Position numbers and translations under genes: made by a program. A stretch of DNA of 64,000 nt from Candidatus Dadabacteria bacterium (lineage in GTDB: Bacteria; Desulfobacterota_D; UBA1144; Nemesobacterales; CSP1-2), in assembly GCA_963805855.1 (NCBI GenBank), contig CAWDVW010000006.1, forward strand, positions 128,001 through 192,000, read 5' to 3'. The notes under the pieces were generated by a model. The model was not told where the DNA came from. It saw nothing but the letters and a program-made list of their open reading frames with translations, and ran no database searches. Shown one piece after another: positions 1 through 64,000 of this stretch. How positions within the stretch are numbered: the first letter of the stretch is position 1; each line of letters starts with the position of its first letter.

Positions 1-69
1 GGATACAGAAAGAAAACGGGTCATCGTCAAAAATATACATCTGTTGAAATAACCGAGATCGAAGGCTAG
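1..69 (+). CDS. rplU: 50S ribosomal protein L21, C-terminal end (truncated by window edge)
   Basis: Frame 1 reads [22 protein letters not shown], the L21 GHRQ motif; lies directly upstream of rpmA. Confidence 0.9.
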
Positions 70-80
70 GAGGTTATTTT

Positions 81-341
81 ATGGCTACTAAAAAAGGCGG
101 GGGCAGCACAAGAAACGGAAGGGATAGCGCAGGGAGGAGATTGGGCGTGAAGAGGTTCGGAGGAGAATTTGTTAGGGCTGGCAACATACTTGCGAGACAG
201 AGGGGGACCAACTTTCATGCCGGCGAGAATGTGGGCACGGGTCGGGACTTCACGTTGTTTGCCCTGATCGATGGTAAGGTCAGGTTCGAAAGATTTGGCA
301 AGGAAAGAAAAAAAATAAGCGTTGAACCCGTCGAGCAGTAA
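81..341 (+). CDS. rpmA: 50S ribosomal protein L27
   Basis: [16 protein letters not shown]...RQRGT motif; AGGAGG RBS. Confidence 0.98.
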
Positions 342-734
342 TTTTTTTAGATTTATCATTATAACCGCGTAAGGTTTGTTATTTCATGTTAGTTGTTTTC
401 TACTAAGATCTCTTACCTTTTCCCACTTCTTATCAGGTCTATCTGATGGATTGCTTTATAGGTTTTTGTAATAAAACGTTAGAGTTATACAGTAACCGGG
501 ATACCTCCTTGTAAATATCAAAATTTATGGCTGATTCCTCAAAATCCCCTTTTTCACGGGTCAGACTCTGGTAGTTCTTTACTAGATTAGATTTTCTTTG
601 TATTATGAAGAATTGTTTTATGTATTCGGTTGAGAAATTAGTCCTAAGAATGTTTAGACTTAACTTCACGGTTCTAAAGGGCAAAATAACAGATTGTCGG
701 TATGCTTTGATTTACCTACCGGGGGCTTATAGGT

Positions 735-1964
735 TTGTCTAAAAGGAAATTGGTCATTTCAACGACTAAGGGTCTGGTTTTATTAACAGTAATCATATTG
801 ATAATATCCGCGGTATTATCAGTTTTTAACTCTTATTTATACACAAAGAGGTTCGAGAAGCTCGAGATTAAGGAAATAAAGGCGCTATTTGAAAACGAAG
901 TTGATTTCACTCGTGTAGCGAAAAATCTGTTACAAAGCAGGAGCGAAGTCGCCTATCTAAAGCTCAAGAATGAAAGCGGTGTTCTGGAAGAGAGCTTTGG
1001 TACTGAAAACGGAGAAGGAATCAATGATGTCGAGATTAATACCCCCGAAAATAAGATAATAGTAGTTGGTTTAAAAAGGGTTCTTGACAAAGATTTAATA
1101 ATTTCCAATGTGGTATGGAGCGTTTTAATCGGGGTTGGTCTGGTGCTCATATTCCTCGTGCTATTTATCCAATTATCTTCTGATCAGAGTCAAAATCTTG
1201 AAAGGTTAATCTCGGCGATGAAGCGTGTTTCTCCGGACAATCTCGACATGAAATTGGCAATAAATGAATCGGTTCAAGATGAAGTCGCGATGATAAGGGC
1301 TTATGACAGTTTTAACCAAATGATGAACAGGCTAAAAAGAAAGGGAAGGGCGCCCGAAGCTGACGAAACGATCAATTTTCAACCTAAGGTTGTGATATCT
1401 GAGACTGAAGAAAAATCGAATTGGAGAGATGTGACCGCTCTGGTAACTAAGATTTCTAATTTTGAGAATCTATTAACACAAATCGATTCCGTAGAATTTA
1501 CAAATTTCTTGACAGAGTATAGAAAAACGGCTTCCTCAATTGTTTCCGATTACAATGGAACTATCGAAGCACTGCTGCAGGAGGAAATCGTAGCCCTCTT
1601 TAACGCACCAGATGAGCAGGATAACCCCGAGCTCAGGGCTGTCTGCGCAGCTGTTGAGGTACTTCAAGTACTTGCCAACATGAATAAGAAGAGGAAAGGG
1701 GACGGTAAAGATCCTATTAGTGGTAAGGTTGGAATTGCCGTAAGGCCAATTCAGTTTTATGACCAGGCCGGAATTCCACAGGGGGTCAAGGAAGTCATTT
1801 CAGAAGCAAGGATGCTAAGTGGTAACGCCCCGCTTTGGAAGGTAATTGTTTCGGAAAGTGTTTACGATACCATAAAGGATCATGTCGAAGTAAAGGGGAT
1901 TCCTTGGGGGAAGGAACAGCTATATTCGATAGTGTCCGTCGAAGAAGGAATAATTAACGTTTAA
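735..1964 (+). CDS. Membrane protein with two TM helices, a HAMP-like linker and a degenerate class III nucleotide cyclase domain
   Basis: Two hydrophobic helices; ...SFNQMMNRL HAMP-like end; cyclase-like IVALFNAP...RAVCAA; canonical Asp residues are absent. Confidence 0.7.
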   Translation: MSKRKLVISTTKGLVLLTVIILIISAVLSVFNSYLYTKRFEKLEIKEIKALFENEVDFTRVAKNLLQSRSEVAYLKLKNESGVLEESFGTENGEGINDVEINTPENKIIVVGLKRVLDKDLIISNVVWSVLIGVGLVLIFLVLFIQLSSDQSQNLERLISAMKRVSPDNLDMKLAINESVQDEVAMIRAYDSFNQMMNRLKRKGRAPEADETINFQPKVVISETEEKSNWRDVTALVTKISNFENLLTQIDSVEFTNFLTEYRKTASSIVSDYNGTIEALLQEEIVALFNAPDEQDNPELRAVCAAVEVLQVLANMNKKRKGDGKDPISGKVGIAVRPIQFYDQAGIPQGVKEVISEARMLSGNAPLWKVIVSESVYDTIKDHVEVKGIPWGKEQLYSIVSVEEGIINV

Positions 1965-2191
1965 TCAAACAGGACTCTTTGGACATTGTGTGTTATAAAA
2001 CGGTTTGTGATCTGATCGAACCTTATGATTTTCAATCATTCCCTCCGGTTATGTAATTAATCTTTGAACCCTCTCATTTTCAATGTTAACATTTTGTCTA
2101 GCCATCGAATTCCCTGCAGCTCGCCACAGGGTTATTCGTTAACCTACGATAGATGTAGGATTTTTGTTTAAGCGTTGGCGAGTGTGTTGAG

Positions 2192-3262
2192 ATGAACAAA
2201 ATTAATATAAAAGACCTTTGTCCACAAGAGCTGGAGGACTTGGTACGTAGCTTCGGTGAAGAGCCATACCGTGCCCGTCAAATAGGGAAATGGATATACA
2301 GGAAGGGTGCTAATTCGTTCGACCAGATGACTGATCTACCGAAGCGTTTTATAATAACTCTAAATGATTACCTTTTGTTGCACGAATCGCTTGTTCTTTT
2401 AGATGAGAGGTTATCTTCTGATGGAACCAAAAAATATCTCTTCCAGCTATCCGATGGAAAGAAGATAGAAAGCGTTCTAATTCCGGAAGACCGCAGATAT
2501 ACCCTTTGCATTTCTACTCAGGTGGGATGCGCCTTGGGTTGCACGTTCTGCCTTACCGGGAGGGTTGGTAAGATAAGGAATCTAACCGCTTCAGAAATTA
2601 TCGATCAATATCTCTTGGTTAACAGTTTTAATTCTCGCTGTATTACTAATCTGGTGTTCATGGGGATGGGAGAGCCTCTGGATAACCTTGAAAATACCGT
2701 GAGGGCCTTGAAAGTATTCACTCATGAGGATTTTGTGGGGATGTCACCCAAGAAGATAACCGTGTCAACTTCGGGACTGGTTCCACAGATCAGAGAGCTC
2801 GGAAATCAGGTGTCTGTGAATCTATCCGTGTCGCTTAATGCCCCTTTGGACGAGCTCAGGAATAAAATTATGCCCATAAACAGAAGATATCCGATTGAAG
2901 CACTAATTAAGGCTAGTAGAGATTTCCCCATGCCCAATAGAAAGACCCTGACTTTCGAGTATGTACTTATTAAAGGGCTGAATGATTCTGATAAGACTGC
3001 GAGGACACTTGGAAAACTTCTAAAAGGGATTAGGTGTAAGGTGAATCTTATACCGTTCAATGAGGCCTTTCCCCTGCCATATAAATCACCGAGCAGCGAC
3101 AGAGTATTAGGTTTTCAAGACATATTGATTTCTTATGGGATAAACGCAAGAATTAGAAAGAATCGGGGACGTGATATACTCGGAGCTTGCGGGCAGCTTG
3201 CGGCGAACTATCTGACTGCCAAACGCCAGAATGAACGAAAAATTACGCAGGGGATGAATTGA
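2192..3262 (+). CDS. rlmN: 23S rRNA m2A2503 / tRNA methyltransferase RlmN
   Basis: CISTQVGCALGCTFC radical SAM motif, MGMGEP, GACGQL. Confidence 0.95.
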   Translation: MNKINIKDLCPQELEDLVRSFGEEPYRARQIGKWIYRKGANSFDQMTDLPKRFIITLNDYLLLHESLVLLDERLSSDGTKKYLFQLSDGKKIESVLIPEDRRYTLCISTQVGCALGCTFCLTGRVGKIRNLTASEIIDQYLLVNSFNSRCITNLVFMGMGEPLDNLENTVRALKVFTHEDFVGMSPKKITVSTSGLVPQIRELGNQVSVNLSVSLNAPLDELRNKIMPINRRYPIEALIKASRDFPMPNRKTLTFEYVLIKGLNDSDKTARTLGKLLKGIRCKVNLIPFNEAFPLPYKSPSSDRVLGFQDILISYGINARIRKNRGRDILGACGQLAANYLTAKRQNERKITQGMN

Positions 3263-3272
3263 TTATAAGCTT

Positions 3273-5906
3273 ATGCAAGGCTCAGAAATTAGAAAGCAAT
3301 TTTTAGAATATTTTGTAGGCAAAGGCCACAGGATCGTCAAGAGTTCGTCTCTGATACCGAAGAACGATCCCACGCTCCTCTTTACGAATGCGGGGATGGT
3401 TCAGTTTAAGGACGTTTTCCTGGGAGTGGATAAAAGGGACTATAAAAGGGCCACATCTGCCCAAAAATGCCTGAGGGCGGGTGGAAAGCATAACGATCTG
3501 GAAAATGTGGGATACACAGCAAGACACCATACCTTCTTTGAGATGCTCGGAAATTTTTCGTTCGGCGACTATTTTAAGAATGAGGCGATAGATTTCGCAT
3601 GGGAATTAATCACAGAGATTTATAGGTTACCGACCGACAGGCTATGGGCTACCGTGTATGACGAAGACGATGAAGCGTATGATATCTGGAATAAAAAGAT
3701 CGGGCTCAGTGCCCAAAGAATAGTGCGCCTTGGGGAAAAGGATAATTTCTGGGCTATGGGTGAGACTGGCCCGTGCGGTCCTTGCTCTGAAATAGTAATC
3801 GACCAGGGGGAAAGCTTTGGTTGCGGTAAAGAGGATTGTAAAGTAGGGTGTGATTGCGACCGCTATTTAGAGCTGTGGAATCTTGTATTCATGCAGTATG
3901 TGAGGGATTCGTCGGGAAAACTGACTAACCTTCCTAATCCCAGCATCGATACAGGAATGGGACTCGAAAGAATCACTGCTGTCATTCAGGGCGTAAAAAG
4001 CAATTATGATACGGATCTCCTACGTGGGATAATTCGGGATATCGAGGAGATAGTCGGGAAATCCTACGGGGTAGATCCCTCGACGGATATATCGATGCGT
4101 GTAATTGCGGACCACGCACGAGCCGTGACATTCTTGATTTCCGACGGGGTTCTCCCTTTAAACGAAGGACGAGGATATGTGCTAAGGAGGATTCTGAGGA
4201 GAGCCGTTCGTCATGCAAGAATGCTAGACATTAAAGAGCCTTTTCTCTATAGACTGGCGAGCCGCGTAAAGGACATAATGAAAGATTCTTATCCGGAGAT
4301 TGAAGAAAGAATTGGTTTCGTCGAAGACGTGGTAAGAAACGAAGAAGTGAGATTTTTAGAGACAATCGACCGGGGTCTTGAGCTGTTGAACACTGAGGTT
4401 CAAAAGAGGGGTAAGGAAAAGATATTGCCTGGAAACGTTGTGTTTAAGCTCTATGATACGTACGGTTTTCCGGTTGACTTAACCGAGGATATAGCCAAAG
4501 AGCATGGCCTCGAAATCGATAGTCCGGGCTTTTTGAAGGAGATGGAGAAGCAAAAGAAACAGTCCAGGCTAGCTTGGAAGGGTCTTGGCGGGGAAGAGCT
4601 TATTCCTATCTATAAGGAGTTTGTGACGGGTGGGCTCAGTGTGATTTTCACCGGGTACGAGAACACCACGGACACCGGAAGGATCACGGCCATAATAAGA
4701 AATGGAGAACTCGTTGATAGCATTGCGGAGGGGGAGAGCGGAGAGCTGATAACAGACAGGACCCCCTTTTACGGAGAGTCCGGGGGCCAAGTAGGGGATA
4801 AGGGTACAATTGATGGTGATTCAGGGAGTGCCGGAGTTCTCGATACTATAAAACCGTTCCTTAACTTCGTCGTGCATCGTATAGTTGTCAAGAAAGGAAC
4901 CCTATGGGTTGGTGACAGGGTGGAGCTAAATGTTGATAAGCGCCTGAGATACGGGGCAAAGACACATCATACGACTACGCACATGTTGCACGCTGTTCTG
5001 AGGGAATTACTGGGATCACATGTCAGGCAGGCAGGCTCGCTGGTTGCACCTGAAAGGCTAAGATTCGATTTTACACATTTTTCTCCGATAGATGATGACA
5101 CTATCCGGAGAATCGAGGACACGATAAACAATAGGATTAGATGGGATGATGAGGTTACTATACAAACCGATATTTCCTACGATGAGGCAATTGCCCGCGG
5201 CGCGATTGCGATATTTGAAGAAAAATACGGAGACAGGGTCAGGGTCGTTAGTATCGGTGATTACAGTAAAGAGCTTTGCGGAGGCACTCATCTACACACG
5301 TCTGGAGAGGTTGGACTCTTCAAGATACTTCATGAGACTTCATCGTCTGCGGGGATTAGGAGGATAGAGGCTGTTGCAGGGGAATCGGGATGGAACTTTA
5401 TAAGGAAACAGGAAGAAACGCTCACCGAGGCATCAAATCTCTTAAAGGTTCCTAAATCTGATTTGATTCCAAGGTTAAAGAAGATCATTGAGGAAAACAT
5501 CAGTATTAAAGATGAAGTAAACGCTTATAAAAGCAAGATGATTAGCTCCAAAGTAGGGGAGCTTCTCGAACGGGTGGAAAAAATAAACGGAATAAATGTC
5601 CTCTCGGCTGAGGTTCCCGGAGAAGGTCCGGAGGATCTTAGAAAGATTTGGGATGATGTGAGGGGGAGATTCAAAAACGGTATTGTTGCCTTGGGTTGCA
5701 GGAGCGATGGGAAGGCATATATTTTAATCGGTGTTACAAAGGAATTGATTACTAAATATCATGCGGGAAAAATTGTTAAGGAGCTTGCCGGTATGATAGG
5801 GGGAGGGGGTGGTGGAAAGGCTGACATGGCCCAGGCCGGGGGCAATATGCCTGATAATTTAGACATTGTATTACGTAAGGTTTATGAAATCGTTTCAGGT
5901 GGATAA
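3273..5906 (+). CDS. alaS: Alanine--tRNA ligase
   Basis: DPTLLFTNAGM, HHTFFEMLGNFSFGDYFK, HTTTH and ELCGGTH editing motifs, GGGGG C-terminus. Confidence 0.99.
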   Translation: MQGSEIRKQFLEYFVGKGHRIVKSSSLIPKNDPTLLFTNAGMVQFKDVFLGVDKRDYKRATSAQKCLRAGGKHNDLENVGYTARHHTFFEMLGNFSFGDYFKNEAIDFAWELITEIYRLPTDRLWATVYDEDDEAYDIWNKKIGLSAQRIVRLGEKDNFWAMGETGPCGPCSEIVIDQGESFGCGKEDCKVGCDCDRYLELWNLVFMQYVRDSSGKLTNLPNPSIDTGMGLERITAVIQGVKSNYDTDLLRGIIRDIEEIVGKSYGVDPSTDISMRVIADHARAVTFLISDGVLPLNEGRGYVLRRILRRAVRHARMLDIKEPFLYRLASRVKDIMKDSYPEIEERIGFVEDVVRNEEVRFLETIDRGLELLNTEVQKRGKEKILPGNVVFKLYDTYGFPVDLTEDIAKEHGLEIDSPGFLKEMEKQKKQSRLAWKGLGGEELIPIYKEFVTGGLSVIFTGYENTTDTGRITAIIRNGELVDSIAEGESGELITDRTPFYGESGGQVGDKGTIDGDSGSAGVLDTIKPFLNFVVHRIVVKKGTLWVGDRVELNVDKRLRYGAKTHHTTTHMLHAVLRELLGSHVRQAGSLVAPERLRFDFTHFSPIDDDTIRRIEDTINNRIRWDDEVTIQTDISYDEAIARGAIAIFEEKYGDRVRVVSIGDYSKELCGGTHLHTSGEVGLFKILHETSSSAGIRRIEAVAGESGWNFIRKQEETLTEASNLLKVPKSDLIPRLKKIIEENISIKDEVNAYKSKMISSKVGELLERVEKINGINVLSAEVPGEGPEDLRKIWDDVRGRFKNGIVALGCRSDGKAYILIGVTKELITKYHAGKIVKELAGMIGGGGGGKADMAQAGGNMPDNLDIVLRKVYEIVSGG

Positions 5907-5943
5907 GGGATTCGTCGGTTATCGAGGGGTCGTGAGTTCCAGA

Positions 5944-6840
5944 CTATTTGGTTACGCCCTTCTTTTCCAGAACACTCTTAATCTTTTGTAATGCGGAACT
6001 CTCAATCTGTCTTACCCTTTCGCGCGAGATGTTGAGTTCTGATCCCAGTTCCTCGAGCGTCAGGGGATTTTCCGAAAGGATTCTGCTTTTTATGATAAAT
6101 TTTTCCCTATCTTTCAAGGAATCCATGGCAATATCAAGCCCACTTTTGAGATTTTCCTCCTCCTCGTTCTTGGAGATTAGCTCTTCTTGGTTTGTCAGGC
6201 CATCCACCAAAAAATCAAGGTGCGTAGATTCGTTGTTTGCTGCCAGTTCAGCGTCTAGAGACAGATCTTTTGTACCTATTCTTTGGTTCATCTCAACCAC
6301 CGCTTCATCCGATACGCCTAATTCTTCCGCCAGGTTTTTGTATTCGTCGGAACTGAGGATATCGTCAGTATAGTCCATTTTTTGCTTTGTCGAGCGAAGC
6401 TTATAGAAGAGCTTTCTCTGCGCCTGGTTGGTTCCGATCTTGACCAGACTCCAGGATTTGATAACAAAGTTCTGTATATAGGCCTTTATCCACCAGACAG
6501 CATATGAGATGAGTCGATAACCCTTGGTCGGGTCGAACCCTTTCACGGCATGCATGAGTCCGATGTTTCCCTCCTGGATCAGATCCATCGGGTTTAATCC
6601 ATAGTTTTTATAGGTGTTTGCTATTCGTACGACAAACTTGAGGTTTGAGGTAATCAGCTTCCTTGCGGCCTCAAGATCGCCGTTCTTTTTGTAACGCATT
6701 GCAAGCTCATATTCTTCTTCTCGGCTGAGTATGGGGTAGTTGCTTAACTCCGCAAGATATCGCTCTAGAGAAGTTGTATGAGCGGGAAGCGACGCTTTTA
6801 AACTTTCGTTTTCTTTGATATCTTCGTTAACTTCAGTCAT
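5944..6840 (-). CDS. rpoH: RNA polymerase sigma-32 factor
   Basis: DLIQEGNIGLM, YAVWWIKAYI, RpoH-box-like QRKLFYKLR, SRERVRQIE. Confidence 0.9.
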   Translation of the reverse strand: MTEVNEDIKENESLKASLPAHTTSLERYLAELSNYPILSREEEYELAMRYKKNGDLEAARKLITSNLKFVVRIANTYKNYGLNPMDLIQEGNIGLMHAVKGFDPTKGYRLISYAVWWIKAYIQNFVIKSWSLVKIGTNQAQRKLFYKLRSTKQKMDYTDDILSSDEYKNLAEELGVSDEAVVEMNQRIGTKDLSLDAELAANNESTHLDFLVDGLTNQEELISKNEEEENLKSGLDIAMDSLKDREKFIIKSRILSENPLTLEELGSELNISRERVRQIESSALQKIKSVLEKKGVTK

Positions 6841-7056
6841 CGTTGTTTACTTGAATTCCTTTTCCTACTACATTGCTTATTATAACCGAGTTTAGTGTAA
6901 CTCCATAATCCTTGGGCGGGAATAAATTCCGTCGTGTAATTAGGGTAGGTCACGGGTCCCTTCGCGCAGCCTCAGGGCAGGCTTGCTCGTGACAAATAAG
7001 AATTGGCCCTTGGGTCTTCCCTCGGCTAATATGCTCAGGTAGAACCCAGCATTCAA

Positions 7057-7788
7057 ATGAAGAAAAGAAGCAAGACAGAAGTTGAAATACGGAACATCTT
7101 AAGCGAGACACTACTGCATTCACTAAGGAGTAGTACTAAGGTTAATATCCTTAATCTGATCCTTAAATATTGCAATAAGACAAGCCACCACTCTGTTAAT
7201 GCAGTGTACTTGAAAGACTTGCTTGAAAGGACGGCGATTTTGGATCGGGTTGAATTCAATTTCAAACATGTTTCTAAAGACGATCATTTAAAGAGGCTGT
7301 TTGTGTTCGGGCCCGGAAACTCGATAAAGCTAAAAGGCAGATACGCTGAACACCAGACATTCATCTGTCGAAAAACAAAAGCTTATCTTAAAGTCATATC
7401 TCGTATGAAATCAGGGAGCGAAAGGTTTGACGACAAACTTCAGGATAAAGTGAGAGTTGGAGTGATGCTATTCAACCACGGATTTTTCTTTGAATGCCAC
7501 GAGTTTCTTGAGGGGATTTGGTTAAACGAGAGGGGCAGGGAAAAGTCCTTTCTTAAGGGCTTAATACACGCCTGTGTCGCCTTTTACCATCTTGAGTATG
7601 AAAATATCAAAGGCACCGCAAAGTACCTTAAAGGGAGCTCTGTTAAGCTAAAAGAATTCCAGCCAAATTTCTTAGGAATAGATGTAAGCAAACTCCTTTC
7701 AGACATTGATAAAGCTTTAAAGGTATTTGGGGAACCCGAGTTACGATACGCAGTAGATGACATCCCTGCGATCAAGCTAATTGAATAA
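7057..7788 (+). CDS. DUF309 domain protein
   Basis: C-terminal LFNHGFFFECHEFLEGIW...KGLIHACVAFYH motif. Confidence 0.75.
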   Translation: MKKRSKTEVEIRNILSETLLHSLRSSTKVNILNLILKYCNKTSHHSVNAVYLKDLLERTAILDRVEFNFKHVSKDDHLKRLFVFGPGNSIKLKGRYAEHQTFICRKTKAYLKVISRMKSGSERFDDKLQDKVRVGVMLFNHGFFFECHEFLEGIWLNERGREKSFLKGLIHACVAFYHLEYENIKGTAKYLKGSSVKLKEFQPNFLGIDVSKLLSDIDKALKVFGEPELRYAVDDIPAIKLIE

Positions 7789-7936
7789 TATTGTTTCTAC
7801 GGTTTTTATCATGCATCTTGTATCATGGATCCTCCATCTTGCCTCGTGCATCCTGCATTCCGTACCTTGACTGACTAAATTGAACCATATAAATTTATCA
7901 ACCTGATATACTGAGATTGGCTTTGTTTGTATCGGA

Positions 7937-8012
7937 TCCGGTGTAGCTCAGCTGGCAGAGCGGGTGGCTGTTAACCACTAGGTCGGGGGTTCGAATCCCT
8001 CCGCCGGAGCCA
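7937..8012 (+). tRNA. tRNA-Asn (GTT)
   Basis: TCCGGTGTAGCTCAG...CTGTTAA anticodon loop...GTTCGAATC...CCGGAGCCA; 76 nt with encoded CCA. Confidence 0.97.
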
Positions 8013-8050
8013 ATAATTATAATAGGCTACACCTTTACACGACGTTCTTA

Positions 8051-8096
8051 GGTACAACCCCCTTTTTGCCAAGCTCGGTTTAAGTTGGAATCATAG
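8051..8096 (+). repeat. Copy R0 of the ~45-bp IS3-end-like repeat (opposite strand to the five island copies)
   Basis: GGTACAACCCCCTTTTTGCCAAGCTCGGTTTAAGTTGGAATCATAG; CGGTTTAAGTTGGAATCATA is the exact reverse complement of 52082-52101. Confidence 0.85.
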
Positions 8097-8371
8097 AAAT
8101 TTTAATGCTTAATAGCAATACTATTACCTAGGGTATATGGGGTTGTTTATCAAAAATCTAGGTTACACGATGTACCCATTATGCCGGCAGGCCATTTTCG
8201 GTTTCTCCATACTTGCCCCTTGACTAGAAATTACATTTATCGTAGTATCAAGTAGAAGAGCGATTTGCAGTATAACACTCCTATGGCAGAAATATACTGC
8301 ATTTCTGCTGCCCAGCGTGATTATTAGTTAGACCAAGCACTATGTTGTGTTGGGTTTTGAAACAAGATTAG

Positions 8372-8836
8372 ATGGAGGAGGAAGCCATGAAGAGAGTAGC
8401 TTTGTTCGGGTTGTTTGGAATCGTCTTGCTCGTGGTAAGCGGGTGCGCCCCTATTTCGTTTTCTGCGTTTTCCCGCTACCGGGAGGTTGGCGATGTCAAG
8501 GGTACTATCCCCGTGCCGACATCATCTTTCGTCACCATTGGAAGTCTAGCCCTTCCGGCTGGCAACTATGTGGTCACTGCGAGCGTATACTTGACGAATG
8601 ATTCTCCAGACCCGGGTATCGCCTATTGCATGCTCATCGTCGGCGATCGGAATGCTCAGGTCATCGACTCGGCGCCGGCCGGCCAAGCGGTAAGCCAGGC
8701 ATTGACAGTTGCTAGCCAGCTATCGAGCAGAGGGATTGCAGCGCTGAAGTGCCGCAACAACGGCGTCAGTGGCAACTTGTCCATCCAGACGTTTAACCTC
8801 AATGCGATAGAGGTGGTGAGCCTGACGTTCCAGTAA
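8372..8836 (+). CDS. Hypothetical lipoprotein (start probably at 8387, MKRVAL)
   Basis: GGAGG RBS, lipobox VSGC, beta-rich mature domain. Confidence 0.7.
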   Translation: MEEEAMKRVALFGLFGIVLLVVSGCAPISFSAFSRYREVGDVKGTIPVPTSSFVTIGSLALPAGNYVVTASVYLTNDSPDPGIAYCMLIVGDRNAQVIDSAPAGQAVSQALTVASQLSSRGIAALKCRNNGVSGNLSIQTFNLNAIEVVSLTFQ

Positions 8837-8957
8837 CGATAGCGAGACCAATAGGGACGTCTGTCCCTGTTGTTCCCAAAAATCCGGATCCATCTCGATT
8901 GACAGCACATAGTCTTGAAATCTGCGTCTGTTTTAACGGGTTATCCGGGGTTGATTA

Positions 8958-9335
8958 TCACTCAAACTGACATGGGCCAAAGTCAATGTCCGGCGTATCT
9001 ACTATGTCATCGGAGAAAATGCCAAAAATCCCTGGGAATCCATCAACGCTCGTGATTCTTAGCTCGTTGTAACTGACAAACCCACAAAAGATAGTTCCAC
9101 AATCCAGAGCAACACATTCCTCTCCAAGAAATGATTCCGGAGGGATTGTAGCTGATTCGTCGTCGGGTGGACCTATTTCCTCACAAAAGTAACGGTTACA
9201 GGCCTGAAAAAGGTCTTCAGCCACGCATGCGGATAGTTCCAGCTCCCTATTCGGGATACAACTGGTACCACCGTTCCCATCACAGGCGATAAAAGTGAGC
9301 CACATCAATAGCACAATAAGACTTAAGGTTTTCAT
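8958..9335 (-). CDS. Cys-rich acidic hypothetical lipoprotein
   Basis: MKTL...FIAC lipobox followed by DGNGG linker and several Cys. Confidence 0.65.
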   Translation of the reverse strand: MKTLSLIVLLMWLTFIACDGNGGTSCIPNRELELSACVAEDLFQACNRYFCEEIGPPDDESATIPPESFLGEECVALDCGTIFCGFVSYNELRITSVDGFPGIFGIFSDDIVDTPDIDFGPCQFE

Positions 9336-10085
9336 AAGGCCATAACCTTTGATTCTTTCCTCTCCAAATACAATCCTAGGACTTCCTCAATTACATGTCA
9401 ATAGGACTTTAATGTCTCACGAGTGAGACATGAGAGGCGAGAGGCATGGGATCCGGGAGACATTAGTCCATTTGGGACGTAGAGGATGGAAGGCCGGGGA
9501 GGATAAAGACAGAAAACGAGAAAAGGACGAAGGACAAATTGTGAGATCCGGATTTAGGATGGTGAGGCTAGGGGGGGGCAAGGGGAGCACGATGGGGTTT
9601 CGCCTTCCTAAAACTGGGAGTCCCCACTTTTCCCTCGCGGAGAAGAAAAAAAGTACGGTTCGTTTTTACCCCCAACGGGCTAGCTGACTTTTACGGCCGC
9701 GCGTCCAACGTCCCTATCATCCCTCTTGCTGCACAATGACCCTTCGGCCGTATCCTTGACCTTCGTCCTCAATTCTGGAACAAAAGGGTGATCAGGATAA
9801 CTAAATGCGGTTCCTGATTCTATCAGGTCGGGTGAATCTGATCGGATAGCTTTTCTTTATTTAAAAAAAGTTGTAAAATAGTAGACCAATAACAAAAAAA
9901 AACGGGGTTTATTCGTCGTTAAATGACCTTCCGTATCATAGATTAAGATCAGAGGGTTATTCGAATTAATTTCCCACAATCGGTAGTCAGCTGGAAAGAG
10001 ACACTTGAAGATATTGAATTTTTAAAACAATAATATTATTAATATTATCACGTATGTTTCTATCGAGATTAAAGGAGGAGTAGCC

Positions 10086-10745
10086 ATGGCATTAAGAATC
10101 AACGATGAAGCGCCTAATTTTACGGCTGACACAACTGAAGGGAGAATTGATTTTCACGAGTGGATTGGCGAAAGTTGGGCGATACTATTCTCCCATCCAA
10201 AAGACTTTACGCCGGTTTGTACGACGGAATTGGGATACATGGCTGGCTTAGCGCCCGAATTTGCAAAGCGTAACTGCAAAATCATCGGTCTAAGTGTTGA
10301 TCCGGTGGAAAGCCACAACGAATGGGCAAAGGACATTGAAGAAACGCAGGGTCATGCTGTCAATTATCCCATGATTGGCGACACTGACCTGGCTGTGTCA
10401 AAACTCTACAATATGTTACCCGCAGACGAGGGCGGAACGTCTGAGGGCCGCACAGCTGCTACTAATGCGACTGTGCGTTCTGTGTTCATTGTTGGGCCAG
10501 ATAAAAAAATCAAGCTTATGCTGACCTACCCGATGACTACGGGACGTAACTTTGATGAGATTTTGCGTGTGCTTGACTCCATGCAGTTAACCGTTCAGCA
10601 TAAAGTTGCTACGCCTGTCAACTGGAAAACTGGAGATGATGTCATTATTGTGCCGGTGGTATCTGACGATGAGGCAAAGAAAATGTTCCCGGAAGGTTGG
10701 AAAACATTTAAGCCATATTTGCGCGTAGTCAAGCAACCGCGTTAA
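10086..10745 (+). CDS. 1-Cys peroxiredoxin (Prx6 family)
   Basis: FSHPKDFTPVCTTELG motif, YPMTTGRNFDEILR; strong RBS. Confidence 0.95.
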   Translation: MALRINDEAPNFTADTTEGRIDFHEWIGESWAILFSHPKDFTPVCTTELGYMAGLAPEFAKRNCKIIGLSVDPVESHNEWAKDIEETQGHAVNYPMIGDTDLAVSKLYNMLPADEGGTSEGRTAATNATVRSVFIVGPDKKIKLMLTYPMTTGRNFDEILRVLDSMQLTVQHKVATPVNWKTGDDVIIVPVVSDDEAKKMFPEGWKTFKPYLRVVKQPR

Positions 10746-10949
10746 GCTACTATACCTAAAAGTCATTTCAAGCGTGTACCTGCTCTGGTGAGCTTTACCT
10801 AGTGTTGATGACCTTTCCGAGTTTAGTGTGTCTTCGAGGTCTTATTGAGGAAGTCAACGGCACTGCTGAATTGTCTGACGCCGATGCTTTGTCCTCCAGG
10901 AGACAATAAGTATCTTTGCAACAGAGCATTTCTTGCTTAATGCAAATCG

Positions 10950-12137
10950 CTACCTATGGTTGCTATAGTAAATTTCGTTATGACCTGAGGTTCCATCAAT
11001 CCACAATACATGTAAGTTATCCTTACTGTCTACGACTATCTTAGGACCAACGGATTTCCCCTTGCTGTTTGAGATGTTAACGGGTTGCAACCAATCTTTG
11101 CCATTCCATCGGGTGTAAAAAATCTCCTTATTGTCTCGAGCCCCTTCTTCCCAGACGACATGCAGGTTATCATGGGTATCAACAGCGATATCGGGTTGGA
11201 TAGATGCCTCGGCGCTATGAGAAATATTGACATTTGAAGACCACCCAGCTCCGTTTCCCGAGCTATAAAGAATATCTTGACCTCTTGCGGCCTCATCACT
11301 CCAGACTACGTGTGCCTTATCCTGAGTGTCCACTACGACCGCAGGGCTCAGAGAGTGCCCTGGGTTTTTCGATATATTAATAGGAGGGGACCATTTTTCC
11401 CCATCCCGTTTTGTATAAAATATTTCAGGAATGCCTGTGCTAAAATCGTGCCAGACCACATGCAGGTTATCATGGCTATCAATTGAAATACTAGGGAGAT
11501 AAGACCCCATGCCTTCTGCGTCATCAGAGATTTTTGTGATATTTGACCAATCCTTTCCATTCCACTCCCCGTAGTAAGTTTCGCTCCTGTGATCTGAGAC
11601 GCCATTCCAAATTACATGTGGTCTGCTGTTAGGACCAATTGCAATCCTGGGATAATAAGCAGCTTCGGAACTATCGGAGATAGTTATCGGAGTTGACCAG
11701 TTCTTTCCATTTCCTTTGCTATAGTAAATAGCCTTCGTGCCTGAGGTCTTATCACTCCATACTATATGAATTTCTCCGCTCCGATCAATGGCAATAGCAG
11801 GGGTGGCTGATATCCCTGTATTACGGGAAATATTTACGGGCTCAGACCAGTTCACACCTTTACTATAGAAGATGTCATAGTTGCCAGAGGAATTATCGTA
11901 CCAAACCACATGTAAATTATCCTTGCTATCAATGGCGATGCTGGGACTGAATGATATCTCTTTATTTTTAAAGATACTTATAGGTTCCGACCAACTCTTT
12001 TCCGTTGTTCCTGTGAGTGTCTTTTCGGCTCCTTCATCAGCAATAATTGGTCGTATAGCTAACCCAGCAAGAATAACAAGTGCAAATAGTCTTTCATTCC
12101 ACATGAATTCATCGTCCAAAGCCTGCTTTTGAAACAA
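10950..12137 (-). CDS. Secreted repeat protein, probably a beta-propeller (start possibly at 12104)
   Basis: About six repeats of PxIAxDSxDNLHVVW...IFY...WSxPxNIS; N-terminal hydrophobic segment. Confidence 0.75.
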   Translation of the reverse strand: MFQKQALDDEFMWNERLFALVILAGLAIRPIIADEGAEKTLTGTTEKSWSEPISIFKNKEISFSPSIAIDSKDNLHVVWYDNSSGNYDIFYSKGVNWSEPVNISRNTGISATPAIAIDRSGEIHIVWSDKTSGTKAIYYSKGNGKNWSTPITISDSSEAAYYPRIAIGPNSRPHVIWNGVSDHRSETYYGEWNGKDWSNITKISDDAEGMGSYLPSISIDSHDNLHVVWHDFSTGIPEIFYTKRDGEKWSPPINISKNPGHSLSPAVVVDTQDKAHVVWSDEAARGQDILYSSGNGAGWSSNVNISHSAEASIQPDIAVDTHDNLHVVWEEGARDNKEIFYTRWNGKDWLQPVNISNSKGKSVGPKIVVDSKDNLHVLWIDGTSGHNEIYYSNHR

Positions 12138-12314
12138 CCGGTAGTTTTCGGCTTAAGCAGCGGAGATCAAGAAGTACAGACTCTACAATTATTCGTTTTG
12201 ACGGTCCTAGTGTGCCCAACTCTGCGTGAAGCCAATCACAACAGGTTTAGAAGCAGTTCTCATGAAATATTAACGCCTGAATACTGCGATCGAAAACCCC
12301 ACGTACGAGAATCT

Positions 12315-13115
12315 TCAGTTGTCTGGTGCCCCGTCGTCAATCCACTCCTCAATTATAAGAACCTCATCATTCGGTCCGTCCCGCGGGACGCTCGTAGAGA
12401 TATTCCAGGGCATGCGATTGTTTCTCAGCCGCGACCTGAGTGAACTGTTTCCCGCATCGAAGGGAATGACAATTGGTTCTTCACCAGCATCAGCCCCAAG
12501 CAGGATTCCGTCATAACTTCCCATATCCAGGTCATGCGCGCCCCCTATCCCGGTGTGACAACCGGCAGCATCACAGGATAGAGACCCCGGAAACCAGACA
12601 TCGGGCTCGGTAAAAAGCGGAAGAACATCGTCGTCGAAGTTCCTGGTAACGTCATCTCTATCATCGAAATCCCCATCTGGTGCCCCTGCATCAATCCAGT
12701 CCTCGACGATAAGGACCTCGCCATTCGGGCCATTCCTCGGAACACTGGTAGAGATATTCCAGGGCATGCGATTGTTTCTCAGCCGCGACCTGAGTGAACT
12801 GTTTCCCGCATCGAAGGGAATGACAATTGGTTCTTCACCAGCATCAGCCCCAAGCAGGATTCCGTCATAACTTCCCATATTCAGGTCATGCGCGCCCCCT
12901 ATCCCGGTGTGACAACCGGCAGCATCACAGGATAGAGACCCCGGAAACCAAACGTCATTCTGGGTGAAAAGCGGAAGGACGTCCCTGGAGAAGCTAACCC
13001 CCCCCGGGCCTTTGTGCCCATCATCATTACAACTTGCTATAAATAGAGTCATGGTGAAGAATAGAGCAGCTGAGATCAGGAAAAGCCGCCCTCTATGGTT
13101 TTTGGCTTTAGCCAT
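12315..13115 (-). CDS. Lipoprotein with two tandem cytochrome c-like domains (planctomycete-type), CX4CH motifs
   Basis: Lipobox IASC; two copies of F-x-x-DVLPLF...CDAAGCH...MP...WIDxGA. Confidence 0.75.
   Translation of the reverse strand: MAKAKNHRGRLFLISAALFFTMTLFIASCNDDGHKGPGGVSFSRDVLPLFTQNDVWFPGSLSCDAAGCHTGIGGAHDLNMGSYDGILLGADAGEEPIVIPFDAGNSSLRSRLRNNRMPWNISTSVPRNGPNGEVLIVEDWIDAGAPDGDFDDRDDVTRNFDDDVLPLFTEPDVWFPGSLSCDAAGCHTGIGGAHDLDMGSYDGILLGADAGEEPIVIPFDAGNSSLRSRLRNNRMPWNISTSVPRDGPNDEVLIIEEWIDDGAPDN
12394..12950. repeat. Intragenic direct repeat, 203 bp (12394-12596 and 12748-12950)
   Basis: Copies identical apart from one substitution I could see (atccagg/attcagg). Confidence 0.9.
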
Positions 13116-13279
13116 ACCAATCCCTCCTTTGCTTTAGATTTTTAAATCTATCACCTATAAGTCCCATGATAGCTTGAATGTAAAATAACTTCAATAATGC
13201 AAATGCATTATTTTTCTACATCATTTGCAGTGTTTTTAAGTGCTAACGGTACTTGGTAGGAACGAAGGCGGGAATAATC

Positions 13280-13945
13280 TCAGATCATCTTATTTCTGAT
13301 AGCATAAGTGACTGCTTCCAGCTTGCTATGGAGACTCAATTTGGTGAGGATATTTTGTATATGCTTTCGGGCGGTGGACCAGCTTATATAAAGCTCTTCT
13401 GCTATATCTTTGGTGCTGAGCCCCTCGGCCAGAAGCCTTAACACATCATACTCACGACGAGTTAGATTGCTATCGGGCTTACGACTCAATGTACTTAAGT
13501 TGTTAATGTGTACATCCTCTTCGGCTTGATCTTCAGGTTTCATACTGGAAATGATCTTTTTTATTAATATTTGTTCTCTCTTTCTCTGAGTTATGTCTCT
13601 AAATATGTGTACGGCAACGTCGAGGTCTTCATGTCTCGAGGGGATTGCAATAATGCTTACATTAATCCAAACGGGGACTCCTCCCTTGGTATGGGCGAGA
13701 GTATCAAAGTTGCTTACTTTCTTTCCTTTTTCGATTGAATCCATCACACAGCAGCTCTTCGAACACAACACTCCACCGCTCTCAGTTCTTCCAAAAATCA
13801 CATTATGACAGTACTTCCCCAATACTTCTTTTGGATTAAATCCAAGGATATCTTGTGCTGATTTGTTCCAGAAGATTATTCTGTGATCGCTACCGATAGC
13901 GAATACGCCATCGGCGGTCTTAGAAAGGAGGTTAAATACGTCCAC
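13280..13945 (-). CDS. PAS domain + LuxR-type HTH transcriptional regulator
   Basis: DGVFAI...WNKSAQDILGF PAS; LTRREYDVLRLLAEGLSTKDIAEELYIS LuxR HTH. Confidence 0.9.
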   Translation of the reverse strand: MDVFNLLSKTADGVFAIGSDHRIIFWNKSAQDILGFNPKEVLGKYCHNVIFGRTESGGVLCSKSCCVMDSIEKGKKVSNFDTLAHTKGGVPVWINVSIIAIPSRHEDLDVAVHIFRDITQRKREQILIKKIISSMKPEDQAEEDVHINNLSTLSRKPDSNLTRREYDVLRLLAEGLSTKDIAEELYISWSTARKHIQNILTKLSLHSKLEAVTYAIRNKMI

Positions 13946-14226
13946 CTACTTTATGCCCCTGTTATTCTAAAGATTTTACTTTTTTGAGCTCTGGCTTCGA
14001 AAAGAGCTAACCTATGCGCTCATTATCTCACAGATTGGAGATGATTGTCAATAAGACGATTTGGATGGCATAAGAATTCTTCGAAATTGCCGTTCTTATC
14101 TTCTAGCTCCTCAAGACTGAGATCAAAGGATGCGCTCGGAGATTTGTTTAAAGCCGATTTCTATGTCCGAAGCTTTTTTTCTCCTTCAACAGAGTTTTTG
14201 ACTTTTTACGTGATGTCACTTGCCTT

Positions 14227-15648
14227 ATGTCTTATTTTTCTATATTAATATTAAGAACTAATAGCATGGTTATTCTTGGTTATGGTTTCATGAGATTCAT
14301 AGTCCTTTTATTTTCCTTTTGCCTGCTTACCTTATTAGTCTCTTCAAAATCGACTGCGGAGCCACAAACACTAATCTTTGATATTTCCTATGAGCATCAT
14401 AAAGAAATCAATAATATCATAGATAAGAAACACGGGGAATTGGAGGATTCTCTAGGGGTGCCCGTGGGTGAATTGACTGTTAATGTTGATCGAAGAGGAG
14501 TGTATAGAAAATACGACAATGGCTATATATATTGGAGCCCTGAGACAGGTGCTCATGTGATTTTTGATGGGCCAATCCTGGCAAAATGGCAAAAGCAGGG
14601 TTCAGAGACGGGCGATCTCGGTTATCCAATCACGGACGAAATGAATACTCTGGAAGGACGGGGGAGACTCTGTAGCTTTCAGGGTGGTCTCATCTTCTGG
14701 AATCCAAAGCTCGGCGCAATAAAGATTATGGCCTTAACAAGCCGGCCCCTTTTGTTTCTACGTAAGAATTTTCGGGGGTCCTGGTTGGACTTAAGGAAAT
14801 CGATAGGACGCTTAAATGGCGATAAATATGAAAGGAATTGGACTGGAATTGCGTTAAATGAATCGCTTAAGGAGGTTGGTTTTGACGACAGCGCATCTTC
14901 GCTGTTCGTACCGGGGGGTTGGAGCGTGATCTTCTATGAAAATGAGGGCTACTGTGGTAAGAACTTCAAAATCGCCGGACCGGCCGCGATATCTGATCTC
15001 AACAGTTACAATGGTGGCGAATTCAATAACGAGATAACATCCGCTAAGGTAATTAGCGAAATCGCTGACAATAGCAGCAAATATGGAGAGCTCGTCCTCG
15101 ACTGGGCTGGTGTCATAGATAATAAAGAGGGAAAAGATGGAATCCATGGTCCTTACGGGAACTTTCACATATTGATATACGACGCGAGCGAGCCTTGTTA
15201 TGGTGAAAGGTCATCCTATCCGGTTCCACTCCGTCATATAGTTCTTCCCGGTCCCAACAATACCGGAAATATGTGTGAGTGGGAGGATGGTGACCAGAAG
15301 GACTACGACAGGCTTGGCCTCTTTCAGTGGCGCGATGAAGGAGATTCTGTGAAAGTGTTCATATACGAGAGTGACCCAAGCAGGGAATTGCCAAAACTAA
15401 TCTCAAGGAAGCATGACCCTGTTTTTTGTCAGGTTATAGATCGAAATGAAGGCGATCCCGAATTTTTTCCGAGCAATATTCCCGCAATGAGACACACTAT
15501 TGTCTCGGGCAAGAATCGATCTAAATTCTGGATTGACAAAGTGAGATCGATTTGGGATAAAGGCTTAGAATCAGATATGCCTTCCATGTTCGTGGAGCTG
15601 GAGACTGTATACGATGGTGCGCACACCTATAATGACAGGGAATTATAG
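14227..15648 (+). CDS. Secreted protein with LGFP repeats and a beta/gamma-crystallin-like domain (start probably near 14290)
   Basis: LGVP/LGYPITDE and YIYWSPETGAH repeats; DDSASSLFVPGGWSVIFYENEGY and NNEITSAKV motifs. Confidence 0.7.
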   Translation: MSYFSILILRTNSMVILGYGFMRFIVLLFSFCLLTLLVSSKSTAEPQTLIFDISYEHHKEINNIIDKKHGELEDSLGVPVGELTVNVDRRGVYRKYDNGYIYWSPETGAHVIFDGPILAKWQKQGSETGDLGYPITDEMNTLEGRGRLCSFQGGLIFWNPKLGAIKIMALTSRPLLFLRKNFRGSWLDLRKSIGRLNGDKYERNWTGIALNESLKEVGFDDSASSLFVPGGWSVIFYENEGYCGKNFKIAGPAAISDLNSYNGGEFNNEITSAKVISEIADNSSKYGELVLDWAGVIDNKEGKDGIHGPYGNFHILIYDASEPCYGERSSYPVPLRHIVLPGPNNTGNMCEWEDGDQKDYDRLGLFQWRDEGDSVKVFIYESDPSRELPKLISRKHDPVFCQVIDRNEGDPEFFPSNIPAMRHTIVSGKNRSKFWIDKVRSIWDKGLESDMPSMFVELETVYDGAHTYNDREL

Positions 15649-15880
15649 TCAGCAATCTTATATCTAGAATAAATACACCCTGGAGCACGGGGAGCATGCC
15701 CCAGGGCTAAAAGTGTGGAGTGGATAGAGGAACTTAATTTTCTGTGTCGTGATTTTGTCTCAAGCTGTGTCCTTTGCTTTTGGTTCTTCAAACTCTTAAC
15801 CAGAAAACATAAGCTCAAGGAATAAAATCGATCTCAAACAAAACCATACCAAAAGGTACAACAGAAGTTTCCCTTAACGA

Positions 15881-16132
15881 TTAATATCCTTGGTCAGCTG
15901 GTTCTTGATCCCCAGCAGCTTCGTCAGGCATATCGCCACCTGGTAACTCAGCGTCAGGTGCGTCCGGGTTTGCATTGGGTTCGTCAGGTCCTGGCTCTGC
16001 CTGCTCTCCCTGTTGCTCGGTTTCCTCTTGTTGAGCCAGCGCTTGATGACTCGATATCAACGAAAAGTGAGTCAGGCTTCCGCCTAAAGAAACCGCTAGA
16101 AAAAGAATAAATGAAAGTGTGATTGTTTTCAT
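15881..16132 (-). CDS. Small secreted acidic low-complexity protein
   Basis: AGGAGG RBS, signal peptide, E/D/P/Q-rich tail. Confidence 0.7.
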   Translation of the reverse strand: MKTITLSFILFLAVSLGGSLTHFSLISSHQALAQQEETEQQGEQAEPGPDEPNANPDAPDAELPGGDMPDEAAGDQEPADQGY

Positions 16133-16192
16133 ATCTTGGTATTACCTCCTTGAATTTTTTGGGTTGAATCCCACACTTTGTCTATATACATA

Positions 16193-16208
16193 TGCAACTT
16201 TTATTCCA
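16193..16208 (-). promoter_or_regulatory. Putative sigma54 -24/-12 promoter
   Basis: Minus strand TGGAATAAAAGTTGCA = GG-N10-GC, about 60 bp upstream of the start at 16132. Confidence 0.6.
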
Positions 16209-16282
16209 CATGTTGTTTTGTTAAATATTATTAAACTATATCAGGGAGTTGGATTATAATACGAGCTTATCGAATACGAACT

Positions 16283-16323
16283 AGTGTAGTTTTACACTGT
16301 GTAAGCTGTGTAAAATTACACAG
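16283..16323. promoter_or_regulatory. Tandem palindromic sites, putative enhancer-binding-protein sites
   Basis: AGTGTA-GTTT-TACACT and CTGTGTAA-AA-TTACACAG, 75-115 bp upstream of the sigma54-like element. Confidence 0.55.
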
Positions 16324-16471
16324 ACGCAATTGACAAGACAGCTGATGCAATTTTACCACCCTATTTTGTGTATCTTTCTCCTGTATCAATCCTATAAATA
16401 AACCGGGGTGGATTCTTAAGAAAGTTTTGTTAGCGAGTCAATTTAGGCTTTATATGAATAGAGAAATATAT

Positions 16472-17338
16472 TCAAGTGGAACTGTTTGTTGCTTGTTTTC
16501 GTTTAATTACATTTAAGATGAGACTCAGAAGCATCAAACCTTTATTCCCATCATCGTCATTTTTGAGGGAATCAATGTAATTAATACTTTCCGTTAGAGA
16601 TTCATCATTAGGCGCAATTCTAAGAGCAGTTCTCAATACCTCCAGTGCCTCATCGTACCACCCTTTTTCCGCCAATGACATTGCCAAGGAGTTATATGCG
16701 GGGATAAAATCCGGATATGTCCCCAGAATTTCATCAAATTTGCTTATAGATTCATCTATCCATCCCAAATCTTGATAACAGTTTCCTATTGACAAATGAG
16801 CCCAATAATCATTTGGAAACATTTCAACATGCTTGCGCATCTCATTCAGCGATTCAATTGTCCATCCCATATCGAAGTAGCATAAACCAAGCTGATAATG
16901 TATTTCATTTTTGATATAATCTGAATTCGCATTTGATTTCGCACACGCAGCTAGATCGTGGATGGAATCCTCATAACATCCCAATACCCTGAAAGTTAAT
17001 GCCCTGTTCCATCTAGCCAGCGTACAGTCAGCATCAAGGTTCAACGCATAGTGGAATACTTCGAGAGCATCGTGATACCGGCCTATCCTTGATAGGGTAA
17101 TTCCGAGCTGGCTCCAAAGATATGGATCATTAGGAGTTATGTCCAGTGCTTTCTTAAAGCATTGGATGGATTGTTTAAATGCCCCCATAGAGTCATATGT
17201 AAGGGCAAAGGAAAGATACACGTCTGGATCAAGTGGTGCTATCTCCAAAGCCTTCGTCAACTCGGATATGGCCTCTTCGTACCTTCCTGCTTCTTTAAAA
17301 TTGTCTGCCTTGGTTAATAGCCTTTCGAGTCTTCCCAT
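16472..17338 (-). CDS. Tetratricopeptide repeat protein
   Basis: Multiple 34-aa TPR-like repeats. Confidence 0.85.
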   Translation of the reverse strand: MGRLERLLTKADNFKEAGRYEEAISELTKALEIAPLDPDVYLSFALTYDSMGAFKQSIQCFKKALDITPNDPYLWSQLGITLSRIGRYHDALEVFHYALNLDADCTLARWNRALTFRVLGCYEDSIHDLAACAKSNANSDYIKNEIHYQLGLCYFDMGWTIESLNEMRKHVEMFPNDYWAHLSIGNCYQDLGWIDESISKFDEILGTYPDFIPAYNSLAMSLAEKGWYDEALEVLRTALRIAPNDESLTESINYIDSLKNDDDGNKGLMLLSLILNVIKRKQATNSST

Positions 17339-17553
17339 GATTCAAGTCAGCAGTTAAGAATTCGTTAAAGAATATTTATAATAAATGAACTTGTCAATAT
17401 TGATTAACATTATTGTAGAAATCGGACGATTTGGATATGTAAACGCACAATATGTTACATGTATTCAATCGTAAATCAGATTTAGCTGAATTTATTTTAC
17501 TTCACAAAGTATCCCGGTCCTTAGTAGATTTAATTCTCATTTAACCGTAACTC

Positions 17554-17582
17554 TTGACAAATAAAAGGAAATTAAATAGAGT
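17554..17582 (+). promoter_or_regulatory. Putative sigma70 promoter of the IHF gene
   Basis: TTGACA-N17-TAGAGT. Confidence 0.45.
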
Positions 17583-17627
17583 GAAATTCAACTTATATTC
17601 ACATAAAATTATGTTAGGGGTTACAAC

Positions 17628-17906
17628 ATGAAGAAATCTGAAATAGAAAAAGAGCTTGCGTCAAAATTTAATCTTCAATCACAACAATCTGAAAGGATTA
17701 TTGATACGATCATAGAGCATATGACGAATGTCCTCAAGAATGGGGGGAGAATCGAAATAAGGGGCTTCGGTAGTTTCTTCACGAAAGGGTATAAGACCTA
17801 TACCGGTCGAAATCCCAGGACCGGACATTCTGTAACAGTTCCACCAAAAAAGCTTCCTCATTTCAGGCCAAGTAAAGAGCTTCTAAAAAAGATTAACAAC
17901 GGATAG
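17628..17906 (+). CDS. ihfB: Integration host factor subunit beta (HU/IHF family)
   Basis: RIEIRGFGSF, GRNPRTG, PHFRPSKEL. Confidence 0.85.
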   Translation: MKKSEIEKELASKFNLQSQQSERIIDTIIEHMTNVLKNGGRIEIRGFGSFFTKGYKTYTGRNPRTGHSVTVPPKKLPHFRPSKELLKKINNG

Positions 17907-18041
17907 GGCAGTTAACATTTTGGGATTTATTTTTGAGTTGCCTTACCTTAATCCATTCCCAAGATAGGTTGTTGAAACAAAAAATATTGATTAGGTCTAT
18001 GATTGACTTCTATTATCTATTTGATAGGATTTTAATTAATT

Positions 18042-18569
18042 ATGGCCTTACTCCCTATATTGACATATCCTGATCCAAGATTAAGGAGTAAATCCTCTTC
18101 TGTAGAGACTGTAAATGCAGAAATTAAAAGACTTCTTGATGATATGGCTGAAACTATGTATGATGCCCCAGGTGTGGGACTCGCTGCCTCTCAGGTTGGT
18201 GTCAATGTGCGTGCAATAGTGGTTGATATAGCAGCCCAAGAGGAGGATTCTCCGGGGCTCATCAAGCTTATAAACCCGGAGATTGTATTTTCGGAAGGAC
18301 AGCAGATCGGTGAGGAGGGTTGTTTGAGCATACCGGGATTTGTAAGTCTGGTTAAGAGGAAGGAAAGGGTAACAGTAAAAGGACTCAATGAAGAAGGGAA
18401 GCACGCTGAAATTGATGCTTCCGGATTATTGGCAAGGGTTTTGCAACATGAAATAGATCACATAGACGGTATTCTTTTTATCGATAGACTCAGCAGGTTA
18501 AAGAGAGAATTGTTTAAGAAAAGGATCGACAAGGCATTTGGCAGAAGCGAGACCTACGCGGCTTTTTGA
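18042..18569 (+). CDS. def: Peptide deformylase
   Basis: GVGLAA, EGCLS and QHEIDH motifs. Confidence 0.97.
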
Positions 18570-18748
18570 ACCTTTCCAGATCTTATACAGCTTGCACATA
18601 CCCTTATCCTTTTCACCTCACCACTAGAAAGTCGTGCCCTCACTCTTCTTAAATTCACATTCCACCGTCTTTTGGTTTTATTATTAGCATGGCTAACGTT
18701 ATGGCCATAAAGCGGCTTCTTTCCACAACAATCACAGATCTGTGACAT
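18554..18748 (-). CDS. rpmB: 50S ribosomal protein L28
   Basis: [29 protein letters not shown]. Confidence 0.96.
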
Positions 18749-18881
18749 CGGTATTTCTTCCTTATTGAAAAAGTGAGTGTAATATACCTATTTATTTGAC
18801 AAATTCAAGCCGATTGGATCGTTTTACTATTTCACATCTGCTTCCTAGACAATAAGTGCCTTTTGTCTTAGAATTAGCAAT

Positions 18882-20033
18882 ATGGCTTCAAATTTATCGG
18901 ATGAGATAGCACCTTTTCTCGTCATGGATGTATTGGAGAGAGCCAAGGAGCTAGAACTCGAGGGCAAGAGAGTAATCCATTTTGAAGTAGGTGAGCCCGA
19001 TATTCCAACTCCAAAGGTTATTTGCGACGAAGCCATTCATGCCATTCAAAATGGGGACACAAAATACACACCAAGCCTGGGGATTCCTGAATTAAGGGCA
19101 GCAATCGTAGAAGGTTACAAAGAAAATTATGGGGTAGAGATTGCACCCGCCCGTGCTGTCATAACGATGGGAAGTTCACCTGCGCTGTTCCTAACTTTGC
19201 TTTCGCTTGTTGATCCCGGAGACGATGTGATAATAACCGATCCTCACTATGCATGTTATCCGAAGATCATAAGAATTGCAGGGGCGGTCCCGAAATTATT
19301 TCGGATCTATGAGGAAGAGGATTTCCAAATCGATATTCCTGCTCTTAAAAAGATAATTACAGATAAAACTAAGGCTATCCTAATTAATTCACCTTCAAAT
19401 CCCACTGGTATAGTTTTAGACGAAGAAATAATTAAGGAAATTTCTGAGCTCGGCCCCTTTGTCATATCAGACGAAATATACCACGGTCTGGTTTATGGTT
19501 CTGAGGCTCATTCAATCTACGAATTTACTGATAAGGCGTTCGTCGTTAATGGAATGTCTAAGCTTTATTCAATGACTGGATGGCGACTTGGTTATTTGCT
19601 GGCCCCCGAAGAATTTATTCGTCCCATACAAAAACTACAACAAAACCTCTTTATTTCTCCAAACCCATTTGTGCAAAGGGCGGGGATTGCGGCGTTAAAG
19701 CTTGCGAAAGAACATGTTCGGGAGATGGTGCGACTGTTTTCTGAGAGGAGAGAACTGATGATCAAAGGACTCAGGGGGTTAGGGTTTGAAATTAAAGCAG
19801 AGCCTAGTGGGGCCTTTTATGTATTCGTGAATGCGAAGAAGCTAAATTATGATTCACATGATTTAGCGTTTGATATTCTGGAGAAAGCACATGTAGCAGT
19901 GACACCGGGCATAGATTTTGGATTTGGAGGAGAAGGATATTTGAGATTTTCATATGCAACTTCTATGGACTGTATTGAAGAGGGGATCAGGAGGTTGGAT
20001 AAGTATATAGGTAATAGAATGGCTATTGGTTGA
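18882..20033 (+). CDS. PLP-dependent class I/II aminotransferase (aspartate aminotransferase-like)
   Basis: NSPSNPTG, SDEIY, SKLYSMTGWRLG. Confidence 0.93.
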   Translation: MASNLSDEIAPFLVMDVLERAKELELEGKRVIHFEVGEPDIPTPKVICDEAIHAIQNGDTKYTPSLGIPELRAAIVEGYKENYGVEIAPARAVITMGSSPALFLTLLSLVDPGDDVIITDPHYACYPKIIRIAGAVPKLFRIYEEEDFQIDIPALKKIITDKTKAILINSPSNPTGIVLDEEIIKEISELGPFVISDEIYHGLVYGSEAHSIYEFTDKAFVVNGMSKLYSMTGWRLGYLLAPEEFIRPIQKLQQNLFISPNPFVQRAGIAALKLAKEHVREMVRLFSERRELMIKGLRGLGFEIKAEPSGAFYVFVNAKKLNYDSHDLAFDILEKAHVAVTPGIDFGFGGEGYLRFSYATSMDCIEEGIRRLDKYIGNRMAIG

Positions 20034-20202
20034 ACTCCATGCTCTCATCCTCCTGATTATCTGATATTTAACTAGGGAATTCCCTGTAGCTTGCTATAGG
20101 CTTTCGCATCGCCTGTCATTGCAAACACATTCGCATTCCTCAGTGCAGGCTCCGTCAAGCAATCTCATTTTCGGATTGCTTCGTCGCTTCGCTCCCCGCA
20201 AA

Positions 20203-20578
20203 TGTAGATGTTAGATTTTTCATGGACAAAATCCAAAAAATAATAAATTTCCTCGAAATTTACTCATCCGTCATCCTCGAATCTTCCCCGCCAGAAATAT
20301 GCGGGGACAAGCTTTATCGGGGATCCATTGTTTAATCTTTTATTTTCTTTGTCTTGATACAAAGAAACAAAAATCAAGGGCTGACAAAAAACGCTTGCGT
20401 ATCGAGCGAATGCGAGATATCTATTGCTATAATTAATTAGTTCTCTCAGTCACTTTGCTCCTTCGAGATGACAGTAATGATTGTCACTTTTCTTAACGCT
20501 TCCGGATTTGATTTTGGCAATTTTTTGAATGCCCATTTAAGATCTAAGATACTGTCCCCGAAATATCTAACATCTACA
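20203..20578 (+). mobile_element. MITE copy A: ~26-bp imperfect TIRs, inserted in a REP-like palindrome cluster (~20077-20645)
   Basis: TGTAGATGTTAGATTTTTCATGGACA...TGTCCCCGAAATATCTAACATCTACA; flanks GCAAA/GCAAT; core shared with the copies at 26308 and 36556. Confidence 0.8.
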
Positions 20579-20945
20579 GCAATGACATTTGATACGTTCA
20601 GTTTATATTATGATACCCTGCAGCTTGCTGCAGGGAGTTTCATTTATAAATATAGCAGGATAAATAGAAAGATAACTACCTATTTAGGTCGATTAGAGAG
20701 TTTTATCGCCGGCTAAAACGGGGGATTTGATGAATGATATCAGTTCCTATATAATTTCAGACAAATTCTCCCGAGGATGAGATTTGTTTTGGGAACATAC
20801 ACGATGAACACTCAAGAGTCCTAATATCAAGTTGTTCCCTGTGTGATCATGATCTCAGATAAGCTTTAAGGGCTTCATGTGTTTATCAAACCGCAATCTT
20901 TAAACATTAGTGTAAGGAGCAGGCTAGTACCTTTGGAGGTATGAT

Positions 20946-21707
20946 TTGAACGGAAAAAAACTCATCGTAGCAAATTGGAAGATGAACTTGTTGCGAAAAG
21001 ACTCTGAAAAATTTGCTATTAAGGTCGTTGAGCTGATTAAGGATTATACTCCAAACGTTGATGTAGTATTGGCTCCTGCGTATACTTTACTCGACGTTGT
21101 CTATGACGTAATTCATAGAACGGATATTCAACTCGGGGCACAGGATGTGTTTTGGAAGGACTCGGGCGCATTTACAGGAGAGGTTTCTCCGTATATGCTA
21201 AAGGATGTGGGTTGTGATTGGGCGATTATAGGTCATTCGGAGAGAAGGAATATATTAAAAGAAACTGACAATATGATCCGAGAAAAGATTCAGGCAACGT
21301 TGAAGGCGGGGCTAAAAGCAATTCTTTGTGTTGGTGAGACAGAAGAAGAAAGGGCAAAGGGAAAAACTGTCAAAACTGTTGAGGGTCAATTGGTCAGCGG
21401 TCTGAAGGATCAGGCGTTGGGCGATATTTCAAGTCTTGCGATAGCATACGAGCCCGTGTGGGCTATTGGGACGGGGAAGAATGCGACACCAGGGGAAATT
21501 GCCTATGTTCATTCGGTCATCAAGGATGTATCAAGAGGCATTTTACGAGTATCTGCTGATAAACTAAGAATCCTCTATGGTGGAAGTGTTACTCATGAAA
21601 ATATAAGAGAGATTATCTCAACAGAAAATGTTGATGGGGCTTTGGTTGGTGGTGCCAGTCTTGATGCATATGCATTTTCAAATATAGTAAAGGTAGCAGG
21701 AGATTAA
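20946..21707 (+). CDS. tpiA: Triosephosphate isomerase
   Basis: ANWKMN, IGHSERR, AYEPVWAIGTG, LVGGASL. Confidence 0.97.
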   Translation: MNGKKLIVANWKMNLLRKDSEKFAIKVVELIKDYTPNVDVVLAPAYTLLDVVYDVIHRTDIQLGAQDVFWKDSGAFTGEVSPYMLKDVGCDWAIIGHSERRNILKETDNMIREKIQATLKAGLKAILCVGETEEERAKGKTVKTVEGQLVSGLKDQALGDISSLAIAYEPVWAIGTGKNATPGEIAYVHSVIKDVSRGILRVSADKLRILYGGSVTHENIREIISTENVDGALVGGASLDAYAFSNIVKVAGD

Positions 21708-21713
21708 CGGGAC

Positions 21714-22139
21714 GTGGATATATTAATAACTCTTATTACGGTATTTCATATTGCGATTGCAATATTACTAGTAATAACCGTACTGCTTCAACCCGGAAAG
21801 GGTGGAGATCTTGGTTCGATGTTTGGCGGCGGCATGTCAGACTCGATATTTGGTTCTAGCGGTGCGGTTCCATTCTTAACAAAGACAACCAGGGTTCTTG
21901 CCGTTCTGTTCCTTGTAACTTCTCTTTCGCTTGGATTTTTCTTAACGAGAGACTATAAATCTTCGGTCGTGAAGGATCAGCCCGCTGCCCAAATTCATGA
22001 CGAGTTTGAAGAATTACCAGGGGCGGCTGAACCCGGAACTCAGGATGTCTCGTCAACGAGTCCCGGGGTGGAGGAGGGGAAATCATCATCGGCTGATGAA
22101 GCATCTGAGACTGTTCCCAAAGGGGATTCTAAGAACTAA
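21714..22139 (+). CDS. secG: Preprotein translocase subunit SecG
   Basis: VLLQPGKGGDLGSMFGG, FLTKTT; follows tpiA. Confidence 0.93.
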   Translation: MDILITLITVFHIAIAILLVITVLLQPGKGGDLGSMFGGGMSDSIFGSSGAVPFLTKTTRVLAVLFLVTSLSLGFFLTRDYKSSVVKDQPAAQIHDEFEELPGAAEPGTQDVSSTSPGVEEGKSSSADEASETVPKGDSKN

Positions 22140-22231
22140 ATTCTCTGTATTTTAGTGATGTGGCAACTAAATACTTGAATACTTTTGGGTAGTTGAGTAT
22201 ATTTACTGCTTAATTCAAGGAGGTTATTGAT

Positions 22232-22495
22232 ATGGCCTATATCATTGCTGAGCCCTGTATTACGGTAAAGGATAAATCCTGCGTCGAAGCTTGCCCCGTG
22301 GATTGCATTTATGAAGGGGATGAGCAGCTTTATATCCATCCAGAAGAATGTATTGATTGCGGTGCTTGCGTTGATCCGTGTCCCGTTGATGCGATATTTC
22401 ACGAAGATGAACTTCCCGACAAGTGGAAAAGTTTTATTGAGAAGAACAAGAATTTCTTTGAAGGAAAAACTGACTTGGAACCGGCTCGTAAATAG
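22232..22495 (+). CDS. 7Fe-type (3Fe-4S/4Fe-4S) ferredoxin
   Basis: C...[10 protein letters not shown] and [12 protein letters not shown]. Confidence 0.92.
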
Positions 22496-22621
22496 CATTT
22501 GGAAATCCAACGTTTGTTTGCCCACTCTTTTGGTTTCTTTAACTATTAAATCAAACTCAAATTAGATATCTTAAGAGGAGGTATGCCGATTAAGCATATG
22601 CCCCTTCTTATAAATTGATTT

Positions 22622-23329
22622 GTGGCTCGGGATAACCAGTTAAAGAGCACCAAATCCTCACGTGATGCGATGCACAACCTAGACAACGATATTGATGCAA
22701 AAAAGAAAAGGGTTAAGAGAATATTAGATGTTTTTAGAAAACTGTATCCCAGTCCAAAATGTCACTTGAATTTCAATAGTCCACTCGAGCTTCTGATTGG
22801 AACCATACTTTCAGCTCAATGCACTGATGAAAGAGTAAATCAAGTGACCAGGACGCTGTTCAAAAAGTATAGATCCGCCAGGGATTATGCTAAAGCAAAC
22901 CCGCAAGAGCTAGAGAATGACATACGTACAACCGGATTCTTTAGAAACAAGGCAAGGTCGATTATAAAGTGCACCAAAATCCTGGATGAAAAGTATTCGG
23001 GTGAGGTTCCTTTCGTCATGGAAGAACTCACAGAGCTTGATGGAGTCGGAAGGAAGACTGCTAATGTTGTTCTAGGCAACGCTTTTGGAAAGCCTGCTAT
23101 AATTGTTGATACACATATTAGGAGGCTAGCGCATAGGTTGGGTCTCTCGAATAAGAAAGACCCGGATAGGATAGAAATCGATATCAGGGATTTAGTGCCC
23201 AGAGATCAATGGACCTATTTCTCACTTGCCCTTGGAGATCACGGCCGAACGATTTGTAAAGCTAGAAAACCGAACTGCGCGGAGTGCAAGATTAATCAAC
23301 TGTGTCCCTCGGCTTGGACATTTGATTAG
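22622..23329 (+). CDS. nth: Endonuclease III
   Basis: LSAQCTDERVN, HhH GVGRKTANVV, VDTH, C-terminal Fe-S Cys cluster. Confidence 0.95.
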   Translation: MARDNQLKSTKSSRDAMHNLDNDIDAKKKRVKRILDVFRKLYPSPKCHLNFNSPLELLIGTILSAQCTDERVNQVTRTLFKKYRSARDYAKANPQELENDIRTTGFFRNKARSIIKCTKILDEKYSGEVPFVMEELTELDGVGRKTANVVLGNAFGKPAIIVDTHIRRLAHRLGLSNKKDPDRIEIDIRDLVPRDQWTYFSLALGDHGRTICKARKPNCAECKINQLCPSAWTFD

Positions 23330-23350
23330 ATATTTATTTAAATTGTAGAA

Positions 23351-24319
23351 ATGCAAAAGTTTTTGATGATGAAGAGAAGATACAACGCCTACAGCAATTT
23401 CCTAAAGGAGAAATTCGGCTGCAGGGTCCATAAGGTTTCTGTAGATATGGGATTTACATGCCCAAACAGGGATGGCAGTATTGCGCTAGGCGGTTGTGTT
23501 TACTGTAATAACGATACGTTTGTTCCCCCTTATGCCCGCGTGCGATTCTCGATGCAGGAACAGATAGAAAATGGGATGAGATATCTGAAAAAGAGGTTTA
23601 AGGCTGAGAAATTTATAATATATTTTCAGGCTTATACAAATACATATGACCGGATTGAGAAATTGGAAAAGTTATACAGGGAATCACTCGGTTATGGCGA
23701 TGTTGTGGGTATTGCGGTTGGAACCAGGTCCGATTGCATCGATGAGAAAAAGATGGAATTGTTTGAGGCTTTGGCTGATGAGTGCTTCGTGTCAGTCGAG
23801 TATGGAATAGAATCTATATATGACAAGACCCTGCGTTTTATGAACAGAGGTCATGATTATCAATCTGTCATAGATGCAATTGAGCTTACGAAGGGAAGAG
23901 GAGTACATATTGGGGCGCATATAATCCTGGGCATGCCCACTGAAACTGGAGAAGAGATGCTGCTTATGGCAGAAGAGGTATCAAAGTTGGGGATAGACTC
24001 ATTAAAAATTCACAATCTCCACGTAGTAAAAAATACTCCTCTTGCTGAGATTTACAAAAATTCACCTTTTCATCTTTTCAGTTATCACGAATATATCGAT
24101 CTTATCACTAGCTTCCTTGAACGTATTTCTCCCGACCTTGTAATTGAAAGGCTATTTACCGACACGCCTGAAGATCTCCTGATAGCCCCTGTTTGGAACA
24201 AGACCCATAATGCGATAATGCGTGCAATAGAGGAAGCGCTTGAATGGAAGAATACTTATCAGGGTAGGTTGTTTAATCACAATGAAAGCTTGGGGGAAAA
24301 GGCTCCCGTTCGTAGATAA
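23351..24319 (+). CDS. Radical SAM protein, TIGR01212/YhcC family
   Basis: GFTCPNRDG...GGCVYC, YFQAYTNTY. Confidence 0.9.
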   Translation: MQKFLMMKRRYNAYSNFLKEKFGCRVHKVSVDMGFTCPNRDGSIALGGCVYCNNDTFVPPYARVRFSMQEQIENGMRYLKKRFKAEKFIIYFQAYTNTYDRIEKLEKLYRESLGYGDVVGIAVGTRSDCIDEKKMELFEALADECFVSVEYGIESIYDKTLRFMNRGHDYQSVIDAIELTKGRGVHIGAHIILGMPTETGEEMLLMAEEVSKLGIDSLKIHNLHVVKNTPLAEIYKNSPFHLFSYHEYIDLITSFLERISPDLVIERLFTDTPEDLLIAPVWNKTHNAIMRAIEEALEWKNTYQGRLFNHNESLGEKAPVRR

Positions 24320-24348
24320 ATAATTTTTTCAATCGAAATTAATAGAGT

Positions 24349-24377
24349 TAAAACCTTTTCCGATATTGATCGTATTA
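24349..24377 (+). promoter_or_regulatory. Putative ECF (sigmaW-like) autoregulatory promoter
   Basis: TAAAAC-N16-CGTATTA; the same motif occurs at 26834. Confidence 0.65.
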
Positions 24378-24414
24378 CCTATTAGGCTTAAAAAATCAAA
24401 AAAATGAGAGTCTG

Positions 24415-25050
24415 TTGACAGATTTTGCCGAAAAGAAAGAGCCCACAGACGAAGAGGCCATGGTTAGGTTTCAAAATGGAGACTCAGCAGCTTTTGATGT
24501 TCTTCTCCACCAGCATAGCGCTGCTATTCTTAGATTTATAATGAATATGATGACAGTTAATAAATCGAATGCTGAAGATCTATTACAAGAAATATTCATG
24601 AAGGTCATAAAAAATAGAAAGCAATACGATTCAAACAGGAAATTTACCACTTGGCTTTATACCATAGCTAGGAACCGCTGCATAGATTACCTCAAGGCGG
24701 AAAAACACAGGCGCTACAGCTCCCTGGATGCTCCTCTCAATAGTGAGGCTAGCGACGGTTCAGTTCAATTGGAGATTGTTAGAAGCAAAGAGAAAAATCA
24801 GGAAGAAAAAATGATGAATAAGGAGATACGGGCAATACTCAACAGCGGAGTCGAAAATTTAAGAGCAGAGTTTAGGGAGGTCTTTTTGCTAAGGGAAATC
24901 GAGAGCCTTTCTCTTAAAGAGATTGCTGACATTACAAATGTCCCAATCGGTACTGTAAAAAGCCGCCTTAGATATGCTTATTTGAATCTCAGGGAGATTT
25001 TTATTCAGGCTGGTTATTTTGAGGAAGGGCAAATGGCTAAAGGGGTGTAA
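24415..25050 (+). CDS. ECF RNA polymerase sigma factor
   Basis: AEDLLQEIF, FTTWLYTIARN, EIADITNVPIGTVKSRL. Confidence 0.93.
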   Translation: MTDFAEKKEPTDEEAMVRFQNGDSAAFDVLLHQHSAAILRFIMNMMTVNKSNAEDLLQEIFMKVIKNRKQYDSNRKFTTWLYTIARNRCIDYLKAEKHRRYSSLDAPLNSEASDGSVQLEIVRSKEKNQEEKMMNKEIRAILNSGVENLRAEFREVFLLREIESLSLKEIADITNVPIGTVKSRLRYAYLNLREIFIQAGYFEEGQMAKGV

Positions 25051-25059
25051 AAGGCAATT

Positions 25060-26160
25060 ATGAGTTGTGAGAAATTTGAGGAGCTTTTAATCGATTTCAT
25101 AGAGGGTGTAATTGAGCCATCCGATATCGAATTGGTCAAAAAGCATCTTGCCACATGTCAAAACTGTTGTAAAAAGATGGATGAATTTAAGGAGGTTAGA
25201 AAGGTATTTAATGGAGATACCCATCCAGAGCCATCTCCAGAGGTGTTGGCGAGATTATCAAGGATAGCCAGAGAAGAGTTAGAAAAAGATAATGTTCCCT
25301 TCTGGAGGAAGTGGTTTTATTCTCCAATTTTAGTTCCAGTCCTTAGTGCTGGTTTGGCACTGGGTATATGGATTTCCTATGGCCAAAAAGATGTGAGGTA
25401 TGGTCCCGATGACGCAATATACTCAACGGAGGTTATGGCTAAAAAGATGCCTAGGGCACAAGAGTCGCATTTCCGAGCCGTTCGGGAAGAAGCTGTTCCA
25501 AATTTAGAATCCAATCAAGGTCTGTCATTGTCTGATGAACCCGTCTCTGCGCCTTATCTCGCTTCCGGAAAGAAAAGCAGAATCGAAGAAGAAACGACAA
25601 CAAGATCTGGCGAGCCTGCTCCTGCCAAAGAAGTGATTGCCAGAGGGGATATCAAAGAAGATGATGAATATTCCCTGCACAGAGATGAGGTTTCTGACAA
25701 GTTGGAAGCTAAAGCAATTGAAGAACCGGCTTCGGGACCGAAAATTGAAGCTGAAGAGGAGGCTTTTGAAGTTGGATCACTGTCGAAAGGAATATCTGGT
25801 GAGACAGAAGAGCAGAGGTCCCAAGAAGTTAAGCAAAAATCCAATATACCGACCTCATATTCATATACTGAAACGGCCTATAAAGATAAATTGGATTTAG
25901 GGCTCAAGCAGCAAAAAGAAGGGAACTGTGAGGCATCTATAAAGACGAATGAAGGGCTTGTTAATGTAACACCACCTCCAACGGACCCAATAATGGGAAA
26001 AGCTTACCTTTCCTTAGGCGAGTGTTATGAGCAACTGCGAGAGTGGGACAAGGCTGTAATTAGTTATAAAAATCTCCAGAAGATATCTCCGGAGCAGACT
26101 GCTTTTGCTTTAGATAAAATCGAATACATCAAGCGGCAAACGAGGATTTTAAAGAAGTAG
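25060..26160 (+). CDS. Zinc-binding (zf-HC2) transmembrane anti-sigma factor with C-terminal TPR
   Basis: HLATCQNC motif, TM helix, TPR-like C-terminus; follows the ECF sigma gene. Confidence 0.85.
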   Translation: MSCEKFEELLIDFIEGVIEPSDIELVKKHLATCQNCCKKMDEFKEVRKVFNGDTHPEPSPEVLARLSRIAREELEKDNVPFWRKWFYSPILVPVLSAGLALGIWISYGQKDVRYGPDDAIYSTEVMAKKMPRAQESHFRAVREEAVPNLESNQGLSLSDEPVSAPYLASGKKSRIEEETTTRSGEPAPAKEVIARGDIKEDDEYSLHRDEVSDKLEAKAIEEPASGPKIEAEEEAFEVGSLSKGISGETEEQRSQEVKQKSNIPTSYSYTETAYKDKLDLGLKQQKEGNCEASIKTNEGLVNVTPPPTDPIMGKAYLSLGECYEQLREWDKAVISYKNLQKISPEQTAFALDKIEYIKRQTRILKK

Positions 26161-26307
26161 CGACGGAAGATGCCGAACAATCCAAGCGCAATCGAGGGAT
26201 TGCTTTAGTTATTTCACTCCCTCGCAAATTGAAGCAATCCCATTAGTCAGGATTATTACGAGAGGGCCACACGAGATGAGCACTGAGTCAATCGACGTGC
26301 TCGCAAT

Positions 26308-26627
26308 TTTAAAAACCAGATATTTCCGGGATAAGATCTTTAAGAGTATTTTCTTAATTTATCTTTTTTTTCTTTCTAACTTCTTTGTCTTGATACAAAG
26401 AAGCAACCCTTCGACTGTGCTCAGGACAAGGGCTTACAAAAAACGCTTGCGTATCGAGCGAATGCGAGATATCTATTGCTATAATTAATTAGTTCTCTCA
26501 GTCACTTTGCTCCTTCGAGATGACAGTAATGATTGTCACTTTTCTTAACGCTTCCGGAATTGATTTTGGCAATTTTTTGAATGCCCATATAAGATCTAAC
26601 AGACTGACCACTAAATATCTAACTTCT
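26308..26627 (+). mobile_element. MITE copy B (degenerate ends)
   Basis: Core nearly identical to 20347-20570; flanked by GCAAT at 26303-26307 and 26628-26632. Confidence 0.75.
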
Positions 26628-26833
26628 GCAATGACTGCAAGGACTTGATCTAAAATTGAAGATACCATGCTGCTTGCTGCGGGGGCTTGCTCAATTTGAC
26701 ATAGTTCAATATGGGGCTGAAGTCGCTCCCACTTTCTGAATTATCCTAAAAAGTAAATCATCACTTTTTTTATTTAAAATCCCTCGGTAGTGTTATTTTG
26801 TGACAATCTGTGGCTGAAAGAATTCATTCATTT

Positions 26834-26862
26834 TAAAACCTTTCTTAAGTTCATTCGTATTA
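26834..26862 (+). promoter_or_regulatory. Putative ECF (sigmaW-like) promoter of the pspA-vWA operon
   Basis: TAAAAC-N16-CGTATTA. Confidence 0.65.
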
Positions 26863-26888
26863 ATCCATAAAATCCAAAAAAAGAGGGA

Positions 26889-27560
26889 ATGGAAATGGCA
26901 TTAAAAAATCGGATGGGGTTTCTCATCAAATCACAGCTCAACCACTTGGTGACAAGATCTGAAGACCCTGAGAAAGTCATTAATCAGGCGGTAGAAGAGA
27001 TTGATGATGGGCTGGAAAGTGCAAGATCAAGACTATCAGCACTTAAATTCAGAGTGGAAGAAGATCGACGTCTGCTAGAGAGGATCGGGGAGCAAATTTC
27101 CTATTGGGAGGAAAAGGCAGAACGGTTTATCGAAGATGATATGGAAGAAAATGCAAAAGAAGCGGTGAGGATGAGAAGAATCCTAGAAGGGCAACAGTGG
27201 GATATAAAGATCAGGCATGTAGAAGATGAAGAGAGGCTTAAAGAAATGGGTATTTCGCTTAAAGAGCTCGAAACCAGGGCACAGGTGGTAAGGGCCAAAA
27301 GAAATATTCTTATTAAAAAAATGAGTCTGGGTAAAGGTGAAACACATGAGGGAAGGGAAAAAAGGGATATAACTTTCGGTATCGAAGTTAAAGAACCTTT
27401 CAGCGTTTTCCACAAGATGGAAGAAAGGATAGAAGGCGAGGAAGGGTTCGATTATTTATTCCATGATAAGCAAAGGGAGATGTGGGAAAAGGAGGAGAAT
27501 CTCATCAATGAGGAAATTGCAAGAATAAAAAGAAAAATAAAAAAGGAGGGAGAAAAATGA
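26889..27560 (+). CDS. PspA/IM30 family coiled-coil protein
   Basis: SEDPEKVINQAVEE, WEEKAE...AKEAV, FHKMEERIE. Confidence 0.8.
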   Translation: MEMALKNRMGFLIKSQLNHLVTRSEDPEKVINQAVEEIDDGLESARSRLSALKFRVEEDRRLLERIGEQISYWEEKAERFIEDDMEENAKEAVRMRRILEGQQWDIKIRHVEDEERLKEMGISLKELETRAQVVRAKRNILIKKMSLGKGETHEGREKRDITFGIEVKEPFSVFHKMEERIEGEEGFDYLFHDKQREMWEKEENLINEEIARIKRKIKKEGEK

Positions 27561-28936
27561 TACGTAAAAGAAAATCGTTATTGTTATTTTTTTTAGGGAC
27601 GTTTGCCTTTCTGGTCGGGGCTAGGTACATAGTAGCATTTCCAAAAATTTCTCATCCGTTAAATTCGACCACGGATAGTGTCATATGGAACGTCGGATTG
27701 AACCGGCCATTTTTACAGAGGGGTTCGAATAGTGAGGTTTTGCTAAACTTAAAAATAAAGGGGCAGGAATTTAGCTCCCACCAAAGGGCTCCTGTAAATC
27801 TTGTTCTTGTTATTGATAGAAGTGGTTCGATGAGTGATAGTGGAAAGCTGGAGTATGCTAAAGACGCAGCGAAAACTATTATTTCAGGACTGGCAAGCAA
27901 AGATCGACTATCAGTTGTTGCATATTCTACTGGGGTTCAGCTGCTATATCCTATTCAGTATTTAAGGGATAAAGAAAGAGCTATATCAGTAGTTGATTCC
28001 CTGTATCCCACTGATTCGACAAACCTATCTGGAGGGTTGATCATGGGGATTGATCAGTTAAGGTCGCTTGAGAGCAGCGATTACATTAACCGGGTAATTT
28101 TACTCTCAGATGGATTGGCGAATGTTGGTATAACAAGCGCAGCCGAACTCAGTCGCGTCGCCAGTCAGGCGGCTGAAAGAGGGATCCATGTAACTACTAT
28201 GGGACTTGGATTACACTATGATGAAAACCTTATGATGAACCTGGCTGAACACGGTGCGGGAAACTACTACTTTATTGAGTCTCCAACACAGCTCGCAGGC
28301 ATTTTCAAAAAGGAATTCGGTCAAATGCTTGCAACAGTGGCAAAGGATTCCGTGATAAATCTTTCTCTATCCCCTGAGGTTGAGCTTAAAGAAATTTTTG
28401 GATACACACACACAACAAAAGATGGTTTTATTCAGATCAATTTGGGCGATCTGTACAGCGGACAGGAAAGAAACATCTTGATTAAATTGAATGCACCGAC
28501 AGGTAGCATAGGAAAACATCAGCTTGTTAACGCTTCATTAGAGTTTACCGACATATTGAACAATAACCACAATGTCAAATTAGAGAAGAAACTTGCCTAT
28601 CAAGTAACAGAGGATAAAACCAAGGTAATGGCTAACGAGGATAAAAAGATTTCTGCCAGGGGTTCTTCAGTAAATGCAGCGTACGACCTCTACCGAGCCA
28701 CCACTGAATACGAAAAGGGAAATAGAAGGGATGCTCTAAGTAGAGTCAAAAGGGCATTACAGAGTGTAGTTGAAATTAATAACTCTCCTCAAAAGAGCGA
28801 TGATACAGTGAAGCAGGAAGAGGTTCTTAGAGGTGCAATGGAAGTTCTTGCAGACGAAGCTCTAGCTCCAGGTACACCATCAGGAAAGAAGATAATAAAG
28901 GAATACAAAGCAGAGTCGAGAGAACAGCAGAAATAG
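27557..28936 (+). CDS. von Willebrand factor A domain protein (YfbK-like), membrane-anchored or secreted
   Basis: MIDAS motif DRSGSM, LLSDGLAN; ATGA overlap with the pspA-like gene. Confidence 0.9.
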   Translation: MIRKRKSLLLFFLGTFAFLVGARYIVAFPKISHPLNSTTDSVIWNVGLNRPFLQRGSNSEVLLNLKIKGQEFSSHQRAPVNLVLVIDRSGSMSDSGKLEYAKDAAKTIISGLASKDRLSVVAYSTGVQLLYPIQYLRDKERAISVVDSLYPTDSTNLSGGLIMGIDQLRSLESSDYINRVILLSDGLANVGITSAAELSRVASQAAERGIHVTTMGLGLHYDENLMMNLAEHGAGNYYFIESPTQLAGIFKKEFGQMLATVAKDSVINLSLSPEVELKEIFGYTHTTKDGFIQINLGDLYSGQERNILIKLNAPTGSIGKHQLVNASLEFTDILNNNHNVKLEKKLAYQVTEDKTKVMANEDKKISARGSSVNAAYDLYRATTEYEKGNRRDALSRVKRALQSVVEINNSPQKSDDTVKQEEVLRGAMEVLADEALAPGTPSGKKIIKEYKAESREQQK

Positions 28937-29010
28937 TGTTGTTAGTTATCCATAATGTAGAGTGGTTTTTTCGATTGTCACGGTGAAAAGTTCATGGTTT
29001 CTTGGGATAG

Positions 29011-29035
29011 GCGGGGTTTTCCAACCCCGCTTTTC
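29011..29035 (+). terminator. Putative intrinsic terminator (or REP hairpin)
   Basis: GCGGGGTT-TTCC-AACCCCGC followed by TTTT. Confidence 0.5.
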
Positions 29036-29210
29036 CTTATATCAGAATTTAGTCTTGAAAATACGGGGCTGGAAAGTACCGTCTATCCATCGTGAGTTAC
29101 GGTGAGTAGATCAATTAGAAAAATGTATTGGGACAAGGGTAAATATTCGTTAGCTAGCTACTTACCGATCATAATTATTAGTTAATAGCAAGCTATGTGG
29201 AGCGCAATTT

Positions 29211-29810
29211 ATGAAAAATAAACTAAAATCTTTTTTGGTTCCAATGATTATCGGTGGACTGTGGGGAGTTGTTATCTATCTTGTTTCTTCGCTAATTTTT
29301 TCTACTTTCCCTATTGCTTCTTCTCTTTTCTTTCCAGTTCTTTTTGGGGGTATTGCTGGAATTTTTTCGATTTGCGTCAGGACTGGGATTTCTGTCGAAA
29401 GAGCTATAATCGTTGGATTGTTGGCAGGGTCTATCTATAATCTACTTTCTCCGATTTTTCCTTTATTTGCATCAATTTTAGTTGGTGCCTGTATAGGAGC
29501 AGGTTTAGGAAGGGGTTCAGGAAAAATTTTTAAGCTTCTAGATACATTGGTAAGAGCGATGAAGGGGGTCTTACTGTTCCCGATATTGATTTTTTTTGGG
29601 AATTTAGTTTCACAGTTTGGTTTCAGTATTTTTAATTCTAGTACTGTTGTTTGGTTTATTTGGGGATTTTTACTTTTTTTTGCAATCTATGTAACTTGTG
29701 CTCCATTTTTAGATAGCTGTAGATCAGAGGGAGATCGAGATACCTATATTATGTTAGATGAAATTAAAAGAGAAAGTCAGGGAATACTTGAGGAAATGCG
29801 TCGCTTGTGA
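29211..29810 (+). CDS. Hypothetical multi-pass membrane protein
   Basis: Gly-rich hydrophobic helices. Confidence 0.7.
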   Translation: MKNKLKSFLVPMIIGGLWGVVIYLVSSLIFSTFPIASSLFFPVLFGGIAGIFSICVRTGISVERAIIVGLLAGSIYNLLSPIFPLFASILVGACIGAGLGRGSGKIFKLLDTLVRAMKGVLLFPILIFFGNLVSQFGFSIFNSSTVVWFIWGFLLFFAIYVTCAPFLDSCRSEGDRDTYIMLDEIKRESQGILEEMRRL

Positions 29811-29896
29811 AATACCTATTAATAAATAAAATTGCGGTTGACATTACTCATTTTCTTTTAAATGGTGTAAAATAAGGGCAAGAAGGAGGAAAATTC

Positions 29897-30346
29897 ATGA
29901 GAAAGTTGTATGTGTTAGCAATACTTTTGATAATTACTTCTTTTGCCTTATCTGCGAAACAAACCCAATCCCAAATGGGATATGAACCTGAGACCGGCAC
30001 AACAGCAAAAGAAAGGGAGAGAATTAAAAGAGACGTACAGGAAGTTATAAAAGAAAAAATGCCCGAGGTAAAACAAAATCCACAAAGATTATATTGTGCG
30101 GCATTATGGAATGCTTATTATGAGAAAGAAGGTTTGGAAATCCAGGTATTGACGCGAGGAGTGCACGATGAAGTCGTGGTATTTAGGTGTCCTGACTGCA
30201 GTTTGGAGAAAGAATTTGTAGATACCTTTTTAGTTTCGGAGTATCAAGGCAAAACCGGGATGGAGAGAATAAAAGAATGCGGGTTTTTAGTGGCGATCTT
30301 TAAAGGGGGGAGGGGAATACAGGAGATCATTAAACAAGTTCAGTGA
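29897..30346 (+). CDS. Hypothetical secreted protein
   Basis: AAGGAGG RBS, signal peptide, CxxC. Confidence 0.7.
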   Translation: MRKLYVLAILLIITSFALSAKQTQSQMGYEPETGTTAKERERIKRDVQEVIKEKMPEVKQNPQRLYCAALWNAYYEKEGLEIQVLTRGVHDEVVVFRCPDCSLEKEFVDTFLVSEYQGKTGMERIKECGFLVAIFKGGRGIQEIIKQVQ

Positions 30347-30733
30347 GTTTGGGGATACATGTTATTAGATCTGCTCTTTTGTTCGTGTAGGGGAAATCTC
30401 AATAGAAGAGGAAATGGTTCGAGCGTCGGTTTTAAGACCTCGCTGATGCATAGTTAATAGAGATCATTCGAAATTGCGGTATTCATTTTTTTCAATTCTC
30501 CGTGTCAACAATATAAAGATAATTAAAGATAAACCAACTGAATGATCTTTTTGGCTAATCTGTTTAGACTTTTTGGATTTTGACCTATAACTTATAACAT
30601 AAATACGATGAAGAGTAATGTGACTTTTTCCACGTATCATGACGCAATTATAGCCTGAAAGAATGATGATTTATGCGGATGGATTCATCGTTGGTTTGAT
30701 CTGTAACTCTCTATTAGCAGGGAGGCTATTTTA

Positions 30734-30964
30734 TTGAGTAAACCAGTGACTTTTCCTTTCGGTTGGATCAGAGACCTGGACGGTGAGAATTGGCAGCTCT
30801 TGTGGAATCCTGAGACGGGTATTTTTTTTGCAAAAGGGGCGATTTCAAAAAGGGTAATCAATTTAGGGGAGTCATCTAACTGGGTTGATGCAAAAGCCTT
30901 AGCCGATAAGGTTCAAAATGAAGCACAGATATATAGTCAAATATTGATCAATGAAAGCCCTTAG
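30734..30964 (+). CDS. Small hypothetical protein
   Basis: GGAGG RBS before TTG start; protein-like composition. Confidence 0.5.
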   Translation: MSKPVTFPFGWIRDLDGENWQLLWNPETGIFFAKGAISKRVINLGESSNWVDAKALADKVQNEAQIYSQILINESP

Positions 30965-31168
30965 ATTCATTCTTAGCTATCCTTTGCACTTTTTCTATCA
31001 TACAATAACCAAGCTGATGATAATACTGTATCGACAGTTAATAGCGAAGACAGGCTTAGAATCTGGCTTATTTTCTGATATAACGTTGCCAACAATATAT
31101 TGGCCATTTAAATAAGTATTTAAATTTCATGTGTCTTTCTGGTTTGATATAAAAATCTTTCGTATTTT

Positions 31169-32107
31169 TTGTTGTTCTGGAATATATTATTTTTGGATCA
31201 TGATATGAAGTTCATGGAGCAAGAACTAATCTCTATCCCCTATGACGGGGGTAAAATAGATGCACTGCTTTACCGCAGCACGGCTGAAATGCAGGGATCC
31301 GAGAAAGAGCCAATAGTTGTTCACATCCATGGCTTCCTGGGTAATTTTTTAGATGGGAGCCAGCGCTTCTTACCGCCGATCCTTGCTAGGGCTGGTTTTT
31401 CTTCAATATCTGTCAATACGAGAATGGCGAATTTTGGCCTATTTTTTGGTTACGGACTGCTTGATGATACCATACCCCAAATAGATCGAGTTGTAATATA
31501 TTTAAAGGAACTTGGTTACACCAAAATCATCTTATCGGGATATAGTCTCGGGACCAGCATTGTTCTTAGATACGCTTCTATAAGAAATGATCCATCAATA
31601 TACCCTTCTTTAAAAGGTGTTGTCTCACTTGCAACACCTTACTCTATGCCTAATTCAATCCGTCGTCGTTGGGATAGATGGGGTAGTAAGCCTGCATATC
31701 AACAAGTGTATGAGGAGGCTAAAGAGATACTGAAGCCTGATCCATACCATTCGACTGAGGACCGTACTATTCTCATATATAGGGCGAGAGGGGATTCATA
31801 CAGGCCCGAGCATACAGAGATCTATACTTACAAGACTTGGTGGTTTCTAGCTGGACCGGAAGCCGAAACTGCTCAAGCATATAAGAAAATGGAGAGGATA
31901 AAGATCCCAATACTTCTAATTCAAGGCTGGTATGACGACGTAGTTAACCCGCAAGAGTGCTATGATTTGGCCCGCGTTGCCCTGAACGCGGGAAACGAAG
32001 ATGTCTCCGCATTATACGTGAACGCGGGTCACACTTTTGAGGGAAAAGAGGAGGAGCTGGGGGATATTATCATTAGATGGCTTAACAGAAGATTTAGAAA
32101 TATTTAA
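31169..32107 (+). CDS. Alpha/beta hydrolase (start probably near 31205)
   Basis: HIHG, GYSLG nucleophile elbow, Asp, AGH; paralog of the next gene. Confidence 0.85.
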   Translation: MLFWNILFLDHDMKFMEQELISIPYDGGKIDALLYRSTAEMQGSEKEPIVVHIHGFLGNFLDGSQRFLPPILARAGFSSISVNTRMANFGLFFGYGLLDDTIPQIDRVVIYLKELGYTKIILSGYSLGTSIVLRYASIRNDPSIYPSLKGVVSLATPYSMPNSIRRRWDRWGSKPAYQQVYEEAKEILKPDPYHSTEDRTILIYRARGDSYRPEHTEIYTYKTWWFLAGPEAETAQAYKKMERIKIPILLIQGWYDDVVNPQECYDLARVALNAGNEDVSALYVNAGHTFEGKEEELGDIIIRWLNRRFRNI

Positions 32108-32131
32108 GCTCGACCATTATCAATACTTGAT

Positions 32132-33058
32132 ATGACTGAAAGACGACGGAGTTTAATTAATTTTCACGCCCGTGACGGATTCCTAATTCATTCGCTATTG
32201 ATAGCTGATCGATTCGAAAATGAAGAAGATCTCTATGAAACACCAATCGTTATACAGGTTCATGGTGTCTTAGGAAACTTTCTCGCCCGTGGCACTCCGC
32301 GGCTCCTACCCTCAGCTTTGCTGGAACGGGGTTACAGCTCGTTCGTCATTAATACACGCATGGCATTCCTAGGGCAGATCATGGGAGAAGGGATTTTTGA
32401 TGAAGCAATTTATGACATAGAAGCCTCGATTGATTATCTTACCAGGGTAGGCTATCGAAATATTTTTATCTTGGGATATAGCCTAGGAGCAAACATAGTG
32501 GCATATTATGCTTCAGAAAGGTTTGATTCAAATGTAATGGGTTTAATCCTCGAGGGATGCGCCTATTCTCTACCCGATTCCCAGCAGAAGCGACTTAAGA
32601 AATGGAATAGCATTCCTTCATACGACGAAGTTTATAAGAGGGCGAAGAAGATTTTGAAACCAGATCCATATAATACGAAGAATGATCAGATTTTTGTCAT
32701 ATATCGGGCGTGGGCGCCGTCATTCAATCCGCTGGATGCAGAACTGTTTACGTATAGGACATGGTGGTTTATGAGAGGGCCGGAGGCTTATAGTGCGAAA
32801 ACATGTGATTTGATAAACAATATAAAGGTTCCGGTACTTTTTATACAGGGCGCAAATGACGATATTGTTGAAGAATGGGAGTCTAAAGAATTGGCGCGTA
32901 GGGTTTATGAATCAGGTAATAATAATGTTACATTAAGATATATAACTAATGCCAAACATGACTGTATGGAGAATCCGGACGAAACTATCGACACGATCGT
33001 TGAGTGGATTGCGAAAATGGGGAAAAAGCCCCTACCTGTTTCCAAAGCCAAGAGTTGA
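32132..33058 (+). CDS. Alpha/beta hydrolase
   Basis: QVHG, GYSLG, QGANDD, AKH. Confidence 0.85.
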   Translation: MTERRRSLINFHARDGFLIHSLLIADRFENEEDLYETPIVIQVHGVLGNFLARGTPRLLPSALLERGYSSFVINTRMAFLGQIMGEGIFDEAIYDIEASIDYLTRVGYRNIFILGYSLGANIVAYYASERFDSNVMGLILEGCAYSLPDSQQKRLKKWNSIPSYDEVYKRAKKILKPDPYNTKNDQIFVIYRAWAPSFNPLDAELFTYRTWWFMRGPEAYSAKTCDLINNIKVPVLFIQGANDDIVEEWESKELARRVYESGNNNVTLRYITNAKHDCMENPDETIDTIVEWIAKMGKKPLPVSKAKS

Positions 33059-33103
33059 ATTTTTACTTACTTTTATTGATCTCAGAAGATAAATTAAGCG
33101 GAG

Positions 33104-33421
33104 GTGAATATTATGTTTTATTTCGTATACTTTGACCCGAAGGAAGGTGTTAGGAGAGACAATATAGTGAAAGCCTATAGTAAGTATGCCGAATACTTTA
33201 GAAACAAAGTACCACGATTTAATTATATAGGACTTTATGGACGAAATGCACTACTCGGATCAAGGCCACACTATGTGGCGATTTGGGAATTTTCAAATTA
33301 CTCAGATCTCGATGAATGGAACAGGGTCTTTGGAGGCGATAAAAAGGGGCAGAGGCTAGCCAGGGATTTACGTGATTTGACTATCGATTGGGAAGCGAAG
33401 ATTATGTCAAAGTTGGCATGA
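33104..33421 (+). CDS. Hypothetical protein (dimeric alpha/beta barrel-like)
   Basis: GGAGG RBS; YVAIWEFSNYSDLDEW pattern. Confidence 0.6.
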   Translation: MNIMFYFVYFDPKEGVRRDNIVKAYSKYAEYFRNKVPRFNYIGLYGRNALLGSRPHYVAIWEFSNYSDLDEWNRVFGGDKKGQRLARDLRDLTIDWEAKIMSKLA

Positions 33422-33498
33422 TAGTCACCTATATTCTAATTTCATTTTCTATTTAGCAATTCTCGGGTGAGGCGATAGATTCTCGATCGGAATGACAT

Positions 33499-33910
33499 AT
33501 GCGTAAACTTATATCAGCCTTGTTTATTTTTTTAGTTTTATCATCCAACGGTGGGTCCGTCGAACCTTCAAATAAGAATCCAATGATCCAACATCCGGAG
33601 TGGTACATTAAGATTTTAGATTGGTCTTTTTATGTCGCTTGGGGTGGAGTAGCAATCATACAAAATGTAGCAATCGAGAACACTAGTAGTGTTGGATACC
33701 AAGACATAAAAGTGAGGGTAAATTATTATTCTACAACGGGCTCGAATTATGGTATCCAAGTTGGGCAGGAGATTGGGTTTTTACCCGTAACACTGCCTCC
33801 AAAAAGCAAAAAACATTTATCTAAAAGATGGCGCAATATTAGGACTCGGCTCCACAAATTTAAGAGCCGGAGCTATCGAGGTTTTAAGTGCGGTTCCTTT
33901 GATTCAGTAA
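33499..33910 (+). CDS. Secreted hypothetical protein with an apparent frameshift in an A6 run near 33808; paralog of 43823-44278
   Basis: QHPEWYIKILDWSFYVAWGGVA shared with the paralog; removing one A restores ...NIYLKDGAILGLG...VLSAVPLIQ*. Confidence 0.7.
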
Positions 33911-33995
33911 AATCAGATGTTCAGAGTAGATGTTTGATACTCGTGTAGACAGCAAAAAGAGGTGTCTCTAAAGATGAAAAAGAGGAGGGGTCCGG

Positions 33996-35825
33996 ATGGA
34001 TATCCCAAATTATGTAGAAAATCGAAAGCTTCAAAATTGGATTCACGAAATGGTCGCTCTGTGCCAACCGGGCAAAATTCACTGGTGCGACGGTTCAAAT
34101 CAGGAGTATGATGCCATGTTCGATTCGATGGTAGAGTCAGGGACGGCCGTCAGGCTGGCTGAAGAGAAAAGGCCCAACAGTTACTTGGTAAGGTCTGACC
34201 CGAGTGATGTGGCTCGCGTAGAAGGGCGAACGTTTATTTGCAGTAAAAGCAAGAGTGATGCGGGTCCTACAAACAACTGGATGGATCCGAAGGAGATGAA
34301 AAAAACTCTGCTCGATCTGTTTGACGGTTCCATGCAGGGTCGAACAATGTACGTCATTCCTTTCAGTATGGGGCCTTTGGGCTCGCCAATTGCCCGTATC
34401 GGTGTGCAGATTAGTGATTCACCTTACGTCGTTGCTAACATGCGCATCATGACGCGCATGGGAAAACCAGCACTTGATATACTTGCGGATGAAGAATTTG
34501 TACCATGTATCCACTCAGTTGGCATGCCGCTAAACAATGGTCAGAATGACGTGCCCTGGCCATGCAACACGACAAAGTATATCGTGCATTTCCCCGAAGA
34601 ACGCTCTATCTGGTCGTATGGGAGCGGTTATGGTGGAAATGCACTTTTAGGGAAGAAATGTTTAGCACTGAGAATAGCCTCTATTCTTGCCAGAGACGAG
34701 GGTTGGTTAGCGGAGCACATGCTCATTTTGGGAGTAGAATCTCCTGAAGGAGATAAGACATACGTGACGGCTGCATTTCCCAGTGCATGTGGCAAGACCA
34801 ACTTCGCCATGCTAATTCCTCCTCCAGCATTTGAGGGATGGAAAGTGACCACTGTAGGGGATGACATAGCATGGATAAAGCCGGGCGGTGACGGATATCT
34901 CTATGCGATAAATCCAGAGTTTGGATACTTTGGAGTAGCCCCCGGCACTTCCGAAAAATCGAATCCGAATGCGATGGCTGCCCTTAGCCGAAATTCGATC
35001 TTTACAAACGTTGCGCTGACTGATGATGGTGACGTCTGGTGGGAAGATATGACCGATAATCCTCCAGACCATCTTATAGATTGGACAGGACGGGATTGGA
35101 CACCTGGTTGTGGAAGACCGGCAGCTCATCCGAATGCTCGCTTCACCGCACCTGCAAGCCAAAATCCCGCCATTGATCCCGATTGGGAAAATCCGAATGG
35201 AGTCCAAATAAAAGCAATTATCTTTGGTGGTCGGAGAAGCAAAGTGGTTCCTCTAATATATCAGTCATCCAATTGGAATTACGGGGTCTACTTGGCAGCC
35301 ACGATGGGTTCCGAGACAACCGCCGCCGCTGTAGGAGCAGTTGGAGAAATCCGACGTGATCCCTTTGCGATGTTGCCCTTCTGCGGTTATCACATGGGTG
35401 ATTATTTTAACTATTGGTTGGATTTTGGAAGGAAGATTCTCAATCCGCCGCGTATTTTCGGAGTTAACTGGTTCCGCAAGGATGACGATGGTAATTTCCT
35501 CTGGCCGGGTTTTGGAGAAAACATGCGAGTATTGAAATGGGTTGTAGACCGCGCGAACGGTCGTGCTCACGGTGTTGAAAATCCTATTGGGCGGGTTCCT
35601 CGCTACGAAGATATCGACTGGCGTGGATTGAAAAACTTCAGTCGTAAGAAATTCCAGGAACTAATGGCGGTGGATCGTGATGAATGGAAAGAGGAGATTC
35701 TTTCTCACGAGGAGCTGTTTATTAAGTTATACGATAAGTTGCCGAAGGAGCTTATCTTCATCCGTGAATTGATACTGTCAAGTCTTTGGCGGTCTCCAGA
35801 AGGCTGGGATGTAGTTTCTGAATAA
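33996..35825 (+). CDS. pckG: Phosphoenolpyruvate carboxykinase (GTP)
   Basis: [37 protein letters not shown]. Confidence 0.97.
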
Positions 35826-35888
35826 TCGGCGGCGGATCGGTCGTGCCGTCGCATTCTACTAACGCCCGATATGTTTCTATACCTTGTA

Positions 35889-36476
35889 TCACGGTCTCAG
35901 ATAGCCGGGGGGTACCCCCGCGCGCCGCGCTTCTTCTTGTAGCTTCTCCCTTTCGGGCTTTATAAAACCCAGTTTGAATTCGAGTTGCTTAATCCGGTCT
36001 TCCAGATTTCTAAGCTCAAGTATTGAACGATCTGCAAAGTACCCGTTGGTAAGCATGTAATCTACTTCTCTTTTCTTATACGTGATTAGATTTCTCGTGA
36101 GCGAAATGTCTTCCAAAATCCTTTTTTCTTCGTTATCAATCTCGAGTGCGCGACTTCTCCAGTACTCTCTTATAGCTTCTTCTTCATCAATTTCTAAATC
36201 TTCTTCAACGCCGTTCAACAAATCATCAGAGGGTGTGGGGGTTGGTAGGTTAGATTTAATTCGATTTTGCGAATGTTTCTTTTTTACCTCCTCAATAATC
36301 TCGACCTCAACTCCACTATCTTTTGGAATTAGCGAGGGATTGTCTGTGAAATGGACTTTTCCCATTTCATCAGTCCATTTATAAATGTCGTTTGCGTTTG
36401 CAAGTTGAGGGACTAAACTCAGAAATAAAATTCCGCATGTTGTGGTCAGAATGTTAGGAAGGAATTTTTTGCACAT
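35889..36476 (-). CDS. DUF4124 domain secreted protein
   Basis: IYKWTDEMGKVHFTDNP; C-terminal ARRAGVPPGYLR. Confidence 0.85.
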   Translation of the reverse strand: MCKKFLPNILTTTCGILFLSLVPQLANANDIYKWTDEMGKVHFTDNPSLIPKDSGVEVEIIEEVKKKHSQNRIKSNLPTPTPSDDLLNGVEEDLEIDEEEAIREYWRSRALEIDNEEKRILEDISLTRNLITYKKREVDYMLTNGYFADRSILELRNLEDRIKQLEFKLGFIKPEREKLQEEARRAGVPPGYLRP

Positions 36477-36555
36477 GCTTTAACTACCAAATCGCCCGCA
36501 GCTTGCGACAGGCTTTCCGCTGTCATGGCAGTGGCACGCACCGCACAGTCATTGC

Positions 36556-36920
36556 TGCAGATGTTGGATATTTCGTGGACAGTATCTTAGATTTTAAATG
36601 GGCATTCAAAAAATTGCCAAAATCAATTCCGGAAGCGTTAAAAAAAGTGACAATCATTACTGTCATCTCGAAGGAGCATAGTGACTGAGAGAACTAATTA
36701 ATTATAGCAATAGATATCTCGCATTCGCTCGATACGCAAGCGTTTTTTGTTAGCCCTTGTCCTGAGCACAGTCGAAGGGTTGTTTCTTTGTATCAAGACA
36801 AAGAAAATAAAAGATTAAACGATGGATCCCCGATTAAAACATTCGAGGATGACGGATGAGTAAATTCCCAAGAAATTTGTCAGTTTTAGGATTTTGTCCA
36901 CGAAATATCTGACACTTACA
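36556..36920 (-). mobile_element. MITE copy C (inverted) with a perfect 5-bp target duplication, inside a REP-like cluster (~36490-37095)
   Basis: ATTGC|TGCAGATGTTGGATATTTCGTGGACA...TGTCCACGAAATATCTGACACTTACA|ATTGC. Confidence 0.85.
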
Positions 36921-37178
36921 ATTGCGAGCACTTCGACCCGCCTGTGCTGAGTAAAATTGAAGTACTCAGTGCAGGCTCCGGCGAAGCAATCTGCCACATA
37001 AATACTATAATCGACTGAAATCCGTGCGAGACGCTCTGCCCGTGTTGAAGGAGATTGCTTTGGGACTGCCGAAGTCCCTTTGCTCCAGGGTCATTCATTT
37101 TTTTATCGCTAATTACGATATTTAGTATAACCTGTTAGGATTTGAATGTTGGAATTCAGAGGGGGGGTTTAAAATATT

Positions 37179-37631
37179 ATGCAAATACCATATAGGCTGC
37201 ATCCATTTATTATAGTCTTTGCTCTTTTGCAATTTCCGGTTCAAGTGTGGGCAGGGGAGGGCACGATTAAAATTCCGTCCCTACTACAGATATGTCAGGA
37301 ATATTCGGACGAGCCAATGATATCCGAGGATTTGTATCAGGGTAAAATGATTGAAACATCCGTCAAGGTGGCGAGCAAACGTATTATACCATCAGTTTGT
37401 TCTGATGCTGAACAAGGAACGTTTACCGCGGAATTTGTCGCAGACAGTTATGTTGTGCAGTGTGTTTGTAATGCTCCGCCCAACAAACAGGTTTTCGATG
37501 GGATAAACAGTGGAGATATTTTATCGATTACTGGTACTTTTAAGTCAATGACTTCTGCGTTTTTCGAGGGTGGCTTGAAGACTTGCCAGATTACCATTTA
37601 CGGATGTGCTCTTAAACTTGGGAACAGATAA
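37179..37631 (+). CDS. Hypothetical secreted protein, OB-fold-like
   Basis: Signal peptide; YQGKMIE and GDILSITG pattern. Confidence 0.6.
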   Translation: MQIPYRLHPFIIVFALLQFPVQVWAGEGTIKIPSLLQICQEYSDEPMISEDLYQGKMIETSVKVASKRIIPSVCSDAEQGTFTAEFVADSYVVQCVCNAPPNKQVFDGINSGDILSITGTFKSMTSAFFEGGLKTCQITIYGCALKLGNR

Positions 37632-37665
37632 AACGGATAGGATCTTATCGCACCAGTTTAGCTGA

Positions 37666-38346
37666 TTAGGTTTCTATAGGTTTAATACATTCAGGCACAT
37701 CGTTCTTGGGTGAGTTAACTATGGTCGACACTTCATACGCTTCCATGAGGTCGGTTGGGTATGGTCCTAAGAGTGGTACTAGCTTGTCAAAATCCGTTAG
37801 CTCGGGATCCAGCCACTTGTTTTCATCCTTTTGGCGGAGCATTACGGGCATCCTGTCGTGGATTGGCTTCATCAATTCATTTGGACCCGTTGTTATTATC
37901 GTGAATGATAGTAGTTTATCGCCATCCGGCTGTTTCCATTCATCCCATAGGCCTGCGAAGGCGAATGGCTCTTTGCTCTTGAGTCTAAAGTATAGTGGTG
38001 TTTTTGTGCTTTTCTTTTGAGTTTTTATCCACTCATAAAATCCGCTAGCCAGTACCAAACACCTTTTTTTCTTTAAGGGATTTTTAAAGCTTGCTTTTTC
38101 TGTAATGGTTTCAGCCCTCGCATTTATCATCTTATAGCCTATTGAGGGCTCTTTCGCCCAGAAGGGTACCAATCCCCATCGCATCAATTTGAGCAGCCTG
38201 TTATCTTCTTCTACAACTACTACCGGGACATTTTGAGACGGGGCGATATTGAATCTCTTCTTGAACAGGATTCCAGCCGGGTTGGAGAAATTAAAACGGT
38301 CTTCAAATTCATCTTCTTCATTATGTTGGGTAAATCTTCCACACAT
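37666..38346 (-). CDS. SOS response-associated peptidase (SRAP/YedK family)
   Basis: N-terminal MCGRF, WGLVP, INARAET, HDRMPV. Confidence 0.95.
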   Translation of the reverse strand: MCGRFTQHNEEDEFEDRFNFSNPAGILFKKRFNIAPSQNVPVVVVEEDNRLLKLMRWGLVPFWAKEPSIGYKMINARAETITEKASFKNPLKKKRCLVLASGFYEWIKTQKKSTKTPLYFRLKSKEPFAFAGLWDEWKQPDGDKLLSFTIITTGPNELMKPIHDRMPVMLRQKDENKWLDPELTDFDKLVPLLGPYPTDLMEAYEVSTIVNSPKNDVPECIKPIET

Positions 38347-38351
38347 GCTTG

Positions 38352-38603
38352 TTATCCTGAGCGAAAATCCATTAGTACTACTCCCTCTTCAACATTGGCC
38401 GGTATCAGCTCTACGCATGTACATACACGTGGGTCGAGCCAAACACTACCTTCATTTCCGCCATTATCATTAGCTATTTTACGGGCCTGGAATTCGTTCT
38501 CGGCACAGATCAGGAATCCGAAGCATTTGCCGAACCATGGATTCCAGGGGTTCTTCTCAGCGGGTAGGTTGCTATTTGGTTTCAGCAGCCACAGTTTCTT
38601 CAA
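38352..38603 (-). CDS. Small phage-like hypothetical protein
   Basis: AGGAGG RBS; KLWLL...AENEFQARKIA pattern; tightly coupled to the SRAP gene. Confidence 0.6.
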   Translation of the reverse strand: MKKLWLLKPNSNLPAEKNPWNPWFGKCFGFLICAENEFQARKIANDNGGNEGSVWLDPRVCTCVELIPANVEEGVVLMDFRSG

Positions 38604-39049
38604 ATCTTAGCCTCCTATGAAGGTGGTTTGGGAGATCAATATTTATCATTATCTTTAGATATGCATCATTCCTTAACGATTCTGAGTTTGAATCATAACT
38701 TTTCCTACTTGACCGATACCCTAGCTCACATCCGGTGATAAACACCTTCAATATTTTATCCAATGTTTTAAAAGTTGAAATATGAATGCTATCCTGGACT
38801 TAAATACATGTTTAGGATTTCTAATAGGTGAGATTTCTTCTTCTTAGTTTATACTTGTTACAAACTACGTCAATGTCGAATTGAGACTTATGGTTTTACA
38901 GCACATTTAGTAAATTATGATTTGGATGGGTGGCCTCGTTTATTGTCAGGTTGCTGTGTCGCATTCAGATAATTAGAAGAGTATTGAAATTTTATGAAAT
39001 TTTAGGGTATCTATGATATTATTTGAGAAAAAAATAAAGGAGAGGGAGC

Positions 39050-39268
39050 ATGAATAAATTAGTACTGTTAGGTGTAATTTTTGCGCTGTCGCTCATCAGT
39101 TGTAATCCGGCATTAAAGAGGGCTGCTACTGATATGGAGAGTTCTAAGGAAGCTTATAAATCTTGTCTCGCGCAAAATCAGGAAGACACGTCGCGTTGTG
39201 ATACTTTAAGAACAGTTTACGAAGTCGATGTTCAGAATTATAAGGTAATTCGAGACGAACTCTATTGA
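39050..39268 (+). CDS. Small hypothetical lipoprotein
   Basis: RBS, lipobox LISC, Cys pair. Confidence 0.65.
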   Translation: MNKLVLLGVIFALSLISCNPALKRAATDMESSKEAYKSCLAQNQEDTSRCDTLRTVYEVDVQNYKVIRDELY

Positions 39269-40158
39269 AGAAAGAAAAAAGAAAAGGGTACCACGCTTAA
39301 TTCATCATCCTTCGGCTGTGCCCTTGGATTCAACTCAGGACAGGCTCGGCATTCACCGTTTGGACTTACATTATCGTTTTAAGTGGATGCAACTCCGTTC
39401 AAACCGGGGTGTCGTTTTACCGGGACCACTTTTTCAGGGTTTGGGGGATCCCGCCGATCGAATGAGCATTTATAGGGACCCCGATAGGCGGGACATTCCT
39501 GTCCCGCTAATTTGCGAGAACGAAGGGGGATTTCTATGGACGCGCCGTTAGGTGATGCTTATAGGAGATTCTCCTTGACTTTTATGTTTGAATACCTCTA
39601 TTATTATAGTATGGTAGTTACAACAAGAGCATTTCTTAAATACCTGGGCAATAGGAAATGGATAAAGTTAAGAAAGGCAGATATAGCGTTGCGTAAACCG
39701 TATCTTATTTACCTAGGAAATAGGAGATGGAAAAGAGATAAAAATATCCGTGCGTATCATTAAGCTGTTTATGTTTTAGACATGCCGGTCACGGTTCTCC
39801 AATCTAATATCCTCTAAGAAGGAAAAGGGGACGCGGCGCTGGACAGCCTCATCTATACCATATAATTTGAGTTTCATTACATTCTAATGTCATTACTGGC
39901 TTAGGGACAATACTAAAAATCTAATCTGAAGAATTCTAGTTGACTTTTAAATAACGTTGGCGTTATAGTTAAACGAGTAATTACAGAGGCTAAGTGGAAA
40001 TGGATGGGGTAGTTTATTTATGTTATCGTTCCCCTTTGATTAAGAGTGCAGTTTCTTTGCACTTAGCCCTTCTTAATATTTTTCGGCCCGATTTGATTTC
40101 TATGATCTCTTTTGTTACTAAAGATTCCTTAATGCGCAAATGATTTGATCGATATATT

Positions 40159-40569
40159 ATGTGCCCGTCAATCTTCTCATATTTTCTCGTCGTTATAATA
40201 CTTATTTCTTCTTGCACTGAAGGTAACAACTCCACAAAAGTAAAGAAGACCCAACGGAAAATTTCATCCGGTCTCCACAGTGTTATAGAAGAGTTAGAAT
40301 TAAAGCCAGAAAAAAAAGAGCAAGTGTTAACTTTTATTGACAAATCGGCTCGGATTAATGAACAGGGAGGAATACAAATTTACATCCAGTTGTACGAGAT
40401 TGATGAGTCAAAACTAGAGGATCTCAAGAAGCACGGTTTAACCATTGACATATATGATAATAAGCAGAAATTGGTTCAGGGTTGGGCACTACCCAATGAT
40501 GTAAAGGCCATCAGTGAACTTCCATTTGTGAAGACAATCGATTTACCCGCATATGGAATAGCAAATTGA
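40159..40569 (+). CDS. Hypothetical lipoprotein resembling an S8 protease propeptide-like domain
   Basis: Lipobox ISSC; IQIYI...LVQGW...ISELPFVKTI pattern. Confidence 0.55.
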   Translation: MCPSIFSYFLVVIILISSCTEGNNSTKVKKTQRKISSGLHSVIEELELKPEKKEQVLTFIDKSARINEQGGIQIYIQLYEIDESKLEDLKKHGLTIDIYDNKQKLVQGWALPNDVKAISELPFVKTIDLPAYGIAN

Positions 40570-40614
40570 GGGGAGTATGGGGAAATGGTTAAATCCATAA
40601 TTCTAGTTGGAAAA

Positions 40615-41631
40615 GGGGTCAAATCTTTTGTTTATAAGTTTTGTTTATAATATCTTCGACCTTTTTTCTAAACCTTTTGTCCTTCTCCATTTTTACCCGT
40701 ACCCAGTTACAAGCCCATCCTACCACCCCATAACTACTTACTCCAAACATCCCTGCTACCTCATTTAGCGTTATATCACATAACTGCTTTACTAAATGCA
40801 TCCCTACCTTCCTCGCTTCACTATCACTTCCCTTTCTCCACCGAAGCACCTCATCAACTCTTGTCCCATATGCCGTAGCCACATTACTAGCTACCTCATT
40901 CACCGACGGCCTCAACCATACTCTCTCATGCCGAGGATGCTCTCTTCCTATCTTGCCTATCTTCTCCCTTACCCTTTCCCTAAAATCCTCTCCTCCTAAT
41001 ATTGGACTCTGGCGACTACGAGTATAAAACTTTTTTAACTTATCCTCATTCCCCGATAAAACAAACTCCTGAAATTCTCTAACACTACGGAATTCCTCCA
41101 ATAACTCAGTTACATTAAGCCACTGCGGTGCCTTTTTTGGTTTCAAATAGTTCTTATGGCTGCTCCACTTGTATTCGTCAGGTTCTTTAGCCAGTCCAGC
41201 CTCAATAGGATTCAAATGTATGTATCGCACTACAGCCGTCAGATATCTATCACCGTCTATCACTATTGCCTTGAATCGACCCCGAAATATGGGACCGTCT
41301 CGTCCATGCATTCTGTTAAATCTCTGTGTGTATAGACCGTCAACATGGCGCATGACACGGGAAAGATTTGCCTCCGGGGTCCTTAGGCAGACGTGATAAT
41401 GGCTACTCATCAGACAGTATGCAAAGACCTCAATACCCCAACGTTCATGGGTCTCAGCGATAGTCTTCAGAAATTCCTCGAAGTCTTTTGTCTGTATAAA
41501 TATCTTCTGACGTGCGATCCCACGATTCATCACATGGTATATTGCACCCGGAAACTGAATCCGAAGCGGACGAGACATTATAGATAATTATAGGGGAATC
41601 AATTAGACTTCTAAACAAAAGATTTGACCCC
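40615..41631 (-). mobile_element. Element carrying a RAYT-type transposase, bounded by perfect 20-bp terminal inverted repeats
   Basis: GGGGTCAAATCTTTTGTTTA at 40615-40634 and its reverse complement at 41612-41631. Confidence 0.85.
40619..41578 (-). CDS. REP-associated (Y1/HUH) tyrosine transposase with C-terminal HTH (DnaA-C-like)
   Basis: YHVMNRG, AYCLMSSHYH (HUH), YIHLNP, YKWSS. Confidence 0.92.
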   Translation of the reverse strand: MSRPLRIQFPGAIYHVMNRGIARQKIFIQTKDFEEFLKTIAETHERWGIEVFAYCLMSSHYHVCLRTPEANLSRVMRHVDGLYTQRFNRMHGRDGPIFRGRFKAIVIDGDRYLTAVVRYIHLNPIEAGLAKEPDEYKWSSHKNYLKPKKAPQWLNVTELLEEFRSVREFQEFVLSGNEDKLKKFYTRSRQSPILGGEDFRERVREKIGKIGREHPRHERVWLRPSVNEVASNVATAYGTRVDEVLRWRKGSDSEARKVGMHLVKQLCDITLNEVAGMFGVSSYGVVGWACNWVRVKMEKDKRFRKKVEDIINKTYKQKI

Positions 41632-42074
41632 TAATTTATGTCACGCTGGATGGTCGCGACGAGGGCGCCCTCGTCATCCACCAGTTCGACGAGCTTCGAG
41701 GAGCGAATGACCTCACCACCCTGCTCGTGGAGGTACTCGGTCAGAATCGACTCGGTCACCTCCTCTGAGACGCCGATGTTGAACCCGTAACGACTGCCGC
41801 AAATTGAGAGGTCGATCTCTCCGAGTACTCTGCCCCCGGAGTGAAGTCGGGCCATGCGCTGCTTGACGCCCACAGTCAATAGGGGCTCGGGGATGCCCAG
41901 CGACTCAAAGACCTCAAGCGAGCGTGGGTGCACCACTGTCGCCCGGTCCCAGTGCAGCGGCGCTGGATGCGCATCGATGATACGACACTCAATCCCCCGG
42001 CGATGCAGTTCCGCAGCCAGGAGCAGCCCCGTCGGGCCTGCGCCCACCACGAGAACAGTCACATCAGGAACCAT
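41631..42074 (-). pseudogene. N-terminal fragment of an FAD-dependent monooxygenase
   Basis: VVGAGPTGL Rossmann motif; ORF ends at the TIR boundary; higher GC than surroundings. Confidence 0.8.
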
Positions 42075-42393
42075 GTCGAATCCACTTGAATATCATATTC
42101 GCATTTCAGGTCCAAAGAAGATGCTTCTCCCGTGCCTTTGTAGGTGTCTCGGTTAATTCAGTGATGAAGTCTCCCATTCTTTGTGGCAAACTCATTGGTC
42201 ATTCGAGGTTCATCGAGGAAAACAGCCATCTGCATCTCGCATTTCTTAGCCGAACTCGTAATTATACTGAATAATTCAATATAATCAGCTGTCAGGGTGA
42301 TAGTTAAGGATTCTATTTAATTTAAACCTGTTCGATTCATACACCCCATATGCTCTGACTATATATAAATAATAATCTCAAGTCAAAGAATGC

Positions 42394-42435
42394 TTCCTCC
42401 GTTTAAACCAAGCTTAACAAAAGGGGAGCGGTACA
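42394..42435 (-). repeat. Repeat copy R1
   Basis: GTTTAAACCAAGCTTAACAAAAGGGGAGCGGTACA. Confidence 0.85.
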
Positions 42436-42590
42436 TGACATTGACCTACATGCACTCATACATTATCATGAGCTACTATGGAACAACGTAAACTGAATGA
42501 TGCAGAAATTGCGCATATGCAAGTGAGGCTTCCAATTGAGCTGTATAAAATAATTAGACAGGTCGCCTTTATTGAGACAGGGAGGATCGA

Positions 42591-43430
42591 ATGCCTATCT
42601 ATATGGATCGTCATGACATCAAAGGCACGACTGCAACTGAAGTTGCAGAGGCCCATCAGAAAGATCTTGAAATCCAAGACAAGTACGGTTGCAAGGCCCT
42701 GACATATTGGTTTGATGAAGCAAATGGTACGACTTTTTGTTTAATAGAGGCTCCGAGAAAACAAGCTGTAGAGCAGATGCACCATGAAGCTCATGGACAT
42801 GTTCCCAGCGAAATCATCGAAGTCAACCCTGGGGCCGTGAAGGCGTTCCTTGGAAGAATCGAGGACCCGCCAATGCCAACCAAGTCGCCTGCGCCTACCA
42901 GTAACGTACCAATAATAGACTCTGCCTTTCGCACTATCATGTTCACGGATATGGAGGGTTCCACGACTATAACAACACGCCTCGGGGACTCTAAAGCCAT
43001 GGAACTCCTTCGTACTCATGATGCCATTATTCGCGATGTTATAAAGACTCATGATGGCAACGAAGTTAAACACACAGGTGACGGTTTCATGGTTTCCTTT
43101 TGCTCTGTTTCTCGCGCTGTAGAGTGTGCTATGTCTATTCAAAGGGCTGTTGCTTCTTATAATAATAAGGAGCCCATCGCTACTATCCACCTTCGCATTG
43201 GCATCACTGCTGGTGAGCCCGTCACGGGAGGCCAGGATCTATTTGGCTCCACCGTCCAACTCGCTGCTCGCATCTGTGACCATGCTAAACCTGAACAGAT
43301 TTTGGTCACACGTGTAATACAAGATCTGTGCATCGGCAAGAAATTGCCATTTTCCGACCAGGGTGAGATACCGCTACGTGGTTTCGATGAGCCTGTGCGG
43401 CTGTATGAGGTTAGATGGCAGGCGGCATAG
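42591..43430 (+). CDS. DUF4242 (SCO4226-like) domain fused to a class III adenylate/guanylate cyclase
   Basis: MPIYMDRH...AHQKDL...H..AHG; FTDMEGST, KHTGDG, DLFGSTVQLAAR. Confidence 0.9.
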   Translation: MPIYMDRHDIKGTTATEVAEAHQKDLEIQDKYGCKALTYWFDEANGTTFCLIEAPRKQAVEQMHHEAHGHVPSEIIEVNPGAVKAFLGRIEDPPMPTKSPAPTSNVPIIDSAFRTIMFTDMEGSTTITTRLGDSKAMELLRTHDAIIRDVIKTHDGNEVKHTGDGFMVSFCSVSRAVECAMSIQRAVASYNNKEPIATIHLRIGITAGEPVTGGQDLFGSTVQLAARICDHAKPEQILVTRVIQDLCIGKKLPFSDQGEIPLRGFDEPVRLYEVRWQAA

Positions 43431-43518
43431 TATGGAATTATATAAATTTCACAAATGTAATCCACAAATAAACTTAAATGTGCTCTGCTTAATTGTAGCC
43501 GAGACAAATTCAAGAACA

Positions 43519-43612
43519 CTTACCCCGAAAGTTTTTTAGCAAATACTGTGTGTCAAAGAAACTATTACGCCCCCTGGCAGGGGGGGGTAGGGTCAGCCGG
43601 TAGGGTATGGGG
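43519..43612 (+). repeat. G-rich ~92-bp repeat, copy L1
   Basis: Close match to 51134-51225. Confidence 0.85.
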
Positions 43613-43714
43613 GTAGCCTGCCCCCCTATAATAGGTCCATAGTTTAAGTTAGATTTTTGATAGAGAACCCTATATGTCGGGGATATTCTGAATAGCTAGG
43701 AAGCACTACATTCT

Positions 43715-43759
43715 CTATGGTTCCAACTTAATCCGAACTTAATAAAGGGAAGCCGTACA
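43715..43759 (-). repeat. Repeat copy R2 (diverged)
   Basis: CTATGGTTCCAACTTAATCCGAACTTAATAAAGGGAAGCCGTACA. Confidence 0.75.
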
Positions 43760-43822
43760 CTGATTTCTCACTATCTTTGGCTCTAGGAGTCAATTTTGGC
43801 TTTTTCGTCCTTGTGAAATTAC

Positions 43823-44278
43823 CTACCGAACCCTTACTACAGGAACAGCCCCTAGAACTTGGACATATTTTGTTTGGTAACTCCCTGCTCCCATCCCAAT
43901 AGGCATTCCACCTTTTAGATAGGTGCCCTTGCTGTGAGGAGGAATTGTGATGGGAAGTACCGCAGTGGTACTGCTTACCTGTTGGCCAGCGTTGTTATAT
44001 GAGGTGGAGTAGTAGTTGAGTTTTATTTCAATGTCCTTATACGCTATGTCCGCTGTATTCTCAATCGTGACATTACTAATCATAGCTACTCCACCCCAGG
44101 CAATAAAAAAAGACCAGTCAGTAACTTTAATGTACCACTCAGGATGTTGTTTCATTGAAATCGTAGGTTCCATATCTTGAGCCTTGGCAAATGGAGAAAG
44201 TAGGACCAGTAGGATAAACAGTTTTGTCGTTATATGGTTCATGTTTGTATTCTGAGAGCTAGAAGTATTAGTTACCAC
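43823..44278 (-). CDS. Secreted hypothetical protein, paralog of the 33499 gene
   Basis: QHPEWYIKVTDWSFFIAWGGVA...NYYST. Confidence 0.8.
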   Translation of the reverse strand: MVTNTSSSQNTNMNHITTKLFILLVLLSPFAKAQDMEPTISMKQHPEWYIKVTDWSFFIAWGGVAMISNVTIENTADIAYKDIEIKLNYYSTSYNNAGQQVSSTTAVLPITIPPHSKGTYLKGGMPIGMGAGSYQTKYVQVLGAVPVVRVR

Positions 44279-44303
44279 TATTATACACTAGGCTAATCTC
44301 CGT

Positions 44304-44348
44304 CTTTATTCCAGTTTAAACCGAGCTTGACAAAAGGGGAGCGGTACA
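44304..44348 (-). repeat. Repeat copy R3
   Basis: TTCCAGTTTAAACCGAGCTTGACAAAAGGGGAGCGGTACA. Confidence 0.9.
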
Positions 44349-44511
44349 AACTACCCTTTGTACCAATCCATATAGAGACTTTGCAACAACCACAATTCCA
44401 CCTGTCAGAGGGTGTGAGATTCAGTAGCAATCTGTCTATTCCGTAAAGACAATAAAGAATGTCTGCCGGCATTCCACCCGGCTGTTGTGCGACGTTCTCT
44501 ACAGGTAGGAT

Positions 44512-44615
44512 GAGGCAGACTGTTTTCTCATATTAACTCTTCCTCTGTTTTTTTTAATTCAACGGTAAGTGAGCCTATTATTTGGGTTAGCTCTTGATTC
44601 TTTTTACGAAGGCGA
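44512..44615 (-). repeat. 104-bp inverted copy of the IS3 orfA/orfB junction (48089-48192)
   Basis: Exact reverse-complement match by eye. Confidence 0.9.
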
Positions 44616-44714
44616 ATGGCGGATAAGGGAAGTGGTGCGATGTGCGATGATCTGGAGGGAAAAAGAAGGAGGCTGGATCATCAGATAAGCAGGCTTTTTA
44701 GGGCTGAGGGCAAA

Positions 44715-45584
44715 GTGCCTGCCAAATCACGACCCCTTCGTGCTTGCTCACAGGATAGCGGTTCTCGACCATCTGGCTAAAGGGAGATTCTATTGGGGTG
44801 TCGGGTCCGGTACCTTTATAGGTGACTTTGAGGCATTCGGGATTGACCCAAAAACAGGAGAGCAAAGGGAATTAACCAGTGACTCACTGGATTTTATCCT
44901 TAATTTGTGGAAAAACCCGAAGCCCGGTTTTTATGGAAACAACAGATGGAAATTTCGGGTACCAGAACCGCAAAATGACGTAGGTCTTGGCGTAGATATA
45001 AGTCCGTATCAGAGACCGCATCCCCCAATAGCCGTGGCGGGGATAACCGAAAGGTCTGAGACGCTGAGAATCGCCGGAGAACAGGGGATGGATACCCATG
45101 AGCATTAATTTCATACCAAAAAATGTGTTGATGACGCATTGGTCATCGGTCGAAGAAGGAGCCCGAATGTCAGGAAAAAACCCGGATCGCTCGAAATGGC
45201 GGATTGCAAGGGATGTCTATGTCGCCGAGACTACCGAGGACGCCCGTCGGGAGGTAAAGCAGGGAACACTGTCTAGGGATTTTACAGACTACTTTTTCAA
45301 ACTAGTCCCAAGGATTAGGGGCAATTTAAAACACCTTTAAAGTCGATAAATCTATGCCCGATTCGGATGTGACTGCTGACTACATGATCGATAATCTTTG
45401 GTTAGTCGGAAACCCTGATGATGTTGTCGACCAAATTAAAGAAGTTTATCACCATGTTGGCGGCTTTGGGGTGCTGCTTGTGATGGGACATGAATGGAAA
45501 CCCAAAGACAACTGGGTCAGATGCATGAAGCTATTGGTTGAAGAGGTACTGCCGCGCTTGAAAAATTTAGGGAATAACGCTTAA
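44715..45584 (+). pseudogene. LLM-class flavin-dependent oxidoreductase, 5'-truncated and frameshifted
   Basis: CLPNHDPFVLAHRIAVLDHLAKGR, PYQRPHPPIAVA, VGGFGVLL, split across three ORFs. Confidence 0.85.
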
Positions 45585-45681
45585 GGTAGGCTTCGTCGCC
45601 TCCATACTAATCCTCCCAGATCAATGGTGAGCTTCCCTTACGGTGGCAGACGGTACGACGCTCGGATTCCACCTGCATCGA

Positions 45682-46463
45682 TTAATCCGCATGCCTAATC
45701 ATGAACCCCTCCATCAGCGTCTGCAGCATGACGGGTGTCTCCTCCATCGGGTAGTGGCCCGATTCGATCTAGCAAACTCTATGTTGTCATGCCATTTCGT
45801 AAAAGTTGCGCGCTGCGCCTCGATCCGCTCGTTGGGGAGGTCGTATTTTCCGCAGATTACCAGAAATGGCAGAGTGACACAGCCCGCTTCAGGTGAAAAA
45901 TCGTGTAGTGTAAACATATCTAGGTAGCCTCGCGCCGCTGCAGCGGTTCGGGTCTGGCGCGCGCGGCGCATCTTAAACTTCTTCCACTGTGTCGAAAGTC
46001 GGTTACCCATGGCAAAGTCAGGAGTTCATGGAATTTCTCATCATCGGTGATGGAGTCGATGGCTTTCTGCCGCAACTCTTCGGGCATTTGAAGCCGGCTG
46101 CCGAGACCGCAGCGATAGCAACCACACTCTTGAGCGCTCTGGCACGTCGATTGCCAACCGCTCGACGACCATGCCGGTCATTGAGAAGCCAACCAAATGA
46201 ACACGATTCCAACTAAGGTGATCGATCAGCTCGAGCGTATCAGCGGCAGCCTCGGTTTCGTTGTACTCACCCGTGAGGTGGATGGAACGGCCGTACCCGC
46301 GTACGTCGGTCAGCACATAGGTGAATCGATCTACATCGAGATACTGCATAACCGGCTCCCAACTCGTGCAGTCACCCATCCAATCGTTGTAGACAACAAC
46401 CTTCTCGGTCCATGCCCGAGCAATCTGTGTCCCAAGAGTGCCAATGGTCACGACTCCCGTCAC
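45682..46463 (-). pseudogene. Alpha/beta hydrolase, frameshifted
   Basis: DVRGYGRS, HLVGFSMTG, LVICGKYD in different frames. Confidence 0.8.
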
Positions 46464-47023
46464 AATGCTGCAACGCTGAACTATAACGCCACCCGCGGAT
46501 GCCCAGCATCAAATCGCGGGCCCAACATCAATCTCAAATATTTATTCTACTCGTTCCAAATTTAAAACGCACATTACACTGCGCGTCAAAGTGATTGACA
46601 ATTTTTGTTACCAAAGATACCAATGATAACTAAGCGATTAATTCATTCTCCCAATGAACTAGGAGAATGGAACCTGATTACCAAAATGTGTCGTTACAGG
46701 TCTAGGAAATTCTTCTTTTGCGGATCAAAAATTAAGATTCGGTCTATTTTGTACAGGGTTAAATTAAGTTTTTATATGATCTATACACTCAGAACCAAGA
46801 TGGCCTTCTCACAGTTCGTCTTCTCGTGGTGCTGCGCGTCCCCCCCTAGACCAAAAACGCCCAATATCCCAAGACTGATTTCCCTCGCCATTGTTCGACC
46901 GATTTGTCTGGTGACACTGCTGTTCATGATGGTTTCAAGAGTTCCTTTATCAGCTGATGACCTTGATCTTCCAACCTTCATTTTCCATATCGCCACGAAG
47001 TTGAAAAAATACTTAATAATCAT

Positions 47024-47335
47024 TTGGTAAAAAAGACAAGTTTTTCCAATGAATTGTATCTCTGCGAAAAGTGTTACAGACTTTATGCGAGATTCTACGT
47101 AAGGATAGATTACGATGAAGATAAGACTTATACGACAGTGTACGTATGTAGCAAGTGTGAAGAGTTACTTAAAAGTATAAGGGAAGAAGAGATACCCTTA
47201 ATACCCTGTGCTAAATGTGGGGAAGAAAGCTCTAGAATACCGCCTGAGTTTGCTATGGGATTAAACTCCGATTTATGGAACGTATGGTACCAGCCTGTTG
47301 TTTGTCCTGCGTCAACTTTTATTAAGGTTACTTAG
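47024..47335 (+). pseudogene. Zn-ribbon (multiple CxxC) hypothetical protein, probably 5'-truncated
   Basis: CEKC, CSKC, CAKC; no clear RBS. Confidence 0.45.
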
Positions 47336-47385
47336 AAATGAACAGGGTAAGTCTAATTGATTTTTGAGAGTGGAGAGGTGTTAAT

Positions 47386-47763
47386 GTGAGCAAAACTGAA
47401 ACGCCAATGATTAGAAGGTACTGGGAGATGGTTGGTGGTACATTGATTGAAGAATTTCCTGTTGTTAAGGGAACAAGGTACCAAGGAGCGAGGAGAATAG
47501 ATGCGATAATAATTAAAAATGGTGAGAGGAGAATAGCAAAATCAAATGAAGTTTCTTTAAAAGGTAAGGATATTATTTGTGTTCAAGCTAAAAGTCATAG
47601 ACTTGGTATGTATTTAATGGGACAGACGTTTTTCTCTGAGCAGCTATTAAGGAGATTTGAGCCGAGTAGTGTCTCATGCGTTGCTTTATGTGCCAAAGAC
47701 GATGCAGTCCTAAGACCATTAATAGAACAGTATCCACAGATGAAAGTTGTTGTAATTGATTAG
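47386..47763 (+). CDS. Hypothetical protein with a PD-(D/E)XK nuclease-like motif
   Basis: GAGG RBS; E...RIDAIII...CVQAK. Confidence 0.6.
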   Translation: MSKTETPMIRRYWEMVGGTLIEEFPVVKGTRYQGARRIDAIIIKNGERRIAKSNEVSLKGKDIICVQAKSHRLGMYLMGQTFFSEQLLRRFEPSSVSCVALCAKDDAVLRPLIEQYPQMKVVVID

Positions 47764-47900
47764 AGTTGAAATCTCAGAATATCATAACGAGGATGAGTTA
47801 TTAGCTATGTTAGCACCATGGCTACGATATACTGCTCCCCATTAAGGAGTGAGTGTGATTAAGTGAGAAAATATCTGTAATAGACAATGGGGGAGCAACC

Positions 47901-48176
47901 ATGAAACGAAGAAGATGGGATTCTAAAGCCAAGACAAAAATAGTACTTGAAGGTCTGTCCGGTAGACCAGTATCAGACATTTGCAACGACTTCGGAATAC
48001 ATCAGAACCAATACTACACCTGGCGGGACAAGTTTTTATCAGAAGCCCACAGAGCCTTTGAATCCAAAAAAGACGGTGCACAAGTAAATCGCCTTCGTAA
48101 AAAGAATCAAGAGCTAACCCAAATAATAGGCTCACTTACCGTTGAATTAAAAAAAACAGAGGAAGAGTTAATATGA
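47901..48176 (+). CDS. IS3-family transposase OrfA (HTH)
   Basis: KTKIVLEGL...ICNDFGIHQNQYYTWRDKF, ends ELKK. Confidence 0.9.
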   Translation: MKRRRWDSKAKTKIVLEGLSGRPVSDICNDFGIHQNQYYTWRDKFLSEAHRAFESKKDGAQVNRLRKKNQELTQIIGSLTVELKKTEEELI

Positions 48177-48943
48177 GAAAACAGTCTGCCTCTGTATCCT
48201 TTAGTAACGAATACTTACTTACACGAATAAAGGATATAAAAGCGGAACATCCTTTCTGAGGTTATAGAAGAGTATGGGCATATCTAAGATATATAGATGG
48301 ACTAGTAGTTAACAAGAAGCGTGTATACAGGCTTATGAGAGAGAATAACCTTACCGTTAAGCCTAACACAAGACTAATAGCAAAGAGGATATCAGGAAGA
48401 CCAAAGCCAAGACCTGATAGACCCAGACAGTGGTGGGGAGTAGACATGACAAAGGTCATGACTGACAGTGGCCGGGTATATGTAGTAATAGTACTGGACT
48501 GGTATACGAAGAAGATAGTAGGTTACTACAGTGGAACAAGAGCCACAACCATAGAATGGCTGGAAGCTTTAGAGAAAGGACTAAACCGAGAGTTCCCCGG
48601 AGGGGTGAGAGGACATGAATTAAAGCTCATGAGCGATAATGGGAGTCAGCCTACTTCACTTAGTTTTATGAAAGCATGTTCCAATCTGGAAGTAGAGCAA
48701 GCATTTACCAGTTACAATAACCCGAAGGGTAATGCGGATACGGAGAGAATGATAAGAACGATGAAAGAGGAGCTATTTTGGCTAAGAGAGTGGAAGAGTG
48801 AAAGAGAGCTTAGTCATGAGCTGGATAAATGGATTAAGTATTACAACACAAGCTACCTTCATTCAGCACTTGGATACCGAACACCGATTCAGTTAGAAGA
48901 GGAATATTACAGGAATATCACTTCACATGAAAATGCTGCTTGA
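48173..48943 (+). pseudogene. IS3-family transposase OrfB (DDE/rve) with an in-frame stop at 48257
   Basis: HPF*GYRRVWA; WGVDMT, SDNGSQ, ERMIRTMKEE, YYN...HSALGY. Confidence 0.88.
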
Positions 48944-49055
48944 GTAATTTACTTCATAGTAATTACAACTTTTCCTTAGAGCCTTGGCTATAGTATAATA
49001 AGGGTGTAATAGATTTCATTTTAAGCCCTGTATTTAGATAGTCAGGGGTAATTAT

Positions 49056-49541
49056 ATGGCTCAACCAACTGACATAGCTCAGAATCATATTGTAAAAGAC
49101 CTGATGCTTTATCCTGTTTCCCCCTCAATACTTTATTATGTTGAACTGCCGGGAACCAAGTGCAAGATTATCCAAAACAATGGTAACAAACTCTACTGCG
49201 CAAAATATCCTATGCTTAAAGGACTGTTCAGAAAGGACATGGATGAAACTAAGAAATACGGAAAAATAATCTGCTATAAAGTGGCAGAGAAACTGGACAA
49301 CTTCGGCTTTTTCACCTCCGATGAGCGCCCTGAATATGGAATATCGTACGGTATATCCGAAAAAGAATTCGCGTATATGTTTGAGCTAATCGGGGCTAAA
49401 GAAGGCGAGCACTTAGTTGCAATGTTCGCATATCCGGAAAGAGAGGCACTTGAGTCAAAAATCTTTTTTGAAAAACTGCTTAGAAAGACTTACTTCTCCT
49501 ATATTCTAGATAAAAAAATTTTCAATATGTTTTTTGGTTAA
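49056..49541 (+). CDS. Stand-alone GAD-like domain protein (resembles the GatE/AspRS insertion domain)
   Basis: TKCKII...KGLF...GFFTSDERPEYGIS...IGAKEGE resembles GatE GIFHSDELPxYGI. Confidence 0.6.
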   Translation: MAQPTDIAQNHIVKDLMLYPVSPSILYYVELPGTKCKIIQNNGNKLYCAKYPMLKGLFRKDMDETKKYGKIICYKVAEKLDNFGFFTSDERPEYGISYGISEKEFAYMFELIGAKEGEHLVAMFAYPEREALESKIFFEKLLRKTYFSYILDKKIFNMFFG

Positions 49542-49632
49542 GTAAACTCTGTTTTCATCCCCGTAGGGCTCCCTCGGCTCTTGCTCATAAAGCAGCTAAT
49601 AGTTACAAGGTTAGGTTGGGAATGAACGAATA

Positions 49633-49677
49633 CTATAATCCAACTTAGACCGAGCTTGACAAAAGGGGTGCGGTACA
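49633..49677 (-). repeat. Repeat copy R4
   Basis: CTATAATCCAACTTAGACCGAGCTTGACAAAAGGGGTGCGGTACA. Confidence 0.9.
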
Positions 49678-49889
49678 ACGACCATTTAGACTTAATACAT
49701 TATATGACGATTGGGAAAACGCACCATCTTACTCGGGATGACCAATATGGATAACAAAATCGTGCTTGAATGGAGAGGTGCCTTCGACTGGTTTGGCTCA
49801 TCCGAGAACGTCACGGCCAGCCCTGACACTATGAACCCCGCTGCTGGGAACCTCTCTCTGTATACACGGAGTTCCTTAAGGGAATGAGC

Positions 49890-49937
49890 TCGACACAGTG
49901 GAAGAAGTTTAAGATGCGCCGCGCGCGCCAGACCCGA
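49890..49937 (-). repeat. 48-bp inverted copy of 45948-45995
   Basis: Exact reverse-complement match. Confidence 0.9.
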
Positions 49938-49999
49938 GAACCTATGCTGAGAGTAACCTCGCTTCTCTATCCTGTCTTCTTATTGTTATTGGTTCAGGC

Positions 50000-50238
50000 G
50001 GTTTTTCCACAAATTAAGGATAAAATCCAGTGAGTCACTGGTTAATTCCCTTTGCTCTCCTGTTTTTGGGTCAATCCCGAATGCCTCAAAGTCACCTATA
50101 AAGGTACCGGACCGACACCCCAATAGAATCTCCCTTTAGCCAGATGGTCGAGAACCGCTATCCTGTGGGCAAGCCCGAAGGGGTCGTGATTTGGCAGGCA
50201 CTTTGCCCTCAGCCCTAAAAAGCCTGCTTATCTGATGA
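50000..50238 (-). repeat. ~240-bp inverted copy of 44678-44917
   Basis: Reverse-complement match with about three differences. Confidence 0.9.
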
Positions 50239-50648
50239 GTGGTTTAATTCCAAATGGATGGCGGGTGTCTTTCCTCAGCAGGCATGGTCCGTCGCGGGTG
50301 ATGATAATCGCCCGGAAACAAGCCAGGCCAAGACCCAGGGGCACAAGCTCGCACAAGCCATCATCCCCCCCGTAGAGAAAGCCTTGACCCTGAAGTTCTG
50401 GGCTGCCCTCTTCTCCCTCAGGATTACATCAGCCACAAGCATCTCTCCCGATAGTATGTATACGTCCAGCGCACCCCTCATCGGGCACACGCCCAGATGG
50501 AAAACACAGGCTATGTTAATACTTCACCTCGACGAAGGAGTAACAATAACACCAAACTTTGCGCTATAAGACCTATAATCGGGAATTATAGGCATGCTCG
50601 CAGTCTAATTAATAGTTAGGCACAGAAAAGCGCAGGAACTGTCATCCA

Positions 50649-50975
50649 TTGGTAACAAGCTCTGCATACTTTACCACGAACGACGGGGTGAGGCTGCATT
50701 ACCTCGAAGCAGGTCACGGGAGACCACTCGTGCTGCTGCCGGGGTGGACACAGCCGGCCGAGACGTATATCTCGCGGTTCAAATCAGACCCTTACTCCAT
50801 TCTTATTGCTGAAATGCTCTTGAGGAAAACTACAGCCTTACAGGTTGAAAGAATATTTCGCTTTACTTCGGGAAAGGGTGACGCTAAAAAATTAGCCAGG
50901 GAAGGAATAAAACAGGGGTTTACCCATTTTGTTTCTGTCGGGGGGGACGGTACTGCACATGAAGTGGTGAATTGA
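50649..50975 (+). pseudogene. Chimeric ORF: hydrolase N-terminus + HhH-GPD glycosylase fragment + diacylglycerol-kinase-family fragment
   Basis: DGVRLHYLEAGHGRPLVLLPGW / DPYSILIAEMLLRKTT / VSVGGDGTAHEVVN. Confidence 0.7.
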
Positions 50976-51058
50976 AGGCGACAAAGCCAAACTTGATGAC
51001 CTGGTTTCAACGCTCGAGCCAAGCATTGGGTAGGAATCGGAAAACGAAATACTGGATA

Positions 51059-51099
51059 TTGGCCTGGCTTGTTTCCGGGCGATTATCATCACCCGCGAC
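51059..51099 (-). repeat. 41-bp inverted copy of 50291-50331
   Basis: Exact reverse-complement match. Confidence 0.9.
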
Positions 51100-51133
51100 C
51101 GTAGAGGCGGCTTCTAAGTGAATTGATGCATAA

Positions 51134-51225
51134 CCTACCCCGAAATTTTTAGCAAATACTGAGTGTCAAAGAAGCTATTACGCACCCTGCCAGGGGGGGG
51201 GTAGGGTCAGCCCGTAGGGTATGGG
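51134..51225 (+). repeat. G-rich ~92-bp repeat, copy L2
   Basis: TACCCCGAAA...GCAAATACTG...G-run-TAGGGTCAGCC.GTAGGGTATGGG. Confidence 0.85.
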
Positions 51226-51471
51226 TACGTAGGCCAGAGCTTTCATTTTCTTCTCTATAACCCCACAGACAAAAGAAAGCAATAAGGTATAACAACCATG
51301 ATTTCACCTGTCAGAGGGTGTGAGGTGTAGAAACCCACTGTTAGCGGGCATACGCTTTTATGACCAAGAGCCTAGGGAGCCGTGTGACTCCCTCCGCCTT
51401 GGGTTATACGTTTCTCGCTGGTGCAGGTGGGTGCATGCTGGTTTGGGCTACCACTCAGACGACCTGGATTA

Positions 51472-51990
51472 TCACGGCGTGAGCGTAGGTGAAGGCTCGC
51501 AACTGTATGATGCTTGTGCAGGGTCGATTTGGACGATGTTCTTCTGAGCCAGTTCGGTTGTGTACTGCGCTAGTCGGCATAGACACGTCTCAAATTGGGC
51601 TTCAGAAGTGCCGTTTGATTCGGGTTGGACGTCGCAGAACGGTGGTGCATTCCCGAGCGTGAAGGCTACGGAGCACCCTAGGCTGCTGCCATCGCGTATC
51701 GCGGTATTGGCGAACCTGTTCCCGTCGCCCACTGGCTGGGATAATGCACAACCATCAGATGGTAGCGAGTCGCATTGGGATGATGTGCAGTTGTCGAAGT
51801 CGATATTCTCGCAACTGCAAAATACGCCTCCCCAGCAATCTGTGGTCATGGGTACCTTGAAGTAGTCGCATGGGCACTCTGCTACTGCAGCGAGCTCGGC
51901 ACATGGGTCGCCGCCACCGCCATCACCATCACATCCAATGCCTACAGCTAGCAGAAATAGTAACGCTAAGAATATCTTATGAGGCTTCAT
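51472..51990 (-). CDS. Cys-rich hypothetical lipoprotein
   Basis: G-rich RBS, lipobox GIGC, DGDGGGG linker, many Cys. Confidence 0.75.
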   Translation of the reverse strand: MKPHKIFLALLFLLAVGIGCDGDGGGGDPCAELAAVAECPCDYFKVPMTTDCWGGVFCSCENIDFDNCTSSQCDSLPSDGCALSQPVGDGNRFANTAIRDGSSLGCSVAFTLGNAPPFCDVQPESNGTSEAQFETCLCRLAQYTTELAQKNIVQIDPAQASYSCEPSPTLTP

Positions 51991-52080
51991 AATATCCCCC
52001 CCCCTTACGATTTTATTTGAGTAATACGCCTGACAGCACTTGGCAACTTTATCATATGTTTGATGCGAAATGCAAGGATA

Positions 52081-52124
52081 TTATGATTCCAACTTAAACC
52101 GCCGTTGACAAAAGGGGAGCAGGA
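52081..52124 (-). repeat. Repeat copy R5, abutting the integrase remnant
   Basis: TTATGATTCCAACTTAAACCGCCGTTGACAAAAGGGGAGCAGGA. Confidence 0.85.
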
Positions 52125-52127
52125 TAG

Positions 52128-52418
52128 GCAATAAAAGAAGCCGGTGTTAAATGCACCTTCCACAGTTTAAGACATACATTCGCAAGCAACCTGGTTACAC
52201 GCTTGAAAGAGGATATGGTAACGGTAATGGAGTTAACCGGACATAAAGATATTAGGATGCTAAAACGATATAGCCATACAAAAAAAGAGCTAAAAAAAGA
52301 GGCTATGTCAACATTGGGGAATCATCTAAAATCCCTCGATTTGGATACATCCATAGACACCTCCTCGGACACCTCTACAGGTGACAAGATTTTCACCAAA
52401 TTATCTGTTATATCTTAA
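52128..52418 (+). pseudogene. C-terminal remnant of a tyrosine recombinase/integrase
   Basis: FHSLRHTFASNL...ELTGHKDIRMLKRYSH catalytic motifs; N-terminal part missing; points toward the tRNA-Glu 3' end. Confidence 0.9.
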
Positions 52419-52444
52419 CTTCCTGTTATCAATTGGAAATATGG

Positions 52445-52522
52445 TGGCGTCCCCGAGGGGATTTGAACCCCTGTTACCGCCTTGAAAGGGCGATGTCCTA
52501 GGCCAGGCTAGACGACGGGGAC
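52445..52522 (-). tRNA. tRNA-Glu (TTC)
   Basis: GTCCCCGTCGTCTAG...CTTTCAA loop...GTTCAAATCCCCTCGGGGACGCCA. Confidence 0.96.
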
Positions 52523-52527
52523 GGGAG

Positions 52528-52601
52528 TGAGCCGTGCAGGATTCGAACCTGCGACCCACTGCTTAAAAGGCAGTTGCTCTACCTAGCTGAGCTAACGGCT
52601 C
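52528..52601 (-). tRNA. tRNA-Lys (TTT), CCA not encoded
   Basis: GAGCCGTTAGCTCAG...CTTTTAA loop...GTTCGAATCCTGCACGGCTCA. Confidence 0.96.
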
Positions 52602-52616
52602 ACAGGTAAATGTCAA

Positions 52617-52644
52617 AATATATCACTTTTGAACCCTTTGTCAA
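52617..52644 (-). promoter_or_regulatory. Putative sigma70 promoter of the tRNA-Lys/Glu operon
   Basis: TTGACA-N16-TATATT on the minus strand. Confidence 0.5.
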
Positions 52645-52718
52645 AAAGTTGCGTTTTCTCTTTTCTCGTTATAATTGTACGGTGTTAATGTTCATTCAAT
52701 TGAATTTGAAGAAATAAT

Positions 52719-53877
52719 ATGGTCCTGGATTTAGATCGGAATCAGTTTAAGAACTTTTCATTGATTATCACATCCAGTTTTCTGTTTTTCTGTAATTTTT
52801 CTTCCTTTTTTCTTTTGCCTCTATTTATAAAAAGCCTGGGAGGGAATGAAAGAAACATAGGCTTTGTGATGGGTTCATTTGGAATCACGTCCATAGGGTC
52901 TATCCCTATCGTTTCCTACTTATTAGACAAATATGGAAGGCGTAAATTCCTTGTGCTCGGGAGTTTAGTTATGAGTTTGTCTTCATTTGGCTTCATTTTC
53001 ATAAAAGATCTAAGCCCTCTTCTATATGTATTCAGATTATTTCAGGGGATTGGTTTTGCTTTCTTTTTCACTTCTGCGGCTACCGCCGCGGTAGATGTAA
53101 TACCTGAATCGAGAAGGGGCCAGGGTCTCGGAATATTTGGGGCATTTCTTATTTTAACCTATGCCATAGGTCCGAGTATTGGTGAATTGGTCATTGATAA
53201 ATTTGGATTTAGTCTGTTTTTTATAATCACATCATCATTCAGCCTAGCTGCTACCTTCTCTGTTTTTTTTATAAGGGATGTTGCATTTAAACGATCGACA
53301 GACACAAATGCACTCCGTTTTTTTTACCTCGCATTCTCCAAGAGATACTTTGTATTACTACTTACCAATATAATCGCAGCAAGCGGCTTTGGCTCTGTAC
53401 TATACTTCATATCGGTATACCTAAAATCCAAGGGGTTGAATGTCTCTTATTTCTTCGTTACCTATACCATTACCGTTGCAGCTTTGAGGATTTTAGGCGG
53501 TAGAATCTCTGACGTCTTTGGAAGGAAGGGTGTAGCATCTCCGAGCCTGTTTCTATTTTCACTGGCGATAGCATCGGTTGCCTTAATAAATTCGGTATAT
53601 ATGATTGTTCTGGTCTCAGTATTATTCAGTGTCGGATATGGAATGTTATATCCAACGCTCAGCGCCCTTGTCATTGATAAGTCATGGGCCGGACGAAAGG
53701 GGAAAGGCAATGGGCGCTTATAATGCGAGCTTCAGCATGGGTGTTAATTTTCCAACGTTTGCCTTTGGTATAATTGCTAAAAATTGGGGTTTTGTTGATA
53801 TGTACCTTATATCGGCATTCATTGTTTTCGTAGGGTTTTTAATATTCACCTTTTTTGAAGCCAAGCGGTACTCTTGA
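52719..53877 (+). CDS. MFS transporter with an apparent frameshift near 53685
   Basis: DKYGRR and SDVFGRK loops; the last helices continue in another frame (PDERGKAMG). Confidence 0.85.
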
Positions 53878-53911
53878 AAAATAATTTGTTTTATTTACTC
53901 TTGCGGGTGCA

Positions 53912-54679
53912 ATGAAGATAAAAACTGGCGATTGCGTGCTTCTATTATCCTCGGATAACAAAACCTTCCTGGTTGATATAAGGGATGGGAAGGTTTTCAG
54001 CACCCATTTGGGGACCCTTAAACTTGGTGATGCGATTGGTAAGGGTTATGGAGAGGTTATACAAACACAATTGGGTAAACGGTTTTTCCTGCTCGATCCG
54101 ACCCTGGAAGACAGGATGATGAAGGCAAGGAGGCTTACTCAGATAATCTATCCCAAGGATGCCGCTTTAATACTTCTGAAGACCGGGATTCTTTCGGGAT
54201 ACCGGGTTATTGAGTGTGGTGTAGGCTCGGGTGTGCTAACCATGGCTTTGTCTAATGCTGTCTCTCCGGATGGGAGAATATATTCATACGATAGGAGAGA
54301 AGATTTTTTGGATAATGCAAAAAGAAATGTCACAGAGGCAGGATTTGGGGAATTGGTCGAATTTAAATTGAGGGATGTTAACGACGGCTTTGATGAAACT
54401 GATGTTGACGTTGTTATACTGGATTTACCGTCTCCATGGGAGGGCGTTCCCTCTGCTGCTAGGTCGATCAGGGGTGGTGGAAGGATAGCTAGTTTATCAC
54501 CCACGTTCAACCAGGTTGAAAAGACGGTTGAAAGCCTGACCAACGAAGGGTTTATCAACCTAGAGAGTCTTGAGATTCTGATACGCAAATTCCTGGTTCG
54601 TTCTGGGAAGACCAGACCTTTTGAAAGGATGGTAAGCCATACGGGGTTTTTAACATTTGGGAGGAAAGCTATTGTGTAG
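53912..54679 (+). CDS. trmI: tRNA (adenine-58-N1)-methyltransferase, TrmI/GCD14 family
   Basis: TQIIYPKD, ECGVGSG, LDLPSPW, HTGFL. Confidence 0.9.
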   Translation: MKIKTGDCVLLLSSDNKTFLVDIRDGKVFSTHLGTLKLGDAIGKGYGEVIQTQLGKRFFLLDPTLEDRMMKARRLTQIIYPKDAALILLKTGILSGYRVIECGVGSGVLTMALSNAVSPDGRIYSYDRREDFLDNAKRNVTEAGFGELVEFKLRDVNDGFDETDVDVVILDLPSPWEGVPSAARSIRGGGRIASLSPTFNQVEKTVESLTNEGFINLESLEILIRKFLVRSGKTRPFERMVSHTGFLTFGRKAIV

Positions 54680-54719
54680 CAAATACCGGCTTATTTAATA
54701 TTTAACTTTTGGGCACTAC

Positions 54720-54919
54720 TGTAAATCTTAGATAATTCGTGGATAAGATTCTTACAATTTGATGAGACTTTCTGAGAATCAAAAGGGCTTGAACGGCATT
54801 CCAAGTCCTGACGAAAACCAGGATCTATTCAGTATCAAGACAAAGAAGTTGGAAAGAAAAGTAAGATGATTGACGAAAATACTTTTAAAGATTCTTCCTT
54901 GAAATATCTGGCTTTTAGA
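54720..54919. mobile_element. Short MITE-family copy D with a 5-bp target duplication
   Basis: ACTAC|TGTAAATCTTAGATAATTCGTGGATA...GAAATATCTGGCTTTTAGA|ACTAC; interior matches the left part of copy B. Confidence 0.65.
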
Positions 54920-55064
54920 ACTACGACATATCTTAGGTCTAATATGGAGCTATCCCTACAAAATTTTTTGATTAGATACCGCAGTAATAAAGGGTATAAA
55001 AATTTTTTAATCAAGTTATAATGTACATTCTGATTTTCAAATCTTTCGAAATTGTGAGGTAATA

Positions 55065-56267
55065 TTGATGAGTTTTACCGATCAGATTAATAAACTTCTG
55101 GAATTCAGGGACGAGAAATATCCCATTACGTCACTTTATCTGAAATTGGGCCCAGCAGAGAGAGAGAATTTCAAGTATAGAATAATCCTTAAAAACCTGA
55201 TTAAAGAGCAGAGGGATACTCTTACTAAGTCAGGTTTAAATAAGGAATCGATTGAATCTGTCGACTCGGATTTTAAAAAGATCTTGAATCATATCGAGAT
55301 TAGTTCAAATATCACAGCCTGCGGAGGGGTGGCGATCTTTTCTTGCGCTGGCGCCGAGTTCTTCGATGTATTCAAACTCCCCTTAGTCTACAGAAGTCGA
55401 CTGGTGGTTGGCAGGTCTCCACTTACGCGACAGCTGTTCAGGATAAACGATGAGTTCGGCGATATCGCTATTGTTCTGGTCGATCGAAAGAAGGCAAGGC
55501 TATTCAGGATTAGTTCGAACAGGGCTGAAGAGATACGTGGCTACCTTTATCCCGAATCCGCGAGAACAACGAAGTTCCAGTCCCAGGAAGGTACTTTTAG
55601 GCAAAGGGTATCAACTTCTGCTGGTGGAGAAGGGGTAGCGCAGGGTTACGGTGAATACAGTTTTCAGAGGATGATTGAGAATGAATTGCATCAACATTTT
55701 AAAAACGTATCTGAGAAACTATTTGAATATTATAAAGATAACAAATTCGAATGGTTGATTATAGGAGGAGCAGAGCAGATTAGAGCCGATTTTTCAAATC
55801 ATCTTCATACCTATCTCAGAGAGAGGGAGCTCGGAACAATTACAGTGGATGTTGAGTCTGTTAAACCCGATATCCTCGTTGAAGAGTCTCTGGATCTCCT
55901 GGAAACAATGAGATCAGAAAAACAAAAGAGATTGATTGAAGAATTCGAAGAAAAGCTTGGCTCAAGGCTTGCTTTTAACGGGTTGGAACCTACTTTGAGG
56001 GCACTGATGAGGGGACAGGCCAGAATATTATTGGTTTCAGATGGTTTTAACAGAGAAGGGTATAAATGTCCGGATTCTGGTTTTCTAATATTGGAGGAAA
56101 GGGAAGGTCTTTGTCCTGAAGGCGTAAAGCCATTACGTGTTATTGACATCGTTGATGAGGCGATCGAGGAGGCCCTGGGACAAAAGGCCGAAGTTGAAAT
56201 AGTAGTTGATCAGGAACTTAAGAAGAAGATTCAGGGACTAGGTGCGATTCTACGATATACGAGTTGA
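55065..56267 (+). CDS. Bacterial homolog of the archaeal/eukaryotic release factor aeRF1/Pelota fold (baeRF family)
   Basis: SLYL, GVAIFS, VLVDRKKARLF, C-terminal eRF1-domain-3-like LLVSDG...GLGAILRY. Confidence 0.8.
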   Translation: MMSFTDQINKLLEFRDEKYPITSLYLKLGPAERENFKYRIILKNLIKEQRDTLTKSGLNKESIESVDSDFKKILNHIEISSNITACGGVAIFSCAGAEFFDVFKLPLVYRSRLVVGRSPLTRQLFRINDEFGDIAIVLVDRKKARLFRISSNRAEEIRGYLYPESARTTKFQSQEGTFRQRVSTSAGGEGVAQGYGEYSFQRMIENELHQHFKNVSEKLFEYYKDNKFEWLIIGGAEQIRADFSNHLHTYLRERELGTITVDVESVKPDILVEESLDLLETMRSEKQKRLIEEFEEKLGSRLAFNGLEPTLRALMRGQARILLVSDGFNREGYKCPDSGFLILEEREGLCPEGVKPLRVIDIVDEAIEEALGQKAEVEIVVDQELKKKIQGLGAILRYTS

Positions 56268-56342
56268 TATGTAATTTAAATATAATTAAGTAGTTAAAAT
56301 TAGATTTGGAAATAAGTTAAAGTAAAACATGAAGCCGTGACC

Positions 56343-56678
56343 TCAAATATTTCTCAGGTCTACCACCAAGCTTCTTCCATTATCGAAGAGTTCGTTGAAC
56401 CTGCTTCTACTGGTGGTAACCATGACGATCCTTGGTCTAGCTCCGGGATGGGGTAAGTCTGCAAGGGCTGCATCCTCTGTAGCATATAATCTGTTTGCAT
56501 AGTGCTTCTTTTCTGCTTGCGATGCGCGCCTACCCCGGGCAGATTGGAGGAATACCTCACGGGTCCCCTGTGTTTCCGTCTCACTTTCAGAATCACATGA
56601 AATCCCTACAAGGCTGATAGCGGCAAAAGAACCGCTTAGCAGTATAAAATCGCGTCTTGTTAATCTAGTCTGTGACAT
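56343..56678 (-). CDS. Hypothetical Tat-exported lipoprotein
   Basis: TRRDFI twin-arginine motif plus lipobox GISC. Confidence 0.7.
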   Translation of the reverse strand: MSQTRLTRRDFILLSGSFAAISLVGISCDSESETETQGTREVFLQSARGRRASQAEKKHYANRLYATEDAALADLPHPGARPRIVMVTTSRSRFNELFDNGRSLVVDLRNI

Positions 56679-56957
56679 TTAGCGTTATTTTCTTTTTTGG
56701 GCAGGGGGAAGTGCCGTTTTCCCCGCCAGTTCGGTCATGCAGCTTACCACATCACCGGCCCAGACTTTGCGACAGGACCTAACCAACGGTGCTGGCAACA
56801 CGTTTTACCCTCCGCAAAACGTCTTCCAGGCCTACTAGGCGCTCCGCCCTTGCTTTCTGTTTTCCTTTTCATCGTACTCTCCTACTCACAGGTGCTTTGC
56901 CACCCACTCAGCCAGTTTCTTCCTACCAGCCGCACTCCCGTCCTTTCTGCACTTTTC

Positions 56958-56986
56958 TTTATATCAAAAAGAAATAGTTATGTCAA
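56958..56986 (-). promoter_or_regulatory. Putative sigma70 promoter upstream of a long leader
   Basis: TTGACA-N17-TATAAA. Confidence 0.55.
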
Positions 56987-57214
56987 GGATTTTTTTTGTT
57001 TTTTTCAATAGAAAATGGATTCTAACTATATGTTCACTAAAGTCAGGTGAGATATGATTTATTTGAAAACCGGCTGTAAAATTTAATTGTTAGGTATTTG
57101 TCGATCTTGGGATACTGGTGAAACTCCCTGAAAGAAGCTTCAGGGTATCATAATAGAGACTGATGGTTGCAGATGTCTGCGAGGAGCCCTGAACTTAGGC
57201 GAAGTATTCGGCAT

Positions 57215-57360
57215 GAGAACTTTTTCCTGTCATCTCGAATACTTCGCTGAACTCAGCATAAACTCCTGTGAGAGATCTGGTAGTTAACTCAGTCAAAACA
57301 AAGAGAAAGGAAAGATTTCTCTCTTCGTTCGAAATGACAGATGGTATTCGAAATGACAAG
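57215..57360. repeat. REP-doublet-like unit, also present at ~59068-59192
   Basis: AGAACTTTTTCCTGTCATCTCGAA...GAGAGATCT...AGATTTCTC...TTCGAAATGACA in both places. Confidence 0.7.
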
Positions 57361-57522
57361 ACTAGTTGCAATGAAGCGGAAGGGAAATGGGATCGCTTGA
57401 CGGATCCTGCACTGGGGAAATCGAAGGTGTGTAGCAATGACGGACGAGCAGAAACCCTGTATGTAGCGAGCTACGGGGAATTCGATAGTCAAAGATTTGG
57501 TTTAAGCAAAGATTAAGCATAA

Positions 57523-58356
57523 ATGTCTATACAGATGAGATTCATAAAGTGGGTCAAAAGTAGTAGCAAAGTCCGATATTCCGTCGCCATATTTTTACTC
57601 CTGATATTGGGGTTCCTATTTTTTATAGCTGATCTGAGTGGCGATGATGTATACAGAGTAAAGAGTGTAATCGATGGAGACACCATAGTGCTTGAAGATA
57701 TTTCAAGCACCAACGTGAGATATTTGGGTATAGACTCGCCCGAAGTGCAGTCTTTGGATGGCCCTGGGGATCCGCTTTCAGACGAAGCCAGAAAACTTAA
57801 TAAAAATTTGGTTGATGGGAAAAGAATCCGGCTGGAATTTGATAGTGAAAGATTCGATCCCTATGGGAGAACACTCGCATACGTTTTTGTTGATGACATC
57901 TTTGTGAATGAACAATTATTGAGGAGCGGCCTTGCAAAAGCCTTACTCATCAAGCCAAATGAAAAGTATGCTGAAAGATTACTAAAAGCAGAAAAGGAGG
58001 CTAAAGATCTAAGAAGAGGAATTTGGGGGGATCTTTCAAGCTTAAAGTTTCCCCAGGGAAACAGTGATTTTGTTATAAAACCTGCCAGCGCTACGAGACA
58101 TATAGATCAGCGAGTGGTCGTCAGAGGTAAAATCACCAATTTTAGGAAGTCAGAGAAGGTGTTAGTTTTGAAGATGGAAGATGTGCTTGATATCGTACTA
58201 TTCCCTGATAGTTTGAGTAATTTCAGTTTTTTCAATATTATTCCTGAAGACTATTATTTAGGTAAGCCTGTCGAGGTGATAGGCAAAATAAGGATGTACA
58301 GGGGGAGGCCTAACATAATAATCAGTCACCCGATGTCGATAAGGGCTTTAATGTGA
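57523..58356 (+). CDS. Thermonuclease (SNase) family protein with C-terminal OB-fold
   Basis: VIDGDT, VRYLGIDSPE, DPYGRTLAYV, RRGIWG. Confidence 0.9.
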   Translation: MSIQMRFIKWVKSSSKVRYSVAIFLLLILGFLFFIADLSGDDVYRVKSVIDGDTIVLEDISSTNVRYLGIDSPEVQSLDGPGDPLSDEARKLNKNLVDGKRIRLEFDSERFDPYGRTLAYVFVDDIFVNEQLLRSGLAKALLIKPNEKYAERLLKAEKEAKDLRRGIWGDLSSLKFPQGNSDFVIKPASATRHIDQRVVVRGKITNFRKSEKVLVLKMEDVLDIVLFPDSLSNFSFFNIIPEDYYLGKPVEVIGKIRMYRGRPNIIISHPMSIRALM

Positions 58357-59000
58357 ATGCCAGAGAGCTATTGATCTCAGGAGCGAATGAGTTAGATATC
58401 ACTCTCTCCGCCGAGCAGACCCAACTCTTTCTTACTTATTTGCATATCCTTCAGGCCTGGAACGAAAAGATCAATCTTACATCAATTAAGGATGAGAAGG
58501 AGATAGTGATAAGGCATTTCTTGGACTCATTAACAATTTTTCACCATATAGAAAAAGAATCGAGGGTCCTGGATATAGGATCGGGCGCCGGCTTCCCTTG
58601 TATCCCTCTTAAAATAGTAGATCCTTCAATTGAGATAACACTTCTCGATTCAACCCAGAAAAAGGTATATTTTATCAAAGAAGTAATCAGAAAGCTAAGG
58701 CTTGAGGGGATCGATGCGGTATGCGCCAGGGCTGAATCAGAGGAAAACGGGGTTCAGAGGAATTATTATGACTTTGTGATTTCCAGGGCCGTAGGGACCG
58801 TCGATAAACTTGTTGAAATAAGCAAACCCTATTTAGCTGATCACGGGAAAATTATTCTCATGCGCGGGAAAAGCGGATTGGAGGAATGGTCGAATTCAAG
58901 GGTTGTTTCAAAGAATTTCAGGTTACTAAAGTTTAGTGATTTAGTGCTTCCATATTCAAGACGAAGGAGGGTGATACTAGTGGTAGGTCGATGGCCTTAA
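58353..59000 (+). CDS. rsmG: 16S rRNA m7G527 methyltransferase
   Basis: WNEKINLT, HFLDSL, LDIGSGAGFP, ISRA. Confidence 0.95.
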   Translation: MNARELLISGANELDITLSAEQTQLFLTYLHILQAWNEKINLTSIKDEKEIVIRHFLDSLTIFHHIEKESRVLDIGSGAGFPCIPLKIVDPSIEITLLDSTQKKVYFIKEVIRKLRLEGIDAVCARAESEENGVQRNYYDFVISRAVGTVDKLVEISKPYLADHGKIILMRGKSGLEEWSNSRVVSKNFRLLKFSDLVLPYSRRRRVILVVGRWP

Positions 59001-59020
59001 CATACGTTTCATTTTCTTTT

Positions 59021-59250
59021 TTTTCTTTGTCTTGATACTGAATAGATCCTGATTTTCGTCAGGACATCAGAACTTTTTCCTGTCATCTCGAACGCATGTG
59101 AGAGATCTAGTAGTTAAGTCGGTAAAAGCAAAAGACAAAGGAAAGATTTCTCATGGAACGTGTACTGAGCTTAGCCGAAGTATTCGAAATGACATGACGG
59201 ACTGTTCGCTCAAGTAACGATATCCTTCTGCTTGCAGCGGGGTTATTCGT
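59021..59250. repeat. Composite REP/MITE fragment cluster
   Basis: 59021-59065 matches the reverse complement of 54805-54845; remainder matches the 57215 unit and GCAGC/GCTGC palindromes (also at ~2108-2140). Confidence 0.65.
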
Positions 59251-59293
59251 TAGATATGTTGAATGGGATAACCAATACTTTAATCATTCAAAG

Positions 59294-60271
59294 TTGAAGG
59301 GGTGTCTTATGGTTTTATTTTTGGGCGAAGCAGAAGTCGAGGAGCTTTTGAAAATGGAAGACGCTGTACATATAGTGGAAGAAACTTTCAGGCAACAGGG
59401 GAGAGGGAACATAATCAATCACCCCAGGAGGAGGATCAAGACACCAAAGAGTATGCTTCATTATCTTCCCGGTGCCGTTCCGCATATGAATGTAATGGGT
59501 TATAAGGCCTATACCTCATCAAAAGCTGGAATAAAGTTCAGGGTTTTTCTTCATGATATCGAAACCGGAGAACTTCTGTCAATTATGGATGGAAACTACA
59601 TGGGTATGATCCGAACGGGTGCCGCAACTTCGGTTGCGACAAAGCATATGTCTAGACCGGATTCATCGCGGGTAGGCATTTATGGCGCCGGATGGCAGGC
59701 GAGGGGGCAGGCGATGGGTGTTTGTTCTGTAAGAGAAATTAAGAGTATGTCGGTGTATAGTCGAGATCCCGATAGGAGAAAAGCGTTTTGTGATGAGATG
59801 AGAAATCTTCTCGATATAGAAGTTACTCCCGCTGAAAATCCCGAAGATGTTCTAAATCAGGTCGATATAGTCATAACATCTACGACCTCAGTACAACCGG
59901 TGTTTAGTGGGGAGTGGCTGGAAGCCGGCGTGCATATAAACGCGATTGGAGGTAATTTCCTGTTCAAACGAGAAATAGATGAGCGATGCGTGAGTAAGAG
60001 CGACGTAATTGTAGTTGAGTCGAAGGAGCAATCGAAGCTTGAAGCGGGTGAATTGATGCCATTGATAGAAAAGGGGAGGCTCTGGTGGGAAAAGATATAT
60101 GAGCTTGGAGAGGTGGTTACCGGCAAGGTAAAGGGTAGGAACAACAGCGAAGAGATCACTCTTTTTAAGTCTCTTGGAATCGCAATCGAAGATATTGCGG
60201 TTGCGGCCCATATTTATAAAGTGGCGAAGTTAAAGTCTATCGGGAAGAATTTGGATATTCCTTCCATTTAA
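59294..60271 (+). CDS. Ornithine cyclodeaminase/mu-crystallin family protein (start probably at 59309)
   Basis: IRTGAA, GAGWQA, HINAIG, LFKSLGIAIED. Confidence 0.9.
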   Translation: MKGCLMVLFLGEAEVEELLKMEDAVHIVEETFRQQGRGNIINHPRRRIKTPKSMLHYLPGAVPHMNVMGYKAYTSSKAGIKFRVFLHDIETGELLSIMDGNYMGMIRTGAATSVATKHMSRPDSSRVGIYGAGWQARGQAMGVCSVREIKSMSVYSRDPDRRKAFCDEMRNLLDIEVTPAENPEDVLNQVDIVITSTTSVQPVFSGEWLEAGVHINAIGGNFLFKREIDERCVSKSDVIVVESKEQSKLEAGELMPLIEKGRLWWEKIYELGEVVTGKVKGRNNSEEITLFKSLGIAIEDIAVAAHIYKVAKLKSIGKNLDIPSI

Positions 60272-60333
60272 GTAGACAGGCGCCTGTCAAAGCGATACTA
60301 TAATAGTGCTTCACGAATTGAATAGGTTGGTAT

Positions 60334-60984
60334 ATGGGAAAAAAGGTTAGAATAGGCTGGGATGTCTCTCACCTGGAGTTTACAATTGATGATCACTATT
60401 ATTATTCCATTTTAAAGTCTAAAATCATTGAATCAGGTGCATCGGTTACTACATTAAAATCATTGGAATATCTTAATGGGTTCGATGTCTTAGTGCTCAA
60501 CTATCCTGAGAAATCATTCGCCAAAAGAGAAGTCACGGAAGTTATGAATTTTATTGAAAAAGGAAATAGAGTGGTAGTGTGTGGGTACTACAATAATGAG
60601 GATGGGATTGCAGACTGTATCAATTCTATCTCCACTCACTTTGGTCTAACTTTGAAAAAGGACTGTGTCAGGGATAAATTGAATAACTACAAAGGGGATG
60701 AGTTGCTCTTGGTTACTTCCAGAGTTTTATCCCACGACTACAAGGTCAGGAAGATATTACTTCCCTGCTGTTCATCGATCAAGATAAGAGGAAGATCAAA
60801 TAGTGTGGTTGCAATGAGTCAAGGGTCGAAATCTCTTCCAAGAACGGAGGAAGTTGTTGCCGCTCAGTCTAAGTTCGGCAGGGGTGAATTTATTCTTATA
60901 GGAACCTGCGTTTTCTGGGATAATTATTCTATCTCTAGATACAGTAACCTCAGGTTTTCGATTAATCTTCTTCTTGGTAGCTAA
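60334..60984 (+). CDS. Hypothetical protein, class I glutamine amidotransferase-like fold (DUF4350/GldG-like)
   Basis: DVSHLE, FDVLVL..P, F.EKGN.VVV, G.GEFILIG. Confidence 0.55.
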   Translation: MGKKVRIGWDVSHLEFTIDDHYYYSILKSKIIESGASVTTLKSLEYLNGFDVLVLNYPEKSFAKREVTEVMNFIEKGNRVVVCGYYNNEDGIADCINSISTHFGLTLKKDCVRDKLNNYKGDELLLVTSRVLSHDYKVRKILLPCCSSIKIRGRSNSVVAMSQGSKSLPRTEEVVAAQSKFGRGEFILIGTCVFWDNYSISRYSNLRFSINLLLGS

Positions 60985-61144
60985 GTTATCTTTTTTGGGT
61001 GTAGAATAATTACTCAGAATGATTATCAATATGGCTTATTGACTCGATTTATCGTTGCGTAAAGGCAGGTAGACATACACATCGATATTGACCCTAACCA
61101 ATGCGGGTGTTAATTTAAAGCAAAGAGTTTTCTGAGAGGCTTGA

Positions 61145-61999
61145 ATGAAGACGATAGGTGTAATAGGTGGGAGTGGGCTTTATAAATTAGACGGATTGAG
61201 GGAGATAGAATCTATAAGGATCGAGACTCCTTGGGGATATCCCTCGGACGATTTGGTGGTTGGGAAATTGGGTGATATCAAGATGGTTTTCCTACCCAGA
61301 CATGGACGGGGTCATCATATAATTCCGTCTGAAATCAACTATCGCGCCAACATTTATGCACTCAAGAAGCTTGGAGTCGATTTTATAATTTCAGTGAGTG
61401 CGGTAGGGAGTATGAAAGAAGAGATTGCTCCTGGCCATATCGTTATCCCTAATCAATTTTATGACAACACCAGAAACAGGGTGTCAACCTTCTTTGGCAA
61501 CGGTTTAGTCGCCCATGTTTCAATGGCTGATCCTGTGTGTCCCGTGCTATCAGAAAATCTATACAAGGCATCTACAAAATTGGGGGCTACAGTGCACAAA
61601 GGGGGGGTCTATATTTGTATAGAGGGTCCCCAGTTCTCCTCGAGGGCCGAGAGTTTTATATACAGGAAATGGGGAGTCGACGTCATTGGGATGACTAATA
61701 TGCCTGAGGCAAAACTTGCCCGCGAGGCCGAGATTTGTTATGCGACACTGGCCCTTTCCAGTGATTATGATTGCTGGCGGGATGGCCATGACGACGTATC
61801 GGTTGAAGATATTCTTGAAATCCTTGAAAAAAACTCGGAACTCTCAAAAGAAGTTATTAAGGAAGTCGTGCAGATTATAGATGAAAATAGAACTTGCATA
61901 TGTTCTAGGGCACTCCAGAATGCTATCATAACTTCAAAAGAATCGATAAGCGAAGCAGTGAGAGAAAAACTTTATCCGTTGATTAGAGATCATATCTAA
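61145..61999 (+). CDS. mtnP: S-methyl-5'-thioadenosine phosphorylase
   Basis: IGGSG, PRHGRGH, EGPQFSSRAES, GMTNMPEAKLAREAE, DYDCW. Confidence 0.93.
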   Translation: MKTIGVIGGSGLYKLDGLREIESIRIETPWGYPSDDLVVGKLGDIKMVFLPRHGRGHHIIPSEINYRANIYALKKLGVDFIISVSAVGSMKEEIAPGHIVIPNQFYDNTRNRVSTFFGNGLVAHVSMADPVCPVLSENLYKASTKLGATVHKGGVYICIEGPQFSSRAESFIYRKWGVDVIGMTNMPEAKLAREAEICYATLALSSDYDCWRDGHDDVSVEDILEILEKNSELSKEVIKEVVQIIDENRTCICSRALQNAIITSKESISEAVREKLYPLIRDHI

Positions 62000-62901
62000 T
62001 GAGTGTATTGGTCGTTGGTTCAATTGCGCTTGATGACATCGAAACCCCTTTCGGAAAAAGGGAGGGAATCCTCGGTGGTTCCGCATCCTATTTCTCCATA
62101 GCAGCGAGTAATTTTACCGACGTTAAAATAGTTGCCGTCGTCGGAGAGGATTTTCCCGATGTTCATCTAAAAATGTTTCAGTCGTATAATATTGACTTAC
62201 ACGGCGTTAAAAAGGCTCCGGGAAAGACTTTTAGATGGGAGGGTAAATATGGATACGATCTTAGCGAGCCGCTTACATTGGGTACATACCTGAACGTTTT
62301 TGAAACCTTCGAGCCAGTAATACCAGATGATTATACTCAGGAAGATTATGTATTTCTTGCAAATATTGACCCCGAGCTCCAGTTGAACGTGCTGGATCAG
62401 GTTACGGCTCCAAAGGTCGTGGCTCTGGATACAATGAATTACTGGATAGAGAATAAACCTTTAGAGCTTAAAAAGGTCCTGGAGCGTGTGAATGTTTTGA
62501 TTGTCAATGATGCAGAGACAAGGGAATTAGCGAAAGAATCGAGGATAACCAGGGCGGCTAGGATTGTTATGGATATGGGCCCGGAGGTTCTTATAGTGAA
62601 GAGGGGGGAATACGGTGCATTGTTGTTTTCAAAGGACGGAATATTTTGGGCTCCTAGTTATCCACTTGAGGAAGTTGTTGATCCAACAGGGGCTGGAGAT
62701 TCATTTGCCGGCGGATTTATGGGTTACATCGCAGGTAACGATATCCGAGAAAATGCTGGATTTAAAAGGGCCGTAGTTCATGGAAGCGTGATTGCCTCGT
62801 TTACTGTCGAGGATTTCAGTGTAGATAGATTGATTTTACTGAAAAAGGAGGAAATAGAAACCAGGTATCAAGCGTTTCTAAAACTTTCCAATCTGGATTA
62901 A
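61999..62901 (+). CDS. PfkB family carbohydrate/nucleoside kinase
   Basis: LGGSASY, DPTGAGDSFAGGF. Confidence 0.9.
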   Translation: MSVLVVGSIALDDIETPFGKREGILGGSASYFSIAASNFTDVKIVAVVGEDFPDVHLKMFQSYNIDLHGVKKAPGKTFRWEGKYGYDLSEPLTLGTYLNVFETFEPVIPDDYTQEDYVFLANIDPELQLNVLDQVTAPKVVALDTMNYWIENKPLELKKVLERVNVLIVNDAETRELAKESRITRAARIVMDMGPEVLIVKRGEYGALLFSKDGIFWAPSYPLEEVVDPTGAGDSFAGGFMGYIAGNDIRENAGFKRAVVHGSVIASFTVEDFSVDRLILLKKEEIETRYQAFLKLSNLD

Positions 62902-62902
62902 T

Positions 62903-63658
62903 ATGAAGACAACTATACTCTTTTTATCAATTATTGTACTGCTGATTTCTTGCGGTGGAAAAAAGACGGGAGAAACTAATAATGAGCAAAGAATATCGGA
63001 ATACAAGTCGCTAGCGATTGCTTCAATCTATCGTAGAAATTTTCAGCAGGCGTTGGAGGACATACGAGCAATTGAGGGCTCGGACAGTAATGACCCTGAG
63101 TTATATCTTATAAAGGGGCTTATATTCTTCGGTTTAAGGGATTATGGTAGTGCCGAAAAATCGTATAAAAGGGCATTAGAGATTAAGTCAGACTATTCAG
63201 AGGCTAGATATAACTTGTGTGGTCTATATTTAAAGCTCGATAAGTTGGATAGCGCCATAGAACAGTGTGAGAAAGCTTCGACGGATATCCTGTATAGATC
63301 AAGGGATAAGGCGCTTACTAGTTTAGGTGTGGCGTATTATAAAAAGGGCGACGTACAAAAAGCCAAGGAATACTATGATAAGTCGCTTGAAATAAATCCG
63401 GCTTTGGTTTACACTCACAATGAGCTTGGCAAGCTTTACATGTCGGCTGGGGATTATCAGCGGGCGGTGGAGGAATTTAAAAGGGCTACATTTGGATATG
63501 AGTTGTATGATGAGGCGTTATTTAATCTAGGGGTTTGTTATTTAAAGCTTGGAAAAACTGTCGAGGCGTGTGAATCGTTTAAGAGGGTTGTTGAGATTTC
63601 TAGTTTGAGTGAATATGGTATGAATGCTGGTAAGTACGTTAATACAATATGTAATTAA
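62903..63658 (+). CDS. TPR lipoprotein, PilF/PilW-like
   Basis: Lipobox LISC and multiple TPRs. Confidence 0.75.
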   Translation: MKTTILFLSIIVLLISCGGKKTGETNNEQRISEYKSLAIASIYRRNFQQALEDIRAIEGSDSNDPELYLIKGLIFFGLRDYGSAEKSYKRALEIKSDYSEARYNLCGLYLKLDKLDSAIEQCEKASTDILYRSRDKALTSLGVAYYKKGDVQKAKEYYDKSLEINPALVYTHNELGKLYMSAGDYQRAVEEFKRATFGYELYDEALFNLGVCYLKLGKTVEACESFKRVVEISSLSEYGMNAGKYVNTICN

Positions 63659-63688
63659 TATTAGATCGACTATTAGGGAGGGAAAATT

Positions 63689-63985
63689 ATGGCAAAAAAA
63701 ACAACTAATGATATGGTAAGGGGTTTTAAAGAATTATTTGGAAATCCCAAGTGGATGGAAAAATTTGAAAAAACTGTTGACAGTCAATTTAAGACATTAA
63801 AAAGCACGTTTGACAAAAATCTAGAGAAAGCAACTCGGGGTCTTAACATTACAACTAAGAAGGATGTAAACGTGCTTAATTCAAAGATTAGGGCTTTGGA
63901 AAAAAGGATAGAGAAGCTAGAGGGAGCCAAAAAACGCCCTGCCACTAGAAAAAGGTCTAAGAAATTGGAGCATCAAAGTCTATAA
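63689..63985 (+). CDS. Phasin/granule-associated-like small protein
   Basis: LNITTKKDV..L..KI.ALEKRI motif and basic tail. Confidence 0.55.
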   Translation: MAKKTTNDMVRGFKELFGNPKWMEKFEKTVDSQFKTLKSTFDKNLEKATRGLNITTKKDVNVLNSKIRALEKRIEKLEGAKKRPATRKRSKKLEHQSL

Positions 63986-64000
63986 GTGAGATACTGAACC

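Follow-up and report, generated by a model that had tools for sequence, protein, structure and literature searches.

Integron attC cassette arrays consist of co-oriented repeats between single intact genes and are characterized by IntI and a fixed crossover. IS231-type MICs are mobile insertion cassettes, and members of the IS3 family carry a DD(35)E triad with a K or R seven residues past the E. In TMos, according to the sections of PMC9330008 and PMC4224046 that deal with them, chance IR-like sequences serve as ends and endpoints are variable. The corresponding section of the 2022 review (PMC9330008) names one possible IS3 member that mobilizes neighbouring DNA.

The window analysed here is a 64,000-nt stretch of a Candidatus Dadabacteria genome, in which a sequence-only reading had reported five co-oriented sites of about 45 bp. 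This was confirmed: the sites R1 to R5 share a single orientation and have their tips at 42435, 43759, 44348, 49677 and 52126. Over the last 40 nt the ungapped copies R1, R3, R4 and R5 are pairwise identical at 26–35 of 40 positions, compared with 8–12 of 40 in the DNA just inside; R2, which carries a 1-nt gap, was excluded from this count. A profile search returned 28 copies genome-wide at E<0.15, and the reversed-genome control none at E≤1. R3, R4 and R5 retain the outward TTGACA reported for three copies, at 16 nt from the tip; the hexamer reads TTAACA in R1 and TTAATA in R2. The site had further been described as a discrete unit in which similarity stops at a common point. A conserved site stands, but a fixed inner boundary does not, as the best-scoring match ends 41–49 nt from the tip in 143 of 195 distinct copies, with a tail reaching down to ∼24 nt. 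Likewise, the sites do punctuate the island but are not specific to it: with ≤3 mismatches allowed, a 38-nt pattern is present in 22 of the 120 genomes of the class, and one genome contains it 40 times. No exact 38-nt match was found in viral contigs. The idea that the 45-mer is a free mini-element making a duplication of its own was rejected, as no offset was enriched among 91 copies.

The R4 cargo element

R4 closes a complete element of 1,850 bp (47828–49677, all features on the plus strand) with the order left inverted repeat (IRL), orfA, orfB, passenger gene and R4. The IRL (47828–47877) starts TATACTGCTCCCC and R4 (49633–49677), read inward, starts TGTACCGCACCCC; the two are terminal imperfect inverted repeats as expected of IS3 elements (TG...CA or an IS2-like variant), and the 11 of 13 match between the site consensus and TATACTGCTCCCC at 47828 noted earlier holds. 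Immediately outside these ends lie the two copies of the 4-bp target duplication, ACGA (47824–47827 and 49678–49681). The first letters of the IRL, TATACT, are the predicted −10 box of a circle-junction promoter. The orfA frame (47901–48176; HTH_Tnp_1) contains an A8 run at which a −1 frameshift into orfB (48173–48943) is predicted, and orfB encodes a DD(35)E triad (D91, D155 and E191) with K at +7. Pfam domains of the two transposase frames are HTH_Tnp_1, rve and rve_3. NCBIfam transpos_IS3 is the top family for both; the orfB score (E 1.7e-38) lies below the whole-protein cut-off because orfA and orfB were scanned separately. In the assembly orfB is interrupted by an in-frame TGA (48257–48259), which is TGG in three other runs. 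The right end expected next to orfB is missing. Directly behind the orfB stop lies a conserved, promoter/RBS-like leader (48944–49055), found ahead of unrelated genes in relatives, followed by a 161-aa passenger gene (49056–49541) with a weak match to a GatE insertion region (E 3e-6, far under cut-off).

The unit from the orfB end to R4 also occurs in contigs of runs X2 and X4, and one run-X1 contig links the orfB end with an R3-like end. Neither a circle junction (49677 to 47828) nor an empty site was among the joints listed for four runs, which are contigs and cannot show absence. The evidence supports R4 as the functional right end of an IS3 element that carries cargo and is bounded by a duplication. 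The 45-bp site is the reverse complement of an IS3 left end and shows homology to the 3′ end of orfB. R1 to R5 are right inverted repeats (IRRs) of an IS3-family element and not integron-like sites. The suggestion of one-ended or non-autonomous IS3-type cargo delivery was therefore right about IS3 cargo delivery and wrong about the single end, since one target duplication bounds both the IRL and the distal IRR.

Relatives and the distal right end

Thirty-two relatives have both a mapped left end and a distant IRR, and 20 of them carry an exact 4-bp duplication at the distal IRR, whereas 5,000 shuffles gave a mean of 0.97 and a maximum of 5. At the transposase-adjacent IRR, which is mostly decayed, the figure was only 2 of 67. 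Of the 12 distal cases lacking an exact duplication, two match at three of four positions, one has a 5-bp repeat and one a cut flank; L031 was removed by a 70% identity filter, yet also has a 4-bp duplication. Duplications were 4 bp in 21 elements and 5 bp in one, the short target duplication of the IS3 family, and 20 reconstructed target sites yielded no consensus. The proximal end retains an identity of 7–17 of 21 in the 20 elements with distal duplications, as against 16 and 20 in two compact ones, and the distal end is a conserved 45–49-bp repeat with a mean column identity of 84%. Both orfA and orfB are open in 14 of 21 duplication-bounded elements, and the A8 run is kept in all 21.

The passenger region spans 0.7–5 kb. 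Twenty-eight passenger ORFs from 21 elements formed just two homologous pairs, so that cargo is almost entirely different from element to element, and it often encodes secreted proteins. The same passenger was found at two different sites, L024 (ACCT/ACCT) and C5:820817-818231 (GATT/GATG), with 89% identity; the related elements L140 and L166 also occupy different sites. Units have accordingly moved together with their passengers. More than one IRR lies within a single duplication-bounded unit in L030, L112, L150, L071 and L147. In L147 a 5-bp duplication encloses four stacked IRRs, which accordingly moved as one unit. Non-autonomous versions exist as well (L071, L055, L089 and C2:259682-260420). 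Few branches of the transposase tree were resolved (10 of 48 inner ones starred), and the closest transposases in the plasmid collection were just 32–36% identical.

These data bear on the view that the sites are ordinary debris, with compact IS3 copies inserted randomly in a tolerant island and then decayed, and with intervening genes that never travelled. Compact elements with a homologous end do exist (L016, L019, L145 and L160), R1, R3 and R5 lack a left end, and the island contains other debris. Against this stand the exact distal duplications, the passenger present at two sites and a distal end better kept than the proximal one. The debris explanation is refuted for R4 and can still hold for single orphans; for the family as a whole we regard it as very improbable. 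The sequence-only reading had equated ordinary debris with an intact insertion sequence carrying this end and no variation in cargo; the compact element was found, but the cargo varies strongly.

Orphan ends, a chimera and the tRNA-Glu island

R1 (42391–42435), R3 (44304–44348) and R5 (52082–52126), all on the plus strand, are ends for which we found no left end and whose history we therefore infer. On the inner side of R1 lies the 5′ part of a minus-strand FAD-dependent monooxygenase gene (41631–42074; Pfam FAD_binding_3), which a RAYT-type element truncates at 41632. A plus-strand block (42436–43463) containing a SCO4226-like and guanylate cyclase ORF (42591–43430) begins exactly at the R1 tip and is 99% identical to C5:817981-816954. 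Duplicated blocks also abut the IRR tips at C6:104594 (98%) and C4:16353 (93%). A run-X4 contig aligns with 42000–42435 and differs in its letters past the R1 tip. Intact genes had been noted beside the sites, the cyclase among them; because cargo sits on the inner (left) side, R1 belongs with the monooxygenase gene and not with the cyclase.

The inner side of R3 holds a minus-strand gene for a 151-aa predicted secreted protein (43823–44278) of a multi-copy host family, and host promoter DNA joins ∼40 nt inside the tip. The identical gene-to-IRR junction recurs in L073 with a different outer flank. An inverted 104-bp piece of the IS (44512–44615, minus strand), 100% identical to 48089–48192, represents rearrangement debris and is spanned without differences by a run-X3 contig. 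R5 has a minus-strand gene for a 172-aa predicted lipoprotein (51472–51990) on its inner side, and 51100–52100 is also present in a run-X4 contig. Its tip abuts the C-terminal remnant of the island's tyrosine integrase (52128–52418, plus strand), beside the tRNA-Glu(TTC) gene (52445–52522, minus strand) that is the integration site of the island. An intact 365-aa counterpart occupies the same tRNA-Glu in G007 (L184), which bears out the proposed coincidence of R5 with the integrase truncation.

R2 (43715–43759) is part of a 146-bp chimera (43614–43759, plus strand) in which an IS407-like IS3 left end and the first orfA codons are fused to the 45-bp end. The compact 1.28-kb IS407-like parent has its own right end, and an autonomous parent ending in the 45-bp IRR was rejected on the basis of two extracted copies with this different end. 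Duplications were found around 0 of 23 left ends of 146-bp units, and thus no sign of independent movement (MITE); two full IS407-like parents checked also showed none.

An integron-like array of site-specific sites served by the neighbouring tyrosine integrase would fit the single orientation, the intact genes between sites and the adjoining integrase. That integrase, however, is only a remnant of a tRNA-island enzyme, and the L184 island with the intact enzyme has a single such site, which points the opposite way. The site itself is an IS3 end, and IRR tips meet arbitrary gene-internal positions, as in the integrase at R5, a 151-aa paralogue at C5:830196 and sister orfB genes. The joining of R1, R3 and R5 to arbitrary DNA, together with 4-bp duplications of no target consensus, argues against a site-specific recombination array. 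We consider such an array scarcely credible, and the undescribed recombination-site cassette array proposed earlier is not borne out.

In the window's genome IRRs cluster by tRNA 3′ ends (15 of 28, compared with 12% for random positions, although clustered copies are not independent), and of the 15 IRRs located up to 12 kb downstream of a tRNA, 14 point to it (7 of 8 loci). A general rule of orientation toward the tRNA was rejected, as other genomes appeared mixed by eye with a partial tRNA list; a leading-strand bias was likewise rejected (16 of 28). Neighbours were co-oriented in 34 of 49 pairs, but in only 17 of 25 when first pairs per cluster were counted (p=0.054).

Likely mechanism, possible routes of passenger exchange and known systems

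We put at roughly 80% the reading in which R1 to R5 are right ends of a family of IS3-type elements in which passengers separate the transposase from a distant right end, the elements likely moving by IS2-like copy-out/paste-in with any co-oriented downstream right end as donor. The right end would be cleaved and linked to the left end at a distance of 1 nt, creating a putative TTGACA-17-TATACT junction promoter. Junctions of 1 nt between an IRR and a left end are present in L118, L083 and L147; these and the −35 spacing match the donor IRR, 1-bp spacer and 17-bp junction promoter given in the IS2 passages of PMC3299598. If a distal right end is chosen, the intervening DNA would be carried along. 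Nested insertion would be an additional part of this likely mechanism: an element inserting within or close to a sister in an accessory island may acquire that sister's passenger and right end, and ends would pile up in one orientation as a result. IRR tips enter the orfB gene of a sister element in L034, L083 and L158. Misdirected right-end attack followed by loss of left parts could leave orphans such as R1, R3 and R5.

New gene-to-IRR junctions may form when small end-bearing derivatives (48–177 bp) land behind genes and a deletion follows; some passengers may be exchanged when paralogous surface-protein genes recombine. We hold this proposal tentatively, at slightly less than even odds; the lack of a duplication at all 23 of the 146-bp units weakens the idea that solo movement supplies new ends.

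A more ambitious possibility is that this IS3 clade is a transposase-driven gene-cassette system. Whole genes, chiefly those for secreted proteins and for surface proteins of the IPTL-CTERM type, would then be captured, stacked and exchanged through a directed reaction at the right end, made possible by a fixed expression slot and a portable 45-bp right end. We think this unlikely. Slightly less probable still is dedicated exchange as the explanation of the layout, with whole genes swapped in a leader/terminator slot by a directed, gene-precise right-end reaction, for example by single-end capture of remote DNA between one IRR tip and the next IRR. Twenty of 21 duplication-bounded elements contain at least one intact ORF of >80 aa, and the common leader runs up to the start codon in both the window and L143, whose genes at this position are unrelated; 9 of 12 leader matches lie directly behind an orfB end. 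An IRR follows 23 of 31 copies of one terminator, a proportion biased by the selection of loci for IRRs. The insertion point of L147 is the inner boundary of another IRR, which has produced a tip-to-45-bp tandem, and the duplicated blocks at IRR tips would also suit such exchange. However, inner boundaries range from ∼24 to 49 nt and leader similarity stops earlier in L103 and L105, while selection for expressed, intact passengers accounts for the tidy layout. IPTL-CTERM genes form a large host family (32–77 per genome in four of five genomes searched), and can therefore be exchanged by ordinary recombination. The element travels with no second recombinase, and an AEP-TOTE primase (IEE-like helper) had no match in the 94%-complete genome. 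If the cassette system were real, it would reach an integron-like outcome by DDE chemistry without a second recombinase.

IS3 elements are normally compact, but here most testable members of the clade carry near-unique cargo. They offer a natural series in which to ask how an insertion sequence can turn into a gene-carrying transposon when no second IS copy is involved, and a route for the spread of surface-protein genes in Dadabacteria-like sediment bacteria. An IS annotated only as far as its transposase lacks its true right end.

The literature searched contained no description of an R4-type element or an IS3 transporter clade, although an earlier entry in ISfinder or TnCentral is possible. 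As described in the relevant sections for IS2 and IS911 of the IS3 family (PMC3299598, PMC9330008), the element has orfA and orfB in −1 phase, DD(35)E, long imperfect inverted repeats, an outward −35 in the IRR, a predicted −10 in the IRL and a short target duplication, with a predicted 1-bp junction spacer as in IS2. In contrast to the copies treated there, most testable copies here end at a distal IRR 0.7–5 kb past orfB, with genes, and the duplication is 4 bp where the IS2 text implies 5 bp (PMC3299598). Insertion at or inside resident ends in L118, L083, L147, L086 and L192 resembles the IR-targeted insertion of IS911 and IS30 in the portions of PMC7986276 and PMC9333248 concerned; unlike in those accounts, it is a minority here (16 of 193 tips join IR-like DNA, versus 4% by chance) and leaves most orphans unexplained.

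Unlike integrons, the system has target duplications and no fixed crossover, and it apparently lacks an IntI. It shares with transporter IS (tIS) and mobile insertion cassettes, as far as the passages on them in PMC9330008 and PMC7986276 extend, passengers inside IS ends and non-autonomous versions, and differs from them in its IS3 chemistry, very high passenger turnover, kept leader and terminator modules and right-end arrays. As in the TMos of ISPme1 and ISEcp1 (IS1380 family), and possibly ISPpy1 (IS3 family), a lone IS mobilizes DNA past its 3′ end via a more distant end (TMo sections of PMC9330008 and PMC4224046); in contrast to the TMos characterized there, the distal end is a conserved 45–49-bp repeat that replaces the element's own decayed end clade-wide and can stack. 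The element is a new variant of transporter IS/TMo.

Five right ends of an IS3-family element

The five sites of about 45 bp in the tRNA-Glu island (R1 to R5) have their outer ends, or tips, at 42435, 43759, 44348, 49677 and 52126, all in the same orientation. Over the last 40 nt the four ungapped copies are alike at 26–35 positions, against 8–12 of 40 further inside. A profile of the site gives 28 hits in the 3.1-Mb genome at E<0.15, and the reversed genome gives no hit. Of 120 class members searched, 22 genomes contain a 38-nt site pattern that had zero matches in the control. The co-oriented units picked out by the sequence-only reading are real. Over all clusters of such ends, the co-orientation trend is weak when counted per cluster (17/25), which speaks against the explanation given below.

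The sites are right ends of an IS3-family element. The IS3 core begins at 47828 with a left end, followed by orfA and by orfB with DD(35)E. At the compact relatives' loci L016 and L019 the same terminal motif contains the orfB stop, and the 45-mer aligns gap-free with the 3′ end of their orfB; compact IS copies thus bear a homologous end. A single contig from another sequencing run (X1) connects the end of orfB to an R3-like end. An outward TTGACA is located 16 nt from the site tip and the left end opens with TATACT; a 1-nt junction of right to left end would create a 17-bp promoter (TTGACA...TATACT), and such 1-nt junctions are present in L118, L083 and L147. For IS2, a junction promoter with 17-bp spacing and the right end as sole donor have been described (PMC3299598). 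On the features tested, the element belongs to the IS3 family.

Cargo between orfB and a distal right end

R4 closes a cargo-carrying element at 47828–49677. Here the right end adjoining orfB is absent; downstream of orfB come a leader of 112 bp, a gene for a 161-aa protein and finally R4, with ACGA on both flanks of the element, bearing out the IS3-type cargo delivery suggested earlier. The in-frame stop codon that interrupts orfB in the window is TGG in runs X1, X2 and X4. Just left of the element, a 125-aa ORF (47386–47763) appears PD-(D/E)xK-like by eye and had no Pfam or NCBIfam matches.

An orfB query yielded 111 loci, of which 31 came from genomes and 80 from metagenomes (the best among 259), and two copies from the window's genome were added; after removal of duplicates, 67 copies with identity of at least 70% and a mapped left flank were kept. 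A right end distal to the one beside orfB occurred in 32 of the 67, many of whose contigs stop before a distal end could show, and 20 of these 32 showed an exact 4-bp duplication at that end; shuffling gave a mean of 0.97 and a maximum of 5. At the proximal end exact duplication was found in only 2/67, despite an intact-looking proximal tip in 15. The 12 distal cases lacking an exact duplication count against our explanation; among them are two with 3 of 4 bases matching, one whose flank is cut, and L147, where a 5-bp duplication surrounds four stacked ends. L031, excluded by the identity filter, also has a 4-bp duplication. A first count on an overlapping set found duplications for 10 of 23 left ends, with one element entered twice, plus additional non-autonomous cases. 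The unit travels together with its load: one 345/347-aa gene is found both in L024 and in C5:820817-818231, the latter on another contig of this genome, and the two insertions occupy different places. Both orfA and orfB are open in 14 of the 21 duplication-bounded elements.

Comparison of cargo between copies revealed very high turnover: the loads of the 21 bounded elements (0.72–5.0 kb) hold 28 ORFs of >80 aa, which after trimming of IPTL tails form two homologous pairs only. Many products look secreted, and three tested passed the IPTL-CTERM cut-off; IPTL-CTERM genes number 32–77 in four relatives, with none in the window's genome. Two modules keep reappearing. One is a leader with promoter/RBS-like features that follows the orfB stop (directly there in 9/12 leader hits); in the window and in L143 it runs up to the start codons of genes that are unrelated. 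The other is a terminator immediately inside the right end.

The other sites and their surroundings

R2 is the end of a 146-bp chimera that joins the 45-bp end to a left end we take to be IS407-like. None of 23 such units had a duplication of its own, and they serve as distal end in L030, L038, L112 and L150. Directly outside their left end lies a conserved 115-bp module (C6:136195-136310 and four more genome places). R3 is joined to a multi-copy gene for a 151-aa protein, on the gene's promoter side, and L073 repeats its inner junction with a different outer flank. For R1, run X4 has the inner DNA up to the tip and other sequence beyond; the block starting at this tip is 99% identical to a C5 block. 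At R5 the tip interrupts an integrase whose L184 counterpart is complete, in agreement with the truncation point noted from sequence. Left ends sought in the genome for R1, R3 and R5 were not found. Orthologous tRNA-Glu sites vary, with one such right end in L184 and none in the fetched stretches of L181, L185 and L186.

On the left, synteny with relatives stops at a RAYT-type element (40614–41632; 319 aa, Y1_Tnp plus DnaA C-terminal HTH, 35-bp terminal inverted repeats) that interrupts a monooxygenase gene. A MITE-like repeat of ~400 bp with internal inverted repeats (36548–36937) has dozens of copies in genome and genus, and a ~120-bp repeat (54801–54930; inverted partner 59023–59065) has many in genomes G001 and G002. 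A duplicated 95-bp block (43518–43612, 51133–51225) ends in a G-rich GGGGTAGGG motif that resembles phage packaging-region motifs; in runs X1 and X2 it lies 16–19 nt after the tip of a right inverted repeat (IRR). A second repeated block (51290–51386, 44385–44435; also C5:826787) directly follows an IRR tip in X1 and X4. Near-identical pieces of luciferase-like and hydrolase genes lie in inverted orientation (44678–44917/50000–50238, 45948–45995/49890–49937, 50291–50338/51052–51099) and are recent rearrangement debris; several frameshifts within 45900–46500 do not occur in other runs. The tRNA-linked islands C5:822210-824212 (L204) and L184:393-4134 hold an intact tyrosine integrase and a 158-aa protein with a small-terminase-HTH look by eye, on a satellite-like backbone.

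How the element probably moves cargo, and known systems

Two-ended units with duplications, decayed proximal ends and several ends per unit were observed. The right end probably acts as donor, with any co-oriented downstream end able to join the left end, so that the circle would take all DNA in between. An element inserted in a sister would acquire the sister's passenger and end, lengthening arrays; site tips run into sister transposase genes in L034, L083 and L158, and tip-to-gene junctions could arise from misdirected attack. New gene-to-end junctions may stem from end-bearing mini-elements of ~48, 146 and 160–177 bp, all of which exist, but the 146-bp type is without duplications; the transposase tree resolves too poorly for counting captures. 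Against this explanation, no circle or empty site was seen among the joints listed (contigs only, four runs), and junctions targeted to inverted repeats are a minority (16/193). A bolder alternative reading, directed capture and swapping of genes into a fixed expression slot closed by a portable 45-bp right end, is unlikely.

Other configurations include a natural hybrid IS (L013:1-1140), whose IS407-like left end and orfA start are joined to another element's orfA, orfB and right end; 47–48-bp mini-elements fusing a left-end tip to a right end (L040:4955-5001, L040:5750-5797 and L147:5600 onward), one of them 1 nt from an IRR tip; and a tip-to-tip fusion of two right ends with a 4-nt overlap (L086:17735-17738).

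A search of published papers found no description of the element. According to PMC9330008, capture by a single IS is a property of IS1380 members and perhaps of one IS3 member, ISPpy1, a possible case that also figures in PMC4224046. In how it works, the cargo-carrying element resembles a TMo or transporter IS; what sets it apart is a distal end that is conserved and dedicated, together with loads that are nearly unique.

Follow-up and report, generated by a model that had tools for sequence, protein, structure and literature searches.

In the FoSTeS and MMBIR models, complex rearrangements with templated insertions arise by template switching, and junction microhomology is their defining mark. 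Tandem inversion duplications (TIDs) remodelled by deletions are said to have been described in Salmonella by Kugelberg et al. in 2010, and Ranz et al. reportedly described, in 2007, Drosophila inversions flanked by inverted duplications from staggered breaks; we know of no such inversions documented for bacteria. Transposases and recombinases move or invert DNA, and to our knowledge they do not duplicate internal tracts of 41-240 bp. The definition of MMBIR followed here is that of an excerpt from PMC8421209. Among chimeras made by multiple displacement amplification (MDA), inverted joins with intervening deletions are the main type (>85% of 475 chimeras) according to the part of Lasken & Stockwell 2007 (PMC1855051) consulted, and SPDIR inserts ectopic single strands during replication, as outlined in an extract of 10.1101/2023.11.22.568220.

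The DNA analysed here (the window) is a stretch of 64,000 nucleotides from a Candidatus Dadabacteria bacterium, and it holds a 9.9-kb island. Features are on the plus strand unless stated; no strand is assigned to the fillers or to u2. The island is anchored at tRNA-Glu and tRNA-Lys (52445-52601, minus strand), and synteny with G001, a genome of the same genus, stops at 52434. Beside the tRNA genes is a C-terminal remnant of a tyrosine recombinase (52128-52415; Pfam PF00589 and the NCBIfam Xer and integron-integrase C-termini), whose truncation point is directly abutted by R5 (52082-52127). The R motif has 19 nhmmer matches genome-wide at E<0.001. A second repeat, L2 (51146-51225), is 90-93% identical to 43533-43611.

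All four pairs described in the initial annotation are present in the window, each in inverted orientation. Pair A consists of 44512-44615 and 48089-48192 (104 bp, 100% identity), pair B of 44678-44917 and 50000-50238 (240 and 239 bp, 98.75%, with two substitutions and one 1-bp deletion), pair C of 45948-45995 and 49890-49937 (48 bp, 100%), and pair X41 of 50291-50338 and 51052-51099 (48 bp, 96%), including the 41 exact bp (50291-50331 and 51059-51099) reported earlier. Identity ranges over the four pairs from 96 to 100% and breaks off sharply at each end. The copies are derived, over distances of 0.7-5.1 kb, from the IS3-like gene of the island itself, from two pseudogenes (a truncated LLM gene and an alpha/beta hydrolase) and from a scrap of an outer-membrane-protein gene. 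The four pairs are far beyond chance: inverted exact matches in the island measure 114, 104, 63, 56, 48 and 41 nt. When 199 windows of 9.9 kb were drawn at random from the genome, the longest such match had a median length of 14 nt; it reached 32 nt at the 99th percentile and at most 63 nt. Local inverted pairs, defined as no more than 15 kb apart with at least 93% identity, number 12 in the 3.11-Mb genome, and four of the 12 are the island pairs, all within 6.6 kb. Short two-copy duplicates number 54 genome-wide; six of these are inverted and within 15 kb on one contig, and four of the six are again the island pairs. The same exact-match scan of the island found no additional local patches of at least 13 nt. 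Copies, sources, polarity and uniqueness in the genome are direct observations, as is the presence of some junctions in other assemblies.

R3 (44304-44349), upstream of the left chain, is a copy of the ~42-nt R motif. The sequence to its right differs between strains, and many joints and loose ends in metagenome runs X2-X4 fall at its right edge, at 44348-44350. The conserved segment that follows, u1 (44350-44493), is similar to 51291-51341, and relatives are collinear with the window up to 44493 and divergent beyond (X2 record 10, X4 record 27). The patches had been said to begin just after R3 and R4 and to end at L2. The chains do sit between R3/R4 and L2, but the left chain starts at 44494, 144 bp past R3, and not at R3 itself. 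It is composed of f1 (44494-44511), an 18-bp filler for which a genome search gave no source, A' (44512-44615, minus strand), which repeats in inverted form 104 bp from inside orfA of the IS3-like element of the island itself, and f2 (44616-44677), a 62-bp purine-rich filler for which a source search found none. A' is 100% identical to 48089-48192, and only 87-92% identical to other IS3 copies (C5, G036, G007).

Directly against this chain is B (44678-44917), the source of the 240-bp copy. Its first 20 bp are unrelated DNA, and the rest is the beginning of the truncated luciferase-like monooxygenase (LLM) gene; the position of its identity boundary would fit one break or mirror point at 44678. 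The LLM pseudogene (44698-45584; Pfam PF00296 in three frames) is without ~76 N-terminal codons, carries two +1 insertions, near 45078 and 45328, and is 79% identical to C5:528488-529318, with 2 gaps. Its first 122-aa piece occurs on JGI contigs too, and the second frameshift (~45328) is absent from the ENA and JGI versions. LLM homology begins at 44698 at the protein level and at ~44715 at the DNA level, and the 240-bp copy takes in 20-37 bp upstream of this start. Thus the truncation junction is older than the copy that spans it, as had been proposed for the junction near 44715. The alpha/beta-hydrolase pseudogene (approximately 45640-46510, minus strand; Pfam and NCBIfam matches) contains C (45948-45995), the source of the 48-bp copy. 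In this pseudogene the window has several single-base deletions relative to relatives, and X2 contig record 12, which spans 45745-46575, shows 8 gaps against it. Source and copy can be told apart, as LLM runs on natively after B, the X2 contig is native around C (45745-46575), and A' matches the IS3-like element of this island better than any of the other IS3 copies. A further scrap (46842-46979) is 76% identical to C5:529719-529856, from the gene downstream of LLM in the C5 core copy, and its junction is contained in X2 record 13.

Between the two chains is the IS3-like element (47828-48948), with orfA at 47901-48176 and orfB at 48260-48940 (Pfam HTH_Tnp_1 and rve). It is 81-82% identical to the C5, G007 and G036 copies and contains, at 48089-48192, the sequence copied as A'; a reading of its ends showed no matching right inverted repeat. 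A 161-aa gene of unknown function (49056-49541) behaves like a mobile cassette, in that 16 metagenome loci have only this ORF (~49056-49543) in common with the window, with unrelated flanks. R4 (49633-49678), a further copy of the R motif, follows, and an X4 contig (record 30) diverges right after it.

The right chain opens with u2 (49679-49889, 211 bp), for which a source search found none, followed by C' (49890-49937, minus strand), the inverted 48-bp copy of 45948-45995 with 100% identity. Next are f3 (49938-49999), a 62-bp filler for which a source search likewise found none, and B' (50000-50238, minus strand), the inverted copy of 44678-44917 with 3 differences. C' and B' are 62 bp apart, and their order and polarity match a single inverted tract. 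The fillers f2 and f3 are both exactly 62 bp, and we offer no explanation for this. Xa (50239-50331) forms the upstream portion of a scrap, 132 bp in all, that comes from an outer-membrane beta-barrel gene and matches genes in G014, G096 and G097; Xa is covered by the 103-aa protein P0060, and its last 41 bp (50291-50331) are the X41 repeat. The inverted downstream part of the same scrap, identified by reading its translation, is Xb' (51019-51099, minus strand), whose last 41 bp (51059-51099) are X41'. Thus a scrap that is contiguous in G014, G096 and G097 is split in the window, with a 41-bp inverted overlap, and an X2 contig joins across the X41 repeat (joint 50333/51056).

The DNA between Xa and Xb' is a mosaic. 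Filler F (50332-50557, 226 bp) holds at 50514-50548 a 35-bp piece whose counterpart is ~390 bp upstream of a cyclase gene in G001, and an X1 joint and loose end fall at 50514/50548. S1 (50558-50768) combines a conserved upstream element of 65 bp with codons 1-40 of a hydrolase of the chloroperoxidase-like alpha/beta type, where identity reaches up to 97% over 35 aa. Two further scraps keep the frame of S1: S2 (50775-50858; P0035, P0036), from an HhH-GPD adenine glycosylase (approximately residues 41-63), and S3 (50870-50972; Pfam PF00781, NCBIfam YegS), from a diacylglycerol/lipid kinase (approximately residues 40-73). A single open frame fuses ~100-bp pieces from three unrelated genes. This chimeric ORF (P0038), with a native start codon, is found as a called gene on two contigs. 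Run X4 has 50558-50761, as its reverse complement, directly joined to 51100 (side 204), and the window is therefore rearranged relative to a relative. Many of the scraps are without a source in the genome, and their G+C is ~50% compared with 42-44%.

The arrangement of these tracts suggests, at a probability that we put at roughly 0.55, that the stretch carries the scars of template switching or break repair in neutral junk DNA of a decayed island. The setting would be the interior, filled with junk DNA, of an integrative island that has decayed beside tRNA-Glu/Lys. Replication or break repair may have gone wrong there once or a few times, copying short opposite-strand tracts of nearby island DNA that were then sealed in with filler. 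Three tracts would have come from DNA at a distance of 3.5-5.1 kb: 104 bp from the IS3-like gene, 48 bp from the hydrolase pseudogene and 240 bp from the truncated LLM gene. The outer-membrane-gene scrap would have been split and one part flipped, with the 41-bp overlap. C' and B' have the appearance of a single stretch of synthesis, running from 45995 to 44678 on the inverted template and skipping 1030 bp. The initial annotation had suggested template switching, and copying of the wrong strand is indeed the best fit for dispersed inverted duplications from 0.7-5.1 kb away. The iteration that it also proposed is not borne out, as the data fit one or a few events with C' and B' collinear on one inverted tract. 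The number of events and the mechanism, be it template switching, fold-back or staggered-break repair, are inferred. No Ku gene was found, and therefore classical end joining is less likely. It should be noted that u2, f1-f3, F and S1-S3 have no local template and are therefore unexplained by template switching within the island.

The island resembles FoSTeS/MMBIR products in its short tracts from nearby sequence, often inverted, in its several cis switches (C'-f3-B') and in its sharp ends. Of the defining junction microhomology, none is visible where it can be scored; most junctions are unscorable because the second template is known for hardly any of them. Measured against classic quasi-palindrome switches, the tracts are longer (48-240 bp), come from farther away (3.5-5 kb) and lie in a bacterial island. 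As in a TID, the order A' / B..C..A / C'..B' is one of inverted, direct and inverted copies with the outer copies mostly deleted, an order expected by chance about 1 time in 2 and thus a weak test, and the unit boundary 44678 is common to B and the end of B'. In contrast to a TID, the middle copy is separated from the right one by the IS3-like element, the 161-aa gene, R4 and u2, the island junctions yielded no quasi-palindrome, and there is no selection for amplification. As with staggered-break inversions, the X41 pair flanks a segment that is oppositely arranged in relatives, and the scrap is split with its 41-bp overlap at two ends; here, however, the clean X4 breakpoint is 50558/51100 and not 50332, and a 226-bp filler lies at one junction.

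The patches could instead be chimeras of MDA or another amplification, or they could stem from wrong joins or a poor consensus where a long-read metagenome assembly has low coverage and varies between strains. Inverted joins a few kb apart with an intervening deletion are what the consulted part of PMC1855051 gives as the main MDA chimera type, and X1 island-specific contigs are shallow (depth ~3-6, compared with ~25-30 for the flank); X1 has no cover at 49948-50331. The window also has private indels: the 8 gaps in 830 bp against X2 (45745-46575), several of them common to X1, X3 and X4, and the +1 at ~45328. Housekeeping DNA, by comparison, shows 1-2 gaps per 3.7 kb at 91-93% identity. These small changes, together with two residues of the 161-aa gene, could reflect poor local consensus, although the deletions are outside homopolymers. 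Of 20 small ORFs looked up, 14 are not in the protein collection, and three of the six on record (P0078, P0079, P0083) occur only on the window's contig. Yet the pairs are clustered in one 6.6-kb spot and not scattered, and junctions recur on separately assembled contigs. X1 contig record 4 (745 nt, depth 5.7), a k-mer contig, covers 44512-45116 with 0 differences and crosses three left junctions, 44615/6 and 44677/8 on either side of f2 and the LLM truncation. It extends 140 nt left of 44512 in sequence unlike the window, so that junction 44511/2 is unsupported and may differ or flip in X1. P0060, which spans Xa-X41-F, is recorded only from a 10,548-bp ENA contig, as an exact match, and the 161-aa gene on an ENA contig of the same size and source differs from the window's by two residues. 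A de Bruijn graph cannot yield chains of ~100-bp unrelated gene pieces without long shared words, and the genome assembly has 9 contigs at 94% completeness, which is atypical of a single-cell product; its sequence is found again in metagenome runs. The 2-21-nt overlaps that the consulted text of PMC1855051 gives for MDA chimeras were not seen at the island junctions, most of which are untestable in this respect. The MDA alternative raised in the initial annotation is thus not upheld and an artefact is unlikely, with B', C' and X41' as yet without independent confirmation.

It is likewise improbable, to a closely similar degree, that the island's mobile-DNA enzymes made the inversions and scraps at secondary sites. 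Candidates are in or beside the island (the IS3-like transposase, a tyrosine recombinase acting at R and a Y1, IS200-like, transposase at 40619-41578), the right edge of R is a hot junction in the population, with many R-to-R joints and diverse loose ends, both chains occupy slots that start at an R copy, and the source starts with TC in three of the four repeats and GTC in the fourth, which hints weakly at a preferred cut site. On the other side, no motif or crossover core is shared by the four repeat pairs, A' comes from inside the IS and has no IS end, and the recombinase is down to its last ~96 codons. The 13 R matches outside the island and the tRNA-Asn copy have no local inverted pair within 15 kb (0 of 13), and a general link of the process to the R/L repeats, as had been put forward, is therefore unsupported. 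This count also speaks against the bolder idea, raised in the initial annotation, of a dedicated, repeated fragment-capture or shuffling system at the R/L sites, which we regard as very improbable: the chains do lie between R3/R4 and L2, R borders vary in the population and the chimeric ORF is a called gene on two contigs, but R does not fold attC-like (fold z-scores -0.67 to +0.67), the stretch has no linked intact enzyme gene and there are no more small templated patches of at least 13 nt. The island shares with integron cassette arrays and attC clusters small units, some in unrelated contexts (the 161-aa gene), and a repeated motif in one orientation that bounds units beside a tyrosine-recombinase gene remnant; unlike them, its R motif of ~42 nt has no attC-like hairpin and its ORFs are on both strands, and the last 96 codons of the recombinase do not tell its type. 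Capture of fragmented foreign DNA, in which short single-stranded or degraded pieces of sediment DNA or of the cell's own genome are integrated by illegitimate recombination, is doubtful too, though less so than a dedicated system. The sourceless, G+C-richer scraps and the frame that combines three unrelated genes favour it, and SPDIR, in the extract of 10.1101/2023.11.22.568220, offers ectopic single-strand insertion at replication, which leaves patches of foreign or ectopic sequence. That extract describes SPDIR events as microindels with microhomologies at both ends, whereas the island patches are 35-240 bp and chained, with microhomology uncheckable. Such capture accounts neither for the inverted, local character of all four self-derived copies nor for the collinearity of C' and B'.

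Template-switch or break-repair scars of the kind proposed here would not be selected against, because the DNA in which they lie is non-functional. They do not imply dedicated machinery.

The four pairs of inverted copies that the initial annotation had listed in this island are all present as described when the sequences are compared. The copy A' (44512-44615) is the inverse of an internal tract of an IS3-like orfA, A, at 48089-48192 (104 bp, 100% identity). The second pair consists of B (44678-44917), at the start of a luciferase-like monooxygenase (LLM) gene, and its inverted counterpart B' (50000-50238), which are 240 and 239 bp long and share 98.75% identity, and the third of C (45948-45995), in a hydrolase pseudogene, and C' (49890-49937), inverted and identical over 48 bp. 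In the fourth pair, a scrap of an outer-membrane gene at 50291-50338 is repeated in inverted form at 51052-51099 (48 bp, 96% identity, with an exact 41-bp core, X41 and X41'). Thus all four copies are templated by local sequence at 96-100% identity, all are inverted, and their sources lie 0.7-5.1 kb away. Alignments that include 80-bp flanks show an abrupt loss of identity at each pair end, and no additional templated patches of at least 13 nt were found in the island besides these four pairs. In source orientation the tracts start (48089, 44678, 45948, 50291) with TC in three of the four, TCG twice, and with GTC in one, a pattern that is statistically weak.

Inverted matches of this length are uncommon in the genome. 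When 199 windows of 9.9 kb were drawn at random from this genome, their longest inverted exact matches measured 14 nt at the median, 32 nt at the 99th percentile and 63 nt at most; within the 9.9-kb island the inverted exact matches are 114, 104, 63, 56, 48 and 41 nt. A self-comparison of the whole genome (3.11 Mb, 9 contigs) found 12 inverted pairs at most 15 kb apart with at least 93% identity. Four of the 12 are the island pairs, which fall within 6.6 kb, and the remaining eight are repeats found again elsewhere in the genome.

The stretch is part of an island that adjoins tRNA-Glu and tRNA-Lys (52445-52601), and its tyrosine recombinase is reduced to the last ~96 codons (52128-52415), a remnant with similar scores for Xer and integron integrases. 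R, a motif of ~42 nt, occurs in a single orientation at 42391, about 43713, 44304, 49633 and 52082. A further copy at 8042-8102 is found 30 nt past tRNA-Asn and has the same orientation to this tRNA as R5 (52082-52127) has to tRNA-Glu; nhmmer detects 19 R matches in the genome at E<0.001. The metagenome runs X2-X4 show a hot junction at R's right edge, where R-to-R joints are numerous and varied loose ends occur at 44348-44350. X2 and X4 contigs match the window order through 44493 and diverge beyond, and an X4 contig departs from the window directly past R4 (49633-49678). In G001, a genome of the same genus, synteny ends at 52434 and is followed by an IS and unrelated DNA, and the island at the tRNA differs. 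The divergence at R3 (44304-44349) and R4 in X2-X4 and the loss of synteny in G001 thus indicate that the locus is a variable insertion hot spot.

A 1028-bp unit (42436-43463) that begins exactly where R1 ends is 99% identical to positions 816954-817981 of C5, another contig of the source genome, where 816-835 kb forms a second island assembled from related modules. The unit's product combines an SCO4226-like domain and a nucleotide cyclase in one fusion, with weak PycC-type matches. Also of note is a GGG at 53686, compared with GG in G001, with which a transporter gene is split into 334- and 90-aa ORFs.

The source and the copy can be told apart in several of the pairs. A' matches the interior of the island's own IS3-like orfA at 100% identity (about positions 262-365 of an element of 1121 bp), and is only 87-92% identical to IS3 copies on C5 and in the related genomes G036 and G007. 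The IS3-like unit itself (47828-48948) is without an obvious right inverted repeat; its end abuts the R motif in G036, G007 and run X3, and in the window a 161-aa gene sits between the two. B is the source and B' the copy; past B the LLM gene runs on natively as far as 45584, in parallel with its core counterpart on C5 (528464-529333). An apparent retention of an ancestral base by B' (C, column 71) was discounted as a guide, the site being synonymous and the outgroups only 75-86% identical. B extends upstream beyond the start of LLM homology, by 20 bp when homology is judged from protein and by 37 bp when it is judged from DNA. Therefore the truncation is older than the copy, and this upstream DNA bears out the proposal in the initial annotation that the LLM truncation junction predates the 240-bp copy. 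C is likewise native: it lies within an alpha/beta-hydrolase pseudogene, and an 839-nt X2 contig spans 45745-46575.

The fourth pair belongs to 132 bp left of an outer-membrane beta-barrel gene that is unbroken in G014, G096 and G097 (a 299-aa ORF in G096). In the window, the scrap consists of an upstream part at 50240-50331 and a downstream part that is the reverse complement of 51019-51099, with an overlap of 41 bp. An X2 contig bridges the outer-membrane repeat (joint 50333/51056), and in an X4 contig the reverse complement of 50558-50761 abuts 51100, the shorter side having 204 letters. Thus the window is rearranged relative to its relatives. A 65-bp element (50558-50622) begins exactly at the X4 breakpoint; at least seven related genomes carry it, conserved at 75-81% identity, and in them it precedes different genes. 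The 35 bp at 50514-50548 correspond to DNA ~390 bp upstream of a cyclase gene in G001, and 46842-46979 is a fragment of the gene downstream of LLM on C5. For most of the remaining pieces, including the filler stretches f1 (44494-44511), f2 (44616-44677), f3 (49938-49999), u2 (49679-49889) and F (50332-50557), no source was found in the bacterium's own genome, and 101 genomes of the order yielded none for the fillers except the 35-bp piece and the 65-bp element. The fillers beside A' and C' (f2 and f3) are each exactly 62 bp; they are unrelated in sequence, the + strand being purine-rich in one and pyrimidine-rich in the other.

Gene scraps have also been joined in frame. A chimeric open frame at 50616-50972 (+), with a native TTG start, holds pieces of three unrelated genes in one reading frame: a chloroperoxidase-like hydrolase contributes its codons 1-40 (identity as high as 97% over 35 aa), an HhH-GPD adenine glycosylase a piece of ~25 aa from about residues 41-63, and a lipid kinase a piece of ~35 aa from about residues 40-73. 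The 161-aa gene (49056-49541, + strand), whose function is unknown, is found at 16 metagenome loci that have the ORF alone in common and are therefore uninformative on the junctions; it behaves like a mobile cassette. When unknown ORFs were scanned with PADLOC (anti-phage defence) and NCBIfam, the cyclase gave cyclase matches and the 161-aa protein resembled the GatE insertion region weakly (E 3e-6, well short of the cut-off).

The patches are probably scars of template switching or break repair, a reading to which we assign a probability of about 0.55 from the arrangement of the copies. We know of no inversion, deletion or transposition that duplicates internal tracts of 41-240 bp; dispersed inverted duplications point to synthesis on the wrong strand, which could take place by template switching, fold-back priming or the filling-in of staggered breaks. 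The local origin and inverted orientation of all four copies agree with such synthesis. C' and B' are 62 bp apart and in the order expected of one inverted tract, and they may have been copied in one event as a single tract from 45995 to 44678 with 1030 bp skipped. The boundary of identity between B and B' at 44678 directly abuts the left chain f1-A'-f2, and one break or mirror point would lie at this position. No microhomology is evident in the junction contexts examined, nearly all of which offer one known template for comparison. Classical end joining is less likely, since no Ku gene was detected in the 94%-complete genome. One reverse transcriptase is encoded at a distance, at 310 kb on C5. 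Most scraps are without a local source and so need another origin; they could be cassette remnants after deletions, or fragments of foreign DNA that were captured.

Read along the DNA, A' | B..C..A | C'..B' has the arrangement of an inverted-direct-inverted triplication that has lost most of its outer copies, and resembles a remodelled tandem inversion duplication, as reportedly described by Kugelberg et al. in 2010. It should be noted that an arrangement that fits in this way (here A' < B < C < A < C' < B') would also result from about half of random placements. The original quasi-palindrome junctions would be deleted under such remodelling. In the island, 1.7 kb of single-copy DNA lies between the middle and right copies.

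The inverted patches are likely to be real DNA, and amplification chimeras or assembly error are an unlikely source of them. Multiple displacement amplification (MDA) joins neighbouring sequences in inverted form with loss of the intervening DNA, a form that all four pairs display at their spacing; PMC1855051 describes such chimeras as inverted with a deletion and as having 2-21 nt of overlap at >70% of junctions. MDA chimeras are random, single-molecule events, however, and this clashes with a cluster that is unique in the assembly and not randomly placed, and with evidence from other contigs. The runs are listed as metagenomes, and in X1 a 745-nt contig (mean word depth 5.7) matches 44512-45116 with 0 differences and spans three junctions, A'|f2, f2|B and the LLM truncation. 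The 103-aa protein P0060 (50258-50566), which crosses the upstream part of the outer-membrane scrap, the 41-bp repeat and F, is recorded in the protein collection only from a 10,548-bp ENA contig; on a contig that agrees with it in length and source, the 161-aa gene differs from the window's at 2 residues and the LLM piece is without the window's second frameshift. The chimeric three-gene ORF (an 81-aa call), the 122-aa LLM piece and a 125-aa ORF are found on two contigs each, and the truncated, frameshifted LLM is present on JGI contigs too. On the side of an artefact, B', C' and X41' found no confirmation beyond the window: X1 gives no cover at these copies, and exact look-up of 20 small junction-spanning ORFs found 14 of them absent from the protein collection. 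Regions without cover in X1 (49180-49563, 49948-50331 and 51100-52251) and in X3 (44572-45339 and 49948-51099) were counted as holes and not as evidence. The 745-nt X1 contig also continues leftward past 44512 for another 140 nt that do not resemble the window, and therefore the junction 44511/2 is without support; the 104-bp arms may flip the intervening segment, or X1 may have a longer inverted IS piece.

The window also differs from the 839-nt X2 contig in 45745-46575 by 8 gaps and 10 substitutions. At 7 listed sites 1-2 bases are missing from the window, none at homopolymers, and the extra bases are present in X2-X4 and partly in X1. Other private island changes in the window are a +1 near 45328 and two residues in the 161-aa gene. 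By comparison, in housekeeping DNA aligned with G001 and G002 (91-93% identity) gaps number just 1-2 per 3.7 kb, besides the GGG/GG difference at 53686. Either a genuine mutation cluster, with a burst of -1 changes in the hydrolase pseudogene, or a poor local consensus would account for the excess of indels here.

Known enzymatic systems do not match the patches well, and enzyme-driven events at secondary sites are an improbable cause of them. An integron would have attC sites, and R lacks an attC-like fold: across six folds that included its flanks, z-scores ranged from -0.67 to +0.67 and no long hairpin was common to them, so that R was rejected as an attC-like hairpin. For a shufflon or invertase, a shared crossover and an intact recombinase are expected; the four pairs are unrelated (IS3, LLM, hydrolase, outer-membrane gene) and have no common crossover, and the recombinase is truncated. 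IS-mediated rearrangement fits poorly too, A' being internal to the element and without an IS end. Fragment capture of foreign DNA, as in short-patch double illegitimate recombination (10.1101/2023.11.22.568220), is quite unlikely as the explanation of the patches. More doubtful still is a dedicated system linked to the R and L repeats. Both chains do sit in slots bounded by R3, R4 and the repeat L2 (51146-51225), and R borders vary in the population. Apart from the island and the tRNA-Asn copy there are, however, 13 R matches (E<0.001), and not one of them has a local inverted pair within 15 kb; the left chain starts 144 bp past R3. These results do not support, as a general process, the R/L link put forward in the initial annotation, and no evidence was found for its iterative capture.

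A reasonable link to R is that recombination there may generate nearby breaks. A fuller scheme, to which we give little credence, is that breaks recur at R borders, for example through the island recombinase, and are repaired by low-fidelity, strand-switching synthesis that copies neighbouring DNA in reverse, leaves clustered single-base deletions and stitches in scraps of other genes of ~35-240 bp, making chimeric frames and cassettes. If true, repair at R borders would be a natural workshop for new chimeric frames, such as the 108-codon hydrolase-glycosylase-kinase frame.

Scars of template switching or break repair would be a new natural case of a known mutational scar type; the case is one of no new system or machinery, and it opens no new field. 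Complex copy-backwards events have been studied extensively in yeast, in cancer genomes and in laboratory Salmonella and E. coli, but to our knowledge preserved examples from wild bacterial genomes are rare. For curators, the patches, if real, would mean that clustered inverted patches in assemblies need not be an amplification artefact. If real, they would also be a compact natural record of copy-backwards repair errors in an uncultured sediment bacterium, and would show how the junk regions of integrative islands gather scrambled gene pieces, in-frame chimeras included.
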